From a virus (lineage: Duplodnaviria; Caudoviricetes): a stretch of DNA of 64,000 nucleotides. Of the stretch, positions 1 to 64,000 are shown in pieces. Positions within the stretch are counted from its first letter, which is position 1, and every line of letters starts with the position of its first letter. The stretch lies in the IMG/VR virus record IMGVR_UViG_3300028591_000096; one strand, written 5' to 3'. The notes under the pieces were generated by a model. That model was not told where the DNA came from and made no database searches. It saw only the letters and a list, made by a program, of their open reading frames with translations. A program made the translations under genes and the position numbers.

Positions 1-1596
1 CTCTTTATACCACTCTTTAAAGAAGATCTCATCTTCATAACCAAGTGTTTTAATTGCGTTTAGTAACCCTTTATAACTTCCGATGTATGGAAATATATCA
101 TTATAGGCTAAGAACATCTTTTTAGAGTTCTTATTGATGCTTATGTAATCTGGAGAATCGTTGTTTATATCACTATCAATGAAAATATCATTGTAGTATT
201 TTGGATCTGGAATTCCGAAATTTTCAAAAAATGTTCTATATCTTTCATCTTCGCCCTCAGTTTCACCAGACATTAATACCTCACCTATAGGGTACACTTC
301 TCCAAGTTCACTATTTTCTGTGTTCGATTCGTCTACCAAACAAATGTATAGTGTATGTTCATAAACTCCATCGTTTTCTCCTGAGAATCCTATGTTTGCA
401 GAGAATCCGTTATTGTTGCATCCATCTGTTGCTTTATTTTTGAAGTCAAGGAACTTTCTGTCGGTCCATGTCATTTCATCATATTTTACATCAAATAATC
501 TGAAATCTTTCTGTTCTCTACAATCAATAAAGAACAACAGTTTAAATCTTTCTATGTAGTCTTTTACACTTTGGAAATAATCTCTTTTGTTATATAGATC
601 ATCAGCTTCAGATAAAAGATCATTTATCTCTTTTTCTGTTGATTCTTTTAGATTTGTAAAATCATCTATCAATCCGAAATGATAATGATCAGATTCGTAT
701 ATAGCGTCTATACTTGAATCTAACAATGATATCTGTTCATCAAGTTCTCTTTTTCTTGCTGACAGTTGAGGATCAACAACACCATATGATTCAAACTTTT
801 TATTAAGTTCTCTCGTAACATAGCGAGCTTCGTTTTTTAGTATATTTTGCCTATCAGTAAGTTCATCTATTTCTGATATTTTATCTGATAGAATCAATTC
901 AATGTCAGATATACTTGAATCAATGTTGTTAATTTTATTTCTCAATTCTGATATACTGCTATCATATACAACGCAAGCATTTGCAAAATCATCATAGTGC
1001 TTAGCATATTCAGCAACAGAGACAAATTTTCCAGATCCATTTTTATCAACGGCATATTCATCATCAACAAGCACATATATGGTTTGAGTTTCAACTAATC
1101 CAGTCGAAACTTTGTTAAATTCAATTCTTGTGTTGAATGTATATGATGGGAAGAAATTTACACTTGTATCTAATGATAGATTGTTTCTGTCAAGAGTAAG
1201 TCTTCTCGTCTCGTCGTTTGTATCATTATATAGCGGATATGGATAATTTTCCTTTCCGAATGTTGATGTGTAATCTTTTAATTCATAAGTTCCTTTTCTT
1301 AAGAATGCGTCGCCTATATATTGTTCGTTTGCACTTGTGTCAGCAACAGATGTATATACTCTTAATGTTGTTCCATCTTCAATATTAAATCGCATACCAG
1401 ATTTTATCTGAAATAAAGATGAGTTTGTTGCAGGATCTACTTCATCTGGTGTACTCTTTACAAGAGCATACTCTGCGTAAAATTCTGGAATGTTGTCATT
1501 AATGATGTTGATTCTAACACCAGGTTTGTGTGAAAGAATCAATTCGTTTCCGTCTTTGTCAAAATAGTGAAATCTGCTGTAATTAAAAACACCCAT
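1..1596 (-). CDS. Large virion structural/baseplate-associated protein (3' end runs off window)
   Basis: Not in ORF track because no stop falls in the window. ATG at 1596 overlaps the TAA of the upstream ORF (TAATG). Open frame MGVFNYSRFHYFDKDG...GETEGEDERYRTFFENFGIP...PYIGSYKGLLNAIKTLGY, resembling jumbo-phage baseplate proteins. Confidence 0.6.
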   Translation of the reverse strand, partial: MGVFNYSRFHYFDKDGNELILSHKPGVRINIINDNIPEFYAEYALVKSTPDEVDPATNSSLFQIKSGMRFNIEDGTTLRVYTSVADTSANEQYIGDAFLRKGTYELKDYTSTFGKENYPYPLYNDTNDETRRLTLDRNNLSLDTSVNFFPSYTFNTRIEFNKVSTGLVETQTIYVLVDDEYAVDKNGSGKFVSVAEYAKHYDDFANACVVYDSSISELRNKINNIDSSISDIELILSDKISEIDELTDRQNILKNEARYVTRELNKKFESYGVVDPQLSARKRELDEQISLLDSSIDAIYESDHYHFGLIDDFTNLKESTEKEINDLLSEADDLYNKRDYFQSVKDYIERFKLLFFIDCREQKDFRLFDVKYDEMTWTDRKFLDFKNKATDGCNNNGFSANIGFSGENDGVYEHTLYICLVDESNTENSELGEVYPIGEVLMSGETEGEDERYRTFFENFGIPDPKYYNDIFIDSDINNDSPDYISINKNSKKMFLAYNDIFPYIGSYKGLLNAIKTLGYEDEIFFKEWYKE

Positions 1597-1847
1597 TAGT
1601 TAACTCTTGTATCGTTTTTATCTAGTGAGAACATATATTGAAGTCTTATCTGTTTAACGACTTCGATTATATATACAATCAAAGGCTCAATATGAGAAAG
1701 AATCTCTTTGTTTCTCTTATTCTTCATAATAACTGGACTTATAGTATGATCATATATATGACCTTTATAGTCAAATCCCAAGTCTGTGTACATGTCTTGG
1801 TGACGTGTACAGTACCAACGTCCACTTCTTTTGTTTGGATAATACAT
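1596..1847 (-). CDS. Small hypothetical protein (probably virion), coupled to the downstream structural gene
   Basis: 83-aa ORF whose stop overlaps the next start. Confidence 0.55.
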   Translation of the reverse strand: MYYPNKRSGRWYCTRHQDMYTDLGFDYKGHIYDHTISPVIMKNKRNKEILSHIEPLIVYIIEVVKQIRLQYMFSLDKNDTRVN

Positions 1848-1959
1848 TTATTATTCAAATTAAATCCTTTGGATTATTTATCTATAATTAATAATTTAAC
1901 GACTTTTAACGTATAATATTATAGAAACTATATGAAATGTTTTTTTAATCTAAATAAAA

Positions 1960-1973
1960 GTTGTATATTTGCA
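1960..1973 (+). promoter_or_regulatory. Host-type (Bacteroidetes -7 TAnnTTTG) early promoter; representative of a repeated motif
   Basis: GTTGTATATTTGCA or a near copy at 1960, 5187, 7426, 20772, 27368, 36878, 39703, 41365, 42837, 46918, 53024, 55191, 59304, 62545 and 63237. Always intergenic and upstream of + strand units. Confidence 0.9.
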
Positions 1974-2013
1974 ATAGAAAGATATAAGTTTAACGTTTAA
2001 AAAAGAAATAAAA

Positions 2014-2262
2014 ATGGGACTTTTAGAAAATGTTGTAAGTGGAGCAATTGGATACGGAATTGCAAGCGCACGTAAATCAAATGCATTGACCGAGTTGATC
2101 GATCAGAAGATTAATTCTCATAATCACAATAAAACTTTACGTGATTTGATTGAGGAATATGCCAAATCAAGAGGAATATATACGCAAAATAATCAGCTAG
2201 CGCATGAACTTCATAAGCTCGCTGAACAATATGAAGAGTATGACTACGATAGATATTATTAA
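2014..2262 (+). CDS. Hypothetical protein
   Basis: 82-aa ORF directly after an early promoter. Confidence 0.7.
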   Translation: MGLLENVVSGAIGYGIASARKSNALTELIDQKINSHNHNKTLRDLIEEYAKSRGIYTQNNQLAHELHKLAEQYEEYDYDRYY

Positions 2263-2277
2263 CTTTTTATAATATTC

Positions 2278-3417
2278 ATGGATAATTTAAAACTACATTA
2301 CGATGATATTAGCATCGTTCCTGAGGTTATAACAGATATTGATTCAAGACAAGAGTGTGATCCATTTATTGATGGAATGCTTCCAATTTTTGCATCTCCT
2401 ATGGGTTCTGTTTTAGATGAATCCAATTGGAGATTTTTTATGGATCACTATATAAATGTAGTAATTCCAAGAACAATCAATCTTCATAAAAGATTAAATA
2501 TTTTATATGAAACGACTGGAGTTGTTTCTAAAAATAAGCCATTTGTTTCTTTCTCGTTAAATGAGGCTAAAGATTTTATACTTTATGGTGATTCGTTAGA
2601 CTTCGTTAGGTATAAAGATGAGGAAAACACCAAATACAGGATATGTGTTGATATCGCAAATGGACATATGCGTTCCTTACTTGAAGTAATTAAAGGTATT
2701 AAGGAAAAGTATGGAACTAAAGTAGAAATAATGTCTGGAAATATTGCTAATCCTAAATCATATAAACTATATAATGACGCTGGATGTGATTATGTAAGAA
2801 CATCTATAGGTACTGGAAGCGCATGCCTTACAGCTAGTAATACTGGTATATATTATCCTCCTTTTTCTATTCTTAAGGAAATTGATGAAATCAGAAAGCA
2901 ATATGATGGTAAATGTAAAGTTATTGCTGATGGTGGTATAAAAGGTTTCAGAGATATACAGAAAGCCTTGATATATGCTGATTATGTAATGATAGGTGGA
3001 CTGTTTAATAGGTGTATTGAAAGCTCTGGTATAACAACGTATGGAAGATCATGGATCAAAATAGGAAAATTTAAAATAAGAAATTATATTCTTGATTTTT
3101 TCAGATATGGTAAGAAGATAGGTTTTGATAAATACGCTGATGTTATGCCTCTTATAAAATCTGGTTTTCTTGAGGTTAATAAGATGTTCTATGGAATGTC
3201 TACAAAATATGCACAGCTTGAAACACATAGTAATGAGAAACTAAAAACATCAGAGGGTATTATTAAAAGACAGAAAGTTGAATATTCTCTTAATCAGTGG
3301 GTTGAAAATGAAATATCGTATTTAAGATCAGCTATGTCTTATACAAATAGTAGAACATTGGATGATTATAAAAGATCACAATGGGTTCGTATTAACGGCA
3401 TTACACATAATAAGTAA
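2278..3417 (+). CDS. IMP dehydrogenase / GMP reductase family protein
   Basis: VDIANGH, MSGNI, catalytic loop SIGTGSACLT, IADGGI, FYGMS, TSEG; no CBS domains. Confidence 0.85.
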   Translation: MDNLKLHYDDISIVPEVITDIDSRQECDPFIDGMLPIFASPMGSVLDESNWRFFMDHYINVVIPRTINLHKRLNILYETTGVVSKNKPFVSFSLNEAKDFILYGDSLDFVRYKDEENTKYRICVDIANGHMRSLLEVIKGIKEKYGTKVEIMSGNIANPKSYKLYNDAGCDYVRTSIGTGSACLTASNTGIYYPPFSILKEIDEIRKQYDGKCKVIADGGIKGFRDIQKALIYADYVMIGGLFNRCIESSGITTYGRSWIKIGKFKIRNYILDFFRYGKKIGFDKYADVMPLIKSGFLEVNKMFYGMSTKYAQLETHSNEKLKTSEGIIKRQKVEYSLNQWVENEISYLRSAMSYTNSRTLDDYKRSQWVRINGITHNK

Positions 3418-3419
3418 AT

Positions 3420-3824
3420 ATGGCAAGAGTTAAGAAAATCACAACAGATCAATTCATCAGAGATGTAATTGATTTTGAGCTTAAACCTTATGGTATTAAT
3501 TTTGAATATATTCTTAATTTACCAAAGGAACCTAAAAATAAAGACGAGATAGATCCTAATATAGAATATCAGGATAATTGGTTTTCAAGATACCAGTTTA
3601 AAACTTTTGATGAATTTAACGCATTCAGAGAATATTTTTATGAGCATTGGAAAGATTATGCTCCGAAAAGAAATTGGAAAAAGTATATCCTATATAGGGA
3701 GTTTGAATGGTTTAACCTACAGTATGGATTAGCAACAGGTTATGATCTTGATGAACATTTATATAAAAAGAATGCAGATGATATGTATAAAAAAGTTTTT
3801 GGATCAAAATCAAATACGAAATAA
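3420..3824 (+). CDS. Hypothetical protein
   Basis: 134-aa ORF in operon. Confidence 0.7.
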   Translation: MARVKKITTDQFIRDVIDFELKPYGINFEYILNLPKEPKNKDEIDPNIEYQDNWFSRYQFKTFDEFNAFREYFYEHWKDYAPKRNWKKYILYREFEWFNLQYGLATGYDLDEHLYKKNADDMYKKVFGSKSNTK

Positions 3825-3855
3825 ATAATCAGATAAAAGAAACAGCAAAGAATCA

Positions 3856-5007
3856 ATGGAAAACGTAAAGACAAGTGTACCTAATAAAATCGTTGGTGAT
3901 AATGGTTCGTCGTATGATAGTATACGTAAAATGGCGAAAGTATTACATGTTGACAGAAAAAGAATAAGACGTGATATAAACGATAATGGATATTTTGAAC
4001 ATAAAGGTATTGTTTATAGTTGCATAGGTGATAAACGTAATGATGATAACACAAAGGTTGTAGTTGTTGAGAAAAACCGTGATGGTGATAAAGAATATCA
4101 GGAATTCCTTAAAGCTAAGGAGGTTAAATCTCAACCGTTCCAGATTTATAAATTCAAGCCTTTTTCAACAAAGAAAGGGAATAGATATGCTGTAGCATTG
4201 TTTAGCGATGCTCATATTGAGGAAACGGTAACACCAGAATCTGTTAACTTTCTGAATGAATATAATATTGAGATCGCTGAACAAAGAATAGAGACATATT
4301 TTCGTAATCTTGCTGCATGTCTTTCACAAGATGAGGTTAATGAGTTGATTTTTGCATCTCTTGGTGATACAATATCTGGTTATATTCATCAGGAACTTGA
4401 GCAGACAAATCAGCTTTCTCCTCTTGAAGCCACACTTAAAGCTCAATCTCTTATATATAGTGGATTGAAATATCTATGCGAAGATGCTGATCTTCCTAAA
4501 CTTAAGAAGATTAGATTTATTGGTATCGTAGGAAATCACAGTAGAACATCTAAAAAGATTCAACACAGTAACGGATATAAAATGAGCTATGAGTGGATGA
4601 TGTATCAAAACATCAAGAAGCAGTGTGAACTCACAAACCTCCCTATAGAATTTTATATTCCAGAGAGTGAGTTAGCCATCGTTAACACTGTTGATGATAA
4701 GACATTTATTTTTGCTCATGGATTTCAGATTAAATCTGGAGGTACTGGAACAATATGTGGAATATATCCATCACTTAATAGACTTTGCTTAAAATATTCA
4801 AAGGTATTTCATCAAGATATGTTATTCATCGGACATTTTCACTCAAGTGTAAATACACCTAATGCAGTCGTAAATGGATCAATAATTTCATATAATTCAT
4901 TTGCTCTGACCAACGGATTAGAATATGAACGTCCACAGCAGCAATACCTTGTTTATGATACGATTGTTGGAGGGCAGATCCTTGCAAGACAAATATATTG
5001 TAACTAA
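3856..5007 (+). CDS. Calcineurin-like metallophosphoesterase/nuclease with a short N-terminal HTH-like segment
   Basis: SDAH, LGD, GNH, AHG and GHFH metal-binding motifs in order. Confidence 0.75.
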   Translation: MENVKTSVPNKIVGDNGSSYDSIRKMAKVLHVDRKRIRRDINDNGYFEHKGIVYSCIGDKRNDDNTKVVVVEKNRDGDKEYQEFLKAKEVKSQPFQIYKFKPFSTKKGNRYAVALFSDAHIEETVTPESVNFLNEYNIEIAEQRIETYFRNLAACLSQDEVNELIFASLGDTISGYIHQELEQTNQLSPLEATLKAQSLIYSGLKYLCEDADLPKLKKIRFIGIVGNHSRTSKKIQHSNGYKMSYEWMMYQNIKKQCELTNLPIEFYIPESELAIVNTVDDKTFIFAHGFQIKSGGTGTICGIYPSLNRLCLKYSKVFHQDMLFIGHFHSSVNTPNAVVNGSIISYNSFALTNGLEYERPQQQYLVYDTIVGGQILARQIYCN

Positions 5008-5279
5008 GATTAGATTGTTTATGAGCAACTCAAAATAGAATAAGCTATTAAATCACGTTGTAAAACGTTATCTTCTTTTCCATTGCATATTTTGCAATGG
5101 ATTTTTGTACCATATGTTATATAAATTACATTATATCGAATGTAGTTTTAATAATTGTTAAATAATGTTTTCTTATATAAGAAAAAGTTGTATATTTGCA
5201 ATAAAGATCTATTTAATTATTTATACGAAAATAACGTATAATAGTATAGATACAATTAAAATGAAGCAGAAAAGAAAAA

Positions 5280-6173
5280 ATGGCAAAGCCTTTTGTTAAG
5301 TGGGCTGGTGGTAAATCACAATTAATTAATATTATAGATGAGAAAATAGGAGATCTTAGACAGAAATCAAAAGAGTTTATATATGTAGAACCTTTTGTTG
5401 GTGGAGGATCTGTATTGTTTCATCTTCTTGAAACGTGTTCTAACATGAAGTATGCTGTCATAAATGATGCAAACAAACAACTCATGAATGTTTATAAAGT
5501 TATAGCAGATGATAAAAAATATATAGAATTCAAAGATCATCTTTATAATATACAGATAGCATATAACAATGATTTAATGAAGAAAGAGAAATATATTCTC
5601 TACAGATACCAATACAATCATTGGATAAAAGGTGAACTTACATTGTCTGATGCTTGGGGTGCTGCGGCTTTTATATTTCTTAATAAATGTGGATTCAATG
5701 GTTTATACAGAGTTAACCAGAAAGGTGAATTTAATGTTCCATGGGGGCAGAAAGAACACATTTATATTTTTAATGAGGATGAACTAGACAAGTGTCATAT
5801 TGCTCTAGGATCAAAAGTTGCGTTTATGACTGGAGATTATAGAAGAACAGATGTAATACTTGATATAGCAAAAATGGAAAAATCAGATATAATATATTAT
5901 TTCGATCCTCCATATAAACCAGTAAGTCAAACTGCATCGTTTACATCATATACAAAAGATTCTTTTAATGATCAAGAACAAGTGAATCTAAAGTTGTTTT
6001 GTGATAAAATTGTAGAGAATGGCGGCAAATTTTTGCTAAGTAATTCTAAATGTGGAGATTATTTTGATAATCTTTATTCTGGATATACTATAGATACTAT
6101 AAACGCAAAAAGAATGATAAATTCTGTAGGCTCAAAAAGAGGAAATGTAGAAGAAGTACTAATTCATAATTAA
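5280..6173 (+). CDS. dam: Dam-family DNA adenine methyltransferase
   Basis: KWAGGK, EPFVGGGS, FNGLYRVN and DPPY motifs. Confidence 0.9.
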   Translation: MAKPFVKWAGGKSQLINIIDEKIGDLRQKSKEFIYVEPFVGGGSVLFHLLETCSNMKYAVINDANKQLMNVYKVIADDKKYIEFKDHLYNIQIAYNNDLMKKEKYILYRYQYNHWIKGELTLSDAWGAAAFIFLNKCGFNGLYRVNQKGEFNVPWGQKEHIYIFNEDELDKCHIALGSKVAFMTGDYRRTDVILDIAKMEKSDIIYYFDPPYKPVSQTASFTSYTKDSFNDQEQVNLKLFCDKIVENGGKFLLSNSKCGDYFDNLYSGYTIDTINAKRMINSVGSKRGNVEEVLIHN

Positions 6174-6179
6174 CATAAA

Positions 6180-6482
6180 ATGGACAAATTTAATATTAAT
6201 AATCATCAATCTGAATTATGTAATCGTCATTTTGATATTCAAAAACAAAATGGTTGGACGGATGCTTATACTGATGTTCCAGGTAAGCAGGCGTATGAGG
6301 ATGGTCTTTACGCTGGTTTAATGAATGGTTATGCTGTAGCAGCATATGACATTAAGATGTACATTCAATGTCTTGTTGAAGAAAATCCAAAAATTGAAGC
6401 AAAAAAGATACTTGACCTTATAGTTTATTCTGATAATAAAAATAAAAAGAAAAAATATGATTTTGGTAGAACAAGAAGCTGA
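6180..6482 (+). CDS. Hypothetical protein
   Basis: 100-aa ORF in operon. Confidence 0.65.
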   Translation: MDKFNINNHQSELCNRHFDIQKQNGWTDAYTDVPGKQAYEDGLYAGLMNGYAVAAYDIKMYIQCLVEENPKIEAKKILDLIVYSDNKNKKKKYDFGRTRS

Positions 6483-7383
6483 ATATTTAAAGCAGGAACC
6501 TGGTGTAGAAGGTGTATATAAAATTATAGAAAAGGCTGCACGTACATGTTATAAGAGTGAAGCTAAATGCGATGGAACATTTGATGGAGCGAAGGCATTC
6601 GTTGAGCGAATGATAAAATCACATCACACAGCTATGTTGGAGAGTTGTGCTGTATATCTAAAATGTTACAGAGATTTTGAATATGAAAATAACATTGATC
6701 TGGTTGAGTTTCCATCTGATTTGGAATTCTATTCTACAAACAAGTATTCAAAATTTAATTTCGACAAAGATTATCATTATGTAACTACAAATCTTCGTGT
6801 GCTTGTTGAAAATAATAGACTTGATGATTTGAAATATTGGTCTGAGCCAACAGACATGCATGAGAAAAGATATACGTTCAGATTAGTTACAGATAGAGCT
6901 ATAGCTAACGAGATTGTTAGACATCGTGCATTTTCATTTGCACAGGAGAGCACACGTTTTGTTGATTATTCTAACGAGAAATATGGTACAGACATTGCTT
7001 ATATAATGCCAGATTGGTTCCCTAGTGCAACACTACAACAACAGGAGGTGTTTATGCAGCTGATGAAAGACACAGAGGATGTATATGTCACATTACGTGG
7101 AAAATGGGACGAAAGAAAACCAGATAAACGTTTCAAGACTGGTTTTAAGGATAATCCTCTTACACCACAGCAAGCAAGAGCGGTATTTCCTTTATGCCTA
7201 AAAACAGAACTGTGTATTACAGGATATGTAACAGACTGGAGATTTTTCTTAGATTTGAGATTGTTTGGAAAAACAGGAAAACCACACACACAGATTGTTG
7301 AACTTTCTGAGAAACTTGTTGAACAGATGAAGAAAGCAGGGATATATGAATCAGTTATTAATGCTAAAAGCAAATTTGATTAA
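6457..7383 (+). CDS. thyX: FAD-dependent thymidylate synthase
   Basis: ThyX motif RHRAFSFAQESTR; also ARTCYKS and QQARAVFP. Confidence 0.9.
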   Translation: MILVEQEAEYLKQEPGVEGVYKIIEKAARTCYKSEAKCDGTFDGAKAFVERMIKSHHTAMLESCAVYLKCYRDFEYENNIDLVEFPSDLEFYSTNKYSKFNFDKDYHYVTTNLRVLVENNRLDDLKYWSEPTDMHEKRYTFRLVTDRAIANEIVRHRAFSFAQESTRFVDYSNEKYGTDIAYIMPDWFPSATLQQQEVFMQLMKDTEDVYVTLRGKWDERKPDKRFKTGFKDNPLTPQQARAVFPLCLKTELCITGYVTDWRFFLDLRLFGKTGKPHTQIVELSEKLVEQMKKAGIYESVINAKSKFD

Positions 7384-7464
7384 GTCTTGGTTTTAAGCCA
7401 AAACTTTTTCAGTTTTAATATAAACGTTGTATCTTTGCAAAAGAAGTATAATTAAAAAATAATA

Positions 7465-8757
7465 ATGGAAGAACAGAATTTTAACCCAGAAACATGTACT
7501 ATTGATGAGCTTAAAGCTGTAATAGAAAAATATAAAGATGAAGAAGAGTATTATAACACTATGCAGTTGTCAGCAAAAACGTTCATTAACAGCGTATATG
7601 GATATTTTGGTACATCGTTTGGACAGCTCGCAAATTCGGATATTGCTGAATCTATTACACTTCAAGGTCAAGATTTGATCAAATTTTCTGTTATAGAGAT
7701 TAACAAATATATAAATGAGTTTTGGAACCAGGATTATGAAGGTCATAAACGTATAGCTGATAGACTTAGAAATATATTTGGTGATGCGTTCAAATATGAT
7801 GAATTTTTAGAGTTATCTAAACGTAACTCGCTGAAAATCAACACGTTACAAGTATATGGAGATACGGATTCTGCATATATCACATTACAACCAATTATCG
7901 ATACGTGTTGCATACCAGCAGATCAGCAGTTAGAATTTGATCTTGCTTTTTATGAGGAGATTCTCGAAGGTTATATGGATGAAAAGTTCGATGAATATGC
8001 TAAGAGAAATCATTGTAAGCATAATTATGAAAAGTTTGAGCTGGAAAAAATCTCAAGAACTATCATCATGCTTGCAAAGAAAAACTATATGTGTGATGTT
8101 GAATGGATTGATACTGGAACAAGATTTGATCCTCTTGAACATATAACGTATACTGGATTTGATGTTGTAAAGGGTACAACAACAGATTACTGTCGTGAGG
8201 AAATGAAAACGTTTGTAAACTACGTTATGGGTATTCTTAACTCAGGAAGAAAACCAACGCTAAGTGAAATTGTTTCAAAGTTGAAAGAAATAAAGAAACG
8301 TTTTATTATGCAGAATCCAAATGATATATCAATAACTAAAGGTATATCAAATTATGAGAATTTTGTAAAAAACGACAAGACACCAGATATTGAATATTAT
8401 CAATTTAAGACAAAAGTTGATGAAAACGGAAATGAATATCTTACAAAGGATAAACTTCCAATTCCAATCCATGTAAGGGCTGCTGCTGTTTATAACAATA
8501 TGTTGTTCAATAAAGGTAAGAAATATAAGAGTAAGTATTCTCTTTTGAAATCTGGTGAAAAGGTTAGATTCTATTATACTGGTGAAGATACTGTTTTTGG
8601 GTTTGTTCCAGATTCTTTTCCAATTGAATTTGCACCAGCTATAGATATTGATATACAGTTTGAGAAAATGTTGCTTAGCCCATTAAATCGTATTATTTCT
8701 GCTATGGGATATTTTGAAATTCCACCAACATTAACATATACTAAAAGTTTATTCTAA
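7465..8757 (+). CDS. Family B DNA polymerase, C-terminal subunit (motif B helix, motif C, thumb)
   Basis: QLSAKTFINSVYGYFG, YGDTDS, AKKNY, PIHVRAA; exonuclease domain and motif A absent. Confidence 0.9.
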   Translation: MEEQNFNPETCTIDELKAVIEKYKDEEEYYNTMQLSAKTFINSVYGYFGTSFGQLANSDIAESITLQGQDLIKFSVIEINKYINEFWNQDYEGHKRIADRLRNIFGDAFKYDEFLELSKRNSLKINTLQVYGDTDSAYITLQPIIDTCCIPADQQLEFDLAFYEEILEGYMDEKFDEYAKRNHCKHNYEKFELEKISRTIIMLAKKNYMCDVEWIDTGTRFDPLEHITYTGFDVVKGTTTDYCREEMKTFVNYVMGILNSGRKPTLSEIVSKLKEIKKRFIMQNPNDISITKGISNYENFVKNDKTPDIEYYQFKTKVDENGNEYLTKDKLPIPIHVRAAAVYNNMLFNKGKKYKSKYSLLKSGEKVRFYYTGEDTVFGFVPDSFPIEFAPAIDIDIQFEKMLLSPLNRIISAMGYFEIPPTLTYTKSLF

Positions 8758-8761
8758 ACAC

Positions 8762-8944
8762 ATGAAAACGATTTCAAAATTAGTAGATGATAAATTTCCA
8801 GTAAATGATGAATCCACAATGATAGATAGAATAGTTTATAAAGCTGGAGCAGAAGACGCTTTGCATGAGTTTAAATTATATTGTGAAGAAAAAGGATTCT
8901 GGAATGGTAAATTAGATGAGTTTTTAATAGAAATGTATAACTAA
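8762..8944 (+). CDS. Small hypothetical protein
   Basis: 60-aa ORF in operon. Confidence 0.55.
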   Translation: MKTISKLVDDKFPVNDESTMIDRIVYKAGAEDALHEFKLYCEEKGFWNGKLDEFLIEMYN

Positions 8945-8947
8945 ATA

Positions 8948-9424
8948 ATGATAAAATTATACACATCATATTATGCTAATATTAAGAATATTCCTACCAA
9001 TTATTTAATGGTAGGAATTTCTCAGTTTTGCCCAGAGTGGTTAAAATATGATGCACCAGATAATTTTCTTTTTGTTGCTTGTAATTTTCTTGCACCAACA
9101 AAAGAATTACTCAACGATATTAAATCTGGAAATATAGATCCATCAGAGTATAGAAAAAGATATAACGAACAATTTGATGAATTTTTTAAAAACTGTTCAT
9201 ATCAATACAAGACTGTAGATCAATGGTATCAAAAAGTTGATGAAGAGTTTTCTGATAAATATCAGGCAATCGTTTTTCTATGTTATGAAAAGCCGTCTGA
9301 TTTTTGTCACAGACACATCTTGAGAGATATTCTTAATTATAAACATCATATAAGGATCGAGGAATTTACTTGCCAAGAAGAAACAAAAGAAAATAAAGAG
9401 CCAAAATCAAAAGCATTGTTCTAA
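8948..9424 (+). CDS. DUF488-like protein
   Basis: YTSYY, LAPT, LCYEKPSDFCHRH. Confidence 0.7.
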   Translation: MIKLYTSYYANIKNIPTNYLMVGISQFCPEWLKYDAPDNFLFVACNFLAPTKELLNDIKSGNIDPSEYRKRYNEQFDEFFKNCSYQYKTVDQWYQKVDEEFSDKYQAIVFLCYEKPSDFCHRHILRDILNYKHHIRIEEFTCQEETKENKEPKSKALF

Positions 9425-10290
9425 TGACAAATGATATAAAATATATTGTAGTTCCAGATGTACACGGTAGAGATTTTTATGAAAATGATGTTAATCTTTT
9501 TCTTGAAAACTATGAAGATACCAAGATAATATTTCTTGGTGATTATATCGATCCTTACCCTATAGAAAAAATAACACCAGAATCAGCATTAAAAAGATTT
9601 AAGAACATAATAAAGCTAAAGAAAAAATATCCAGAAAGAATAACTCTTATTATAGGTAATCATGATTTCCATTATATCGATGGATCTAGAAGAGGTTGCA
9701 GAATGGATTATTACAATAAAGATGAAATCTGTAGTCTGTTTATCAATAATCTTGATTTGTTTGATTATATCAAGTGTGAAAGAATAGGAAATAAGAATTT
9801 TATATTCAGTCATGCTGGATTTTGTTTTCGGTGGTTCTCTTATCATTCTGACATTTTTGGGGTATGCGATCCAGATAATCATGATGAAGATGTTGAAAGA
9901 AAAGCATTTACATATAATACAATAAAGAGCACCGATATTAAAGCGTTATCGCATGATAGAAGTATATTAAATATTATAGGAGAGGTTGGAACATCACGAG
10001 GTGGTTGGTGTGATCATCCAAGTTTTATATGGGCTGATGTTACTGATATATTAATGAGCAATGATGTAAATGTTGCAAATTGTATTCAGGTGTTTGGTCA
10101 CACGATGCAAAATGTTGGCAGACCTTTGAGGTTTGATAATTGTTTCTGTTTGGATTGCCAGAAAGTTTTCTATATTAATGATAAAGGTACTGTATTAACA
10201 GATCAATATAAGGTAATAAGACGAAACGGAGAAGAATACAAAAAAGCATATCTTGAATACTTGAAACGCTATTCTATATTTTTTCTTTGA
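9424..10290 (+). CDS. Metallophosphoesterase (Ser/Thr phosphatase-like)
   Basis: PDVHG, LGDYID, GNHD, SHAG, VFGHT. Confidence 0.85.
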   Translation: MTNDIKYIVVPDVHGRDFYENDVNLFLENYEDTKIIFLGDYIDPYPIEKITPESALKRFKNIIKLKKKYPERITLIIGNHDFHYIDGSRRGCRMDYYNKDEICSLFINNLDLFDYIKCERIGNKNFIFSHAGFCFRWFSYHSDIFGVCDPDNHDEDVERKAFTYNTIKSTDIKALSHDRSILNIIGEVGTSRGGWCDHPSFIWADVTDILMSNDVNVANCIQVFGHTMQNVGRPLRFDNCFCLDCQKVFYINDKGTVLTDQYKVIRRNGEEYKKAYLEYLKRYSIFFL

Positions 10291-10339
10291 TAAATAGATA
10301 AACAAGTAGTTTTTTACTATGCAAAGTATTGCATATAAT

Positions 10340-10709
10340 TCGATAAATATCATAAATAGTTAAATAATGAAATGCAATCTCAGATGATCAAATAAAGATC
10401 TTACGAGATAGAGGTGACATTGTATCACAAAATGTGTAAATAACAGTTAAATAAATGTTTAAAACAAAACTTAACGTTTTTAGTGAAAACAAATAGGGTA
10501 CAGTACACCCGAATTCATGCTTGTGGACTACCCAACTATGGATGACAGACTCAGTAATGAGGCACTAAAAAGTAGTGGTAGGTTGAAGCAAGAAGTTAAT
10601 AATGAACAAAACAGGTTTGTTCTGATTTTAACATACTGTTAACTATTAGCCCTTAAATGAAATTATATAATTTATATTATGTATAAAAATATATGCTTTC
10701 AATACATTA
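10340..10709 (+). mobile_element. TnpB-derived non-autonomous remnant, family 2 (contains the nested family-1 MITE)
   Basis: Paralogous to 54541-54757: shares TCGRTAAATATCATA, AATCTCAGATG, CTTACGAGATAGAGGTGACATTGTATCAC and TTCAATACATTA. Confidence 0.65.
10436..10639 (+). mobile_element. IS607-like MITE copy A (left end + TnpB C-terminal tail/omegaRNA scaffold)
   Basis: GT|GTnnnTAACAG left end; ATAGGGTRCAGTACACCCGAATT...ATGGATGAC...AAAAGTAGTGG...CAAGAAGTT; right end TACTGT. Confidence 0.8.
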
Positions 10710-10814
10710 AATCAAAAAAAAGATGTGGAGCATGTCCTCCAAAGAAAAATAAAAAATAGGCTTGTTTCATTAAAGATAAATAATGAAAATAGTAAATTCA
10801 TTTTCTAAAATAAG

Positions 10815-11690
10815 ATGAAAAGATATAATTATAAAACAAAGAAAATCTATGAGTCTGTTTCTGTGTTCAGTTTATCACTGGATGAGTTCGACGCTAATGG
10901 TAAGTTGATAGATTCTAAAGACTTTGAAGATACATATAGCACTCTTGAAGATGCTATTGAAGACGCATATGATATTATGACCAATGTAGCAAAGAATGAT
11001 AATATAGATGAAGATGATGTAGCATATGATGAAAACGGTAATACTGTTACGTTTACCGTTGATGGAGTTGGTAAGTGGGTGTTTACTGTAGAAAGTTCAC
11101 AGAATGAATGTGATAATGGTGTTTCTGAATGTGATGAAAATAAGTCTGAGAATAATTATTCTAGTGAAGTTAAAGATGGTAGCATCGAAGATAATGCAAA
11201 CGAATCTGTAGCGGAAAGATTTGCAAGACTTCGTAAGATGTTTGAATCTGATGATTCTGATGATTCTGATGATGAAACAGAAAATAATAACGAAGAATCC
11301 GATGATACTTCAGACGAAAACAGCGAAGAAGATAAAGACGAAGAAATGAAAGCCGTAATCATCACAGTTAAGAAAGGTGATGAAGATAAATGTAAAGACG
11401 AACTCATTGATGCTGGAATATCAGAAGATGATATAGAAATTCTTGAAGCCGACGAAGATGCGGATAATATTGATATTAGAATCGATGTAAATTCTGTAAT
11501 GGAACTTAAAGATTACCTGTCTAAGAAAGGTATTGATCTTGAAGAAGAGATTGGCGGTGAAATTGTAAGTGATGAAGATTCAGAAGATAGCGATGAAGAA
11601 AACGACGATGAAAATAAAGAAGGAGATGACGAAGATGAATTTGACTTCGATAATCTCGGTGATATTTTCGGTGCCGAAGATGAAGAATAA
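10815..11690 (+). CDS. Highly acidic late protein (possible internal head/scaffold-associated)
   Basis: D/E-rich; GATAAATA upstream at 10775; IYES, ANES and MFES resemble prohead-protease sites. Confidence 0.6.
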   Translation: MKRYNYKTKKIYESVSVFSLSLDEFDANGKLIDSKDFEDTYSTLEDAIEDAYDIMTNVAKNDNIDEDDVAYDENGNTVTFTVDGVGKWVFTVESSQNECDNGVSECDENKSENNYSSEVKDGSIEDNANESVAERFARLRKMFESDDSDDSDDETENNNEESDDTSDENSEEDKDEEMKAVIITVKKGDEDKCKDELIDAGISEDDIEILEADEDADNIDIRIDVNSVMELKDYLSKKGIDLEEEIGGEIVSDEDSEDSDEENDDENKEGDDEDEFDFDNLGDIFGAEDEE

Positions 11691-11717
11691 TAAAAATAAA
11701 GACTATTTAATAAATGT

Positions 11718-11746
11718 AGGCGATTCTATCAAGGATCGCCTTTTTT
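11718..11746 (+). terminator. Intrinsic terminator
   Basis: AGGCGATT...GATCGCCT followed by a T run. Confidence 0.75.
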
Positions 11747-11804
11747 ATTGATCTTAAATAAATATATCTTTGCCTTTTTATAAAAAATATGGCAAACTGT
11801 CAAA

Positions 11805-11812
11805 GATAAATA
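11805..11812 (+). promoter_or_regulatory. Putative late promoter GATAAATA (T4 TATAAATA-like); representative copy
   Basis: GATAAATA upstream of late/virion units at 10289, 10775, 11805, 15144, 31438, 42188, 46492, 54507 and 57147. Confidence 0.65.
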
Positions 11813-11857
11813 AAGAAAAGAATTTCAAATTAAAGTAAAATATAAAACTAGAAAGTT

Positions 11858-14353
11858 ATGTCACAAAAAATTAATTTTGCAGACTATCCTGCTTCTGGTG
11901 TTTATTTCATTGAGATTGATAATTCTATAATTTCATCATCCAATGTGCAGACTGCACTTCGTATGGCTGTTGGTTTTAATATGCAGGGACCTTTTAATCG
12001 TCCTGTTTATATTTCTAACACCGATGAGTGTAATAAGCTTTTTGGTCCTATAGACAGAAAGATGGAGCGTAGAGGATGCTGGACTAATAGAAATATCCGC
12101 ACGATGTTGCAGAAAGCACCTGTGTATGTAATGAACATGCTCAATGTTGACACTAGTGATAAGGAAAGCAATAAGGATACTGTTGGATATACACTGTTAT
12201 CGCTTGATCCTAATATCGAATCGCATACAACAAAAGCACCATATGCTTATATGTATGACAGAACTCGTTTCTGGATTGCAGATGATGACGCATTTGTGGA
12301 GAATACATTTATTAATGGATCTGATGAGATGTTGAATAGTAATGACAGTTCTGTTGACGTTGACTCAATTGAAAAGGCTGCTTTGTTCGGTATTTCAAAC
12401 TGTGGTACAAGAGACATTTCTGTTATTGTTAGAAAGTCAGAAGTCGTTAATGGATATAATGTAACATTCCTTGATTACTATGGAAATCAGGACGATATTC
12501 CTTATAAGTGGATCAATCCTAATGATTATGTATCTGAATATTTCGTTGATGTTATCGCTATAGCTGGTAACTGGGATAAGTCTAAGTATGCTTCATTTGC
12601 AAGTGATGTTGTTTGGTCTGGATATTTCTCAGAAGAAGGTCTTATGAAGGATAAACTTTCTAAGTTCCTTAGACTTGATGCTGTTAATATTATAGGAACT
12701 TGGACTGGATGTATTCTTCCTAACTTCACTGATAAGCAAGGAAACATGAAGTCTATTGACTATCTTGTTAATAAAAAGTGTAATGAGACTGGTTTGATGT
12801 TTGGTATTAACCAAAAAGCTCTGGATCTTATTGCGCTAGATGGATCAACATTCTTCTATGATGAGGTTGGTGACGGTAAGTATGATGGAAAAGCTGGTGA
12901 TACAGTTGCAAACTTTATCCCAGACATGGTTGGTCATAAACTTACAACAGATGCTTCTGTTCCGTTCACATTTATGTCTTATAATATTTCTGAACCAGAG
13001 AAGTACATTAAGGTATATGAGACTGTTGATGATGAAGGTATTGATTCCTCTACACAGTTTACTCTTAGCGAAACAGATGGTGTAAATGTAAACATAGGTG
13101 ATTATGTTCGTGCTCAGAGTGGATTGATGACACGCATCATAAAGAAACGTGGCACACGTACAAATCTGAATGATGAAACTAGTGAAATTATCTATCGCTT
13201 TACTGCTGTTGATATAGTTCTTGGTGAAAGCTCACAGATGAATATTGAGATACATAAGTCATATAAGAATATGTATGATACACTTACTTTGTTCGCTCTT
13301 AGCGGATTGAAGATATGTAACAGACATATGCCTGGATATGATAAGGATGGTAACATTGATCCAGAGGCTGGTGTAGAGAAGATCTATTCAATGTTGAATG
13401 ACAAGGGTATACGTAGAGGTCTGTTGAATAATGATTCTATTGAATTCCGTTATCTTGTTGATACAATGGCTTATGGTCTTGGTGAGAATTGTGGTGGTAA
13501 AGTTCACCTTGCAAATCTAGCACTTGATAAGAAGCATTGTACTGCTCTTCTGAATGCACCATCTATGACTCAGTTCGCTCAGTCTGATGCTCCATTCTTC
13601 GGAGATGATTGGGATAAATCAATGGGTGATTCTCGTCCTACGTTTGATGTTGCTTATATACCACAGGGTGGTAATCAGGATCTTGTTTATCCTGACGATA
13701 CAAAATCCTTCACCCTTCCTGATTTTGAAAACGGTGCAGATCATATAGGTGTATTCTCTCCATTCTTCAAGTATGCGGACGGACAGAGAACAATTCTTGT
13801 TCCACCAGCAGCAGATGTATCTAACACATTTATGAACAAGTTTACTGGTGGTGATCCTTATAAGACTGTTGCTAACATGAATGGTATTATAAATAATGTT
13901 CAAATTGTTGGTCTTGAATATGATTTCGATGAGACAGATAGAGGATATATCGAGCCATTCGGTATCAATCCTATCATTAATAGAAATGGAAACATTCTTA
14001 TATATGGTGACAGAACTGCATATCAGATTGTTAATTCAGATTTAAGCTTCTTGCACGTAAGAGAATTGCTAAACACAATTCAAATTAGTTGTAAGGCTGT
14101 TCTTGATGAATATGTGTTCACTTATAATATACCTACAACTCGTGCAGAAATTATCACACGTATCAATCCTATCCTTAGCGCAATGAAGGATTCTGGTGCT
14201 CTTGTCAAGTATGAGATTGAATGTGATGATCTTAATAACGATAAGGAGGTTATCGATAATAAGTTCTGTATTGTTGATATTGGTGTTTGGGTTTCACAAA
14301 ATATGGAAAAGATCGTTGTTCCTATCACACTCAACCGTTCAACGACCGCTTAA
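11858..14353 (+). CDS. Tail sheath protein (gp18-like)
   Basis: SGVYFIEIDNS and GPFNRPV at the N-terminus; VPPAADV, GINPII, LSFLHVRELL and NNDKEVID at the C-terminus. Confidence 0.9.
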   Translation: MSQKINFADYPASGVYFIEIDNSIISSSNVQTALRMAVGFNMQGPFNRPVYISNTDECNKLFGPIDRKMERRGCWTNRNIRTMLQKAPVYVMNMLNVDTSDKESNKDTVGYTLLSLDPNIESHTTKAPYAYMYDRTRFWIADDDAFVENTFINGSDEMLNSNDSSVDVDSIEKAALFGISNCGTRDISVIVRKSEVVNGYNVTFLDYYGNQDDIPYKWINPNDYVSEYFVDVIAIAGNWDKSKYASFASDVVWSGYFSEEGLMKDKLSKFLRLDAVNIIGTWTGCILPNFTDKQGNMKSIDYLVNKKCNETGLMFGINQKALDLIALDGSTFFYDEVGDGKYDGKAGDTVANFIPDMVGHKLTTDASVPFTFMSYNISEPEKYIKVYETVDDEGIDSSTQFTLSETDGVNVNIGDYVRAQSGLMTRIIKKRGTRTNLNDETSEIIYRFTAVDIVLGESSQMNIEIHKSYKNMYDTLTLFALSGLKICNRHMPGYDKDGNIDPEAGVEKIYSMLNDKGIRRGLLNNDSIEFRYLVDTMAYGLGENCGGKVHLANLALDKKHCTALLNAPSMTQFAQSDAPFFGDDWDKSMGDSRPTFDVAYIPQGGNQDLVYPDDTKSFTLPDFENGADHIGVFSPFFKYADGQRTILVPPAADVSNTFMNKFTGGDPYKTVANMNGIINNVQIVGLEYDFDETDRGYIEPFGINPIINRNGNILIYGDRTAYQIVNSDLSFLHVRELLNTIQISCKAVLDEYVFTYNIPTTRAEIITRINPILSAMKDSGALVKYEIECDDLNNDKEVIDNKFCIVDIGVWVSQNMEKIVVPITLNRSTTA

Positions 14354-14379
14354 AATAAAAGAAAATAAGATTAATAGAT

Positions 14380-15012
14380 ATGGCAAATGATGGCACTGGA
14401 TTGACTTCCGTCGGACTGATGGGACTTCCTCACTTTAAGACATCTCGTGTTTCTATGGAGATGTACGAGCCTGTTTATCAGAACTTGTTTACTGTTGAAT
14501 TCCAGCTTCCAAAGGGCTTGACTGGTACAGGCGGTGTTTCAGACGATGACAAGAACCTGTTACTTGAAGGTGTTCAGAAGGTTGATGGGTTGGATACAAA
14601 CAAGGTTCCAAGCACAGCACTCCAGCACTATAAGTTCGCTGATCGAAGCTTTGCTAACTCTGGTACAGAAACGACGTATATCGATGTAAAGCTTGATTTT
14701 GAAATTAACGTGCGTGGATCCGCAGCTGGATCTCCTGATATATACACTTTGAAGATTCTCAGAAGATGGAACGATCTTATATGGGATCCTCTTACTGGTA
14801 GACAAGGGTTGAAGGTAAATTATGTAGCTCCTACTGTTACTGTAACAATACATGATAAGGCTAATCAACCTTTCTGGCAGTGGACTCTTTATAATGTATT
14901 CCCAACTACAAATCTTCCTGTTCCTCAATTGGAATATTCAAATAAGAATACACTTTATAAGGTTACTGGATATACGTTACGTTGCGACTATTGGGATGAA
15001 GTAATGTTGTAA
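14380..15012 (+). CDS. Tail tube protein (gp19-like)
   Basis: Follows the sheath gene; EPVYQNLFTV, WNDLIWDPLTG, WTLYNVFPT, CDYW. Confidence 0.85.
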   Translation: MANDGTGLTSVGLMGLPHFKTSRVSMEMYEPVYQNLFTVEFQLPKGLTGTGGVSDDDKNLLLEGVQKVDGLDTNKVPSTALQHYKFADRSFANSGTETTYIDVKLDFEINVRGSAAGSPDIYTLKILRRWNDLIWDPLTGRQGLKVNYVAPTVTVTIHDKANQPFWQWTLYNVFPTTNLPVPQLEYSNKNTLYKVTGYTLRCDYWDEVML

Positions 15013-15173
15013 TAGACAGACTTTAAACTAGTTACAATTATATTTTAATTCAATGAAAATGAATCACATTACGTGGTTCATTTTCTTTTTAGTATATAAT
15101 TTAATCTCAGTGAGATTAAAAATAATGATATTGTGGTTTTTAAGATAAATAGTAAAATGTTTAGATTAAAATA

Positions 15174-18100
15174 GTGCAAAATACTATAGACATATTATCA
15201 AGTATTAACATTACCGTTAAAGAAATAGCAAAATCTATGGCTCCACAAAATGGTTCTGGTGAAGCTGCTATGTCTAAACTTTCAAAAGGTAATGTTACTA
15301 CTAATGCTGATGTTAATCCAGCTGCTGATGTAGCAAAACCAAATATATCAAAAGCTAACATTGGTGATATAATAAGTGTTCTTAATACTTTATCACCAAG
15401 TGTTTTGAGTATTGCTAAGCTTTCAAGATCTAATATTAAGAGATTTACAAAGGTTCTTGATACTATAATTAAAAGTGTCAATAAGTTATCAGAATGTGCT
15501 AAGAACAATAAAGATGCTGTAGCTAATGTTAAAATAATAACCGAATCGTTTGATATACTTAATGATTCTGTTGGAAAAGGTTCTGGGCTTGTTGTTAAGG
15601 CTCCTATTGCTACGTTAGGATTAAAGTTGGCTAATGGTACTATAAAGGCTATAGGTGCTATACTCACAACTGTTTCTAATATGTCAAATGTTAATGGCAG
15701 AATAAAGAAACTTAATAACATAACAAAGGTTATAGATCCTCTTATAAAAGTTGTTACAAAAGCTGCATTACTAGTTGGTCTTTGTATGGGTTTGGGTATT
15801 CTTCTTATGATTGGTCCAACAAAAGATTTAATTATAGGTGGACTTCTTGTTCTTGGTGCTGTTCTTTTAACTACTACTGCTATAATTCTACTAACTGGAC
15901 TTGCTGGAAAATTAATAAAGGGTGTTGGTGCATTTGATGCATTAAAGGACATAATGGCACTTACGTTAGCTTCAATATTACTTGTCGCCGTATGTTTTGG
16001 ATTAGGTATGGCAATAGAAGCAATGGGGGGCTGGAAATCTCTTCTGTATGGACTTGGTGTTCTTGGAGCTGCGTTGATAACGCTATCTGTTATATTCTGG
16101 ATTGTTGGTAAAGTAGGTAAGGTTGCTACATCCGCAGAAACAATAAGATCATATGCTGGTATTTTTGCACTTACGATCGCATCAATGATACTTATTGTTG
16201 GTGCTAAATATCTTGGCGATTACGCCACTGAACATTATGGGTCTATATTGATCGGTCTTGGGTATGTCGTAGTAACGATGTTAACATTAGTTGGAATTGG
16301 ATGGGTTGCAAACAAAGTACTTTCAACTGCAAGACGAGCAATGATATCATTAGCAATACTTGAAGGATTAGCGTTAGGTGCTATGGCATTAGTATTTGTT
16401 GCTAGTCAACTTTCAGATATAACAAAAGGGCATGAAGGTGACATCTTAGCCGCTATAGGGTTGTCAATGTCTATAATTGTTGGTTTTGGGGCTTTGGCTG
16501 CTTTGGCTGGAAAGTTACAAAAAACAATTACGTCTGGTGTTGTTGCTATTGCTTCAATTGAACTTCTTGCAGCTAGTGCTATTGCTATTGCTGGTATTGT
16601 TGTTGGATTGGATTATATAAAGACACAGAACAATATAACATGGGAAGATCTTTATATTGATGTTCTTGGTGTAATGGGAATAATTACAGCATTTGGACTT
16701 TTAGCTGCTGCCGCTAGCTTTATTCTTCCAGAAATAGTGCTTGGTGTTATTGCTCTTATGTCTGTAGAACTTTTAATGGTTGGAGCAATAGGAGTATCAC
16801 ATTTGCTTATAAATTTGCATAATACCATAACAGAATCTGGAATATCATTTATGGATCTAGAAAAGGATGTGCTTGGCATATCTATGATTATGGGTACATT
16901 CGCTGTTCTTGCTGGTGCTATGGCTTTACTTGCTATACCTATTGCATTGGGTACTCCAGGAATGCTTGCTGTTACTGGATTCTCTCTTCTTGTTATAGGT
17001 GTTGTTCATAGTATAATTAATATATCAAAAGCTATAGAAGAAGCTGGAGGGGCTGATAAAATAGCACAAACGTTAAGCGTTGGTGTTCCAGCAATTCTGA
17101 AAAATATAAACTCTGACAATTTCAGTGTAGATATGGGATTCTTGACAATCACTAAGATGATTGCAAAATATGCACTTCTTGCTGAACTTGTTACTAGCAT
17201 TCTTACAGTAGCAGAGTCTATATCAAAAATTGCACAGATTGTTGGAATAGTTGATGATGCTGGAAGAATTAGACAAATATTATCTATAGATAAAGAAACT
17301 GGAGAAGTAAGATATGGTGAACCAGTTGATATAAAGAATCTTGCTACAGTTATAGCCCAAACTGTAAAGGCTTTTGTTGAGAATAGTCAATATAGTTTTA
17401 AGGACGTTCTAAATATGTATAAAGCAAGAGAAATATTTCAAGTATTATCAGAAATAACTGAGCCAGTATCAAAATTTGTAGAGATGCTTACTGGCTTTAC
17501 AACTGGGGGTGATCCAAATACGCTTGCAACTGTAACTATAGATGAAAAAGGTGAAATTAAGGTAGGAAAACCAGTGAAAATAAAGGATGTTGCTGTTGTT
17601 ATTGCTGGTGCTATCTCATCATTTGTTTCTGAACTTTATAAAAAAGAGAATACAGAAAATTGGGCTGAGCTTATATATGGTGATAGAACATTCTTTGAAG
17701 GATTGTTCGGTCAAACAAACAAAAGAGCAGACTCTGTTAGAGAGGTTGCTGGTGTTCTTGGTGTTATTGTTGAACCTATATGTAAATTTGTAGATATGGT
17801 TTCAAGTCTTATGCCAGGATCAAACGGAACTCTTAGAAAGATATTTATAGATAATGATGGCAAGATACGTATTGGTCCAGAAGTTAATTTAAAACGAACA
17901 GGTAATATTATCGCTGGACTTATCACATCTTTCGTAACAGCTGTGTATAAGAATTCAGATCAATGGAAGAATATAAAATTTGCTGGTGATATGTCATTGG
18001 AGAAATTATTGAAACCTCTTAATGACATGGTTAAGTCTGCTACTGAAATGTCTAGTGAAAAGATAAATGCAGATTTGATAAAATCAAATACAGATGCAAT

Positions 18101-18758
18101 AGTATATTTTAACAGTCAACTTGTCACATCACTATTATCTATAGATACAGAAATAGCAAATGGAAAAGTTGCTGTAATACAGTCTATATTGAATGTTGCT
18201 GGAGGAATATCAAATCTTAGCAGCGCAATAATATTATCTAACAGTAAGTCTATAGTTTCATTCATGACTAACGTTGTGGATAAGAAAATGCCAAAGAGCA
18301 AGCCTACTGTTGATGCTTTCACAAAGAGTATTGAAAATCTTAAAAAATCTTTCAAAAGTCTTGATACGATACTCATTAAAGATGAACATAAGAGAACTAA
18401 AGCACTGGATGAATTTGAGAAGAGAATAAAAGAAATAATAAATACATTCAAGGATGGTAAATCCGCTATGGATTCTTATAATGAGACATTGAAAAATACT
18501 CAGAATTATAAGACGCCAGATTATATCCCAACACAACAGTCTTACGTACAAATTCCTTATGCTCCAACTCAACAGAATAATACTGTTAATCAGAACATTA
18601 ACAATAACAATAATGTTACATCTGATTCATTACAATTTGTTAAATATTTTGTTGACGAATTACTAAGTAGGGGTGTTAAGATCACACCAGATCAATCATC
18701 TGATGCTGGTGGAATGCCAGTTAAGATAACTACTGGGTTTAAAATAACAGGGGGTTAA
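15174..18758 (+). CDS. Tape-measure-like protein with many hydrophobic helices
   Basis: 1194 aa, A/G/I/L-rich central region, located between tube and baseplate genes. Confidence 0.6.
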   Translation: MQNTIDILSSINITVKEIAKSMAPQNGSGEAAMSKLSKGNVTTNADVNPAADVAKPNISKANIGDIISVLNTLSPSVLSIAKLSRSNIKRFTKVLDTIIKSVNKLSECAKNNKDAVANVKIITESFDILNDSVGKGSGLVVKAPIATLGLKLANGTIKAIGAILTTVSNMSNVNGRIKKLNNITKVIDPLIKVVTKAALLVGLCMGLGILLMIGPTKDLIIGGLLVLGAVLLTTTAIILLTGLAGKLIKGVGAFDALKDIMALTLASILLVAVCFGLGMAIEAMGGWKSLLYGLGVLGAALITLSVIFWIVGKVGKVATSAETIRSYAGIFALTIASMILIVGAKYLGDYATEHYGSILIGLGYVVVTMLTLVGIGWVANKVLSTARRAMISLAILEGLALGAMALVFVASQLSDITKGHEGDILAAIGLSMSIIVGFGALAALAGKLQKTITSGVVAIASIELLAASAIAIAGIVVGLDYIKTQNNITWEDLYIDVLGVMGIITAFGLLAAAASFILPEIVLGVIALMSVELLMVGAIGVSHLLINLHNTITESGISFMDLEKDVLGISMIMGTFAVLAGAMALLAIPIALGTPGMLAVTGFSLLVIGVVHSIINISKAIEEAGGADKIAQTLSVGVPAILKNINSDNFSVDMGFLTITKMIAKYALLAELVTSILTVAESISKIAQIVGIVDDAGRIRQILSIDKETGEVRYGEPVDIKNLATVIAQTVKAFVENSQYSFKDVLNMYKAREIFQVLSEITEPVSKFVEMLTGFTTGGDPNTLATVTIDEKGEIKVGKPVKIKDVAVVIAGAISSFVSELYKKENTENWAELIYGDRTFFEGLFGQTNKRADSVREVAGVLGVIVEPICKFVDMVSSLMPGSNGTLRKIFIDNDGKIRIGPEVNLKRTGNIIAGLITSFVTAVYKNSDQWKNIKFAGDMSLEKLLKPLNDMVKSATEMSSEKINADLIKSNTDAIVYFNSQLVTSLLSIDTEIANGKVAVIQSILNVAGGISNLSSAIILSNSKSIVSFMTNVVDKKMPKSKPTVDAFTKSIENLKKSFKSLDTILIKDEHKRTKALDEFEKRIKEIINTFKDGKSAMDSYNETLKNTQNYKTPDYIPTQQSYVQIPYAPTQQNNTVNQNINNNNNVTSDSLQFVKYFVDELLSRGVKITPDQSSDAGGMPVKITTGFKITGG

Positions 18759-18785
18759 AATAATAGGTTAATTAATACGAAATAC

Positions 18786-20648
18786 ATGGCAAAATTAGAT
18801 TTTAAAATATTTAAGACTAACAGAATAGGATTGACGCAGATGTATGAAGATGTTGTCAATTATCTTAAAACTGTTTATGCTGCAAACGATAGAGAGTTTA
18901 CATCAGCATCACCATTTGCTCAGATAATAAACGTTACAGTTAATCTTGGTAGAATGATATTGTTTTATGTTGAGAATTCTATCACAGAGATGAACATTAA
19001 AACTGCATATCAAGCGAGATCAATAAGAGGTTTGGCAGAGTTAACAGGACATTCTCCATCTCTTGGTGTTGCTGCAAGAGGATCTTTGTATATGACTTAT
19101 AATATGTCATCAGAATATGAGGGGCAGACAATATATATTAAGAATTACACAAAGATAACAAACGGATCAAACGGATTAACATATCTTGCTATTTTTCCAC
19201 AAAATACTATGCAGATAACTGTTGGGGCTTATGACTCAAAGGTTGAGATTCCTATAATACAGGGTGAGCTTAAATATCAGCAAGGTACTGGAACAGGAGA
19301 AGCTTTACAGTCATTTAATTTTGCGAACAAAAGAGATTCTATTATAGATGATTTCTTCCTAAACATATATGTTAATGGTAAGAGATGGGAAACGGTAAAA
19401 TCAATACTTGACATGGGATATGAGCAAGAGGCTTGTATTGTAAGAACAAGTATGAATGGTGGGATAGATGTTTTCTTTGGTACAGGAAACAACGGAAAGA
19501 TCCCTGTTCTTGGTTCAACTATATTATGTGAATATATTGTTTGCAATGGATATAATGGAAATGTTGAACAGGTTGGTGATGAGAATTATTGGAGTTTTGC
19601 TGATGGTGGATATGATATTAATAATGATTATGTTGATCTTAATAGCATATATAAATTATCATCTTCTTCTGATGTTTTATTTGGGTCTGATGGTGAAAGT
19701 ATAGAGATGACAAGACAGCTTGCTCCTCACGCATCAAGAAATTTTGTTTTTGCGAATGTTGAAAATTATAAAACATTCTTGTCAAAATTGAATCTTTTTT
19801 CTATAGTAGATGTGTTTTCAGGGTTTAACACAAAGGAAGATATAAAAATAGAAGAAGAATACACAACAAAGAAAGTAGAATATAATACTAAAAAGCAACT
19901 TTACCATGATCAGGTTTCGCTTACTGGAATATCATCAAAGGAATCTCAAGATATACTTAACGAATTAAATAATTTGAAACTTGAGATTGATGCTCTTAGA
20001 ATAAAATATGATGAATCTAAACTTGATGATAACGTGATATATTTGTATCTTATTCCAGATATAACAAAGAGACTTGGTGTAGGGGAAAACTATTTTACAT
20101 GTTCAGAAGATAGATTCAAATTAACAGAAGATGAGAAATCCAATATTATAGAATTAATAGATAATTCTGGGCAAAAAATAATAACAGTTGATAATCAAAT
20201 TATAGATCCAGTTTATGTTAAGTTTGCAATGAACATATTTATACAGATGTGGAGTAATTATGATTTTAACTCAGTAAAAAGTTCAATTGTATCGAGTGTT
20301 TCTGATTATCTTATATCAAATGTTAGACGTGACAGAATACCAGTATCTGACATAATACGTATAGTTGAGTCTGTTGACGGAGTTGATTCTGTATCTGTAT
20401 TCTTTGATGCTGACAAAAACAATCAGAATTATTTTGGAAAAGGTAAATATGGTATAGACCAATATGGCGATATAGTTCTTCAACGAAGTGTAACTGATAG
20501 GTTAGGTAACATGCTTGACATAAATGATATACAACCTCTATTCAGAGGAGGATTTACGTCAATGAATGATGTATATTATGAAGATGATTTGAATTCTATA
20601 GTTGGTCCTATAAATATAACATTGAGGGGCAAAACAAATATAAAATAA
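18786..20648 (+). CDS. Baseplate wedge protein (gp6-like)
   Basis: NIKTAYQARSIRGLAELTGH, VFFGTGNNGKIP, GSDGESIE. Confidence 0.8.
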   Translation: MAKLDFKIFKTNRIGLTQMYEDVVNYLKTVYAANDREFTSASPFAQIINVTVNLGRMILFYVENSITEMNIKTAYQARSIRGLAELTGHSPSLGVAARGSLYMTYNMSSEYEGQTIYIKNYTKITNGSNGLTYLAIFPQNTMQITVGAYDSKVEIPIIQGELKYQQGTGTGEALQSFNFANKRDSIIDDFFLNIYVNGKRWETVKSILDMGYEQEACIVRTSMNGGIDVFFGTGNNGKIPVLGSTILCEYIVCNGYNGNVEQVGDENYWSFADGGYDINNDYVDLNSIYKLSSSSDVLFGSDGESIEMTRQLAPHASRNFVFANVENYKTFLSKLNLFSIVDVFSGFNTKEDIKIEEEYTTKKVEYNTKKQLYHDQVSLTGISSKESQDILNELNNLKLEIDALRIKYDESKLDDNVIYLYLIPDITKRLGVGENYFTCSEDRFKLTEDEKSNIIELIDNSGQKIITVDNQIIDPVYVKFAMNIFIQMWSNYDFNSVKSSIVSSVSDYLISNVRRDRIPVSDIIRIVESVDGVDSVSVFFDADKNNQNYFGKGKYGIDQYGDIVLQRSVTDRLGNMLDINDIQPLFRGGFTSMNDVYYEDDLNSIVGPINITLRGKTNIK

Positions 20649-20825
20649 AGCTGGGTTGAAATATCCAGATTTCTTTTTAATCGTTTTTTAAAAATATGCG
20701 TATAATAATATAAGAACTAACAAAAAACAACTTTATCATAAACAAAAATATTTTTCTGGTATGAAATATAAGTTGTATATTTGCAACAGGTAACAATATG
20801 TTTCACTTTTTTAAAAATTTTTTAA

Positions 20826-21704
20826 ATGACGTTAAAACTAAATTTAAATGGAAGTGCCGATCCATTTATTAATTATTTGAAGAGCTATCTCAGAATTAGA
20901 GAATCGCTTCTTCTTGAAATCGACACAAATCTACGTGCATTCGTAGCAAAAACGTTTACAGAAGACAAATCGTCTATTAGGTTCTCTTCTATTTCTTTTG
21001 ATGATGCAAACATGTCAATTGTATCTGATAATGGTGAAGACGAAAGAAATGGATCGAGAATTAAAGTTGGTATTCTTATTCAGCTTAAGAAGTTTATTCA
21101 GATCGTTGAAAGACTTGGTTCTGATATGAATGAGAAAGGCGAGTCTAATTTCAATATTGAAATTGATTATGAGCCTTTCCAAAATAAAAACGACAAGTCT
21201 GTTGATTTTGTAACTACATCAATTTCATTTAATTCAGAAATTCTGAAGATGAGAATGGACGGATTTCGTGTTTCAGAATTAACTTATCTTTCTGATGATA
21301 CATTTAAGAATGTTGTGTTTAATGCAACAGATGCGGTATCTATTGAAATTAGTTCATCAACAATTAATTCAATCATAAAAACTTCTGATATTGTTAAGAT
21401 TGATGTAAGAAAGGATGCTCTTGTTTTCTATAACGAGGATAAGATTCTTTATGTTAAAGATAGAGGCGTTGGATCTGAGAAGAAATCTAACTTCGTATAT
21501 AAGATTGGAGAACTTGACACTGAACCTCTTTATCCTATTAATATTCCAGTTACAAGAGATCGTTTCCTGAAGATGCTTGATAAATCTGATGAGAATTTTA
21601 AGATCATTATTGGAAAAAACACAATAGATGGTAGTGTTGATCGTGTTCTTTTTGATGCGGTGAATTCAACAACAAAGATTGTTATTGCTGCAATGAATGA
21701 ATAA
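20826..21704 (+). CDS. Hypothetical replication protein, possibly a sliding clamp (gp45-like)
   Basis: 292 aa, beta-rich pattern, early promoter; clamp call is tentative. Confidence 0.4.
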   Translation: MTLKLNLNGSADPFINYLKSYLRIRESLLLEIDTNLRAFVAKTFTEDKSSIRFSSISFDDANMSIVSDNGEDERNGSRIKVGILIQLKKFIQIVERLGSDMNEKGESNFNIEIDYEPFQNKNDKSVDFVTTSISFNSEILKMRMDGFRVSELTYLSDDTFKNVVFNATDAVSIEISSSTINSIIKTSDIVKIDVRKDALVFYNEDKILYVKDRGVGSEKKSNFVYKIGELDTEPLYPINIPVTRDRFLKMLDKSDENFKIIIGKNTIDGSVDRVLFDAVNSTTKIVIAAMNE

Positions 21705-21738
21705 TTAATTATATTGTTTTACTTTAAATATTATATAA

Positions 21739-22785
21739 ATGGTACATACAAAGTATACTGATATACAGTCAGATTCGAATTTTGATTGGTCTCTGTATGA
21801 AAACGGTTATAATGGGAAAAACCTAGTTCCTAATCGTAGTGTAAAAACAAATAATGGAGATGTTGTATATCGCAATGAGCCTTATGCACAGGAACTTTAC
21901 GATAGAATGGAGGCTAATTTCAGCGGACAGGTTTATACACCAAAGGATCAGATTACGGGATCTATTTATAATGTAAAATCTATCACACAGGTATCAGATC
22001 ACGAGGTTCTTCTTGATACATTTGGAGGAATGTCTGCCGTTGTTGATATGAACAAAGAACATCAATTCATTGACTCTATTGGCTGCGGTAATGTAAAGAA
22101 TTTTATGCTGGCATTGAAGGATCCAGAGTCTAAGGAGATTATTCTTCAACGGGCAAGAACAGCAAAGGTTGTTGAAAACCGTGTTTCTATTTGGGAGGGA
22201 GTTCGAGCAAACATCGAATATGACTTCATGGAACAAGTTAAGAGTGGAAATCCTAGTTATGGATATGCTGCTACAATACTCTCTGTAAATAACGGCGGAT
22301 ATACCGTTGATATTAACGGAATCAAGTGCTTCCTTCCTGGTTCACTTGCTGCAAGCGGTCCTATTACAGATTTTGATGCACTTGTTGGTAAGACTGTAAA
22401 TGTTTGTGTTGTTAACTTCTCTAAGCAGACGAATAACTTCGTTGTTTCACACAAGAAGTATCTTGAACTTACACTTCCTTCTCGTGTTGAGAATGAACTT
22501 ACTCCTGGATTGAGAGTTAATGTTCGTGTTACTGGTCAATCTAAGAATGGATTATTCTGTGCTATTCGTGATGCACACGGTGATTATCCTTTCGCTAGCT
22601 TGATGCATAGAAGCACAATGTCACCAGATATGGAGAGCAGCTTTGATAAAGGTGAGTATATTGTAGGCGATATGTTTATGGCATACGTACATCGTATTGA
22701 CTGGACAGAAGATGGCAAATATCGCATCGTGATTGGCGATCAAATGCCAAAGAACGTTTCAGCAGAAAAAGAAACAGAGGAATAA
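21739..22785 (+). CDS. Ribosomal protein S1-like (S1 domain) RNA-binding protein
   Basis: NNGGYTVDINGIKCFLPGSLA...VVSHKKYL S1 repeat followed by a second S1-like repeat. Confidence 0.8.
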   Translation: MVHTKYTDIQSDSNFDWSLYENGYNGKNLVPNRSVKTNNGDVVYRNEPYAQELYDRMEANFSGQVYTPKDQITGSIYNVKSITQVSDHEVLLDTFGGMSAVVDMNKEHQFIDSIGCGNVKNFMLALKDPESKEIILQRARTAKVVENRVSIWEGVRANIEYDFMEQVKSGNPSYGYAATILSVNNGGYTVDINGIKCFLPGSLAASGPITDFDALVGKTVNVCVVNFSKQTNNFVVSHKKYLELTLPSRVENELTPGLRVNVRVTGQSKNGLFCAIRDAHGDYPFASLMHRSTMSPDMESSFDKGEYIVGDMFMAYVHRIDWTEDGKYRIVIGDQMPKNVSAEKETEE

Positions 22786-23075
22786 TGGGAAATATAGAAA
22801 ATCCAACTATTAATTATGGTGCAGTGATTGACTCACCAAATATTGTATGTGAGTGCGGATGTAAAACATTCACACCAGCAGCAATCCTGAAGAAGGTATC
22901 AAAAATTGTCACAATGACTGGAAGAGATGAGATAGTAGATATTCCAGTTTATGTGTGTACTAAATGTGGGAAGATTCCTCAAGAATATATGGATAAAGGG
23001 AATGCTTCAAGAATTCTTGGTGAATCAAACGACTCTTCTTATAATAAAGAACAAAGTTCAAGTTTAATAATTTAA
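22785..23075 (+). CDS. Zinc-ribbon protein
   Basis: CECGC and CTKCG. Confidence 0.65.
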   Translation: MGNIENPTINYGAVIDSPNIVCECGCKTFTPAAILKKVSKIVTMTGRDEIVDIPVYVCTKCGKIPQEYMDKGNASRILGESNDSSYNKEQSSSLII

Positions 23076-23086
23076 AATAATAAATA

Positions 23087-23554
23087 ATGAGATCAAAAAC
23101 ATCAGAATGGTTTGAGTGTAAAGTTCAGTATGAAAAAGTCATGGAAGATGGCATACAGAAAAAGGTGACTGAACTATATACAGTTGAAGCTTTATCTTTT
23201 ACAGAGGCTGAGGCTAGAATTATTGAAGAAATGTCTGCCTATATTAATGGTGAATATGAAGTAAAGGATATCAAGAAAGCTAAATATAAGGAGATTTGGT
23301 TTTCAGATGATACAAATGCTGATAGATTTTATCAAGCAAAACTTCAATTCATAACAATTGATGAAAAAACAGAAAAGGAAAAGCGTTCAAATTTTGTATG
23401 TCTTGTACAAGCAGCAACATTAAATGGTGCAATAAAAGGAATAGATGAAGTTATGGGTGGAACTATGATTGATTATACAAGTGTAGAAGCTAAAGAGACA
23501 AAAATTTTGGATGTTATTGAACATGTAGTTAAAAATAAAGAGGAAGCTGAATAA
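23087..23554 (+). CDS. DUF4494 family protein (Bacteroidetes-type)
   Basis: WFECKVQYEK, ALSFTEAEARI, TIDEKTEKEK, ETKILDV. Confidence 0.8.
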   Translation: MRSKTSEWFECKVQYEKVMEDGIQKKVTELYTVEALSFTEAEARIIEEMSAYINGEYEVKDIKKAKYKEIWFSDDTNADRFYQAKLQFITIDEKTEKEKRSNFVCLVQAATLNGAIKGIDEVMGGTMIDYTSVEAKETKILDVIEHVVKNKEEAE

Positions 23555-23584
23555 TATCAGCTTCCTTTAAACACTTGATAATAT

Positions 23585-23956
23585 ATGCCATTTTCGTTTG
23601 ATTTCAGTTTAGCTAATGGTGAATTGCACACTGTTGAGGTTTCCCCAAAAGGATGGATAGGACCAATAACAATTGAATATATAGTTGCTCAGGCACATCA
23701 ATATGATACTATGGCTTCAGTTGTTTGGAGAATAAAAGGTACAGAACACTGTTTTACCATTGTTGAGCAAAGATTAAATCATATTTCACATGGAAATTAT
23801 AAGGCGCATTTTCAAGAAGCTCTGGAGAATTTTAGGATTGACTACCTTAACTGGTTCAAAGATGAAAGATACGCCGAATGTGAATGGAAGTATGAATATG
23901 AACAACAGTATGGTAAACTCATCATACCAGATAAAGATAACGGAAGTAAAAGTTAA
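23585..23956 (+). CDS. Hypothetical protein
   Basis: 123-aa ORF in operon. Confidence 0.65.
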   Translation: MPFSFDFSLANGELHTVEVSPKGWIGPITIEYIVAQAHQYDTMASVVWRIKGTEHCFTIVEQRLNHISHGNYKAHFQEALENFRIDYLNWFKDERYAECEWKYEYEQQYGKLIIPDKDNGSKS

Positions 23957-23971
23957 GAATATATCAATAAA

Positions 23972-24781
23972 ATGAAAAAACAGAGAAGATATTTTCAATG
24001 GATTGATGGTGAGATGAAAGGTGACATCGTTACTCTTGAAAGTATAGAAGAGTTTGAAGGTGAAACTTTTTATAATTTTGATGATGGTGAATCGTGCAAT
24101 TTGAGGTTTATTTCTAAGATGACTAATTCACAAATAGATCTTAAAAATAAATTTATGGTTGAAATTGAATCTCCATCTAATCCGTGGACATTCGAAACTA
24201 TACAACCAAAAAAATACGTAGATGAATCAATGAAAGGTGAAGATGTTGATATACCATCTCTTCATGATATTCTACAAGCACATGGTGATACAGCAAATAT
24301 TGAAAATTCTGATATAGGTACAGAAAAACTTGTTCCTCCGAGAAAGGAACAGAGGTTGATTGATCTTCCATCAGTTTCTGATTTCGCTGTTAAATCTGAT
24401 CCTATTATTCCGAAGTCTACAGATAGCAATAGTGTTGTTGAAATCAGTAAACAAGAAGATACTTCAACACAACAGACAACTCAACAAAATATTGTCTTGG
24501 GACAAAAAGAAAATAAAGGAAATGAAACAGTCAATTCATTTGATCCAGTTAGAATTCTTGTTGATTCGTGTAAAAAACATGACACCCCTGTTGAGTTATC
24601 TTTGAATATGAAGATTCCATCTAAGTATATTGCTAATATAGCGTCATCTGAATTTGAAGATGGATTTGATAAGTTTATAGATTGCATAGTAAAAGATATA
24701 GATACACAACTTATCATATCTGAATTAAAAAAAGCATTAAAAACAGCATATTCTGAATCTATCATGGTCGATGAAAATTGA
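23972..24781 (+). CDS. Hypothetical protein
   Basis: 269-aa ORF. Confidence 0.7.
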   Translation: MKKQRRYFQWIDGEMKGDIVTLESIEEFEGETFYNFDDGESCNLRFISKMTNSQIDLKNKFMVEIESPSNPWTFETIQPKKYVDESMKGEDVDIPSLHDILQAHGDTANIENSDIGTEKLVPPRKEQRLIDLPSVSDFAVKSDPIIPKSTDSNSVVEISKQEDTSTQQTTQQNIVLGQKENKGNETVNSFDPVRILVDSCKKHDTPVELSLNMKIPSKYIANIASSEFEDGFDKFIDCIVKDIDTQLIISELKKALKTAYSESIMVDEN

Positions 24782-24845
24782 TCATCATAAAAAATAAAAA
24801 TAAATAACCGTAAGAAACAATAAAAATTTTCACGGTAATTTATTT

Positions 24846-25346
24846 ATGAAATTTTACGCAACAATAGAGCCTTTAAGAAAGCTTAAGAATCTTTTCAGTA
24901 ATCTCAGTTCATTTTACATTATAGATGTAGATACAATACTTAAAGAATCTGGTTTGAATCCAGATAAACCAACACACAAATATCTTATAAACACAGAGCT
25001 TGAAAGGCTTATTGTGTCTGGTGCAAAATCCAAACGATATATTGGTATGATCTACATTAATAGTAATTTGAATTGTGATACTATCGTTGCTATAAAGAAC
25101 TCTATAAATGTAATTACAAATTCTGTTATAGAAAGCTATGTTATTCTTGATGATTTTGACATACCTAAGGTAAACGATTATTATTCTTTGTTTGATGAGG
25201 TTGTTTTCTTCCCATCTCTTAGAAAGACAAAATTGATCGAGTGTGTTCCTAGAATAATACCGAAAATAAACAATCTTATTAATGATAAAGAAAATAAAAA
25301 ATTGGCTGAAGAAAATATTCTTAAAGAAGAATCTGAAGCCAAATAA
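24846..25346 (+). CDS. Hypothetical protein
   Basis: 166-aa ORF. Confidence 0.65.
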   Translation: MKFYATIEPLRKLKNLFSNLSSFYIIDVDTILKESGLNPDKPTHKYLINTELERLIVSGAKSKRYIGMIYINSNLNCDTIVAIKNSINVITNSVIESYVILDDFDIPKVNDYYSLFDEVVFFPSLRKTKLIECVPRIIPKINNLINDKENKKLAEENILKEESEAK

Positions 25347-25432
25347 GAATCCTAAACAGACAGAGTTGGTTGCTGGAGGATTTATAAAAGCACCAGAACA
25401 ATATTGCGTAAAGATTAAGGGATTTAATAATA

Positions 25433-26302
25433 ATGATACTAAAAAGAGGAAAGTGGAAAAACATAAGTAATCTTGACAAATACCAACAAATGCGAGACCA
25501 TATTAGAAACAGCTATAATGGTCTCGTTTTTGTCAGTGACGGTCATAGATATTACTATAATGGGAAGCAACTTGAAAGTGTTAGTAATATAACACATCTG
25601 TTTACTCCTAAATTTGACGCAGAATTAAAATCAAAGGAGATGTATGAAAAATATTATAATGATCCTACATCAAAATATTATCATATGACTCAGGATCAGA
25701 TTATTGAACAATGGATTACAATAAAAGATACTGCGTGTGATAACGGAACAAATGTACATGAGTTCGGTGAAAGTTGTTTCTATTTTATGACTTATCAGGA
25801 TGAAAAGATTTTTCCAGCTTTCAAGGATAGACTAAATGGTGATGAATTTTATAGTATGTCACAAAAGGAAGATGCGGTTGTTAAGTTTTGGACAGATCTT
25901 CCTACGTGTTTTGTACCAATAGCATCAGAGAACCAGGTTTGTAGAGAAGATCTAGGATACTCTGGTACATTCGATCTTCTGTTTTACTATGACGCTGAGA
26001 TTGATGGAAATCCAGCAGAAAAATCTGGATTTGTTATATTCGATTATAAGACAAACAAGGATTTATATAAGAATTTTAGAGGTGAAAGAATGCTTCAGCC
26101 TTTTACAGAACTTTTAAATTGCAGCTTTAATGTTTATCAGTTACAGTTAAGCTTATATCAGCTTGCTCTTGAGTCAATAGGATTCAGAATAATAGGAAGA
26201 AGAATCATATGGTTAAAAGAAGATTCGAATTATGAGAAGATAAACACAAACTCGTATACAACCCATATATATTATGCATTAATTAATAAAAAATGTCAAT
26301 AG
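25433..26302 (+). CDS. PD-(D/E)XK exonuclease (RecB/Cas4-like phage nuclease)
   Basis: SVSNI, GTNVH, SGTFDLL, FDYKTN, YQLQLSLY. Confidence 0.8.
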   Translation: MILKRGKWKNISNLDKYQQMRDHIRNSYNGLVFVSDGHRYYYNGKQLESVSNITHLFTPKFDAELKSKEMYEKYYNDPTSKYYHMTQDQIIEQWITIKDTACDNGTNVHEFGESCFYFMTYQDEKIFPAFKDRLNGDEFYSMSQKEDAVVKFWTDLPTCFVPIASENQVCREDLGYSGTFDLLFYYDAEIDGNPAEKSGFVIFDYKTNKDLYKNFRGERMLQPFTELLNCSFNVYQLQLSLYQLALESIGFRIIGRRIIWLKEDSNYEKINTNSYTTHIYYALINKKCQ

Positions 26303-26318
26303 TTGACATCTTTTTATT

Positions 26319-27332
26319 TTATGGAAGTCCTGGTATTCCGAATGTTCTTTTTCCAGCTGGCTCAAATCCAGTAGCAAGGAAAACAAGGAACCTTATGTTT
26401 GAAACTGAAAGTTTTTCATATCGTGGAATAGCATCGGCATCAGCCAGAGTTTGCATCAACATAGTAACAGCGTTTCTTATTATAGATGGATCAAATTTAG
26501 GTAGACTTCCAAACGATCCAGCATCAAAATTACCAGATTGTGCAGAAGATGCACCAGCAGCACCCATCGACAAGATCTTTGCTTGTTTTATCTTTCCGTT
26601 TGATTCTCTTATCTTATTTTCAGCTTTAGAAATCATCTGATCAACAGAGTCTGGTATATTATTTGTAGTTGATTGATTACTGTTTGCTATACTTATATCA
26701 ACTTTTGTTATACTTTTTGGTGTTGGAAAGAATGCCATTCCAGCACCGTTTACATTCATTATAGTAACACTGTTTATCATAGTAACTATAGAATCTATAA
26801 CAGATAATATAGTGTTTGCTGTCGCAGCAGCAGAAGCCATCGTTGATGACATTGTTGCATTGATAGGATCCTTTGCGGATCCCTTTCCATATAATATTCC
26901 ACAGAGTACCGATTTTGTTAACGTTGCTATAGTTATCTGAATCCCAGTTTTTATCAGTTCAATTCTGTATTTCAATATCTGAAATTTTTTTAATATAATT
27001 TGAGTAGCAAGATATTTTGTATACTTAGAATCAACGGTTAATACAAGATTTGTTACATCGTGTGGTACACCAGATAAAACGTTTGTTATAGATGATGTCA
27101 TTACATTCTGAACATCAAGTATAGCATTTTGTACTTTATCCAAAATAATAAGTACTTCTTGCATTTTGCAAAGATCGATCTTCTTCGGTATAGAATTTTC
27201 TAAATCTTTTTCTATACTATCAAGTTGTTCTTCTGCGTGACAAACAGCATCATACGCTGAGAATAATCGTAATGAGTCGTCTGATGTTTCGTTTGGTTTA
27301 CCAGTTATTTTTGCACTGCTATCAGAAGTCAT
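26319..27332 (-). CDS. Hypothetical protein (probably virion)
   Basis: 337-aa ORF on the minus strand. Confidence 0.65.
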   Translation of the reverse strand: MTSDSSAKITGKPNETSDDSLRLFSAYDAVCHAEEQLDSIEKDLENSIPKKIDLCKMQEVLIILDKVQNAILDVQNVMTSSITNVLSGVPHDVTNLVLTVDSKYTKYLATQIILKKFQILKYRIELIKTGIQITIATLTKSVLCGILYGKGSAKDPINATMSSTMASAAATANTILSVIDSIVTMINSVTIMNVNGAGMAFFPTPKSITKVDISIANSNQSTTNNIPDSVDQMISKAENKIRESNGKIKQAKILSMGAAGASSAQSGNFDAGSFGSLPKFDPSIIRNAVTMLMQTLADADAIPRYEKLSVSNIRFLVFLATGFEPAGKRTFGIPGLP

Positions 27333-27442
27333 TTATTTATTTGTTTGTTTTTTAATTCAAAAATAAAGTTGTATATTTGCAACGAGGAATTTTCTTTCAT
27401 ATTTATTCCTAATATATATTAAAATTAAAACAGAAAGATTCA

Positions 27443-28948
27443 ATGATAGTTAACACTGAGATTCATGATTATACTCGGAATGGTGTTCCTGTGCTTGATC
27501 AATATGGTAGAGCACAAAAATTCTTGTATATATCATATGTAGATAAAAATCAGACAATAAAACCATTTTTTTGGATGATACCTAATGAACTGATGTATCA
27601 ATGGAAATATGCTACTAAAGATGATACACCAGATCCATTGTATAAATCATGGGATGGTAAACCTGTTGTAAAAAAGCCAATAACAGATAAATTTTCTGAA
27701 CAAAGGGTTCATGAAATTATTATGGATCTTGAAAGATGGTTTCCAGAAAATGAGCAGCTTAAAGAGATACGTCAGATGTATATACCTAAAACTTCATATA
27801 TGGATATTGAAGTGGATGTTGATGATGATGGATTTCCAGAAGCAAAGGATGCTAAGAGACCAATAAACACGGTTGCTATAGTTGTTGAAGATGTTGTGTA
27901 TGTATTAGGTCTTGCAAATTTGACACAAGGTGAAATACAATGGATTCAGGATGAGATAACAAAACATTGTGCAAGATTTGATACAGATTATAAATTTGTA
28001 TATAGGTATCATGCATCTGAGTTTTCGCTTATGAATGATCTTGTATTTAGTTTTATAGATAAACTTGAGTGTGTTACTGGTTGGAACTGGTTTGGATATG
28101 ACTGGCCTTATATCTGTAATCGTGCACATAAGATTGGTCTTGATATTACTGGACTTTCTCCAACAAAAACATGGTTCCAATATAAACCACAGGATGTTTC
28201 TGCTGATGCAATAAAGCTTCCAATGCATAAATGCATGTATGACTATATGGAACTTTATAAGAAGCACGATCGATCGATTTCTCCAAAGGTAAGTAATAAA
28301 CTTGATTGGGTATCAGATAAAGTTTTAGGTGTTAAAAAGGTTGTTCATCAACTTGGGTTTAAAGAAATGTGGGAGAAGCAGAAGAAGGAATACGTATTCT
28401 ATAATGCTATTGATAGTGTACTTGTTAGGGAGATTGATAAGAAATTAAAAACAAGTTCTGTGATGTTTGGTTTGGCATCTCTTATGAATGTACCTGTGTT
28501 GTCAACGTATAGTTCAACAAAGAGTATTGAAATTGTCCAGGCAGAATATCTTTATAGGGAGAATAAGGTTTTTCCTGTTACAAAAAAAGATAAAGAAAAG
28601 AAAGAATATGAGGGTGCGTTTGTCTTTGCTCCTATTCCTGGAATATACAGAAATGTATATTGTCTTGACTACGCATCTCTTTATCCAACAACTATGCGAC
28701 AGTTTAATATATCTCCTGATACGCTATTATTTAAAGATAAGAACTATGTTCCTAAGGATAATGAAATAAAGTGTACAAATGGATGTGTTTATACAAACGA
28801 GTTTGAAGGATTTATTCCAAAGATTCTTAGTGATTACTTTGCTAAGCGTAAGGAATATAAGAAAATGATGATGAAAGCGGAAAAAGAAAAGTACCGTTTG
28901 ATGGAAATATTAAAAGAAAGAGAAAAGAAACTTAAATCAAATTTATAA
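27443..28948 (+). CDS. Family B DNA polymerase, N-terminal subunit (3'-5' exonuclease + motif A)
   Basis: MDIEV (ExoI), TGWNWFGYDWPY (ExoII), YNAID (ExoIII), YEGAFV, DYASLYP; ends in the fingers helix RKEYKKMM. Confidence 0.9.
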   Translation: MIVNTEIHDYTRNGVPVLDQYGRAQKFLYISYVDKNQTIKPFFWMIPNELMYQWKYATKDDTPDPLYKSWDGKPVVKKPITDKFSEQRVHEIIMDLERWFPENEQLKEIRQMYIPKTSYMDIEVDVDDDGFPEAKDAKRPINTVAIVVEDVVYVLGLANLTQGEIQWIQDEITKHCARFDTDYKFVYRYHASEFSLMNDLVFSFIDKLECVTGWNWFGYDWPYICNRAHKIGLDITGLSPTKTWFQYKPQDVSADAIKLPMHKCMYDYMELYKKHDRSISPKVSNKLDWVSDKVLGVKKVVHQLGFKEMWEKQKKEYVFYNAIDSVLVREIDKKLKTSSVMFGLASLMNVPVLSTYSSTKSIEIVQAEYLYRENKVFPVTKKDKEKKEYEGAFVFAPIPGIYRNVYCLDYASLYPTTMRQFNISPDTLLFKDKNYVPKDNEIKCTNGCVYTNEFEGFIPKILSDYFAKRKEYKKMMMKAEKEKYRLMEILKEREKKLKSNL

Positions 28949-28950
28949 TC

Positions 28951-29397
28951 ATGATTACAGAAGGAGTTATTTGCACAAGGTGCGCACACGAACTTGAATT
29001 AGAGGATATCTTGGAAGGTGAAGAAGATTATGGTAATACTTATGTTTTTTACTGTCCATATTGTGGTGCAAGATATGAATGTACAGAAGTACCAGAATCA
29101 GAAAGAAGTGAATATGATTTCTATGCTAATGGAGAAGAAGACATTTCTATGCGTATAGATGAACCAGATATATTGAATGGACACTGTACTAATTGTGGAC
29201 ACAATGTATCAATGAGTAATAATTTTATGCTTTCTGATTATGATGACTTAATTACTGATGAGAATGATGATAAGATGAATTTTATCCTTAATCAGTGCCC
29301 ATATTGCGGGATGCAGGAAGTAAGATGGGATAATTCAGAGAATGAAAAATATATCTATCCATACTGGAAAGAAGATTTGGAGTCAGGTTCAGAATAA
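28951..29397 (+). CDS. Zinc-finger protein (four CxxC pairs)
   Basis: CTRC, CPYCG, CTNCG, CPYCG. Confidence 0.7.
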   Translation: MITEGVICTRCAHELELEDILEGEEDYGNTYVFYCPYCGARYECTEVPESERSEYDFYANGEEDISMRIDEPDILNGHCTNCGHNVSMSNNFMLSDYDDLITDENDDKMNFILNQCPYCGMQEVRWDNSENEKYIYPYWKEDLESGSE

Positions 29398-29433
29398 ATA
29401 TCTAAATAAAGATGTTTATAAGTGAAATGAAAA

Positions 29434-30211
29434 ATGAATGAATTTAACATGTCGGATTTTGAAAAAGAAGCTTTTGCTTATATGTTTGAAAACAGAAATT
29501 TTAATGGTAAGAAGAACGACTAATGGTAGAAATACTACAGATAATAGAACAAAATCTAACTCTTTTGCATTATTCGGTGACAATATTGTTACTACTACAA
29601 GTAATAATACTATTGATTTGTTTAGTAAAGCTGTCAAAAAAAGTAAAGAAACAGATTGCATTAAACAAATTGGATCACAACATGTTGATGAAAAACCAGA
29701 ATCACCTGAACTCAGCATTAAGGAAGTTAGACATAAAGCTAAAAGAGGATTCAGATCACTTAAAATCAATAAAGACAATATTGGTTCAGAGGGTGATTCC
29801 ATTGATGTCAAAGGACAAAGTGGTTCAAAGATTAACGGAGGAGATAAACCATCTGGAACTGAATCAAGAAAATTCAAAACAGAAGATAATCGATCTGTCT
29901 ATAAAGTTGGACGAAATCAACAAAGAGTACAAGAGAACGAAGGAGGAACTGGAATTCGTAAAAACAACAATTCCAATTCAGAAACTTTAGATTTTAGTAA
30001 ATATCCTATTGGAGAGTTTGATGTAACAGACAAGATACAAAATTATTCAATTCAAGGGCAACCTAGAATTATAGATGATTTTACTTATGAGATTATAATT
30101 GATGGCAAAAGATATAAAGTTTCTCAATGGTCTATAAAAGGAGGGCAATATATACAGGGACTTGATAGTATATTTATTGTTAGTAAGTATAATGTTAGAA
30201 AGCATAAATAA
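29434..30211 (+). CDS. Hypothetical late protein, probably frameshifted near 29509
   Basis: The frame from 29434 (MNEFNMSDFEKEAFAYMFEN...) stops at 29523; the long frame continues at +1. Confidence 0.45.
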
Positions 30212-30265
30212 AAACATTATAGTCTAAAAATATATTAATACAGATTAAATCTGTTATATTTCTAT

Positions 30266-31421
30266 ATGATTAATAAAAAATACGATCTGAATTGAATGAA
30301 GAATTACATATACCAGACAAAGAAAATGTAGATCTTTTTGTTGATGATGTTGTAAAAGAAATATATAAAGGAACATCATCAGTTTTATATCTTCATATGC
30401 CATTTACAGGAAATACGGAACCTGGTAATGTGAGTGTGCTTAACAGTTAAATAAATATTTAAACAAAACTTAACATTTTTAGTAAAAAACAAATAGGGTG
30501 CAGTACACCCGAATTTAAGCTTGTGGAGAACCCAACTATGGATGACCCAATCAGAAATGATTCGCTAAAAAGTAGTGGCTCTGTGAAGCAAGAAGTTAAT
30601 AAAGCACGAAGTTCAACTTTGTGTAAGTTTTAATATACTGTATTGATTATTCGTATATAAGAATTGTCGTTTCTGTTGCGAAAGGTGAATATAATTATAA
30701 TGTATTATATGATAAGATCAAAACATGTCTGAGACATGAATTTGCTCATATGTATAAAGAGATTGTTTCCCATACTGTGTTTGAATTATCGGATAAATCG
30801 GAAAACACAAAAGATTTTACGATTGGATATGATAACATCGTTGAAGCATTGAAACATATAAACTTCGATAAAAAGGAAGAATTTAAGTTTCTAAGTATGT
30901 TGTATAAATGTTCATATGTTGAACGAGATGCTAACATATCATCATTCTATCAAACACTATTGAATAACGCATCAAAAATAGAAAATATAAAAGATATATC
31001 ATCATATAAAGAATATTATGAATACGAAGATTATAAATCTATATTCGACACAGACATTTTAAATTTGTTTGAAAAGTACAAAAATGATATTCAATATATG
31101 TATGGTAAAAACATAAATACTGTTGATAGATTTTCTACAATTATGAAAAAACATATAGATACTGTATTAGATAAAATGTCGAAAGTTTATTATAGTATCA
31201 AAAATATAATAGAAACATCAAATATAACAGAATCATCAAATTATGATCAAATAAAGAACGATTATAAAGAGAGATTCAGAAAAATGATATTCCCAGAAAG
31301 CAAATTTTATGACATAAACGAAAATCTTGTTTCAGAATCTTGGTTAAAAGATTACATGAGAACACAATCTAACGGAAATATAAGGATATTAGAGTTTATA
31401 TTTGACAATGACGGAAATTAA
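30266..31421 (+). pseudogene. HExxH (zincin-like) protein interrupted by MITE copy B
   Basis: Removing 30436-30641 restores ...GNTEPGNVSIDYSYIRIVV...LRHEFAHMYKE in frame; there is also an apparent 1-nt loss in the A6 run near the ATG. Confidence 0.7.
30436..30641 (+). mobile_element. IS607-like MITE copy B
   Basis: Same ends as copy A; encodes the TnpB-like tail KQIGCSTPEFKLVENPTMDD...LKSSGSVKQE. Confidence 0.85.
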
Positions 31422-31466
31422 ATCCGTCATTTTTGCAGATAAATAGTAAAATAATTACTTACGATC

Positions 31467-32177
31467 GTGAGTACAATTAAGTCAGACAGAACAGATTTTG
31501 AGAAATTATTAAACGGATTGGATCCTATTACTCCAGCAAATGCTCCATCAGAGGCTGATGTTATCGTTTCAAGCCAACCAGTACAGACATCAACTGTACA
31601 GACGGTTGTTGATTCTACATCGGCTGCTGAAACTATGCAGGTAAAAATGCTTAATTTTGATTACGATTCTATAAAGAAGGGATTACGAAAGAAAGCAAGA
31701 AAAACAATACTTGGTATAGTTAAGCATATTATACCTAATGATATAATAGACGAGGAATATGTTCAGGATAAAATAGAACAGGATATAGAAACACTCGCTG
31801 ATCTTTATATGCAAAAAGAGAATAATGTTGTGATGCAAAGATCTATTATGGAGCAAGTAAATGCTGGTAATGCTATGCCACGTAACTATGAAGTGTTTGG
31901 ACAGCTTACAGATAAAATACAATCTATAAATAAGCAAATATTTGATACTGAACAGAGAATGCGTAAGACGTATGTTGATCTTAAATACGAAATACGTGAC
32001 AAGATTGGTGAGGATTTTGCTACTGGATTGTCTGGAAATACATCATCAACACCTAAGATAGAAAATCAGTCAGGCATGGTAGTTACATCTACAAAAAATC
32101 TTATAGCTGGAGCAAGGCAAAGACACATAGATAAAATAAATAATACAGAAGAAGCAGAATTTAAAGTTAAACAATGA
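31467..32177 (+). CDS. Terminase small subunit (gp16-like)
   Basis: PRNYEVFGQL and VTSTKNLI match gp16-type motifs; lies upstream of the large terminase. Confidence 0.65.
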   Translation: MSTIKSDRTDFEKLLNGLDPITPANAPSEADVIVSSQPVQTSTVQTVVDSTSAAETMQVKMLNFDYDSIKKGLRKKARKTILGIVKHIIPNDIIDEEYVQDKIEQDIETLADLYMQKENNVVMQRSIMEQVNAGNAMPRNYEVFGQLTDKIQSINKQIFDTEQRMRKTYVDLKYEIRDKIGEDFATGLSGNTSSTPKIENQSGMVVTSTKNLIAGARQRHIDKINNTEEAEFKVKQ

Positions 32178-32554
32178 AGGTAAAGGAGATATACATAAGA
32201 GACGATAAGGATCCATACTATGATCCGACAATTATTGATTATCAAAACGAAGTTGAGTCTGTAATATCACAGATAAGAATGATACTCGGGACATTAAACG
32301 GTCAGGTTTTTGGTGATTATGATTTTGGTATAGATCTTGAGTATATGGTGTTTAATACAACATACGCCGCAAGTAAGGTTATGGAGAAATTAAATGAACA
32401 GATTAACAAATATGTGTACCATTCTGACAATATAAGTATATCTTGTGATATTAATTTTGGCGATTCTGGAGAGGGTTATGACTACGCTGTGCTTGATATT
32501 TATATAAACGGAGCAAAAAGTATAGGTTTCTTAATAGATAAGAATGATAGATAA
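32174..32554 (+). CDS. Baseplate gp25-like protein
   Basis: QIRMILGTLNGQVFGDYDFGIDLEYMVF. Confidence 0.75.
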   Translation: MKVKEIYIRDDKDPYYDPTIIDYQNEVESVISQIRMILGTLNGQVFGDYDFGIDLEYMVFNTTYAASKVMEKLNEQINKYVYHSDNISISCDINFGDSGEGYDYAVLDIYINGAKSIGFLIDKNDR

Positions 32555-32628
32555 GTGAACTGGCTGGTTCCTGTCTGTGTGGTATCGCAAAGAATAGCGA
32601 TACCTTTTTTAAATATAACAATTTCATA

Positions 32629-33192
32629 ATGGCTGAACAACAGGAAGGAAAAAACAAGAAACAAAGAAGGATATATTCAACACAATCTATCAATCAATTG
32701 ATAAATGATCGAAATCAAGGGTATGATATTGATTTTGAACCGTTCTTTATGCGTGATCTTGGTTTAAGGGCTGCTAATATACCTTTCAAGATGACAGAGG
32801 AAGAATTGGAAGAGTATCAGAAATGTTATGATGATCCAGTTTATTATGCGGAGAATTATGCAAAGTTCATGACCGATTACGGATTGAGTACTGTTAACCT
32901 TAGAGATTATCAGAGAAACGTAATATCTACAGTAACAGCAGAGGATTACGATCCAGATGATGATCTCATTCTTCCAGTAAACAGAAACGTTGTATGGATG
33001 TCGGCGAGACAAAGCGGGAAGTGCCATTTTTATCTGTCAAAAATAAACGAAATTCCTTTGTCTGGAAATCATCCAAACGAGATTTCAATTGGTGATAAAT
33101 ATAATAAAGAGAACAATAGGAAAAATAATATATATAAGATAGTCCTTTGTTTTTTAAAATCTTTATTATATAAAATATATGGTAGACTGTGA
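32629..33192 (+). CDS. Terminase large subunit N-fragment fused to split-intein N-part (33022-33189)
   Basis: EYQKCYDDPVYYAENY, LRDYQ, Walker A SARQSGK followed directly by intein Cys1 (CHFY). Confidence 0.85.
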   Translation: MAEQQEGKNKKQRRIYSTQSINQLINDRNQGYDIDFEPFFMRDLGLRAANIPFKMTEEELEEYQKCYDDPVYYAENYAKFMTDYGLSTVNLRDYQRNVISTVTAEDYDPDDDLILPVNRNVVWMSARQSGKCHFYLSKINEIPLSGNHPNEISIGDKYNKENNRKNNIYKIVLCFLKSLLYKIYGRL

Positions 33193-34022
33193 TAAGAAAT
33201 ATCTAAGAAAAAATATATGCGATGTTTGTGGTAAAGAATTCTATTCATCAGGGAATAACAAATATTGTTCAAAAGAATGTAGAGATAAAAATAAAGATAA
33301 TTTATATCATGAAATAACATGTAAAAATTGCGGAAAACGTGTTGTTGTTCATAAAAATGCAAAATTCTGTTCAGATGAGTGTAGAATACAATATAAAAAC
33401 AGACAAGCGACATTAAGAAAACAAAAATCAAGAAATGATAATCTTATTGGTGTAGAAAATGTAGATTATGTAAAGTGTTTAATATGTGGATGTAAAATGC
33501 ACCAATTAAATGAAAGCCATCTTAAATATTTTCATAATATTACGATGGATGAATATAAAAAGATGTATCCTGGTTGTGTCATAACATCTAAAAAATTTAT
33601 AGAAAATAATTTAATAGGTGATAATAATCCAGCATCATCGTCAAAAACATCAAAGCAAGAAAGACTTGAAAGGTCTCCTTTTAGTAAAGAGTTTTATAAA
33701 AAAAGAAATATAGATGAAAATAATAGATTAGATTTTATAAAATCAATATCTAAAAAACGAGATTATAATACAAGATTAGAATACTATATAAAAAGAGGAT
33801 ATTCTGAAGATGATGCTAGAAAAATTTTATACGAAAGGCAAAATACATTTACATTAGAAAAATGTATAGAAAAATATGGATACGTTAAAGGAAAAGATAG
33901 ATATCACGAAAGACAAAAATTATGGTCTGATAAGGTTTAAAATTATGGCTATATGGGAATCAGAATTTAAAAATGATAAAGAAAAGACAATTCAAAAGTG
34001 TATAGATTTTATAAATGAATAG
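33179..34022 (+). pseudogene. Zinc-finger/Vsr(DUF559)-like homing endonuclease with the catalytic core deleted
   Basis: Repeated CxxC...YCS/FCS fingers. ORF stops at 33940, but the shifted frame just downstream reads FKIMAIWESEFKNDKEKTIQKCIDFINE, a Vsr-like C-terminus. Confidence 0.65.
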
Positions 34023-36078
34023 AATTAAACGTATATTAAAAAATTTTATAGGAAAATTAATAGAATATGTTGAACGTTTGGAATATTATGAATATTCATT
34101 CGATGAAAATGACATATCAAAAAAGATAATTAATTCTATTAATATAAAATCTAAAGTTTTAACCGATACTGGATATGAATATGCGTCGCAAATTCATATT
34201 ACACAACCATATACTGTTTATGAAATTAGAACAGAAAGTGGAAAACATATAGAATGTGCTGATAATCATATAGTTTATAATGAAAATAAAGAACAAGTTT
34301 TTGTTAAAGATCTGGTAGTTGGTGATTATATAGAAACTATTGATGGGCCAGAAATAATATCATACTTATATAAATGCCCTTATAAGTTTATGATGTATGA
34401 TATGACGATCGATCATCCAAATCATCGTTATTATACAAATGATATATTATCACATAATACAACAACTATTGCTGTATTCCTTTCATGGATGCTTATCTTT
34501 CATATAGATAGAAATATCCTGATTGTTGCAAATAAAGAAAAAACAGCGATCGAAATCGTTGATAAGATCATTAATATATTTAAAGGTCTTCCTTTCTGGC
34601 TTAAACCTGGAACCGAGCAATGGGGTAAAACAGCTTTAAAACTCGATAATGGATCAAAGATTCTTTCATCTGCTACAACTAACACAGCATCTATCGGTTT
34701 CACTATTCACTGTGTACTTCTTGATGAGTTTGCACATATTCCAGATAATATTGTAAACAACTTCTGGAGATCAGTCTATCCTACATTGTCTTCTTCTAGA
34801 GTATCTCAATGTATTATAACATCAACACCAAACGGAACAACAAATAAATTTTATGAAATTGTATCTGGTGCTATAGAGAAAAAGAATTCATTTAGATACA
34901 TAAGAACAGATTATTGGGAGGTACCTGGACATGATGATGCGTGGGCAACACAAATGAAAGCAGACTTTGGTGAAGAAGAATTTGCCCAAGAGTTTGAACT
35001 TCAGTTTAATAAGAATTCAAAAATGCTTATGAAATCTGAAGATATGAATTTCATCGATAGATTGGTTAAAGAATATGTACATAAAACAATTTATGTGAAT
35101 AACCAATATGTAAACGATGAACATATAACTTGGCATCCAGATTTTGATCCTAATGATATAAGCGAAAATGACATATTTGTATTTCTTGTTGATATTGCTG
35201 AAGGCAATGGTGATCCAGATGAGCGATTTCAAACTAAAGAAAAAACGCCAGACGCAAATACAATTAATATATTTAAAGTTGTTCTAAATTCTCCAGCAAA
35301 TATAAAGAAATACTCAAATCTTAGTTGTAGAACTCAGGATTGTATAAGATTTGTTCAGATAGGAAAATATAAGAATAGTTCCGAAGACGAAATACAAGCA
35401 GCAAGAGTTTGTTCAGCTCTTTCGTATAATGTGTTCAAAGATCATGAAAGAAACAGTGTACGTGTTATGGTTGAAATGAACTTTAATGGAAAATCATTCT
35501 TTGAAGAATTTAAAAGACATCCATTATATACAGGATCAACCATACTAAAAACATACCATAAAAAACCAATTCCTGGTGAGCAACAAAAGCGAAAGTATGG
35601 GTTCAAAACAACAACAAATAAAGAGCATTATTGTATAAAAGGAAATAAGCTTATATCAATGCATAGGACAATTGTTACGTGTGTTGATACATTTGAACAA
35701 ATGAAATCTTTCGGATACGTTAGAGGAAAAATAAAAGGTATTGCTTGTCATGATGACCTGTCAATGCCAGTATTTAATCACATACCAAGAATGCTTGACG
35801 AAAAAACGTTTATATCATGGATAGATGAATATATTCAATTTAAAGCTGAAAGATTAAAAGTTTATACTATAAATGAGATCATACAACGATGGGCTATGGA
35901 TAACCCAGAAATGAGTGATGATGATTTTGCTGGGTTGTATAATCTTGATGAAAATGACTCATATGTTCAAACAGAAAATAATTATATAAATTTTGCACAG
36001 GTCACATACGGACAAACGATAGACGGTGGATTTAATTATGGTGGAGGATTAACATATTCTCAAATAGCTAAATATTAA
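34015..36078 (+). CDS. Split-intein C-part (34015-34458) fused to terminase large subunit C-fragment
   Basis: KVLTDTG, IECADNH, MYDMTI...YYTNDILSHN|TTT; then Walker B LLDEFAH, ITSTPNG, FLVDIAEG, HDD. Confidence 0.9.
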   Translation: MNRIKRILKNFIGKLIEYVERLEYYEYSFDENDISKKIINSINIKSKVLTDTGYEYASQIHITQPYTVYEIRTESGKHIECADNHIVYNENKEQVFVKDLVVGDYIETIDGPEIISYLYKCPYKFMMYDMTIDHPNHRYYTNDILSHNTTTIAVFLSWMLIFHIDRNILIVANKEKTAIEIVDKIINIFKGLPFWLKPGTEQWGKTALKLDNGSKILSSATTNTASIGFTIHCVLLDEFAHIPDNIVNNFWRSVYPTLSSSRVSQCIITSTPNGTTNKFYEIVSGAIEKKNSFRYIRTDYWEVPGHDDAWATQMKADFGEEEFAQEFELQFNKNSKMLMKSEDMNFIDRLVKEYVHKTIYVNNQYVNDEHITWHPDFDPNDISENDIFVFLVDIAEGNGDPDERFQTKEKTPDANTINIFKVVLNSPANIKKYSNLSCRTQDCIRFVQIGKYKNSSEDEIQAARVCSALSYNVFKDHERNSVRVMVEMNFNGKSFFEEFKRHPLYTGSTILKTYHKKPIPGEQQKRKYGFKTTTNKEHYCIKGNKLISMHRTIVTCVDTFEQMKSFGYVRGKIKGIACHDDLSMPVFNHIPRMLDEKTFISWIDEYIQFKAERLKVYTINEIIQRWAMDNPEMSDDDFAGLYNLDENDSYVQTENNYINFAQVTYGQTIDGGFNYGGGLTYSQIAKY

Positions 36079-36085
36079 AAATAAG

Positions 36086-36841
36086 ATGATAGTTCACGTA
36101 TATACATTTTGTTATAATGAAATGACAATATTACCATTTGTCGTTGATTACCTTGATACATATGCAGACCATGTGTATGTTTATGATAATGGATCGACTG
36201 ATGGGTCAATAGAATTTCTAAGTAAGTTTGACTGGATAACAGTTAGACATTTTGATACAGCTGGAAAAAACAACACAGTAATGAAAGATATTAAGAATAA
36301 GTGTTGGAAAGAAAGTAGAGGTGTTGCTGATCTTGTTGTTGTTTGTGATCTTGATGAGGTACTTTGTGCTAAAAATATAAGAAGATCATTACAGGATATG
36401 ATTGATGGTGGATATACAATAGCAGCGCCAAAATGGTATACGTTTGTATCAGAGACAATGCCAATATACGAAAAAGGAAAGCTTCTTCATGAGAATTATC
36501 CATTGGCTTGGTTTGGTGATGGAAAGGTTTTGATATTTGATCCTAATAAAATTGACGATATTAATTTTACAGTTGGATCACATAGTTGTAAACCAACAGG
36601 ATTTATAAAATATTATAGTCAAGGCAAAACTGGCGATATATATTGTTTACATATATGTAATAATCTTGGTGTAGAGTACAAAATAGAGAAATATAAAATG
36701 GCAAATAAAAGACGCTCTCAACATGACATTAATGCAAAACACGGTATACATTATACTCAATCACCAGAAAAAATAAGAGCAGACTATAAAAATATGTTAA
36801 AAACATCTGTCAATTTTGCCGAAATAATAAAACCAAATTAA
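36086..36841 (+). CDS. Glycosyltransferase family 2-like protein
   Basis: YDNGSTDGS and CDLDE motifs. Confidence 0.8.
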   Translation: MIVHVYTFCYNEMTILPFVVDYLDTYADHVYVYDNGSTDGSIEFLSKFDWITVRHFDTAGKNNTVMKDIKNKCWKESRGVADLVVVCDLDEVLCAKNIRRSLQDMIDGGYTIAAPKWYTFVSETMPIYEKGKLLHENYPLAWFGDGKVLIFDPNKIDDINFTVGSHSCKPTGFIKYYSQGKTGDIYCLHICNNLGVEYKIEKYKMANKRRSQHDINAKHGIHYTQSPEKIRADYKNMLKTSVNFAEIIKPN

Positions 36842-36912
36842 CATATAGTTGTTTTTATTTTCATATTAAGGAAACAAGTTGTATATTTGCAACAGAATAT
36901 TTATAACTTAAT

Positions 36913-37518
36913 ATGACTGACAATTTTAAGCTTATTAGGCAATATCTTATAGATAATGGTATTCCGCAACATAATTCATCAAGTTTAATGAAGCACTATG
37001 TTGTGGAAATTATTTCTCGCGGAAAAGATAATCCAGGCATGTCAGCCGCAAATAGGCATTTCAAAAATTATTATTTTCCATGTATTGATAAGTTTGATCA
37101 ATATGAATCTGAAATTAAAAATGTTTGTGATGCTCTTAGGATGAGAGCATATGTTTCTGTAAACTATAAAATGTATGATCAGGTTCTTATGGATACTGCT
37201 GCTGAATGCGCTGTAAGATCTGCCGCACACAATTATGGTAGACCATATTCCATATATGAACATTGTTCTGGAAAATACGTCAATAGAAATGATAAAAAGT
37301 TTGTTGTCGACATAGATGAGGATCAGATGTCTTTTTTTGATGAAATTAAACATCATCTTGATGATAAGATTGTTTTGATTGTTCCGACAAGAACTGGAAA
37401 ACATCTTATAACAACACCGTTTGATACATTAGCTTTCCAACAGCAATGTATAAACAAATATGGAGTTTCATCAGATATTAAGAAAAATCATCTGACGTTA
37501 TTATATGAGAACTTATGA
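36913..37518 (+). CDS. Conserved phage hypothetical protein (DxD and TxxGxH motifs, possibly AEP/primase-like fold)
   Basis: VVDID, PTRTGKHLIT. Confidence 0.45.
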   Translation: MTDNFKLIRQYLIDNGIPQHNSSSLMKHYVVEIISRGKDNPGMSAANRHFKNYYFPCIDKFDQYESEIKNVCDALRMRAYVSVNYKMYDQVLMDTAAECAVRSAAHNYGRPYSIYEHCSGKYVNRNDKKFVVDIDEDQMSFFDEIKHHLDDKIVLIVPTRTGKHLITTPFDTLAFQQQCINKYGVSSDIKKNHLTLLYENL

Positions 37519-37546
37519 ACTTTAAAAACAACAAAAAATTATAACA

Positions 37547-37846
37547 ATGAAAGCAGTTTATCTAAAGAATTTCAGAAAAGGACTTGCGACAAACAGTAGT
37601 TCTACACATTCTCTTATCTATCGTAATGATGGAGAACTTTTTAAGGATCTTGATATATTTGAGTGTGATTACTATGACCGATCCACAAGTACTATTGCGG
37701 CATCTCGTGAAGCAAAGATCAAGTATGTTCTTGCTGATATTATGTATAATGAACCTTTAGTAAAGATTATGTCATCTATAACATATGATGAAATAAACGA
37801 TCACTATTATAGCAATTCTAAACATTATTGGGACGAAAATGAGTAG
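37547..37846 (+). CDS. Hypothetical protein with a TNSSSTHS motif, possibly truncated
   Basis: RKGLATNSSSTHS N-terminal motif; short. Confidence 0.5.
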   Translation: MKAVYLKNFRKGLATNSSSTHSLIYRNDGELFKDLDIFECDYYDRSTSTIAASREAKIKYVLADIMYNEPLVKIMSSITYDEINDHYYSNSKHYWDENE

Positions 37847-39668
37847 AACCTTGTCAAATTTAAAATATAATATGCGTTGTGCAAAGAAGATTGTTCCATC
37901 GATCTATCTTTGTATACGCTTTCCTTTTTTATATCCACGTAACAGATTTACTGGATTACATTATAATAACTGGAAGATTCGTGATACGTTGAAGGAGCTT
38001 GTCAATGATGCCTATAATTTCGGAGGAAAGGAAGAAGGATATAAAATGACAGTAAAAAACAGATGGAAGTGGATTCAGTATAATGTATTGAAATGGTTTC
38101 ATGATTATTTTTTGCAAGTTGTATTCTGTATACCAACATATACTGAACTTGATTCTATGGATGCTGGGTGGAGAAAAGCATTCGGTATTCAGATGTGCAA
38201 AGAAATTAAACAAGCTTTACTTGATGCTGGTGGAAGGAAATTACTTCATAGATATAGGATTTCACAGATTAAAGAGAAATGGGGATGCTATGATGAAAAA
38301 ACAGAAGTGTTAACAAAAGATGGATTTAAATTTTTTAAAGACGTAAATTTAAATGATGAAATTGCAACATTAAATGAAAATGGTGAACTTGAATACAATA
38401 AGCCGACAGATTATTTTTCTTACGTTTATAATGGAAAAATGTATAGGTTAAAACATAGAGGTGTTGATATAAAAGTTACACCAAATCATAACTTATATGT
38501 TTCTAAAGGAAGTTATTATAATGGAAACAAAAATAACGAAAAAAGAACATATGAGTTTGAATTAACAAACCCAGATACATATTTTGGTAAAGATAAAAGA
38601 TTTAAAAAAGGATGTATTTGGACTGGTCAGGAACCAAATGAAACATTTAAAATCCCTACATATTCATATACGAACAAAACAAAAAGTAAAAAAGGTAAAA
38701 TTTATAATAGAACATATAATATAAATGGCCCAGATATAAATATTGTTCATTTTTTAAGATTTTTAGGGTTTTATGTTGCAGAAGGATGTGTGAGTCATGG
38801 AAAAGGACATGGATCTTCTATACATGTTGCATATAATCCATATGACGAAGAGGAAATTGTTAATGAATTAATAAAAAACATAGGTTTTGTTCCTAAACAG
38901 TCTAGTATTGGTGTAAAAATTTTTTCTTGCGCTCCTTTGGGGGTTTGGTTGAAAAATAATTGTGGTCATTTGTCATATAATAAAAAATGTCCATCGTTTA
39001 TAAAAAATTTGCCACCAAAATATATTGAAGAATTTTTAAAGTATTTATATATTGGTGATGGACATAAAGCTAAAACAAGTAATATTTTAACAACAACATC
39101 TGAAAAGTTAAAAGATGATGTTTGTGAATTATTATTAAAGGCTGGATATACGTTTAGAGTTAAAGAGATAGATAGAATTGGAAAAGAAAACAAATATAAT
39201 ATAATATCAAAACGAAAAGTTTATGAAATTAATTGGCTTAAAAACACATTTGTTGAAATAGATAATTCAAAAGTAAACAAAGTAAATAATTTTTTTGAAG
39301 GTTGGATTGATTATTCTGGTTTTGTATATTGTGTAACAGTTAAAAATCATATTCTTTATATAAGAAGAAACGGAAAAGGTTGTTGGTGTGGAAATTCTCT
39401 TCAATGGTATGATTGTGGTGCCCCAGAAGAAGTTAGAAAGATTGTAGCAAAGTACGAATATATTTCAGAAAGAACTTGTATATCATGTGGACGACCAGCA
39501 AAAGGATTATCGAGAGGATATATTTGTCCTTATTGTGAAGATTGTGCTGGAGATAATGAACTTGATGAGTATTATACTGAAGAAATGCCTTGGTATGGAT
39601 ATTATATCTATAGATCAAAGGATGAAAAAGAAGCAATAGATTCATCAACAAATATAAAAGAAGAATAA
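37839..39668 (+). CDS. Phage QxKEK(F/W)GxL-family Zn-ribbon protein containing a LAGLIDADG intein (38286-39395)
   Basis: QIKEKWG|CYDEKTEVLT; VTPNHNL; FLGFYVAEG and LYIGDG endonuclease blocks; VYCVTV...WCGN|SLQWY; C-terminal CISCG/CEDC. Confidence 0.85.
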   Translation: MSRTLSNLKYNMRCAKKIVPSIYLCIRFPFLYPRNRFTGLHYNNWKIRDTLKELVNDAYNFGGKEEGYKMTVKNRWKWIQYNVLKWFHDYFLQVVFCIPTYTELDSMDAGWRKAFGIQMCKEIKQALLDAGGRKLLHRYRISQIKEKWGCYDEKTEVLTKDGFKFFKDVNLNDEIATLNENGELEYNKPTDYFSYVYNGKMYRLKHRGVDIKVTPNHNLYVSKGSYYNGNKNNEKRTYEFELTNPDTYFGKDKRFKKGCIWTGQEPNETFKIPTYSYTNKTKSKKGKIYNRTYNINGPDINIVHFLRFLGFYVAEGCVSHGKGHGSSIHVAYNPYDEEEIVNELIKNIGFVPKQSSIGVKIFSCAPLGVWLKNNCGHLSYNKKCPSFIKNLPPKYIEEFLKYLYIGDGHKAKTSNILTTTSEKLKDDVCELLLKAGYTFRVKEIDRIGKENKYNIISKRKVYEINWLKNTFVEIDNSKVNKVNNFFEGWIDYSGFVYCVTVKNHILYIRRNGKGCWCGNSLQWYDCGAPEEVRKIVAKYEYISERTCISCGRPAKGLSRGYICPYCEDCAGDNELDEYYTEEMPWYGYYIYRSKDEKEAIDSSTNIKEE

Positions 39669-39767
39669 TTTTTTCACTTTTATTTTTCAAATTCAAAATA
39701 AATTTGTATATTTGCAACAACAAAGAGAAAAAAAACAAAAATAACTTAAACATAAAAGACAAAGACA

Positions 39768-41117
39768 ATGAAGCTCGAAGAAATTTTCAATCAGAAGAGA
39801 ACTGAGAACGGTGATATCGCTTTCACTAAGATTAATGATGACAATCTGTTAAATCTGTTGTTTCTTACAGAGTATTATCAGAATCATTTGTCAGAGGTAC
39901 AAATCGGTAACACTGAGAAAGACCAGTTGTTCGCTCGTTTTGTGCGCGATCCAAGATTCGGTCTCGGACGTAGAGATCTTGGACGTGTGTTGATGCACAT
40001 GGCTGGATGTTCTATCGAGGACATTGTAAAGTCTGGTCGTGTTGACGATCTATTCGTTTACGATTCTAAGTGTCGTGATTATTACATTGATGCCGATATT
40101 CTTGACTATCTTAAGAGAGAAATTGAGAATGGTAATGAACTTGTAAAGAAGTGGATGCCTCGCTACAGTTCTAAGAACCTAATGATCGCGCGTCAGATTG
40201 CAAAGTACTGGGGTATGAATAAGCAGCAGTACGGACACTTTATCAAGTGTAACACAACCGAAAACAAGCTTTCTCGTAAGAATACTAGTGAGATCAAGTT
40301 CGAGCAGGTTCCATCTCTTGCTATGATAAAGTATTTTAACCGATTCAAAACAAAGGAGGACACAAAGGATCGTTTCGAAAAGTATCTTGAAGATGTTCGT
40401 TCTGGGAAGAAGGAACTCAAGATCGCTACAACTACAGTGTACGACATCTATCGTAACCGTGACAAGATCGATCCTGTTTTGTTCTTCGACAGGATTGAGA
40501 AGATCAAGATCAATGCAATTCCTATTGTTGATACATCTGGCTCGATGTGTAACTCAAATGATTCGATAGGCAAAGCTTATGCTATCGGTCATTACATTGC
40601 TAAGTGTAGCACATATGCGCCTAATAAGGTTATTACGTTTAGTGATCATCCTACATTACTTACTCTTGGAGAAGAGAATATCTTCGCAGATGGTTGGTGT
40701 GGTAATAGACATGAAAAGCAGAATCTTTCACACTGTAAAAATCAGTATGAACGTGAGATTGAATCAATGTATACTGGAGATTGTTCAAATACAGATTTTG
40801 GTAGGGTTATGGAACTTCTGAAGGATCTTACAGATCTTCCTGAATATTTGGTTGTTCTTTCTGATTGTGAGTTTGATGCTGGTTCTAGACAATCAAAGTC
40901 AGAACTCGAAAGACTCTGGAGTGAACATGGATACACCACAAAGATTGTGTGGTGGAACCTTAACGAAAGAAATATCACGATACCTGAGATGGATCACAAT
41001 GGTAATATCTATCTGTCTGGATATTCTCCAATGCTTCTTAAGTTCCTTGAGGTTGGTTTCGATGGAACAGCGTTCCTTAACAAACTTCTTGATGAATACA
41101 AGAAAGCTGTAGGATAA
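39768..41117 (+). CDS. DUF2828-type TROVE/Ro60-like protein with C-terminal vWA domain
   Basis: RTENGD, RDPRFGLGRR, KWMPR, F.QVPSLAM; MIDAS DTSGSM, NTDF, LSDCEFD, IVWWNL. Confidence 0.75.
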   Translation: MKLEEIFNQKRTENGDIAFTKINDDNLLNLLFLTEYYQNHLSEVQIGNTEKDQLFARFVRDPRFGLGRRDLGRVLMHMAGCSIEDIVKSGRVDDLFVYDSKCRDYYIDADILDYLKREIENGNELVKKWMPRYSSKNLMIARQIAKYWGMNKQQYGHFIKCNTTENKLSRKNTSEIKFEQVPSLAMIKYFNRFKTKEDTKDRFEKYLEDVRSGKKELKIATTTVYDIYRNRDKIDPVLFFDRIEKIKINAIPIVDTSGSMCNSNDSIGKAYAIGHYIAKCSTYAPNKVITFSDHPTLLTLGEENIFADGWCGNRHEKQNLSHCKNQYEREIESMYTGDCSNTDFGRVMELLKDLTDLPEYLVVLSDCEFDAGSRQSKSELERLWSEHGYTTKIVWWNLNERNITIPEMDHNGNIYLSGYSPMLLKFLEVGFDGTAFLNKLLDEYKKAVG

Positions 41118-41143
41118 ATATATTGTACACTACGATCCTTGAG

Positions 41144-41217
41144 GACAGACGTACAGCAAACATCTTTATAAGATCATATTAATAAATTATGTATGTATAA
41201 CTTATAAAAATCTGTTG
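41144..41217 (+). ncRNA. CAGCAA-family small RNA 1 (candidate Y-like RNA)
   Basis: GACAGAC-GTA-CAGCAA ... ATCTGTT-G; outer stem CGATCCT/AGGATCG. Confidence 0.6.
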
Positions 41218-41239
41218 GAGGATCGACTATATATTTCAA

Positions 41240-41298
41240 GGAAGTTGCACAGCAAATAGACTTTATAAATTATACATGAGATTGAAAAACGACTTCTG
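41240..41298 (+). ncRNA. CAGCAA-family small RNA 2
   Basis: GGAAGTT-GCA-CAGCAA ... GACTTCT-G. Confidence 0.65.
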
Positions 41299-41307
41299 TT
41301 ATTTATA

Positions 41308-41343
41308 CAAATGGGGAATAGTATAAAATCTATTCCCCATTTT
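41308..41343 (+). terminator. Intrinsic terminator closing the DUF2828 + 2 RNA unit
   Basis: ATGGGGAATAG/CTATTCCCCAT hairpin followed by a T run. Confidence 0.8.
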
Positions 41344-41405
41344 GTTTTTCTAAATTAAAATAAAGTTGTATATTTGCAATAAAGAAATAAAATAAAAAGC
41401 AAAAA

Positions 41406-42080
41406 ATGAATAATAGAAAAGATTTTTATCTCTATGCAAGAGATCGAGGACTTTCCTCTTTGACGCTTGATGGGTACGCTAAATTCAACGATGCTTACAT
41501 CAATCCTACAATTCTTGAGGAACGTAAGTTAAATGTAGCACAAATGGATATTTTCAGCCGTTTACAGGCAGATCGCATTGTTTTCCTTGGCGTGCCTATT
41601 GATGACGATGTTGCTAATATTGTACAGGCGCAGCTTCTCTACCTTTCGTCAAATGATGATAAATCAGATATTTCTCTTTATCTGAACACACCAGGAGGAC
41701 ACGTATCGTCTGGTCTAGGTATCTATGATACGATGCAGCTTATCAGCCCAGACGTGTCTACAATATGTACTGGTATGGCTGCTTCTATGGGTGCTGTTCT
41801 TCTCTGTGCTGGAGAAAAAGGAAAACGTAATATACTTCCACACTCTCGTGTACTTATCCATCAGCCCCTCGGTGGAACCGAAGGACAAGCATCAGATATT
41901 ATGATTGCGGCAAAGGAAATGCAGAAGACAAAAGAGGAACTTCTTCATATTATCGCAGATCACACTGGACAGCTTTATGAAAAAATCCTTGTTGATGCAG
42001 ACCGTGACTACTGGATGAATGCACAGGAAGCTGTTGAATATGGCATGGTTGATAATATAATGAAAAAGAAAAAGAAATAA
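41406..42080 (+). CDS. clpP: ATP-dependent Clp protease proteolytic subunit
   Basis: MDIFSRL, YLNTPGG, GMAASMG (Ser), IHQPLGG (His), DRDYWM (Asp). Confidence 0.95.
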   Translation: MNNRKDFYLYARDRGLSSLTLDGYAKFNDAYINPTILEERKLNVAQMDIFSRLQADRIVFLGVPIDDDVANIVQAQLLYLSSNDDKSDISLYLNTPGGHVSSGLGIYDTMQLISPDVSTICTGMAASMGAVLLCAGEKGKRNILPHSRVLIHQPLGGTEGQASDIMIAAKEMQKTKEELLHIIADHTGQLYEKILVDADRDYWMNAQEAVEYGMVDNIMKKKKK

Positions 42081-42231
42081 ATAAATCACGATAGACCGAA
42101 TAAAAGATAAAATTATAAAGATAAATATCCCGAATCAGATTTAAGAAGGTTAATCAACAAAATATAAAAAAATAACTTTTTAACAAAGATAAATAAATAG
42201 TACAAAAGAAATAAAACAAAACAATTAAGCG

Positions 42232-42762
42232 ATGGCAAAGAAAACAACTGATAAAGATACAAAGGTTATTACGACAAAGACTGTCGAAGAGACTCCTGCT
42301 GTATCTGAACAGAAAGAAGAGAATGTTGTAAATCTTGAGAAGGTTGATGATACTGACGACAAGAATGATGTTTCTGAGGTAATTGCTACTGAGAACATTT
42401 CTGAGAATGTTGAGAAAGAAGATACACCAGAGAATGCAGAGCCACTTGATAAGCCTGAAACACCAACAGAAATGCTGAACGAGTCTGCATCTGATGATAA
42501 GAAAGACGACGAAGAGAAGGATGAAGAGTCAAAAGATGATGAGGAGGATAAAACAGAATATACTGTAGATACTCCAGCAATCTCAGAATCGATTGATCCA
42601 GAGTCCGCAGGTATGAGTAGTATCACACCAGCATATGTTGCATGCCCACCTATCAAGGATGCATACGTTGCGTCAGACGATACGCCAACATATACAGCAC
42701 AATGTCCACCTAAGCCAGCGACGGAAAAACCAGATGCTTATGTAGCACAGAAACCGTACTAA
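42232..42762 (+). CDS. Acidic low-complexity hypothetical protein
   Basis: 176 aa, D/E-rich, late promoter upstream. Confidence 0.65.
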   Translation: MAKKTTDKDTKVITTKTVEETPAVSEQKEENVVNLEKVDDTDDKNDVSEVIATENISENVEKEDTPENAEPLDKPETPTEMLNESASDDKKDDEEKDEESKDDEEDKTEYTVDTPAISESIDPESAGMSSITPAYVACPPIKDAYVASDDTPTYTAQCPPKPATEKPDAYVAQKPY

Positions 42763-42782
42763 AAGGCTTAAAGTATAAAGTT

Positions 42783-42815
42783 AATGGTGGACTTGATAAA
42801 AGTTCACCATTTTTT
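42783..42815 (+). terminator. Intrinsic terminator
   Basis: AATGGTGGACTT/AAGTTCACCATT followed by a T run. Confidence 0.75.
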
Positions 42816-42886
42816 GTTTTCATAATCGAAAATAAAGTTGTATATTTGCAACGTTGAAACAAGAGTTCTTTGAAGCAATATAATAT

Positions 42887-42960
42887 CGCGCATTGGTAGC
42901 AGTTGGTAGCTCGCCAGGCTCATAACCTGGAGGTCCTGTGTTCGAGTCACAGATGCGCAA
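42887..42960 (+). tRNA. tRNA-fMet(CAT)
   Basis: Cloverleaf, C1xA72 mismatch, CCAGG-CTCATAA-CCTGG. Confidence 0.9.
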
Positions 42961-42983
42961 CTAGTTGATAATCAGAAACTTAT

Positions 42984-43057
42984 GCTTCTTTAGCTCAGTT
43001 GGTCAGAGCACGATATTTGTAATATCGGGGTCGTTGGTTCGAAGCCGACAAGAAGCT
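42984..43057 (+). tRNA. tRNA-Thr(TGT)
   Basis: GCTTCTT/AAGAAGC acceptor; CGATA-TTTGTAA-TATCG. Confidence 0.9.
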
Positions 43058-43333
43058 CAACACCCAAAGATACTGATGATGGGGATATAAAACAATCGGT
43101 AGGTTATAGACGAAACTGACCTATGTAGTCAAGTTATATGTTGTCTGGAGTGAGTGGTGATCACAAACAGAGTTACAACTATTATAAAACCTTGATGAAT
43201 AGTACAAAAGTTAGACGTGATCTGAAGGTTGTTATTCAGGAAATTCCAAGATTGAAAAACCTAATAAGTGGTGGAAGTTTTTATTCAACAGCTCAGAACA
43301 AATGAATGCAAAACTTGACGATATTGGCAATTT

Positions 43334-43407
43334 GGAGGATTAAGCTTAACTAGCTAAACTGCTAGATTTGCATTATAGTCTTATCGGATCGTACCAGATA
43401 TCTTCCA
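43334..43407 (+). tRNA. Degenerate tRNA-Ala(TGC)
   Basis: GGAGGAT/ATCTTCC acceptor, TTTGCAT loop, mismatched arms, T-loop ATCGTAC. Confidence 0.5.
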
Positions 43408-43431
43408 CAAATCAATTATAGACCGCAAAAT

Positions 43432-43553
43432 GGAAGTCATAACAGCAATATATGAAATAAGCTTTTGGAGACTGTATTGATGGTTTTGAATCAATCTCCG
43501 ACAACATTTTGTGGATAGTGTAATGGTAACACGCAGTATTATATAGACTTCTA
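43432..43553 (+). ncRNA. CAGCAA-family RNA 3 with a circularly permuted tRNA domain (YrlA-like topology)
   Basis: GGAAGTC...GACTTCT stem; inside, in order: ACTG, T-arm, closed acceptor hairpin, D-arm, CAGT. Confidence 0.7.
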
Positions 43554-43648
43554 AATAATGAGTTCTTTGAAAATATAAAAATACAAAATCTGGAATTTCC
43601 GCCTACCTAAAAATTATACTGGTTGTGGCTTTGTCCAGATTGAGTAAT

Positions 43649-43720
43649 GGAAGACATACAGCAAACTATCTTTAATCGTGTAATTAGTTTTGAATAAGTG
43701 GTGGAAATTAAAGTCTTCTG
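43649..43720 (+). ncRNA. CAGCAA-family small RNA 4
   Basis: GGAAGAC-ATA-CAGCAA ... GTCTTCT-G. Confidence 0.7.
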
Positions 43721-43732
43721 AAGATATATGAT

Positions 43733-43791
43733 GAGAGGCATACAGCAAACTTTTAGCAATGAACTTTTAATTCATGACAAGCAGCCTCTTG
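43733..43791 (+). ncRNA. CAGCAA-family small RNA 5 with a Lys(UUU)-like anticodon arm
   Basis: GAGAGGC-ATA-CAGCAA ... ATGAA-CTTTTAA-TTCAT ... GCCTCTT-G. Confidence 0.7.
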
Positions 43792-43797
43792 ATTGAT

Positions 43798-43835
43798 GGA
43801 AAACACACAGCAATTTTTAAATGTAGTGTGGTGGT
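43798..43835 (+). ncRNA. CAGCAA-family RNA 6, truncated by MITE copy C
   Basis: GGAAAAC-ACA-CAGCAA; 3' strand of the stem absent. Confidence 0.5.
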
Positions 43836-44070
43836 GTGCTTAACAGTTAAATAAATATTTAAACAAAACTTAACATTTTAGTGAAAAACAAATATGGTGC
43901 AGTACACCAGAATTTAAGCTTGTGGAGAACCAAACTGCCGAATGGCGAACCACACGAAAGTGTGTGGCTATGGATGACCCAATCAGAAATGATTCGCTAA
44001 AAAGTAGTGGTAGGTTGAAACAAGAAGTTGATAATGAACAAACAAGTTTGTTCAAGTTTTAACATACTGT
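43836..44070 (+). mobile_element. IS607-like MITE copy C (with an extra ~30-nt hairpin)
   Basis: Same ends as A/B; insertion containing CCACAC-GAAA-GTGTGTGG. Confidence 0.85.
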
Positions 44071-44107
44071 AGTTGGTCACACGTAGGTTCAAATCCTATC
44101 ACCTCAA
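44071..44107 (+). pseudogene. 3' half of a tRNA (T-arm + acceptor strand) orphaned next to MITE C
   Basis: GTAGG-TTCAAAT-CCTAT-CACCTCA. Confidence 0.55.
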
Positions 44108-44112
44108 CAAAT

Positions 44113-44187
44113 GATCTATTCGTTCAAAAGTTAGGATTCCACTCTGTCACAGTGGAGAAGAGAGGGCAGTACTCTCATAGACCGCCA
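44113..44187 (+). tRNA. tRNA-Asp(GTC), non-canonical T-loop
   Basis: CCACT-CTGTCAC-AGTGG; T-arm GAGAG-GGCAGTA-CTCTC; encoded CCA. Confidence 0.75.
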
Positions 44188-44194
44188 GTTAATA

Positions 44195-44268
44195 GACTCC
44201 GTAGCTCAGTTGGTATATGCACTTGACTTTTAATCAAGGGGTCATGGGTTCAAGTCCCATCGGTGTCA
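44195..44268 (+). tRNA. tRNA-Lys(TTT)
   Basis: CTTGA-CTTTTAA-TCAAG; T-arm ATGGG-TTCAAGT-CCCAT. Confidence 0.85.
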
Positions 44269-44393
44269 CAAGTATTCTTATGAGAGAACAAGGTGAAAGA
44301 CCAAGATTACCTCAAATTATTTAATAGAAGTTAAATAGTGGTCGAAGGAGTTAGTTTAGTTAGCGTTTTAAAACACTCATAAGAATATTATAT

Positions 44394-44467
44394 GGTGACA
44401 TTGGCCGAGTGGTTTAGGCGCAAGTTTGTGGCACTTGTTTACGTTGGCTCGAATCCAACACGTCACC
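44394..44467 (+). tRNA. tRNA-His(GTG)
   Basis: G-1:C73; CAAGT-TTGTGGC-ACTTG. Confidence 0.8.
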
Positions 44468-44881
44468 CTCTTTAAAACAATAGTATATACAAAAACGTTT
44501 AACCCGAGAATGATAGGTTGGCAAAATGCAGTAGCCGTAAAACAATAATTACTGTTTAACAATTCTGCACAGGGTTCATACTTGGAATAATAGTGATGGT
44601 TCAGCGAAATCTGAAAAGTATAAAACTATAGGTGAAAGTCCTAAAAAACGTCCTATCTATATGCTATTTATTTCCGTCTTAATGAAGTTTAAGTTGAAAT
44701 ACCGCCCTCGTTGCTTGTGCAGACATATGCCTTGAATATGTTGAAAAAATTATCGGTACACGAAAGGGAATACGGTTGACCTTTCATTTTTAAGAAATAC
44801 GGAGGTTGGGTCGCACCCAAATATCCAAAGAGTAGTTTCGGGATAAACTTTGGAGAAACAATTAAACAAATTCCCGTACAA

Positions 44882-44965
44882 GGTGGAGTGCCGGAACGGT
44901 AACGGGCCTGACTTGAAATCAGAGGCATCTTTCGGGGTGAGTGGGTTCGACTCCTACCTCCACCG
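44882..44965 (+). tRNA. tRNA-Ser(TGA)
   Basis: GGTGGAG/CTCCACC acceptor, CTTGAAA loop, long variable arm, G73. Confidence 0.9.
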
Positions 44966-44994
44966 CAAAAAATAAAGGGTTTATAACATAAATA

Positions 44995-45417
44995 ATGATA
45001 AAGATATGTGAATATTGTAAAAAAGAGTTTGAAACAACAAAATCTAATAGAAAATTTTGTTGTGTGCAATGTCAAAGTAAACAGAGACATATAGAATCAT
45101 ATAAAGATTTTATAGAAAATAATGAAAAATATTGCAAGGGCAATTATACACCTAAAAATTTTAAAAATGAGTTTATGAAAGAACAAGAAAATCACTGTGC
45201 AATATGTGGTTGTTTACCAGAACATAATGGAAAACCTTTGGTCTTTGTTCTTGACCATATCGATGGTGACGCTTCGAATAATAGAAGAGAAAATTTAAGA
45301 ATGATTTGTCCTAATTGTGATAGCCAATTAGATACATTTAAATCTAAAAATAAAAATAGCAAACGCAGAAATTATTGGAAGGAACATATAATTAAACAAG
45401 TATTAGAAGAGAATTAA
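44995..45417 (+). CDS. HNH homing endonuclease within the tRNA array
   Basis: CAICG, LDHIDGDASNNRRENLRMICPNCDSQ. Confidence 0.85.
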   Translation: MIKICEYCKKEFETTKSNRKFCCVQCQSKQRHIESYKDFIENNEKYCKGNYTPKNFKNEFMKEQENHCAICGCLPEHNGKPLVFVLDHIDGDASNNRRENLRMICPNCDSQLDTFKSKNKNSKRRNYWKEHIIKQVLEEN

Positions 45418-45514
45418 AGTTATAAATACAACCTGAATTGCTGTGTACGGGGATAAGGAGAAATGTAGTACTAAACCAAGCAGATTGACCACCTCCTATC
45501 AGTATTTATATAAT

Positions 45515-45602
45515 GGAGAGTTACCCAAGTTGGTGAAGGGGGCACATTGCTAACGTGCTAGGTCTGTAAAAGGGCGCAGGGGTTCGAGTCCCTTACTCTC
45601 CG
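45515..45602 (+). tRNA. tRNA-Ser(GCT)
   Basis: GGAGAGT/ACTCTCC acceptor, TTGCTAA loop, long variable arm. Confidence 0.9.
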
Positions 45603-45627
45603 CAGTTTTAACAATATTTATTTACAA

Positions 45628-45698
45628 TGGAGCATGGTGTAATGGCAGCACAACAGATTTTGGTTCTGTTTGTCTGAGTTCGAATCTCGGTGCTCCAA
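45628..45698 (+). tRNA. tRNA-Gln(TTG)
   Basis: TGGAGCA/TGCTCCA acceptor; ACAGA-TTTTGGT-TCTGT. Confidence 0.9.
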
Positions 45699-45885
45699 CG
45701 AATACTGCACGTAGTTTAAGGTATGGGTTTGATAACGCACATACAATTTTGTATGCGATGATTTGGAAGTAGTACTGAAATTCCTTTTCACGAAAAACTA
45801 TACTAAAAGCATTCTCAATGACTATTTGGAAGAGATTATTGCAGTTGCTCTTTAAAAAGGAAATCCATTATAGAGAATGTGCAAT

Positions 45886-45965
45886 GCTCCAATGGTGGAA
45901 TTGGTAGACACGCTTGTCTCAAAAGCAGGTCTGAAAGGGTGTAGGTTCGAGTCCTACTTGGAGTA
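45886..45965 (+). tRNA. tRNA-Leu(CAA)
   Basis: GGTGGAATTGGTAGACAC D-arm; CTCAAAA loop. Confidence 0.85.
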
Positions 45966-46079
45966 CAAAGTTGGAATTTGGTATAGGAAGGGGCATGGTA
46001 ACAACATTGTGAAACTGTGGGTTATGATACGTGATAACCTTACCCACTACCATCTTGCAAGAGTTCCAACCTTTTATAT

Positions 46080-46154
46080 GCTCTCATCATACTAATCGGT
46101 TTAGGTGGTTGCCCTCTCAAGGCAAAGATATGAGTTCGAATCTCATTGGGAGTA
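46080..46154 (+). tRNA. tRNA-Glu(CTC)
   Basis: TTGCC-CTCTCAA-GGCAA; ATGAG-TTCGAAT-CTCAT. Confidence 0.8.
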
Positions 46155-46160
46155 CAATTT

Positions 46161-46246
46161 GCTCACGTGCTGCAAATGGTAGACAGGCTTGACTAAGGAT
46201 CAAGTGTTCCGAAAGGACAATGTGGTTTCGAGTCCAAGCGGGCGCA
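46161..46246 (+). tRNA. Degenerate tRNA-Leu(AAG)
   Basis: CTTGA-CTAAGGA-TCAAG; mismatches in acceptor and T stems. Confidence 0.6.
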
Positions 46247-46329
46247 CAAATGATATAAACACAAAACAAATAATATAGGCCAAGTTCTTAGCGTTACCTT
46301 ATTAGGTTAGAGCGTTCTTCAGGCCACAT

Positions 46330-46424
46330 GGAAGTCATACTGCAAAACTTACTTTTACTTTTTATGACTTGATTGTTATGTAAATTTAGGTTTAACTGAG
46401 TACGGCATAGAACTTAGACTTCTG
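46330..46424 (+). ncRNA. CAGCAA-family RNA 7 (CTGCAA variant)
   Basis: GGAAGTC-ATA-CTGCAA ... GACTTCT-G. Confidence 0.6.
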
Positions 46425-46529
46425 TTATATTTGATTCTTTTTCAAGATATACTGATAAATTTCTAAAGAAAAAAGAATCGATTTTTTCGAAGATAAATAA
46501 ATTGCATTAAAACAAAACAATTTGGAAAA

Positions 46530-46844
46530 ATGAATGTAATTACAGAGATTTTTAATGATGCTTTTTGGTACATGGCTCCTATCCTTGTTGCATTGTCTAC
46601 AACAGTTACTGGAGTAATCAACCAGCTTTTCAAGATTACTGACAAATGGAAGCAACCTATTTCGTGGCTTGTTGGTGCAGGTCTTGCATGCGGTTCAATC
46701 GCTATGGGGTTCCTTGGTGCTGATATTCAGTGGCCAAGCTATGTAGCATTGAGTGCTGTCGTAGGTCTTTCTTCAAACGGTATCTATGATATTGAGGTTA
46801 TCCACAAGTGGATTGACAGTTGGTTTACCAAGAAAGAGAAGTAA
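46530..46844 (+). CDS. Small membrane protein, holin-like
   Basis: Three hydrophobic segments, GLSSNGIYD motif, basic C-terminus, late promoter. Confidence 0.6.
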   Translation: MNVITEIFNDAFWYMAPILVALSTTVTGVINQLFKITDKWKQPISWLVGAGLACGSIAMGFLGADIQWPSYVALSAVVGLSSNGIYDIEVIHKWIDSWFTKKEK

Positions 46845-46950
46845 TCATAAAAACAGCTTTATAAAAGGATCGATCAATACAAAAATTGGTCGATCCTTTT
46901 TTATATGTGAATTATTAGTTGTATATTTGCAACAAATAAAGTAAATAGTT

Positions 46951-47223
46951 ATGTTAACAAGAGAAGAAGCAAAGGTATATTATCTCAAGATGCTCAATAA
47001 GGAAATAGAAGAGTACGGTGAGGATTTTATTTTTGTTCGTGCACCAAAGATAGGTAAAAATAAATGGACTGTAGGAGAGTTCAAGACAGCTATTGAAAAC
47101 AACGTAAAGCCAGATGAATATGGTAATGATCCTATAGATGAACTTCTTCGTTATGATGAACATCTTAGAGAACATGGTAGGGATATTAAAGACAGTGACA
47201 GCTGGAAGGAGTTGATGTCATGA
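46951..47223 (+). CDS. Hypothetical protein
   Basis: 90-aa ORF after an early promoter. Confidence 0.65.
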   Translation: MLTREEAKVYYLKMLNKEIEEYGEDFIFVRAPKIGKNKWTVGEFKTAIENNVKPDEYGNDPIDELLRYDEHLREHGRDIKDSDSWKELMS

Positions 47224-47396
47224 ATGTATTAGATCATGTTGTGTTGAAGGTTTTGTCAAAACCATATCAGATTAATGATGCTTGATTTGTTGACGTGTTG
47301 TCTGAATGTTATGGATCTGAGATTAATGATACTGTCGTTAAATTCTCAAAAGAAGAAATAGAAGAAGTTAAACAATGATATAAATACGTAGCTTAA
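47220..47396 (+). pseudogene. Small phage gene with two in-frame TGA codons
   Basis: MNVLDHVVLKVLSKPYQINDA*FVDVLSECYG...EEVKQ*YKYVA; exactly fills the gap between neighbouring ORFs. Confidence 0.6.
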
Positions 47397-47397
47397 T

Positions 47398-47754
47398 ATG
47401 TTTGGAATCGATTATAACAATATAAAGAAAGGTGATATTGTATATATTGCTTCTGATGATAAAAGATATGGCTTACATGAATATGAAGCTGAAGTAACAT
47501 CTGTCGGAAAAAAGTATATTACAATAGAAAGATACGGACGTAAAAAACAGTTTAGTAAAGAAACTGGATATTTAAAAGACTGGTCAGAATGGAAAATGTA
47601 TCCAAGTAAAGAAGACTATAATAAAGAGAAAGAAGCGGATGAAAAGAGAATGTATATAAACCATCATATAGATGATGCTATAAGATATGGAATGACATTC
47701 GATGAGATCGATCAGATTTATAAATTAGTTAAAAACATAAAGGATGCGAAATGA
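47398..47754 (+). CDS. Hypothetical protein (SH3-like beta-barrel)
   Basis: IKKGDIVY...VTSVGKKYITI. Confidence 0.6.
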   Translation: MFGIDYNNIKKGDIVYIASDDKRYGLHEYEAEVTSVGKKYITIERYGRKKQFSKETGYLKDWSEWKMYPSKEDYNKEKEADEKRMYINHHIDDAIRYGMTFDEIDQIYKLVKNIKDAK

Positions 47755-47844
47755 TTATGATAGAAAATCAAAGAACGCATTTTATAAAATTTTAAAAATG
47801 ACAAAGTAAAAATAACAATAACAATAATTAAGAAGAATAGATAT

Positions 47845-49194
47845 ATGACACAAGAAGAAAAGGCTAAAGCATATGACGAGGTTCTTGAACAATTAAGGGC
47901 AATGATGCCTAATTGGGAGAACTTATCTTATAATGGTAAGACGTTTCTACAAGACCTTGTGCATATTATTCCTGAACTCAAAGAGAGCTATAGTGAAGAT
48001 GAGAAGATAAGAAAAGCGTTGATAGAACTTGTTAAATGCAACGAAAGAGGAGGGTATAAACTGCTTAATAATGTACATACAAGTTCTATGCTTGCTTGGC
48101 TTGAAAAGCAAGGTGAGAAGAAGTTTATTATTTCAGATGATGCTCTTAGAGAAGGAATAGCACATTTTGGAATTACTCAATACCAGATAGATAATTGGTT
48201 AAAGAAGTATGTTGATGTTGAAAAGCAAGGCTCGCAAATTCTTGCTAATTCTGCAAAAACTTGCAAGGATGAACAGAAACCTATAGATAAGGCAGAGCCA
48301 AAGTTCAAGGTGGGTGATTTGGTTGTATCGAATTTAGACGGAAATGCAAGACAAATTTCTGAAGTTCATTTTGATGAATATAATAGTTATTATGTGGTTG
48401 ATGGAGAAGATGTTAATTTAGAAGAATACGATAGACTACATCATCTTTGGACCATCAAAGATGCAAAGGATGGTGATGTGCTTGTGTGCGTTGGTGATGA
48501 AAGGCCATTTATTTTCAAAGGTTTATTAGACCCTAATCATCCTAATTGTCCTGTAGCATATTGTGGTATTGATGATGAAAATCTTTTTTGGTGTAGTTCT
48601 GGTAAAAATTGGTGGACAGACGATGATGTAAAACCAGCTACCAAAGAGCAACGTGATGCCCTAATGAAGGCAATGGCTGATGAAGGGTTGGAATTTGACT
48701 TTGAGAAGAAGAAGATTGAGAAGAAGATTGAGAAGAAGATTGAACAGAAGTCTGCTTGGAGTAAAGAGGATAAAAGAAAACTTAATTGGGTTATCAATGT
48801 TTGGAATAGACTTCGTAGAGGTGGTGATGCACAAACTACACCGAGTCAAATGGAAATGCTCGAAGATTGGCTTAAATCCCTCAAAGATAGAGTTGGTTGT
48901 GAAGCAAATTGCATAACAACCAAAGAGTGTAGTGTTGAGGACATATCTAAAATACAAAGAATATGTAAGTATTTGGACGAAGCTAAGAAATATTATGCTG
49001 ACATTACTGAAGTTAGAGAATGTATAGACTGGCTCAAATCCATTAAAGATAGATACATTTGGAAGCCGAGTGATGCGCAAATTAAGGCATTTGAACATTT
49101 TGTACGTGCTTGGGGTGAAAGTGGTACAGCTTCTCCTTATGACAACAACACTAAGTTGATTTATTCATTATTAGAACAATTAAAGAAAGTATAA
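47845..49194 (+). CDS. Modular hypothetical protein (MTQEEKAKAYDE / EPKFKVGD / WTIKDAKDGDVL / WSxED / WKPS modules)
   Basis: 449-aa ORF; paralogous to 52385-52972. Confidence 0.75.
   Translation: MTQEEKAKAYDEVLEQLRAMMPNWENLSYNGKTFLQDLVHIIPELKESYSEDEKIRKALIELVKCNERGGYKLLNNVHTSSMLAWLEKQGEKKFIISDDALREGIAHFGITQYQIDNWLKKYVDVEKQGSQILANSAKTCKDEQKPIDKAEPKFKVGDLVVSNLDGNARQISEVHFDEYNSYYVVDGEDVNLEEYDRLHHLWTIKDAKDGDVLVCVGDERPFIFKGLLDPNHPNCPVAYCGIDDENLFWCSSGKNWWTDDDVKPATKEQRDALMKAMADEGLEFDFEKKKIEKKIEKKIEQKSAWSKEDKRKLNWVINVWNRLRRGGDAQTTPSQMEMLEDWLKSLKDRVGCEANCITTKECSVEDISKIQRICKYLDEAKKYYADITEVRECIDWLKSIKDRYIWKPSDAQIKAFEHFVRAWGESGTASPYDNNTKLIYSLLEQLKKV
48707..48742 (+). repeat. 12-bp tandem repeat (AGAAGAAGATTG)x3
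   Basis: Encodes KKIE x3. Confidence 0.7.
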
Positions 49195-49198
49195 AGTT

Positions 49199-52100
49199 AT
49201 GACATATACAATCACAGAAATATACAGAGTTGTTTGTACTGACCAATATCAGTCAACTACACCAGAAACTTGTTGGACTACAGATAGACAATCTTGTAAG
49301 GAGTATATTGCAAACAGCTATTATAAACATTGTTTAAGTATTGAATCGAGTAGAATTTCAGATAAAGCAGTAAAGTTATGAAAGCACCAGAGAAGATTTA
49401 TCTATATGAGAGTGAATTGTGTGGTCGAGATTACGACGATGAGTGGTTTGACAAACCTTTAAATGAAGATAGTGTTGAGTACACTCGCACTGATGCTTTT
49501 ATCCAAAAGGCATTAGAATGGATAAGAGAAAATATAAGACCGTATTATCATGAGGTAAGATCAAAATATGAAGATTTTGAAAACTATATGAAAGGAGAGT
49601 AAGTTATGGCCAAATTCATTGAACTAACACAACACGCAGATACCATAAATGGTTTTTCGGATAGAAAAATTAGAGTCAATGTGGAACATATTGATTTCTA
49701 CTATGATAAGCGTATTGTATTTAATGATAGAGCAATAGATGTACTTGAATCTTACAATGAAATAACAAAATTATTGAAGGAGCAGTAATGAAAAAACTAA
49801 TTGATAAAGCCGCTGTAGTGGCAGAGATAGAGAAGCTATCTGCATATCTTGATAGTCTTCACGAACAAAGGATTATAGAAAAAATACTTCTTATCATAGA
49901 CACCCTTGAAGTGAAAGAGGTGGACTTAGACTTTGAGAATGAATTATACAAAGCCTTTGGTCAGGTAAAGGACTTTACGCTTGGTATGCGTATTGCCAAG
50001 CATTTCTTTGAACTTGGAATTAAAGCACAGAAAGGAGAGTAACTATGGCAACGATTAAATCATATACCGACTTGCAACAGTCAAAGAAGTTGGCAGAGAT
50101 ACTGCCGATAGAAAGCGCAGATATGGCATGGTGTAACAATTCTATAAGAGGAGTTAATTATACTGATGAATATTCTGCAAACCTTCACACAGTAAAAGAA
50201 ATGCAAGAGTGTTTTGATGAAGCACTAAACGGATGGGACAAATATTGGAAACTAATTCCTTGTTGGAGTCTTGCTGCATTACTTGATGTTATTCCAGAAG
50301 TTAACGATAACAAGCCAGCGATATTCCTTAACGACAACAGCATTATATATCCATACGTTGGCGATTTGTCTGTCAAGGCAGACAATCTTATTGATGCTTG
50401 TGTTGAAATGATTGTTAAATTACATGAACTTAAAATGTTGTGTTTATGACAAACGAAGATAAAGCAAATGAAATCGCAAAATGCGATTGTCAGAAACATT
50501 ATAAAGGCTTTGACTTGTGCAACACCTATAAGTTTCATGAGAAAAACTATTGTGGTCGTAAAGCGGCAGCACTTGAAGCAATGGAATGGAAAGATGAGCA
50601 GTTCGCAAAGGAGCGAGAAGCACTCATTGACAAGGTTTGCTAGTGGCTGAGCAAATGGGAAGACCCCTACTATGACAAGGGTTTAGTTGAGGGCTTCAAG
50701 AAAGCAATGAAAGGAGGTAACGATGAGTAGAAGAGGTTTTTTAAGCAACAAACTTTTTGTCACGATAGAAGTCCAATTTGATGACGCATGGAGTGACCTA
50801 TCGGCTGACGAGCAAGAGGAAATTGTGATGAGTAATATTGATATGATAAATACCGATGCACTCATCGCTGAATTAGAGAGTAGAGGTTTTGTCGTTAAGG
50901 AAGAAGGAGAAGAAAATAATGAGTAAGACATTCGGACAATTAAAGGTACAATGTTTATCATAGCGATACACTGACTTGCCCAGAGGGAGGCGAGCCTATA
51001 AAGATTAAGGAAATAACCAAAGAATAAAAAAATGAAAAGAAACAAAGAAATGGAGGTATAGAATGATAATAGATGGAATCATATTTAATAATAGACAAAG
51101 CGCGATTGAATATCAAAACAAACAGTTAATGCTTGCTATAATGATGCAACTCGCATTACAGAGTAATAATTACAAACATCCTTGGCATAACCATTATTTT
51201 TAAAATTGTGAGAAAAGTATTCAGAATCATCAAAAATAAATTAAGCGAAGAAGGTGAAAAGGCACCTCACGCATTGAGATACAAAATCGAGCAAAGATAC
51301 ACTTTGTTGTTTTTCATTCACTGGTGGGGAACTCCGTCTTTTGAGCCAGAACACCTATTTGAAAATGACTGTGCTGCAATGAAGAAGATAATGAAACATT
51401 ATCCTGATGCCATTGTGTATGATTACTATTCAGAAAATAAATGTAAACAATAAATAAAAAAACATGAGAAAGATTTTAACAGTTAAAGAATTGATTACCA
51501 TATTATTAGATTATAATATGGATGCACTAGTTTATACTAATGCAAATGGTGTTCCAACAGGCATATCATTTCCTAACGTATGTTATAGTGGAGGAGGCGA
51601 AGGTGAAACCAAAAAAGAATGTAAAGAAGTTATTTTTGACATACAGGAAGAAGAAAGGTTAAAATAAATATGGACGATGAAAAGAATGTGTGCCCTTATG
51701 ATGTGGGTCAATTACTTACTGCTAAAACAGTTTTAGAGTGGGCAATCAAACAAGAAGAAATAGTGCATAATAATATGCACAATCAAACAATTTTAGGTCT
51801 AATTGATGATGCTATTACGAACGAAGTTGTAAGACAAGTGAGAATAAAAAGACTTGAAGATTATACAACAGGTGAACTTGAACAAGAATTAGAATTAAGA
51901 AAGAATAAATGATGACACAAGAAGATAAAGATTTACTGCTCCGTGACCTCTGTGCGAGGATACCGTATGGGGTTAAGGGCGAATGTAAATTTGATGCATC
52001 ATATTCGTTTGATATGATATTTCGATATCATTTTTTTGATGCTGAATTAGTGGGCATTAAAAATGATGGTTTACATGTACGCCCATTGATAGAACACTTT

Positions 52101-52373
52101 GTAGGACGTGAATTTGCTAACAAAGAGGTTGCAGATGGCATTGATATTAACAACTTCAAACCATACCTTCGCCCAATGTCTTCTATGACTGAGAAAGAAG
52201 CAGAAGAATATAGAAATATTGACAATAGGTCATATTCTTGTCCAATGGTATATGCACATTTTCCTGCTTCAGAGAGAATAGATTGGCTTAATGCTCATCA
52301 TTTTGACTATCGTGGTTTAATCGAGAAAGGTCTTGCTCTGCCAGCACCAGAGGGCATGTATAATGAAAAATAG
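49199..52373 (+). other. Run of small hypothetical genes (49199-49381, 49378-49602, 49606-49788, 49788-50042, 50045-50449, 50446-50730 with internal TAG, 50723-50926, 51208-51453, 51464-51667, 51670-51912, 51909-52373)
   Basis: Tightly packed or overlapping ORFs, several with GGAG upstream of the start, unlike the core genes. Confidence 0.7.
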
Positions 52374-52384
52374 GAGGAATAACT

Positions 52385-52972
52385 ACGGACTACGAAAAGA
52401 AATACAAGGAGGCTCTTAATAGAGCAAAAAGACTTCATAAGCAAATTGATAATAGTATTAGTAAGGCTGAGCCAAAGTTCCACGAGGGTGATTGGGTAAT
52501 AGACAAACAGGGTATTGTGCATCAGATTGCTAAAGCAGTAGAGACTATTACCAACCACACTTATTGTTATGATATTGTTGGTGGTGGATATTTTAATGAT
52601 AACACAGAATGTGTAAGACTATGGACTATCCAAGATGCAAAGGATGGTGATGTGCTTTATTCACTTGATAGCAGTCAACCTTTCATATATAAAGAAAGAA
52701 AGCCGCATGAACAAGCCACTGCATATTGTGGTATCAATAAGTATGGCAGATTCTTTGTAGGAAACACTAAAGATTGCATAATCGTACTTGATAATTATGT
52801 TCCTGCCACCAAAGAACAACGTGACACCCTAATGAAGGCAATGGCTGATGCAGGATGGAAATTTGATTTTGAGAAGGAAGAGCTGAAAAAGATTGAGAAG
52901 AAGTCTTCTTGAAGTGAAGATGATGAAACTTATTCAGACCATGCTTTTACTGCTATTAAAGAAGCAAGATGA
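52385..52972 (+). pseudogene. Paralog of 47845-49194 with an ACG start and internal TGA
   Basis: GGAGG...ACG GAC TAC GAA reads (M)DYEKKYKEAL...KAEPKFHEGDW; KKSS*SEDDE where the paralog has KSAWSKED. Confidence 0.65.
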
Positions 52973-53170
52973 AGAAAATGATGAAAAAATAATCCATAAA
53001 ACGTTTTCATATATCAGAATAAAGTTGTATATTTGTAATGTTAAATAACATGGATTAGCTAAATTTGGTAGAACGTAATCGAAGTAGTGTCCAGGATGAT
53101 TGGTAGCACTGCCACTTCGATATTTTCATAAATATGGTATAATACAAGATAAAGATTATCAATAAAATAA

Positions 53171-54085
53171 ATGGGTTCGGAGAAGAAAAGAATACTTGTT
53201 TTGGTAATGTCATGTAATGAAGATTTTTTCAAAAGTGAGGAGATAATTTGCAGACATACATGGGCGAAGCCAATATTGGATAAAGAATATGATAATATCG
53301 AGTATTTTTCGTATACTGGTGGTCATGATAGATCTTATGTTGATTTAAATGATCATCATATATATTGCAAATCTGGAGATGGTATTTTTGATACATATCA
53401 GAAAACGTATGAGGTTTTTACGCTTCTTGATAAATTTAATATATCTTATGATTATATCTTAAGGACAAATACGAGCACTGTAGTTAACGTAGGTCTACTT
53501 AATGCTTTTATAAACAGTAATGGTATTAATGAAAATTATGTGTATTGTGGAGAAATATATAATATAGGTCTTCCTTGTCCTTTAACGAATTCTATATATC
53601 CAAGAGGTAACTCTGTTATATATTCAAATAAAATAATAGATGTTATAAAAGATTTTAATAAACATGTGTATGTCCCAGAAACATTATTTGCTGATGATAA
53701 CATTCTTGGGAATATAGTAAATGTATATCACTTTCTTAAGTTTGAGGATTATAGAGATTTTATCAAGAGTTATGGATTTGCGTGGTATGAGTGCTATCCT
53801 AAAGAACACGATGCTGCAAAGTTGTCAAATGGCGTATCTTCATGGGGGAATGATGATGACTCATATGAATATTTGAAGAATTTTATTTCAATACAGATAA
53901 AATCATACGTTGACAGAAGTACAGAATTTAAGAAAATGCAAAAAATATCATCAATAATATCAAAGAAAAAAGATGATTATTCAGATGAATTGAAATTTAT
54001 AAATAAATATATGGCAAATCCAAAAGTATATGTGTTTAATAGAAAAATATCAACACATACATATTTGAATTTGTATCAGAAATAA
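53171..54085 (+). CDS. Putative glycosyltransferase (GT-A-like)
   Basis: ILVLVMSC, QKTY, YDYILRTNTST, YPRGN, ADD. Confidence 0.55.
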   Translation: MGSEKKRILVLVMSCNEDFFKSEEIICRHTWAKPILDKEYDNIEYFSYTGGHDRSYVDLNDHHIYCKSGDGIFDTYQKTYEVFTLLDKFNISYDYILRTNTSTVVNVGLLNAFINSNGINENYVYCGEIYNIGLPCPLTNSIYPRGNSVIYSNKIIDVIKDFNKHVYVPETLFADDNILGNIVNVYHFLKFEDYRDFIKSYGFAWYECYPKEHDAAKLSNGVSSWGNDDDSYEYLKNFISIQIKSYVDRSTEFKKMQKISSIISKKKDDYSDELKFINKYMANPKVYVFNRKISTHTYLNLYQK

Positions 54086-54325
54086 AAAACAACTGGTCAG
54101 AGTAAAGTGAACTAACCATTCAACCTTTCTGTAAAGGTATGTATCGTCCAACTTTTCTAACTTCTGTGGTGGAAATTAAGATATGGTTGGCTGTCAAATA
54201 AAGACGTAAGACATTACAGACTGTTGTTTATTTTTTGAAATTACAAAATAAAAACAGATATATAAAAGATATCTCATATGAGATAATTAGTTTAACAAAA
54301 ATTAAAAACAAAAATTAAGAGAAAA

Positions 54326-54496
54326 ATGAAGAAGATTATTTTGGTAGCATTTGCCATGATCGGAATGACACTTGCAAGTTGTGGTAATGGTAAAGCAATC
54401 GACGCAGTTGAAAATGACAGCACAGCCGCTGATACTGTAGTTGTTGATAGCGTAGTTGTAGATTCTGTTGCAGTTGATTCAATTTGTGCAGAGTAA
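54326..54496 (+). CDS. Small lipoprotein (56 aa; missed by ORF track)
   Basis: MKKIILVAFAMIGMTLASC lipobox followed by DS/DT-VVV repeats. Confidence 0.8.
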   Translation: MKKIILVAFAMIGMTLASCGNGKAIDAVENDSTAADTVVVDSVVVDSVAVDSICAE

Positions 54497-54540
54497 AAAA
54501 TTTGAAGATAAATAACTTAATGAAAAAGATTGTACTTAAA

Positions 54541-54757
54541 TCGGTAAATATCATATAAATTATATAAATCATAAGGAAAATTAATTAATGCTGATATAAA
54601 TGGTTCTATAGGCATCATGAGAAAAGCAAAAGAAATCTCAGATGTTAATTTAATTAACTTACGAGATAGAGGTGACATTGTATCACCAAAGGTGTTAAAT
54701 ATTTAACCATTAAATGAATTTATATAGTTTATAAAATTATATGTCTTCAATACATTA
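54541..54757 (+). mobile_element. TnpB-derived non-autonomous remnant, family 2
   Basis: 54575-54706 translates to GKLINADINGSIGIMRK...RGDIVSPKVLNI (TnpB RuvC-III/C-terminus); paralog at 10340. Confidence 0.7.
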
Positions 54758-55228
54758 TGGTTTACAAGGAGAATATAAATCAGCAGACAATCTTATAGTA
54801 GAGGATAATAGAACTTTTAAAAATGTAAAATTGAAAAAGATCAATTCTCGATAAAATAAGATAAAGTTAACAAGAATAACGGTCTGATGATAAAAAAATC
54901 AACAGACCGTTTTTATTGTTGGTAGGTTCTGCTAAATTTCAAGACAAAAATACAATAACTCTTGAAATCAGAGTTAGATTCTATCACCAATCACACAAAT
55001 GATTGTTCTTTGATATATTGATACAGATTTGACAAATAGAGATCGATCTCTAAGACAAACACGATGCAGGAGAGACGGTAACATTTAAGCAAACCGAGAA
55101 AGCACTTCTTCTGATGAGATGGATAAGAAAATCAAACAAAAAGAAACTTTGAGAAAAATTTCATAAATTTGTTTTTCATATTAATAAAAAGTTGTATATT
55201 TGCAACAGAAAAAGGATGGAGCATTGGT

Positions 55229-55427
55229 GTATTTAACTATTATTTAAAAAGTTAAACTTTTTTATATATTATTAGATAAATCAAATAGGGTGCAGTACAC
55301 CCGAATTCACGCTTGTGGACTACCCAACCGTGGATGACCGTTGCGAAAGCAACCTAAAAAGCGGTGGTAGGTTGAAACAAGAAGTTAATAATGAACAGAC
55401 AAGTTTGTTCAAGTTTTAACATACTGT
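55229..55427 (+). mobile_element. IS607-like MITE copy D
   Basis: Divergent left end, conserved scaffold with compensatory changes, right end TACTGT. Confidence 0.8.
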
Positions 55428-55527
55428 ATACAAGATGTATCGGCCGTTAAACGTCTTAGCACATTGCCAACATGAGGCAGAGGAAGTGACCGCAACCAAT
55501 ACAGTTATTGCTAACCTGTAAAAGCAT

Positions 55528-55601
55528 GGGCCCATAGCTCAGTTGGTTAGAGCACCTGACTCATAATCAGGGAGTCACAGGTTCAAGCCCTGTTGGGCCC
55601 A
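55528..55601 (+). tRNA. tRNA-Ile2(CAT) (or Met)
   Basis: GGGCCCA/TGGGCCC acceptor; CCTGA-CTCATAA-TCAGG. Confidence 0.9.
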
Positions 55602-55612
55602 CATTAAATAAT

Positions 55613-55710
55613 ACTAACATAGATTAATGGTTAAACCAAAATCCTTATAAGATTTAGACCATTACAATACATCATCATGGTTAAGGTTCAGGTGTATTTA
55701 AGTGTTAGTA
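55613..55710 (+). tRNA. tRNA-like RNA with TAT anticodon and aberrant variable/T region
   Basis: ACTAACA/TGTTAGT acceptor; AAATC-CTTATAA-GATTT; no canonical T-arm. Confidence 0.5.
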
Positions 55711-55718
55711 AAAATCAT

Positions 55719-55792
55719 TTGGAATTGGATTAGCTGGATAGAACGCAAATTTCATACGTTTGATTTCGTGTGTTAGATCCACACATTCCCAG
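55719..55792 (+). tRNA. Degenerate tRNA-Met(CAT)
   Basis: CAAAT-TTCATAC-GTTTG; GTGTG-TTAGATC-CACAC. Confidence 0.55.
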
Positions 55793-55830
55793 CAAGAGTT
55801 CATTGACATAATTTAAAACAAATATATGAT

Positions 55831-55904
55831 GCACCATTAGCTCAGTTGGATAGAGCAATAGCCTTCTAAGCTGTGGGTCATAGGTTCGAATCCTATATGG
55901 TGTA
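55831..55904 (+). tRNA. tRNA-Arg(TCT)
   Basis: Canonical cloverleaf, CTTCTAA loop. Confidence 0.9.
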
Positions 55905-55910
55905 CAACAA

Positions 55911-55982
55911 GCTCCGTTAGCTCAGAGGTAGAGCAACTGACTGTTAATCAGTAGGTCGGGATATCGTAATTCTCACGGAGCG
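55911..55982 (+). tRNA. tRNA-Asn(GTT), non-canonical T-loop
   Basis: ACTGA-CTGTTAA-TCAGT; T-loop ATCGTAA. Confidence 0.8.
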
Positions 55983-55988
55983 CAAAAA

Positions 55989-56114
55989 TAGGCAATGACA
56001 GGGAAATGGTATACCTGCGCCACGAGATAATATCAGATGGAGGGAGAGGAAGGTATTCTCCGTAAATGTTGACTGAATTTTTCAGTAATGATGGTTCGAA
56101 TCCATCTTGCTTAT
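55989..56114 (+). ncRNA. tRNA-like RNA with an expanded (~70 nt) anticodon/variable domain
   Basis: TAGGCAA/TTGCTTA acceptor, CAGG/CCTG D-stem, GATGG-TTCGAAT-CCATC T-arm. Confidence 0.55.
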
Positions 56115-56119
56115 CAAAT

Positions 56120-56198
56120 CGGAGTTTGGCGTAAGAAATGTCGCTGAAGACAGTATTAGAACATGAGGTCGCTCCTCAGGTTAGAATCCTAAACTCCA
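56120..56198 (+). pseudogene. Pseudo-tRNA, anticodon arm unreadable
   Basis: GGAGTT/AACTCC acceptor; AGG-TTAGAAT-CCT. Confidence 0.45.
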
Positions 56199-56207
56199 AC
56201 AAAATAT

Positions 56208-56288
56208 GGCTCTGTGGCGGAATTGGTAGACGCAGTTGTTTCAAAATCAACAGAGAGATCGTGATAGTTAGAGTCTATTCAGGTGTAC
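56208..56288 (+). pseudogene. Degenerate tRNA-Leu(CAA)
   Basis: Leu-type D-arm, TTCAAAA loop, broken T and acceptor stems. Confidence 0.5.
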
Positions 56289-56294
56289 TAAACT

Positions 56295-56378
56295 GTGAGA
56301 ATGGCGGAATTGGTAGACGCGCAAGCATAAGGAGCTTGTTGGTTTACTCCAGTGTGGGTTCGAGTCCCACTTCTCGCA
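56295..56378 (+). tRNA. tRNA-Leu(AAG)
   Basis: GTGAGAA/TTCTCGC acceptor; CAAGC-ATAAGGA-GCTTG; canonical T-arm. Confidence 0.85.
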
Positions 56379-56384
56379 CAATAT

Positions 56385-56471
56385 GCGGAATTGGCGAAAT
56401 TGGTCAGACGCACTAGATTTAGGATCTAGCGTTGAAAATGATACGTATGGGTTCGAATCCCTTGTTCCGCA
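56385..56471 (+). tRNA. tRNA-Leu(TAG)
   Basis: CTAGA-TTTAGGA-TCTAG; long variable arm. Confidence 0.9.
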
Positions 56472-56628
56472 CATATGATTGCTTATGGTTGTATATAGGT
56501 AACAGCACTGTCCAATACAGGAAGTCTTGCTAACAGAAAGTTATATCAACATATGATAATGTATAATTAATAGGAGTGAGTATGTGTAAATAACTGTTCG
56601 AATCCTTCAAGCTGTGCTAAAACATAAA

Positions 56629-56722
56629 GGGAAGATAACGGCATCAGACTGTAAATCTGGCCAGCGTTAACAAATTGTCGTAGTGGACTTGCTGTAAGGG
56701 GGTTCGAATCCCTCTCTTCCCA
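56629..56722 (+). tRNA. D-arm-less tRNA-Tyr(GTA)-like RNA with a long variable region
   Basis: GGGAAGA/TCTTCCC acceptor; 8-nt linker; TCAGA-CTGTAAA-TCTGG; GGGGG-TTCGAAT-CCCTC. Confidence 0.65.
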
Positions 56723-56805
56723 CAAAATTACTGCATTGTGTACTAGGATTTTGGTTCCTATATTTAATGTTCGAATCCTGGTTTGGAAAACAAATTATAA
56801 AAATT

Positions 56806-56982
56806 ATGGACAAAAGAGAAGAATTAGTACAACTTGCTGGTCAAGTAATAAATGGAATAATGTCAGCTGATGGAACTATGTTGTCTAAACTATTAGATAG
56901 AGGTATACACTCTCAAGTTGCGAAAACAGCTGTTGATATCGCATTAGATATGCAACACGAAATAGACAAGCATTATAATTAA
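56806..56982 (+). CDS. Small hypothetical protein
   Basis: MDKREELVQLAGQVINGIMS...; ATG after an A-rich leader. Confidence 0.6.
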   Translation: MDKREELVQLAGQVINGIMSADGTMLSKLLDRGIHSQVAKTAVDIALDMQHEIDKHYN

Positions 56983-56983
56983 A

Positions 56984-57059
56984 TGGGACATGTGGTTGAG
57001 TGACTTAGGTTCAAGCTTGTGGTACTTGTTTACGTGTGTTTGAACCAAACACTACCACC
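56984..57059 (+). pseudogene. Pseudo-tRNA-His(GTG)
   Basis: CAAGC-TTGTGGT-ACTTG-TTTAC, paralogous to 44394. Confidence 0.5.
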
Positions 57060-57063
57060 TAAT

Positions 57064-57136
57064 CTTGCTGTGGGTGAGTTGGTTTAGCCAGTGGTCTGCA
57101 AAACCATGCACATCGGTTCGAGTCCGATCAGCGAGT
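57064..57136 (+). tRNA. tRNA-Cys(GCA)
   Basis: GTGGT-CTGCAAA-ACCAT; U73. Confidence 0.9.
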
Positions 57137-57159
57137 CAATTTTTTTGATAAATAGAAAT

Positions 57160-57392
57160 ATTGTAGGTTTGTTGACCAGTATAAGGAGTGCGTATGGACA
57201 GCGGTTCGACTCCGCTCATCTCCACTAACTGATTGATAATCAGATATTTACATAATGGGGATGTTTGGCTTTGACAGCGCAGGATGGATATTGCGAGGAT
57301 CTGCATGAGTCAGAAATGACAACACAACCTTTTATGCTATTGCTGCGTAAGACGCAGTAAAAGCGAGTTAGCAACCAACTAAAAAGTTGCAA
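57160..57392 (+). ncRNA. ssrA: Circularly permuted (two-piece) tmRNA; outer ends approximate
   Basis: 3' acceptor piece GGAC-AGCGG-TTCGACT-CCGCT-CATCTCC-A (ends 57224) precedes 5' piece GGGGATG...TTGAC (starts 57257). G3.U70 present. Tag NDNTTFYAIAA* at 57315-57350. Confidence 0.85.
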
Positions 57393-57504
57393 AAAGAGAA
57401 TCCACAATGGGTTCCCTTTTTTATTTTATTATGTATTTTGTTTTTCAAATTGAATATTTTTGTGATTTACTTTGTTCGCATGCTGAAAAAAAAGTTAAAG
57501 TCGC

Positions 57505-59235
57505 TTACCATCCTTTAGATGAATATGCATTAACAAGGCACATTATATTATCACTTTTATTTTCTGGTATTTTTTCTTGTAATGCATCAATGCATAATTT
57601 TAATGTTGCTCCGCTGTTGACATCTTCGTCAAATATTAGAAATTTAGCATTTTTATATTGTGATGTCAAGTTATCTTTTTTGTTGAGGTATTTATCAGCA
57701 ACAATATAAACATTATGTAAATATGGTCTAAATTGTTTTTCGAATGATGTTATTTTAGATTTTTTTGAATCAAATCTTATTTTGTATCCTTTTTGTTTTA
57801 ATTGTTCAGAATATTTTTTAATATTGTTATATGTTTCAAGCAGAACAGTATTGAATTTTTTAAATCCTATCTTCATTTTAATAATAGATATTACTTGATT
57901 TATTATGTGATCTATATTATATCTTTTATTATATATTTTTATAGTTCTGTTTTTAAAATTATTTAAAATTTGTTTAGAAATAACATCGTTTGATGATTTT
58001 ATATGATCTATAATTATTTTATATGAATATATCATAATACTTTGAAATACATCGTTGATAGGTGTTTTTTGGCGTGAGTGTAATTCAAAAGATATATTTT
58101 CAAAAAGGCTTTTGTATTTTTCTATGAAATTTTTTATTGGTTCTGAAATTTCATATGATATTTCTTTATATGCTAAATTTTTAACCTTATATTCAAATTG
58201 CATAATATCTTTTTCGGAAAATCCATCTTTTCTCATTTCTTCAATGTCTTTATCTTTATTAAATTTGACTTTAATAAGATTTCGTTTAAAAAAATCTTTA
58301 TTGTATGGTATATTTAATTTCTTTGAAAGATTTGTGCAATAATATTCGTTAAATTTAGATGATGATGGAGGAGATATTATAAAATCTGGATAGAACTTTT
58401 CATTATGCAGTACATATGCTGCATACTGAATAGATTTATCTATAAACTGATTTATAGTTGTATAACTCTTATCATTTAGATCATATGAGATTTTATCATG
58501 ATATTTGCTTTGATCGTCTATTGAAAAATTATGTTTTATATCTGGTGTTATATTATCATCATATTTTACATCTATATTTGATAATTCGTTATTTTTATAT
58601 GTTTTTTTACGGTTCTCAGCATCTATACCTAATATTGAGTCCGTATTTCCGTTTTGTCTTATTTTTCCATGTTTTATCGCATCACTGAAATTAAAATCAG
58701 TCATACTGAATAATGCTATATATTTAACAGTTGTTTCTGGGACTGTTCCTGTCATATATCTTGCAACTTTATCATTATTATATTCGTTGTTTATGCGATT
58801 TATAGTTTTTGTGTAAACGTCTGCTTCTTTTTCTATTCTTGTTATTGCCTTTTTAGCGGAATCGATAATGAAATTATCAGACTTATTCTCAGAAAACCAT
58901 TTTGCTACCGCTGATACTGTTCTGGGAGAAACATTCTCTGATGGCTCTATTTTTCCAGTTCTTCCATTTTTTATAAATTCTATAATATCATTGTAATACT
59001 TTATAGTATCTTCTTTTGATTCTGCTGTATCATATAATGATTTTGATAAAATGTGACCAGTTCCGTCACCAAACATAACATCAGATTTTTTACCGAATAC
59101 TCTTGTATCTACAGAATTTGTTCCTCTATTCGCATTATCTGATTTATCTTGGTTTACAGAAAGATTGATTGTCCCATCATCATTTTTTCTCCAATCTACA
59201 CCTTCATTAATAATCTTATATAATTGAATTTTCAT
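57505..59235 (-). CDS. Protein with a C-terminal type I phosphoribosyltransferase-like domain
   Basis: PPSSSKFN and PRPP-binding-like FLIFDEDVNSGATL. Confidence 0.65.
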   Translation of the reverse strand: MKIQLYKIINEGVDWRKNDDGTINLSVNQDKSDNANRGTNSVDTRVFGKKSDVMFGDGTGHILSKSLYDTAESKEDTIKYYNDIIEFIKNGRTGKIEPSENVSPRTVSAVAKWFSENKSDNFIIDSAKKAITRIEKEADVYTKTINRINNEYNNDKVARYMTGTVPETTVKYIALFSMTDFNFSDAIKHGKIRQNGNTDSILGIDAENRKKTYKNNELSNIDVKYDDNITPDIKHNFSIDDQSKYHDKISYDLNDKSYTTINQFIDKSIQYAAYVLHNEKFYPDFIISPPSSSKFNEYYCTNLSKKLNIPYNKDFFKRNLIKVKFNKDKDIEEMRKDGFSEKDIMQFEYKVKNLAYKEISYEISEPIKNFIEKYKSLFENISFELHSRQKTPINDVFQSIMIYSYKIIIDHIKSSNDVISKQILNNFKNRTIKIYNKRYNIDHIINQVISIIKMKIGFKKFNTVLLETYNNIKKYSEQLKQKGYKIRFDSKKSKITSFEKQFRPYLHNVYIVADKYLNKKDNLTSQYKNAKFLIFDEDVNSGATLKLCIDALQEKIPENKSDNIMCLVNAYSSKGW

Positions 59236-59316
59236 CCATTATTTTTTTATATTTATATATTTATTAAATAAAAAGGTCAGATACTTTCTTAATATGTTTA
59301 AAAGTTGTATATTTGC

Positions 59317-59392
59317 AAAAAAGTAGTGGATCTGCGAAGCAAGAAGTTAATAAAGCACGAAGTTCAACTTTGTATAAGTCTTAATATACGGT
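59317..59392 (+). mobile_element. MITE copy E (right-end half only)
   Basis: AAAAAGTAGTGG...AAGCAAGAAGTTAATAAAGCACGAAGTTCAACTTTGT...TACGGT, nearly identical to the 3' half of copy B. Confidence 0.75.
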
Positions 59393-59531
59393 GGTAGTAT
59401 GTCAAAAAGACTTAATATAGAAATAAGATAAAACTTTGTTGTAAAATTTCGCATAAATAGTTCAAGAATTACAAATGATGGTACATTGTATTTTGGAAGT
59501 AAAATATAAAAAATAAAAACAATTATTTAAA

Positions 59532-59777
59532 ATGGCAAAGACAATTTATTTTTATGAGATGTCGAAAATTGACGACACACCTTATGTTATTACAAACACT
59601 AATAGCTTTTATGATTTCTGTAATCATTATGGCATTAAATTAACTACAGCTAACAAGAACTTCATTAATAATAATTGTGAGATTTATGCTATTTGTAAGC
59701 AAGGAAAATCTGAACTTGTTTTGAGTAGGGATTATAAAAATCTTCGTAAGAATTTCAGTAAAGCAAAGCGTCGTTGA
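59532..59777 (+). CDS. Hypothetical protein
   Basis: 81-aa ORF followed by a terminator hairpin at 59785-59820. Confidence 0.65.
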   Translation: MAKTIYFYEMSKIDDTPYVITNTNSFYDFCNHYGIKLTTANKNFINNNCEIYAICKQGKSELVLSRDYKNLRKNFSKAKRR

Positions 59778-59856
59778 TAAAAAATAAACCTCAGATCTAA
59801 TTAATCTGAGGTTTATTTTTAATTATGCAAGATTAAAAAAAGGATCCAGTTTAATA

Positions 59857-62451
59857 TTAGAATACCATGCGTCGAGGTTCTGACTTCAGTACTCTTTGTT
59901 GACCTGTAGAACCTCTATATACCGTCAGTCGAAGTTCTACCGCCTCGCCAGCCTCAATCATGTAGTTCTGTCCGTTCACCTGAGGCAGGATATCTACCGA
60001 GAACGCACCGCTCGTGTTGCCGTTGTAGATGATGATTCGGCACTCCATGCTCGTGTTAAGATTTTCGAGATACGGTACACCAATACCACTGCTATGCACC
60101 ATATTACCGCCTGTCTTCTTCACAGTCGTGATGAGCGTCGTATAGATCGTTTCGTTCCCCTGTGCATCAACCGTCTGTAAGTCGAACACTCCGTCTGTAG
60201 CACTGTCGAGTTCCTGTGATGTGTACAGTGTTTTCTGTCTTCCAAGCACGATGTCGCTCAGTCGGTGTGTGTTCAACAGCAGGTTGTCGTCATTCGCCGC
60301 ATGGTTTTTTCCAGCGTTGCTCAGCGTCACCTGATGGTCCTCGCTGAGTGAATCTCTCATATACTCACTCCGCAACACAGTCAGGTCGCTGTCTGCGTTC
60401 TGGATATTCAGTACACAGTCAAGACGATTATTGGAGAAGGAATAGGAATAGGTATTCGTCACAACTGGATTGCCGTGGTTGTCCAGTTCCACGTACAGGT
60501 CGTCGCCATCCTTCATGTGCGCCTTCAGGATGTCATCACCGTTGTTCTGCCAGTACACGTCATACGACACCTTGCCCGTCGTGTCCTGCACGGTAGCATT
60601 GGCACTCAGAATCTGATTGCTTCCGCTGGCATTCATCCACATCTCACTCTGCTCGTATAGCGTGCCGCCGATGTTCTGCGTGCGGACTTGGGCTCTGATT
60701 ACATCGTCCCCGTTGTTGTACAGAGTCACTCCTCTATCCGCCCAGTTGCGCGAGTACGAAGCCAGCACGTCGTTCCCGTGATTCATAAGATTCATGTGCG
60801 TATCTTCATCGTCGAGGTCGTGACTCGCATCCAGCAGCTGACCCTCCCCGTTATTCTCCATCGATACGCTCACTGTCTGATTGTTGCCATCCCTTTTCTC
60901 TGCTCTCAGCACCTCGCTACCTTCTGGATTCTGAAGCGTCGTCGTGTAGACATTGTTTCCGCTCGTAGGAAGATTCTCTCGTCCTCTCAGGATGCTGGTT
61001 CCATCAGTCATTACCTGCGTCTCTCGTACTATGTCACCCGTATTCGGGTCTGACGTGAATGTTCCACGTAGTACGTCATGTTCTCCTGCGGCTGTTATCA
61101 GTACATACCTCTCAATATCATTCCCATCACCGTCATGTCTGTAGGATCCATACACCAAGTCATTACCTTCCACCTGTACTCTAGTCGTGGCGTCACTTCC
61201 GCTCGGTCCGTCTTGTCTTTCTGCCCACAACGTGGTGTTTCCGCCTACCAGCATCTCAAGCTTGTGAGTCTCTGTACCACTGGACTGATCATAGAAGTTA
61301 TTGATACACAGACCATCATCGTCTCCAGTGCCAGGACGCTTCAGATTCACTGTGTGTGACTCATTCTGACCCTGCGTCCTGTCACCCTCGTCTGTCACCT
61401 CAAGCAATCGGTTGCCGCCATCGTGATACGAATCTAGGAAGAATACCTTGCCAGTGACGTTCCCGTCTTTGTCCGTACCAGAAGGATTCGAGTGAAGCAT
61501 CTGAGCCGTACCACCTGGATGATAAAGAATATACCTCCGTCCATTAGCCTGCATGATGTTCTCGTGCCCGCCACGCACCGTGTTCGGTGTCTTAACCGAG
61601 ACGTTCTCCTCTCTGTCCACCACGCCATCGTTCTCCAATCTTGTCACAGCCTTGATGACTGGTTCGCTCCCCAGGTCTATCTGCAACGTCTGGTCGTGAA
61701 TGTCCGTGCCGTACTTGTACCCCAGTCCGTTCGAGTGCGAGTTCAGGAGCGCACGGTCTGGTTTCAGGACGAAGTTCGTATCACTGCCGCCTTTGATGGT
61801 CACGCCACCAGCGTTGTCCTTGTTCAGCGTTATCTCAGGTTCAGTCGTGTCATCGTTCGGAGCACCCTTCAGCCGTACCCCAACCTCGTTGACCTCGATG
61901 CGGACGGCTCCCTCCGTGTCCTTCACCTTCACCGTGTCTCTGTTAATCTGTATTGCCGGATGTTCATGACCAGCATCAGGGTAGTCAATCTGCACCAGGC
62001 CACTGTCGGTGAGTTCCATCACTTCGTTGCCGTTATTGTCACGGACCACAGGGCCACGATGGTTTGTACCGTACACGCCCCTCATCTCGTCCAGGTCGTC
62101 TCGCAGACTCTCATCAGCTTCCACTCTCTCCATTTTCTCTTTTGCATCAGCTTCCTCACGCTCTAACTTCTCCGTTGCCAAACCATCGGCTGCAATTTCG
62201 TTTGCTTCATGGAAATCGTTTTCGTTGACAAAAGCAACGACATTATCTTCTGTGTTTCTAATTGTAAGTGCTTCAACGCCTTTTCCGTAATTAACTGCTA
62301 TTTCTCCATACAATAAGGTATCATCTGTTGCTTTACCTGTTGATGAATCAACAGGTTTTTTTGGTGTCACCAAGAAATCATCAATACCATATTGCGTGGT
62401 TGTTTCTGCAACATTACTTTTAACGTGCAATACATGTTTTCTATCTGCCAT
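59857..62451 (-). CDS. Tail fibre/spike-like protein with a GC-rich repeat-containing C-terminal module
   Basis: N-terminal anchor LYGEIAVNYGKGVEALTIRN, short coiled-coil repeats, then recurring NxGxxVLxA units. Confidence 0.65.
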   Translation of the reverse strand: MADRKHVLHVKSNVAETTTQYGIDDFLVTPKKPVDSSTGKATDDTLLYGEIAVNYGKGVEALTIRNTEDNVVAFVNENDFHEANEIAADGLATEKLEREEADAKEKMERVEADESLRDDLDEMRGVYGTNHRGPVVRDNNGNEVMELTDSGLVQIDYPDAGHEHPAIQINRDTVKVKDTEGAVRIEVNEVGVRLKGAPNDDTTEPEITLNKDNAGGVTIKGGSDTNFVLKPDRALLNSHSNGLGYKYGTDIHDQTLQIDLGSEPVIKAVTRLENDGVVDREENVSVKTPNTVRGGHENIMQANGRRYILYHPGGTAQMLHSNPSGTDKDGNVTGKVFFLDSYHDGGNRLLEVTDEGDRTQGQNESHTVNLKRPGTGDDDGLCINNFYDQSSGTETHKLEMLVGGNTTLWAERQDGPSGSDATTRVQVEGNDLVYGSYRHDGDGNDIERYVLITAAGEHDVLRGTFTSDPNTGDIVRETQVMTDGTSILRGRENLPTSGNNVYTTTLQNPEGSEVLRAEKRDGNNQTVSVSMENNGEGQLLDASHDLDDEDTHMNLMNHGNDVLASYSRNWADRGVTLYNNGDDVIRAQVRTQNIGGTLYEQSEMWMNASGSNQILSANATVQDTTGKVSYDVYWQNNGDDILKAHMKDGDDLYVELDNHGNPVVTNTYSYSFSNNRLDCVLNIQNADSDLTVLRSEYMRDSLSEDHQVTLSNAGKNHAANDDNLLLNTHRLSDIVLGRQKTLYTSQELDSATDGVFDLQTVDAQGNETIYTTLITTVKKTGGNMVHSSGIGVPYLENLNTSMECRIIIYNGNTSGAFSVDILPQVNGQNYMIEAGEAVELRLTVYRGSTGQQRVLKSEPRRMVF

Positions 62452-62602
62452 TCTAAAGTTTAGTTATTGTTGTTTATTATATTATAAATATCATAAAAAA
62501 TAAACAAAAATTAACAAAAAATTTTTGGCTGTTCCAAAAATATGCATTATCTTTGCAAACACTAAGAAAAAAAATGTTTAACGTTAAAAAAAATGAGAAA
62601 TT

Positions 62603-63148
62603 ATGAGTAAAATTAAGATTAACGACAAAGTAATTGTCAAGAAAATTGGAAAGACTGGTGTAGTAAAGGGTCGTGATACGATTGCCTTGGGTGATGGACG
62701 AGTTAAGGTGGAGTACATTGTCAAGACTGATGAGGGATTTGAAAATTGGAATACCTACTCAAAGAAGGAACTTGAAAAGTTTCTTCCTACTAATGAAATT
62801 AAAACCACTCCAACATTAGTTGTTGATGCCCCTAACGGTTATAAGGTAACTCTTGTGGTTCTTGTAACAAATGAGCGAGTATTGAAGGATGCATTTGATG
62901 AGGATGGTTATTATGCTCCTTATCAGCGTAAAGGAAAAGATTTGAAAATCGGTTATGCAATTTGTAATCCTAATGATAAATATGACTACGATTTTGGAGT
63001 CCGTGTAGCAACTCATCGTGCAAAGAAGAGTCCTTTCTGTCACCTTATTAGTGATTTTAATGGAGAGTTTAATAAAGAGACGGTTGATGCTTTGCTTCAT
63101 GTAAAGGCAGATTACATTGTTCGTAACATTGATAAGTTCATTCCTTAA
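62603..63148 (+). CDS. Hypothetical protein
   Basis: 181-aa ORF after an early promoter; IGYAICNPNDKYD motif. Confidence 0.7.
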   Translation: MSKIKINDKVIVKKIGKTGVVKGRDTIALGDGRVKVEYIVKTDEGFENWNTYSKKELEKFLPTNEIKTTPTLVVDAPNGYKVTLVVLVTNERVLKDAFDEDGYYAPYQRKGKDLKIGYAICNPNDKYDYDFGVRVATHRAKKSPFCHLISDFNGEFNKETVDALLHVKADYIVRNIDKFIP

Positions 63149-63280
63149 ATAAAGGTTTTTAATTTTGTAATATAATAAATGGTCGGAAATAATATAAAAA
63201 ATTCCGACCATTTTTCTTTGTTATTCCAATGTTTTGCATTATATTTGCAAATGAAAATAAATGAGATATTTTAAAAATAA

Positions 63281-64000
63281 ATGGCTAAAATTACTTATCG
63301 CACCATTTTGGTAATTGGTGATAATCACGAAGAAATTGTAAAGAAATATAGCGCAGATACCAAGGTGAAGAAATATGTTAAATTGAAATTTGCTGATGCA
63401 GAAAAAGAACGTAAAAAACATGTTAAACTTCTTGAAACCATTTTAACAGATAAACGTATTCCTTTGTCAGATAGTCAATATGACACATATAAGGAAATGT
63501 ATTTGTTGTTTAATGCAATGGATGATTTTGAATATTTCCGTGAAATAACTGATGGTTGTGAATATGATGAGAAAACAGGCGATGCATTGACAGATGAAAA
63601 TCCAAACGCCTTTTATAAGTATGAGCATTGTCAGCAACACAGATTAGATGTAACTGGTGAAGAGGGTGATTTTTCGGATCCGTTTCCTTTGAAAGATGGT
63701 ACAAAGGCTTACTCAGCACATTTTAATGATATTGATTGGGAACAGATACATCGTAATCCTAAAAAAATTGCATTGAATGCAAGGGTATGGGAACTTGTTG
63801 TCAATAATGATGAACCACAAAATGAGCAAGAGGAAAATATTAAAAAAAGGATGTATGAAAGGATTGCCTATTTTGAAAATAATTTCAAAACTAAAGAGGA
63901 ATTTATCAATCATTCATCAAGTTTGTGGTATTGGGGAGTCGCAACTGACAAAAAGTATGAAGAAGTGAACTATAAAGTATCAGATATGGATTGGTGCATT
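63281..64000 (+). CDS. Hypothetical protein (runs off window)
   Basis: Open frame MAKITYRTILVIGDNHEE... to the end of the window, after an early promoter. Confidence 0.7.
   Translation, partial: MAKITYRTILVIGDNHEEIVKKYSADTKVKKYVKLKFADAEKERKKHVKLLETILTDKRIPLSDSQYDTYKEMYLLFNAMDDFEYFREITDGCEYDEKTGDALTDENPNAFYKYEHCQQHRLDVTGEEGDFSDPFPLKDGTKAYSAHFNDIDWEQIHRNPKKIALNARVWELVVNNDEPQNEQEENIKKRMYERIAYFENNFKTKEEFINHSSSLWYWGVATDKKYEEVNYKVSDMDWCI

What the first reader, a model, noticed from the sequence alone, without database searches (positions are those of the whole stretch)
43432..43553. One CAGCAA RNA contains a circularly permuted tRNA (YrlA-type topology)
Seen, 5' to 3' inside the closing stem: ACTG (43471), linker TATT, T-like arm GATGG-TTTTGAAT-CAATC (43479-43496), acceptor-like hairpin TCCGACA-loop-TGTGGA (43497-43515), TA, D-arm GTGT-AATGGTA-ACAC (43518-43532), G, CAGT (43534) pairing back to ACTG. 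This is a cloverleaf with the acceptor end sealed and the anticodon stem opened toward the closing stem. Established: bacterial YrlA Y RNAs have this permuted tRNA domain joined to the Ro-binding stem. This is the strongest independent link between the CAGCAA family and Ro60 biology. The T-arm has one mismatch and an extra U, so this copy may be decaying.
Basis: partly seen in the sequence, partly recalled or inferred. Interest (0 to 1): 0.85.

Follow-up and report, generated by a model that had tools for sequence, protein, structure and literature searches.

The report
Phage Y-like RNA with permuted tRNA
A 121-nt non-coding RNA gene in this large gut or rumen phage holds a rearranged tRNA-Gln look-alike inside a conserved "handle", and that handle travels through hundreds of phages with a gene for a Ro60-shaped RNA-binding protein, so it is most likely a new kind of Y RNA, though this copy is the most worn member found.

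Summary
Window 43432-43552 (+) has a 7-bp closing stem, the motif CAGCAA, then a T arm, a sealed acceptor hairpin and a D arm in permuted order.

I add one correction. The anticodon arm is not simply opened. A complete nicked arm is present: CAGU 43534-37 plus C43462 pairs with GACUG 43470-74 around the loop UUUUGGA. Joined at that nick, the sequence is called tRNA-Gln(UUG) by ARAGORN.

At least 26 further units in other phages share this architecture, with strong covariation. A model built without the window's copy finds it at 43 bits (E 7e-7).

The handle lies beside, and on the strand of, a DUF2828/DUF7788 gene in 73 of 89 loci. That protein (window 39768-41117) models as Ro60 (Z 19.7).

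It is therefore a YrlA-like Y RNA, but not a YrlA member. It has no GNCGAA motif, only a 7-bp stem, a retained anticodon loop and no Rfam hit.

This copy is the weakest member and is missing at the same spot in the nearest relatives, so it may be decaying.

Protein binding and function are inferred, not shown. Earlier reports from this scan describe the same system on other DNA. I found it in no paper searched and in no Rfam family.

The parts
39768..41117 (+). Gene for a 449-aa DUF2828/DUF7788 protein, a Ro60-like helical ring domain plus a vWA domain with a MIDAS site. Presumed protein partner of the handle RNAs.
   Evidence: Pfam hits PF11443 and PF25043. D255xS257xS259 is invariant in 75 homologs. 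The AF2 model has pLDDT 89.7. The top 13 Foldseek hits are all Ro60/TROVE proteins. VIA-align gives Z 19.7 over 386 residues against Xenopus Ro60 2i91_A, against Z <= 11.3 over about 150 residues for vWA-only hits.
43432..43438 (+). Handle: 5' strand of the 7-bp closing stem (GGAAGUC).
   Evidence: Pairs 7/7 with 43546-52, with G43432.U43552 as the first pair. All 7 pairs covary in the family.
43439..43448 (+). Handle: spacer AUAA plus the conserved CAGCAA motif (43443-48).
   Evidence: The units were selected for CAGCAA, so its invariance across them is by construction. Flanking positions that were not selected are conserved: A at -1 in 36/37 units and A at +7 in 31/37. The model search also finds variants CUGCAA, CCGCAA and CAGCAG at this position.
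43449..43461 (+). A/U-rich 5' linker from the handle to the tRNA body.
   Evidence: Read from the sequence. Family members carry a linker of roughly 5-30 nt at this place.
43462..43474 (+). Anticodon-arm mimic: C31, loop UUUUGGA (Gln UUG-like), then G39 and ACUG (nt 40-43).
   Evidence: 5/5 stem pairs with U33 and R37 present, and the nick after nt 30. ARAGORN calls the re-joined sequence tRNA-Gln(UUG).
43475..43478 (+). Variable loop UAUU. U43478 is nt 48, the Levitt partner of A15 (43523).
   Evidence: The 15:48 pair is G:C in 11 and A:U in 9 of 27 family units. This copy has A:U.
43479..43496 (+). T-arm mimic GAUGG/UUUUGAAU/CAAUC. It is defective: a G.A mismatch, an 8-nt loop, and U where C56 should be.
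   Evidence: All 15 seed units have 5/5 stem pairs, and all 26 other units tabulated have a 7-nt UUC(G/A)ANN loop.
43497..43515 (+). Sealed acceptor hairpin: UCC-G-ACA, loop ACAUUU, UGU-GGA.
   Evidence: 3+3 bp around a bulged G. Most family units have 6-8 contiguous bp abutting the T arm and U8, and all 6 modelled pairs covary.
43516..43533 (+). U8 A9, the D arm GUGU/AAUGGUA/ACAC, and G26.
   Evidence: A perfect 4-bp stem with the G18 G19 loop. It is near-identical to the D arm of the window's own tRNA-Gln at 45628-45699.
43534..43537 (+). CAGU, nt 27-30 of the anticodon stem, pairing with ACUG 43471-74.
43538..43553 (+). 3' linker AUUAUAUA, the closing-stem 3' strand GACUUCU (43546-52), and a tail base A.
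   Evidence: Family 3' linkers are similar in the units shown (for example UAUAUAA). In 37 units the first base after the stem is G, whereas here it is A.
41143..41297 (+). Two further handle RNAs directly downstream of the Ro60-like gene (41143-41224 and 41240-41297).
   Evidence: Orthologous units are present in L096, L098 and L099.
43649..43790 (+). Two further handle RNAs (43649-43719 and 43733-43790). The second carries only an anticodon-arm-like hairpin with loop CUUUUAA.
   Evidence: Orthologs lie at L098:4603-4736.

Best explanation
Window 43432-43552 is one member of a phage family of small RNAs built on a common handle. The handle is a 7-bp terminal stem whose first pair is R.U, followed by N2-4 and then CAGCAA.

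In this member the handle carries a circularly permuted, tRNA-Gln(UUG)-like body. The order is anticodon hairpin, variable loop, T arm, acceptor stem sealed by a loop, U8 A9, D arm, and the first four bases of the anticodon stem. The handle leaves the tRNA body through a nick between nt 30 and 31 of the anticodon stem.

Shown here: the architecture, its conservation and covariation in other phages, the Ro60-like fold of the neighbouring DUF2828/DUF7788 protein, and the tight same-strand linkage of handle RNAs with that gene.

Inferred: the handle is the binding site of the Ro60-like protein, as the GNCGAA stem is for canonical Ro60. The tRNA-shaped body would then present a tRNA look-alike to a tRNA-recognising factor, either to tether that factor to the Ro60-like ring or to act as a bait or decoy during infection. 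In the E. coli phage Bas63, gp130 has been reported to resemble Ro60 in structure and to counter the Ppl defence. I did not check that gp130 itself is a DUF2828 protein.

This copy has an intact handle, D arm and anticodon arm, but a damaged T arm and acceptor hairpin. It may therefore be a weakened or decaying member.
For: Architecture in the window.

Conservation of the architecture:
- Fifteen independent units with the same order were found next to DUF2828 genes.
- On their alignment, 89.4% of cells pair, against 31-43% when the partners are slid. 25 of 27 pairs show double changes, and the covariation score is 0.70 against 0.10-0.15.
- A model built from them finds about 12 more handle-bearing units. 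All 48 hits lie on the gene's strand.
- A nicked 5-bp anticodon stem with a 7-nt loop, U33 and R37 is present in 18 of 27 units, against 0.9% of shuffles.
- The Levitt 15:48 pair covaries, G:C in 11 and A:U in 9 of 27.

Protein: the Ro60-like fold and MIDAS site.

Linkage:
- 73 of 89 loci have at least one same-strand handle unit within 1.5 kb of the gene.
- Near the gene there are 182 same-strand and 6 opposite-strand units.
- Density is 0.71 per kb near the gene and 0.085 per kb further away.
- The pairing recurs in the cultured E. coli Felixounavirus nataliec and in mycobacteriophage Appletree2, where the protein is annotated 'Ro-like RNA binding protein' and is DUF2828/DUF7788.

Relation to YrlA: the Rfam YrlA model scores the tRNA core of such units at 37-40 bits. 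It gives the same score to the published ET08 YrlA.

Functional lead: Bas63 gp130 is Ro60-like, lies upstream of the tRNA genes, and counters Ppl (bioRxiv 10.1101/2024.10.10.617714).
Against: - No expression, end-mapping or binding data exist for this RNA or this protein. The partnership rests on synteny and analogy.
- This copy scores lowest among the handle-bearing permuted units whose closing stem aligns in full (43 bits against about 45-108; L008:9796, aligned with a poor closing stem, scores 40.9). It has a G.A mismatch and an extra U in the T arm, no C56, a bulged 3+3-bp acceptor, and a 3' tail A instead of G.
- It is absent at the syntenic site in the nearest relatives. L096 and L100 carry a 1.1-kb ORF there, and L098 goes from tRNA-Ala straight to the next handle RNA.
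- Thermodynamic folding prefers another structure.
- The covariance model also scores plain tRNA-tRNA junctions highly (61 bits at 55843-55955), so part of the 43 bits is generic tRNA signal.
- ARAGORN accepts many shuffled anticodon regions when the other arms are strong.
Confidence: 0.6

Rival explanations
1. A decaying copy. The locus descends from a functional handle RNA with a permuted tRNA body, but in this phage the body is eroding and the RNA no longer works as a tRNA mimic. At most it still occupies the protein through its intact handle.
For: - It scores lowest among the units whose closing stem aligns in full.
- It is the only unit with an 8-nt T loop, a T-stem mismatch and a bulged acceptor.
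- It is not present at the same site in L096, L100 or L098.
- Neighbouring tRNA-Ala-like and tRNA-Asp-like sequences in the window also fall below detection, while their orthologs in relatives are called.
Against: - The handle (7/7 pairs), CAGCAA, the D arm (4/4), the nicked anticodon stem (5/5), U8 A9 and the A15:U48 pair are all intact.
- The energy gap to the cloverleaf, 7.9 kcal/mol, is typical of the family.
Confidence: 0.25
2. A chance junction of two adjacent broken tRNA genes: the 3' half of one and the 5' half of the next. On this reading it is unrelated to the handle family.
For: - The locus lies in a tRNA cluster that contains degenerate tRNAs.
- Real tRNA-tRNA junctions give high scores with the permuted model.
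- A dimeric-tRNA origin has been proposed for YrlA itself (10.1101/312249).
Against: - The two halves are complementary to each other in both the acceptor and the anticodon stems, as in one tRNA.
- The unit is bracketed by the family handle in the correct register.
- At least 26 units elsewhere have the same design with covariation, whereas junction hits lack CAGCAA and a closing stem.
- No tRNA is called on either flank.
Confidence: 0.03
3. A tRNA-mimic decoy that works without the Ro60-like protein. It would soak up a host anticodon nuclease or a tRNA-modifying enzyme, and the handle would serve only for processing or stability.
For: - Anticodon-like loops of many different identities are kept across units (loops; ARAGORN's commonest assignments).
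- Another copy in the window displays only a Lys-like anticodon hairpin.
Against: - The handle is the most conserved part across phages whose proteins share about 25% identity. It is tightly linked to the gene, and on its strand.
- Many handle RNAs carry no tRNA part at all.
Confidence: 0.09
4. A precursor of a working tRNA-Gln. The handle would be removed and the nick sealed, and the acceptor loop opened by RNase P and 3' trimming, as for the permuted tRNA genes of the red alga Cyanidioschyzon merolae.
For: - All four arms are present, and ARAGORN accepts the re-joined sequence.
- M. smegmatis YrlA can be cut by RNase P and receive CCA (PMC4201824, outline and text).
Against: - Acceptor loops in the family are often only 1-6 nt, with no room for a discriminator and CCA. 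Here the stem is bulged.
- The phage already has a normal tRNA-Gln(UUG).
- Many handle RNAs have no tRNA body.
- No RNA ligase gene was found among the 40 window ORFs scanned.
Confidence: 0.03

Closest known systems
YrlA (Rfam RF02553), the tRNA-like Y RNA bound by bacterial and mycobacteriophage Ro60/Rsr (Chen et al. 2014, PMC4201824; structure preprint 10.1101/312249)
   Same: - A small RNA encoded within a few kb of, and on the strand of, a Ro60-type (helical ring plus vWA) gene.
- A terminal stem made from the two ends.
- An internal T arm, sealed acceptor and D arm in permuted order, with U8 A9 and a covarying 15:48 pair.
- It often occurs beside further non-tRNA-like sister RNAs.
- The YrlA model scores well-formed units of this family at 37-40 bits, the same as the published ET08 phage YrlA.
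   Different: - The handle is a 7-bp stem plus single-stranded CAGCAA. YrlA has a long bulged stem with GNCGAAN0-1G; in ET08 it is a stem of about 10 bp with GCCGAG.
- A complete anticodon stem-loop is kept, and the handle exits through a nick in that stem. YrlA has no anticodon loop.
- The partner protein is DUF2828/DUF7788, which Pfam TROVE does not recognise. ET08 gp220 is TROVE plus vWA_Ro60.
- The window copy gets no YrlA hit at E<=10.
Thermus phage phiLo Ro60 with Yrl1/Yrl2 (PMC12135203; PDB 9KOP, 9L5Y)
   Same: - A phage-encoded Ro60-type ring protein with adjacent small partner RNAs.
- 9KOP is the top Foldseek hit of the window's protein model.
   Different: - The phiLo RNAs are stem-bulge-stem Y RNAs defined by a CGAA motif, and no tRNA-like domain is reported for them.
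- The protein is a recognised Ro60 homolog.
Bas63 gp130, a Ro60-like protein of an E. coli phage reported as a counter of the Ppl defence (bioRxiv 10.1101/2024.10.10.617714)
   Same: - A phage protein reported as structurally similar to Ro60, encoded directly upstream of the tRNA cluster.
- Its authors guessed that some 'tRNA genes' there might be Y RNAs.
- In the E. coli Felixounavirus nataliec, the DUF2828/DUF7788 protein in the same position is followed by four handle RNAs, one of them a permuted tRNA.
   Different: - No partner RNA was identified or described in that work.
- I did not examine Bas63 itself, and I did not confirm that gp130 is a DUF2828 protein.
Circularly permuted tRNA genes of algae (Cyanidioschyzon merolae) and two-piece (permuted) tmRNA genes
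   Same: - The 3' half of a tRNA(-like) body is encoded upstream of the 5' half, with the acceptor strands joined by a spacer.
- The window itself has a permuted tmRNA gene at 57177-57350.
   Different: Those genes give functional, end-processed molecules. Here the acceptor is a short closed hairpin, and the break carries a conserved extra helix and motif.

Membership tests
YrlA (Rfam RF02553; Chen et al. 2014) | Score at or above the Rfam gathering threshold (69 bits) with the YrlA covariance model | tested here: not met
   No YrlA match at E<=10 in window 42500-46500. Well-formed relatives reach 37-40 bits. The published ET08 YrlA also reaches only 37.4 bits, so this threshold is a weak test for phage members.
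YrlA (Rfam RF02553; Chen et al. 2014) | GNCGAAN0-1G motif near the 5' end, the proposed Ro60 contact | tested here: not met
   The 5' region reads GGAAGUCAUAACAGCAAU, which contains no GNCGAA. The family motif is C(A/U/C)GCAA.
YrlA (Rfam RF02553; Chen et al. 2014) | tRNA-like domain in the order (V)-T arm-closed acceptor stem-D arm, with U8 A9 and a 15:48 pair | tested here: met
   The T arm is imperfect in this copy.
YrlA (Rfam RF02553; Chen et al. 2014) | Anticodon stem continues into the protein-binding stem, with no anticodon loop | tested here: not met
   A closed 7-nt loop, UUUUGGA, with a nicked 5-bp stem is present. The same holds in 18 of 27 family units.
YrlA (Rfam RF02553; Chen et al. 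2014) | Encoded within 4 kb of a Ro60 ortholog and on the same strand | tested here: inconclusive
   The RNA lies 2.3 kb downstream on the same strand. However, the protein is a DUF2828/DUF7788 structural homolog of Ro60 (Z 19.7), not a TROVE-family ortholog by Pfam.
CAGCAA-handle RNAs linked to DUF2828 genes (family defined in this scan, uncatalogued) | 7-bp terminal stem with an R.U first pair, then N2-4, then C(A/U/C)GCAA on the 5' side | tested here: met
   GGAAGUC/GACUUCU pair 7/7 with G.U as the first pair. The spacer is AUAA and CAGCAA lies at 43443-48. The 3' tail base is A instead of the usual G.
CAGCAA-handle RNAs linked to DUF2828 genes (family defined in this scan, uncatalogued) | Same strand as, and near, a DUF2828/DUF7788 gene | tested here: met
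   The gene is at 39768-41117 (+), 2.3 kb upstream. Two further units lie within 200 nt of its stop codon.
CAGCAA-handle RNAs linked to DUF2828 genes (family defined in this scan, uncatalogued) | Significant match to a covariance model of the permuted-tRNA subclass that was built without this sequence | tested here: met
   43 bits, E 6.6e-7 in the window and 1.2e-5 over 1.1 Mb, matching model positions 1-119.
Canonical tRNA gene | Detected in native order by ARAGORN or the Rfam tRNA model | tested here: not met
   There are no calls between 43058 and 44195.
Ro60/TROVE proteins (for the neighbouring gene) | Helical ring domain followed by a vWA domain with a MIDAS site, in one chain | tested here: met
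   By the predicted model only. Residues 5-431 align to Ro60 residues 11-537, with 386 residues aligned at rmsd 4.4 A. DxSxS is invariant. Pfam TROVE itself gives no hit.

The most novel reading that the evidence does not exclude
The handle RNAs form a modular 'display' system. The Ro60-like ring protein holds the CAGCAA handle while each RNA presents a different tRNA part or a whole tRNA look-alike. On ARAGORN's commonest readings of the re-joined units, the anticodon loops cover Gln, Thr, Ile, Ser, Phe, Lys, Asn, Arg, Trp, Gly and Leu identities. The RNP would bait, sequester or redirect host tRNA-targeting defence enzymes, or tRNA repair and turnover enzymes, during infection. On this reading Y-type RNPs are a general phage counter-defence device, and a phage's set of mimics reflects the tRNA-directed defences it meets.
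Probability: 0.15. Interest if true: 0.85.

Novelty: new variant of a known kind. Interest (0 to 1): 0.65.

Why it matters
What effector the tRNA-like domain of bacterial Y RNAs recruits is still an open question.

This family is a second solution to the same design. It has a Ro60-shaped protein, a different and very short RNA handle, and tRNA bodies that keep their anticodon loops.

It is present in hundreds of sequenced phages. These include easily grown E. coli and Salmonella Felix O1-like phages and mycobacteriophages, where the RNAs sit unannotated among the tRNA genes. A Ro60-like protein at this position in the E. coli phage Bas63 has a reported anti-defence phenotype.

The partnership and the purpose of tRNA mimicry can therefore be tested directly in a laboratory phage-host pair.

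For genome annotation, the result shows that 'spacers' in phage tRNA clusters can hold structured RNA genes. It also shows that models of permuted tRNAs cross-react with ordinary tRNA-tRNA junctions.

Tried and rejected
- Rfam at gathering and at E<=10 gave nothing at the locus.
- megablast against phage records matched only tRNA pieces.
- Two DNA-pattern scans for orthologs of this copy found nothing, one in viral contigs and one in metagenome contigs.
- The nearest relatives, reached through the neighbouring 176-aa ORF, lack this copy. No close-range ortholog comparison was therefore possible.
- The second 449-aa ORF (47845-49194) is not a paralog of the Ro60-like gene.
- Minimum-energy folding and its z-score do not discriminate.
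- ARAGORN calls on re-joined sequences proved a poor test of the anticodon arm, because shuffled flanks are also accepted when the other arms are strong. I replaced that test with an explicit pair count against shuffles.
- The supplementary tables of Chen et al. 2014 are not held.
- The records behind L096 and L098 are not held for whole-record searches.

Full report
**Setting.** The window has 33% G+C. It carries phage genes: a tail sheath, a terminase with an intein, a split family-B DNA polymerase, ThyX, a Dam methylase and ClpP. There are two tRNA clusters and a permuted tmRNA gene. The closest named relatives of the key protein are the Prevotella Lak megaphages, at 60% identity. The finding lies between tRNA-Thr (42984-43058) and tRNA-Lys (44195-44269), where neither ARAGORN nor Rfam calls anything, even at E<=10.

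**Observation.** These are the closing stem GGAAGUC 43432-38 with GACUUCU 43546-52, CAGCAA 43443-48, ACUG 43471-74, the variable loop UAUU, the T-like arm 43479-96, the hairpin UCC-G-ACA/UGU-GGA 43497-515, U8 A9, a perfect D arm 43518-32, G26, and CAGU 43534-37. The T-like arm has one G.A mismatch and an 8-nt loop UUUUGAAU.

One element was missed. C43462 pairs with G43470 and closes the 7-nt loop UUUUGGA. With CAGU/ACUG this gives a full 5-bp anticodon stem that is nicked between nt 30 and 31. Its loop resembles that of the phage's own tRNA-Gln(UUG) at 45628, whose loop is UUUUGGU. When I joined 43537 to 43462 in silico, ARAGORN at its default threshold called tRNA-Gln(UUG). That was the only one of 352 trial joins it accepted. 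No whole-sequence shuffle was called (0/200). Shuffling only the flanks gave a 5/5 stem with U33 and R37 in 2.5% of trials.

**Relatives.** The gene 2.3 kb upstream on the same strand (39768-41117) hits Pfam DUF2828 and DUF7788. I used it to fetch 15 and then 80 loci from IMG/VR, with protein identity ranging from 69% down to 25%. Units of the form '7-bp stem, 2-5 nt, CAGCAA, interior, complementary strand, U-G' cluster beside the gene.
- 73 of 89 loci have at least one same-strand unit within 1.5 kb.
- There are 182 same-strand and 6 opposite-strand units near the gene.
- Density is 0.71 per kb near the gene and 0.085 per kb further away.

The stem sequence changes freely while pairing is kept. 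CAGCAA was the search criterion, so its invariance across the 37 tabulated units is by construction. The unselected flanks are conserved, and variants CUGCAA, CCGCAA and CAGCAG turn up in the model search.

**The permuted-tRNA subclass.** Fifteen units from different phages have a canonical T arm, then a closed hairpin, then U-R and a canonical D arm.
- On their alignment, 89.4% of cells pair, against 31-43% for slid partners.
- 25 of 27 pairs show changes on both sides, including all six pairs of the sealed acceptor.
- The covariation score is 0.70 against 0.10-0.15 for the slid controls.

A covariance model built from these 15 units, without the window, finds window 43433-43552 over its full length at 43 bits (E 6.6e-7). 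It also finds about a dozen more handle-bearing units. All 48 hits lie on the gene's strand.

The nicked anticodon arm is a family feature. 21 of 27 units have 5/5 stem pairs, and 18 of 27 also have U33 and R37, against 5% and 0.9% of shuffles. The nick falls anywhere from nt 26/27 to 31/32. The tertiary 15:48 pair is G:C in 11 units and A:U in 9 of 27; here it is A:U. The anticodon-like loops differ between units. On ARAGORN's commonest readings of the re-joined sequences they cover Thr, Ile, Ser, Phe, Lys, Asn, Arg, Trp, Gly, Leu and Gln identities (loops). I give these ARAGORN assignments little weight. The program accepts shuffled anticodon regions when the other arms are strong.

**A caution about the model.** It also scores ordinary tRNA-tRNA junctions. 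The join of tRNA-Arg and the next tRNA at 55843-55955 gets 61 bits. Such hits lack CAGCAA, lack a good closing stem, and have non-complementary acceptor halves. The window's unit has all three features, and no tRNA is called on either flank. The 'chance junction of two broken tRNAs' reading is therefore rejected as a description. A tandem-tRNA origin is still plausible, and has been proposed for YrlA.

**The protein.**
- 75 homologs share an invariant DxSxS MIDAS motif.
- The profile's best match in PDB sequences is the vWA domain of Xenopus Ro60 (E 6.6e-5).
- The AlphaFold model (pLDDT 89.7) has only Ro60/TROVE proteins as its top 13 Foldseek hits, led by phage phiLo Ro60 9KOP.
- VIA-align gives Z 19.7 with 386 residues aligned at rmsd 4.4 A against Ro60 2i91_A. 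The match covers both domains. vWA-only proteins reach Z 11.3 or less over about 150 residues.

Pfam TROVE does not hit this protein. Homologs occur in 510 phage records. The listed records include Felixounaviruses of E. coli and Salmonella, jumbo phages, Campylobacter, Vibrio and Bacillus phages, and mycobacteriophages, and are often annotated 'RNA-binding protein', 'vWFA protein' or 'Ro-like RNA binding protein'.

**Checks in cultured phages.**
- E. coli phage nataliec has the DUF2828/DUF7788 gene followed, inside its tRNA cluster, by four unannotated handle RNAs. The last one (L110:7629-7751) is a permuted tRNA unit.
- Mycobacteriophage Appletree2 has three handle RNAs directly after its DUF2828/DUF7788 'Ro-like' gene. 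The middle one is permuted and is hit by Rfam YrlA at 39.8 bits.
- Mycobacteriophage ET08, used by Chen et al. 2014, has a true TROVE plus vWA_Ro60 protein. Its YrlA has a long terminal stem with GCCGAG, no CAGCAA and no anticodon loop, and scores 37.4 bits.

There are therefore two parallel systems: canonical Ro60 with GNCGAA-type Y RNAs, and DUF2828-type Ro60-like proteins with CAGCAA-handle RNAs.

**How it most likely works.** The architecture, covariation, protein fold and linkage are shown here. The following steps are inferred. The handle is the protein's binding site. The tRNA-shaped body engages a tRNA-recognising factor, either tethering it to the ring protein (as Y RNA tethers PNPase to Rsr) or baiting it. 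A preprint reports that Bas63 gp130 is Ro60-like by structure, sits upstream of the tRNA genes and counters the Ppl defence. Its authors guessed that some 'tRNAs' might be Y RNAs but identified none. I did not check that gp130 is itself a DUF2828 protein.

**State of this copy.** It scores lowest among the handle-bearing permuted units whose closing stem aligns in full (43 bits against about 45-108). It is the only unit with an 8-nt T loop, a T-stem mismatch, U in place of C56 and a bulged acceptor. Its tail base is A rather than G. The closest relatives I could reach have an 87-92% identical flank up to window 43411 and then diverge. L096 and L100 carry a 1.1-kb ORF at that point. L098 has a T-arm-only handle RNA before tRNA-Ala and nothing between tRNA-Ala and the ortholog of the next handle RNA. 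The handle, D arm, anticodon stem and 15:48 pair are intact. The energy penalty of the cloverleaf (7.9 kcal/mol) is ordinary for the family. I put roughly even odds on this copy being a working but divergent member or a decaying one.

**Comparison and novelty.** It works like a YrlA-type Y RNA but fails YrlA's defining tests for motif, stem, absence of an anticodon loop and Rfam score. I file it as a new variant of a known kind. I found no description of the handle RNAs in Rfam 15 or in the papers searched. Earlier reports from this scan describe the same system on other DNA; a word search for it returned 128 notes from at least 107 genomes, and all eight shown concerned this system. I read those after reaching my own conclusions. 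They agree with mine, including on the point that the handle joins the tRNA body at the anticodon stem.

**Limits.** No genome is held for the window.

Noticed in passing
window 43334-43408: This stretch aligns at 92% to a tRNA-Ala(UGC) that ARAGORN calls in the relatives L100:1517-1591 and L096:5142-5216. Neither ARAGORN nor Rfam calls it in the window. It may be a decaying or atypical tRNA immediately upstream of the finding.
   Followed up: partly
window 44110-44185: This stretch aligns at 76% to the tRNA-Asp(GUC) of L100:2725-2797. The window version keeps the GUC anticodon hairpin but reads GGCAGTA where the T loop should be, and it is not called as a tRNA.
   Followed up: partly
L100:1595-2720 and L096:5220-6346: In the nearest relatives a roughly 1.1-kb insert, apparently an ORF rich in cysteine pairs and possibly a homing-endonuclease-like gene, occupies the place where the window has the permuted-tRNA RNA. 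The content of this tRNA cluster turns over quickly.
   Followed up: no
L110:6919-7751 (Escherichia phage nataliec, MN850611.1 26544-27376): Four unannotated CAGCAA-handle RNAs lie among the annotated tRNAs of a cultured E. coli K-12 Felixounavirus, just downstream of its DUF2828/DUF7788 'vWFA protein'. The last one (7629-7751) is a permuted tRNA unit. This offers a tractable model system.
   Followed up: partly
L109:4440-4690 (Mycobacterium phage Appletree2): Three handle RNAs follow the 'Ro-like RNA binding protein' gp52, which is DUF2828/DUF7788 and not TROVE. The middle one is a permuted tRNA and is hit by Rfam YrlA at 39.8 bits, below the 69-bit threshold.
   Followed up: partly
window 55843-55955: The join between tRNA-Arg and the next tRNA scores 61 bits with the permuted-tRNA model. 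Any search for permuted tRNAs in tRNA clusters will pick up such junctions unless the handle and acceptor complementarity are checked.
   Followed up: yes
window 57177-57350: A permuted (two-piece type) tmRNA gene, matching Rfam RF04321 at 67.3 bits, lies in the same phage as ClpP (41406-42080).
   Followed up: no
window 47398-47754: An ORF with a phage ProQ C-terminal-like domain (PF24203, E 1e-14), a second putative RNA-binding protein, lies just after the first tRNA and handle-RNA cluster.
   Followed up: no
window 43733-43790: The interior of this handle RNA is only a 5-bp hairpin with the loop CUUUUAA, the anticodon loop of tRNA-Lys(UUU). Its ortholog in L098:4679-4736 has a different interior.
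   Followed up: partly
window 7465-8757 and 27443-28948: The family-B DNA polymerase is encoded in two separate ORFs about 19 kb apart. The exonuclease and N-terminal part of the polymerase is at 27443, and a later polymerase segment is at 7465.
   Followed up: no
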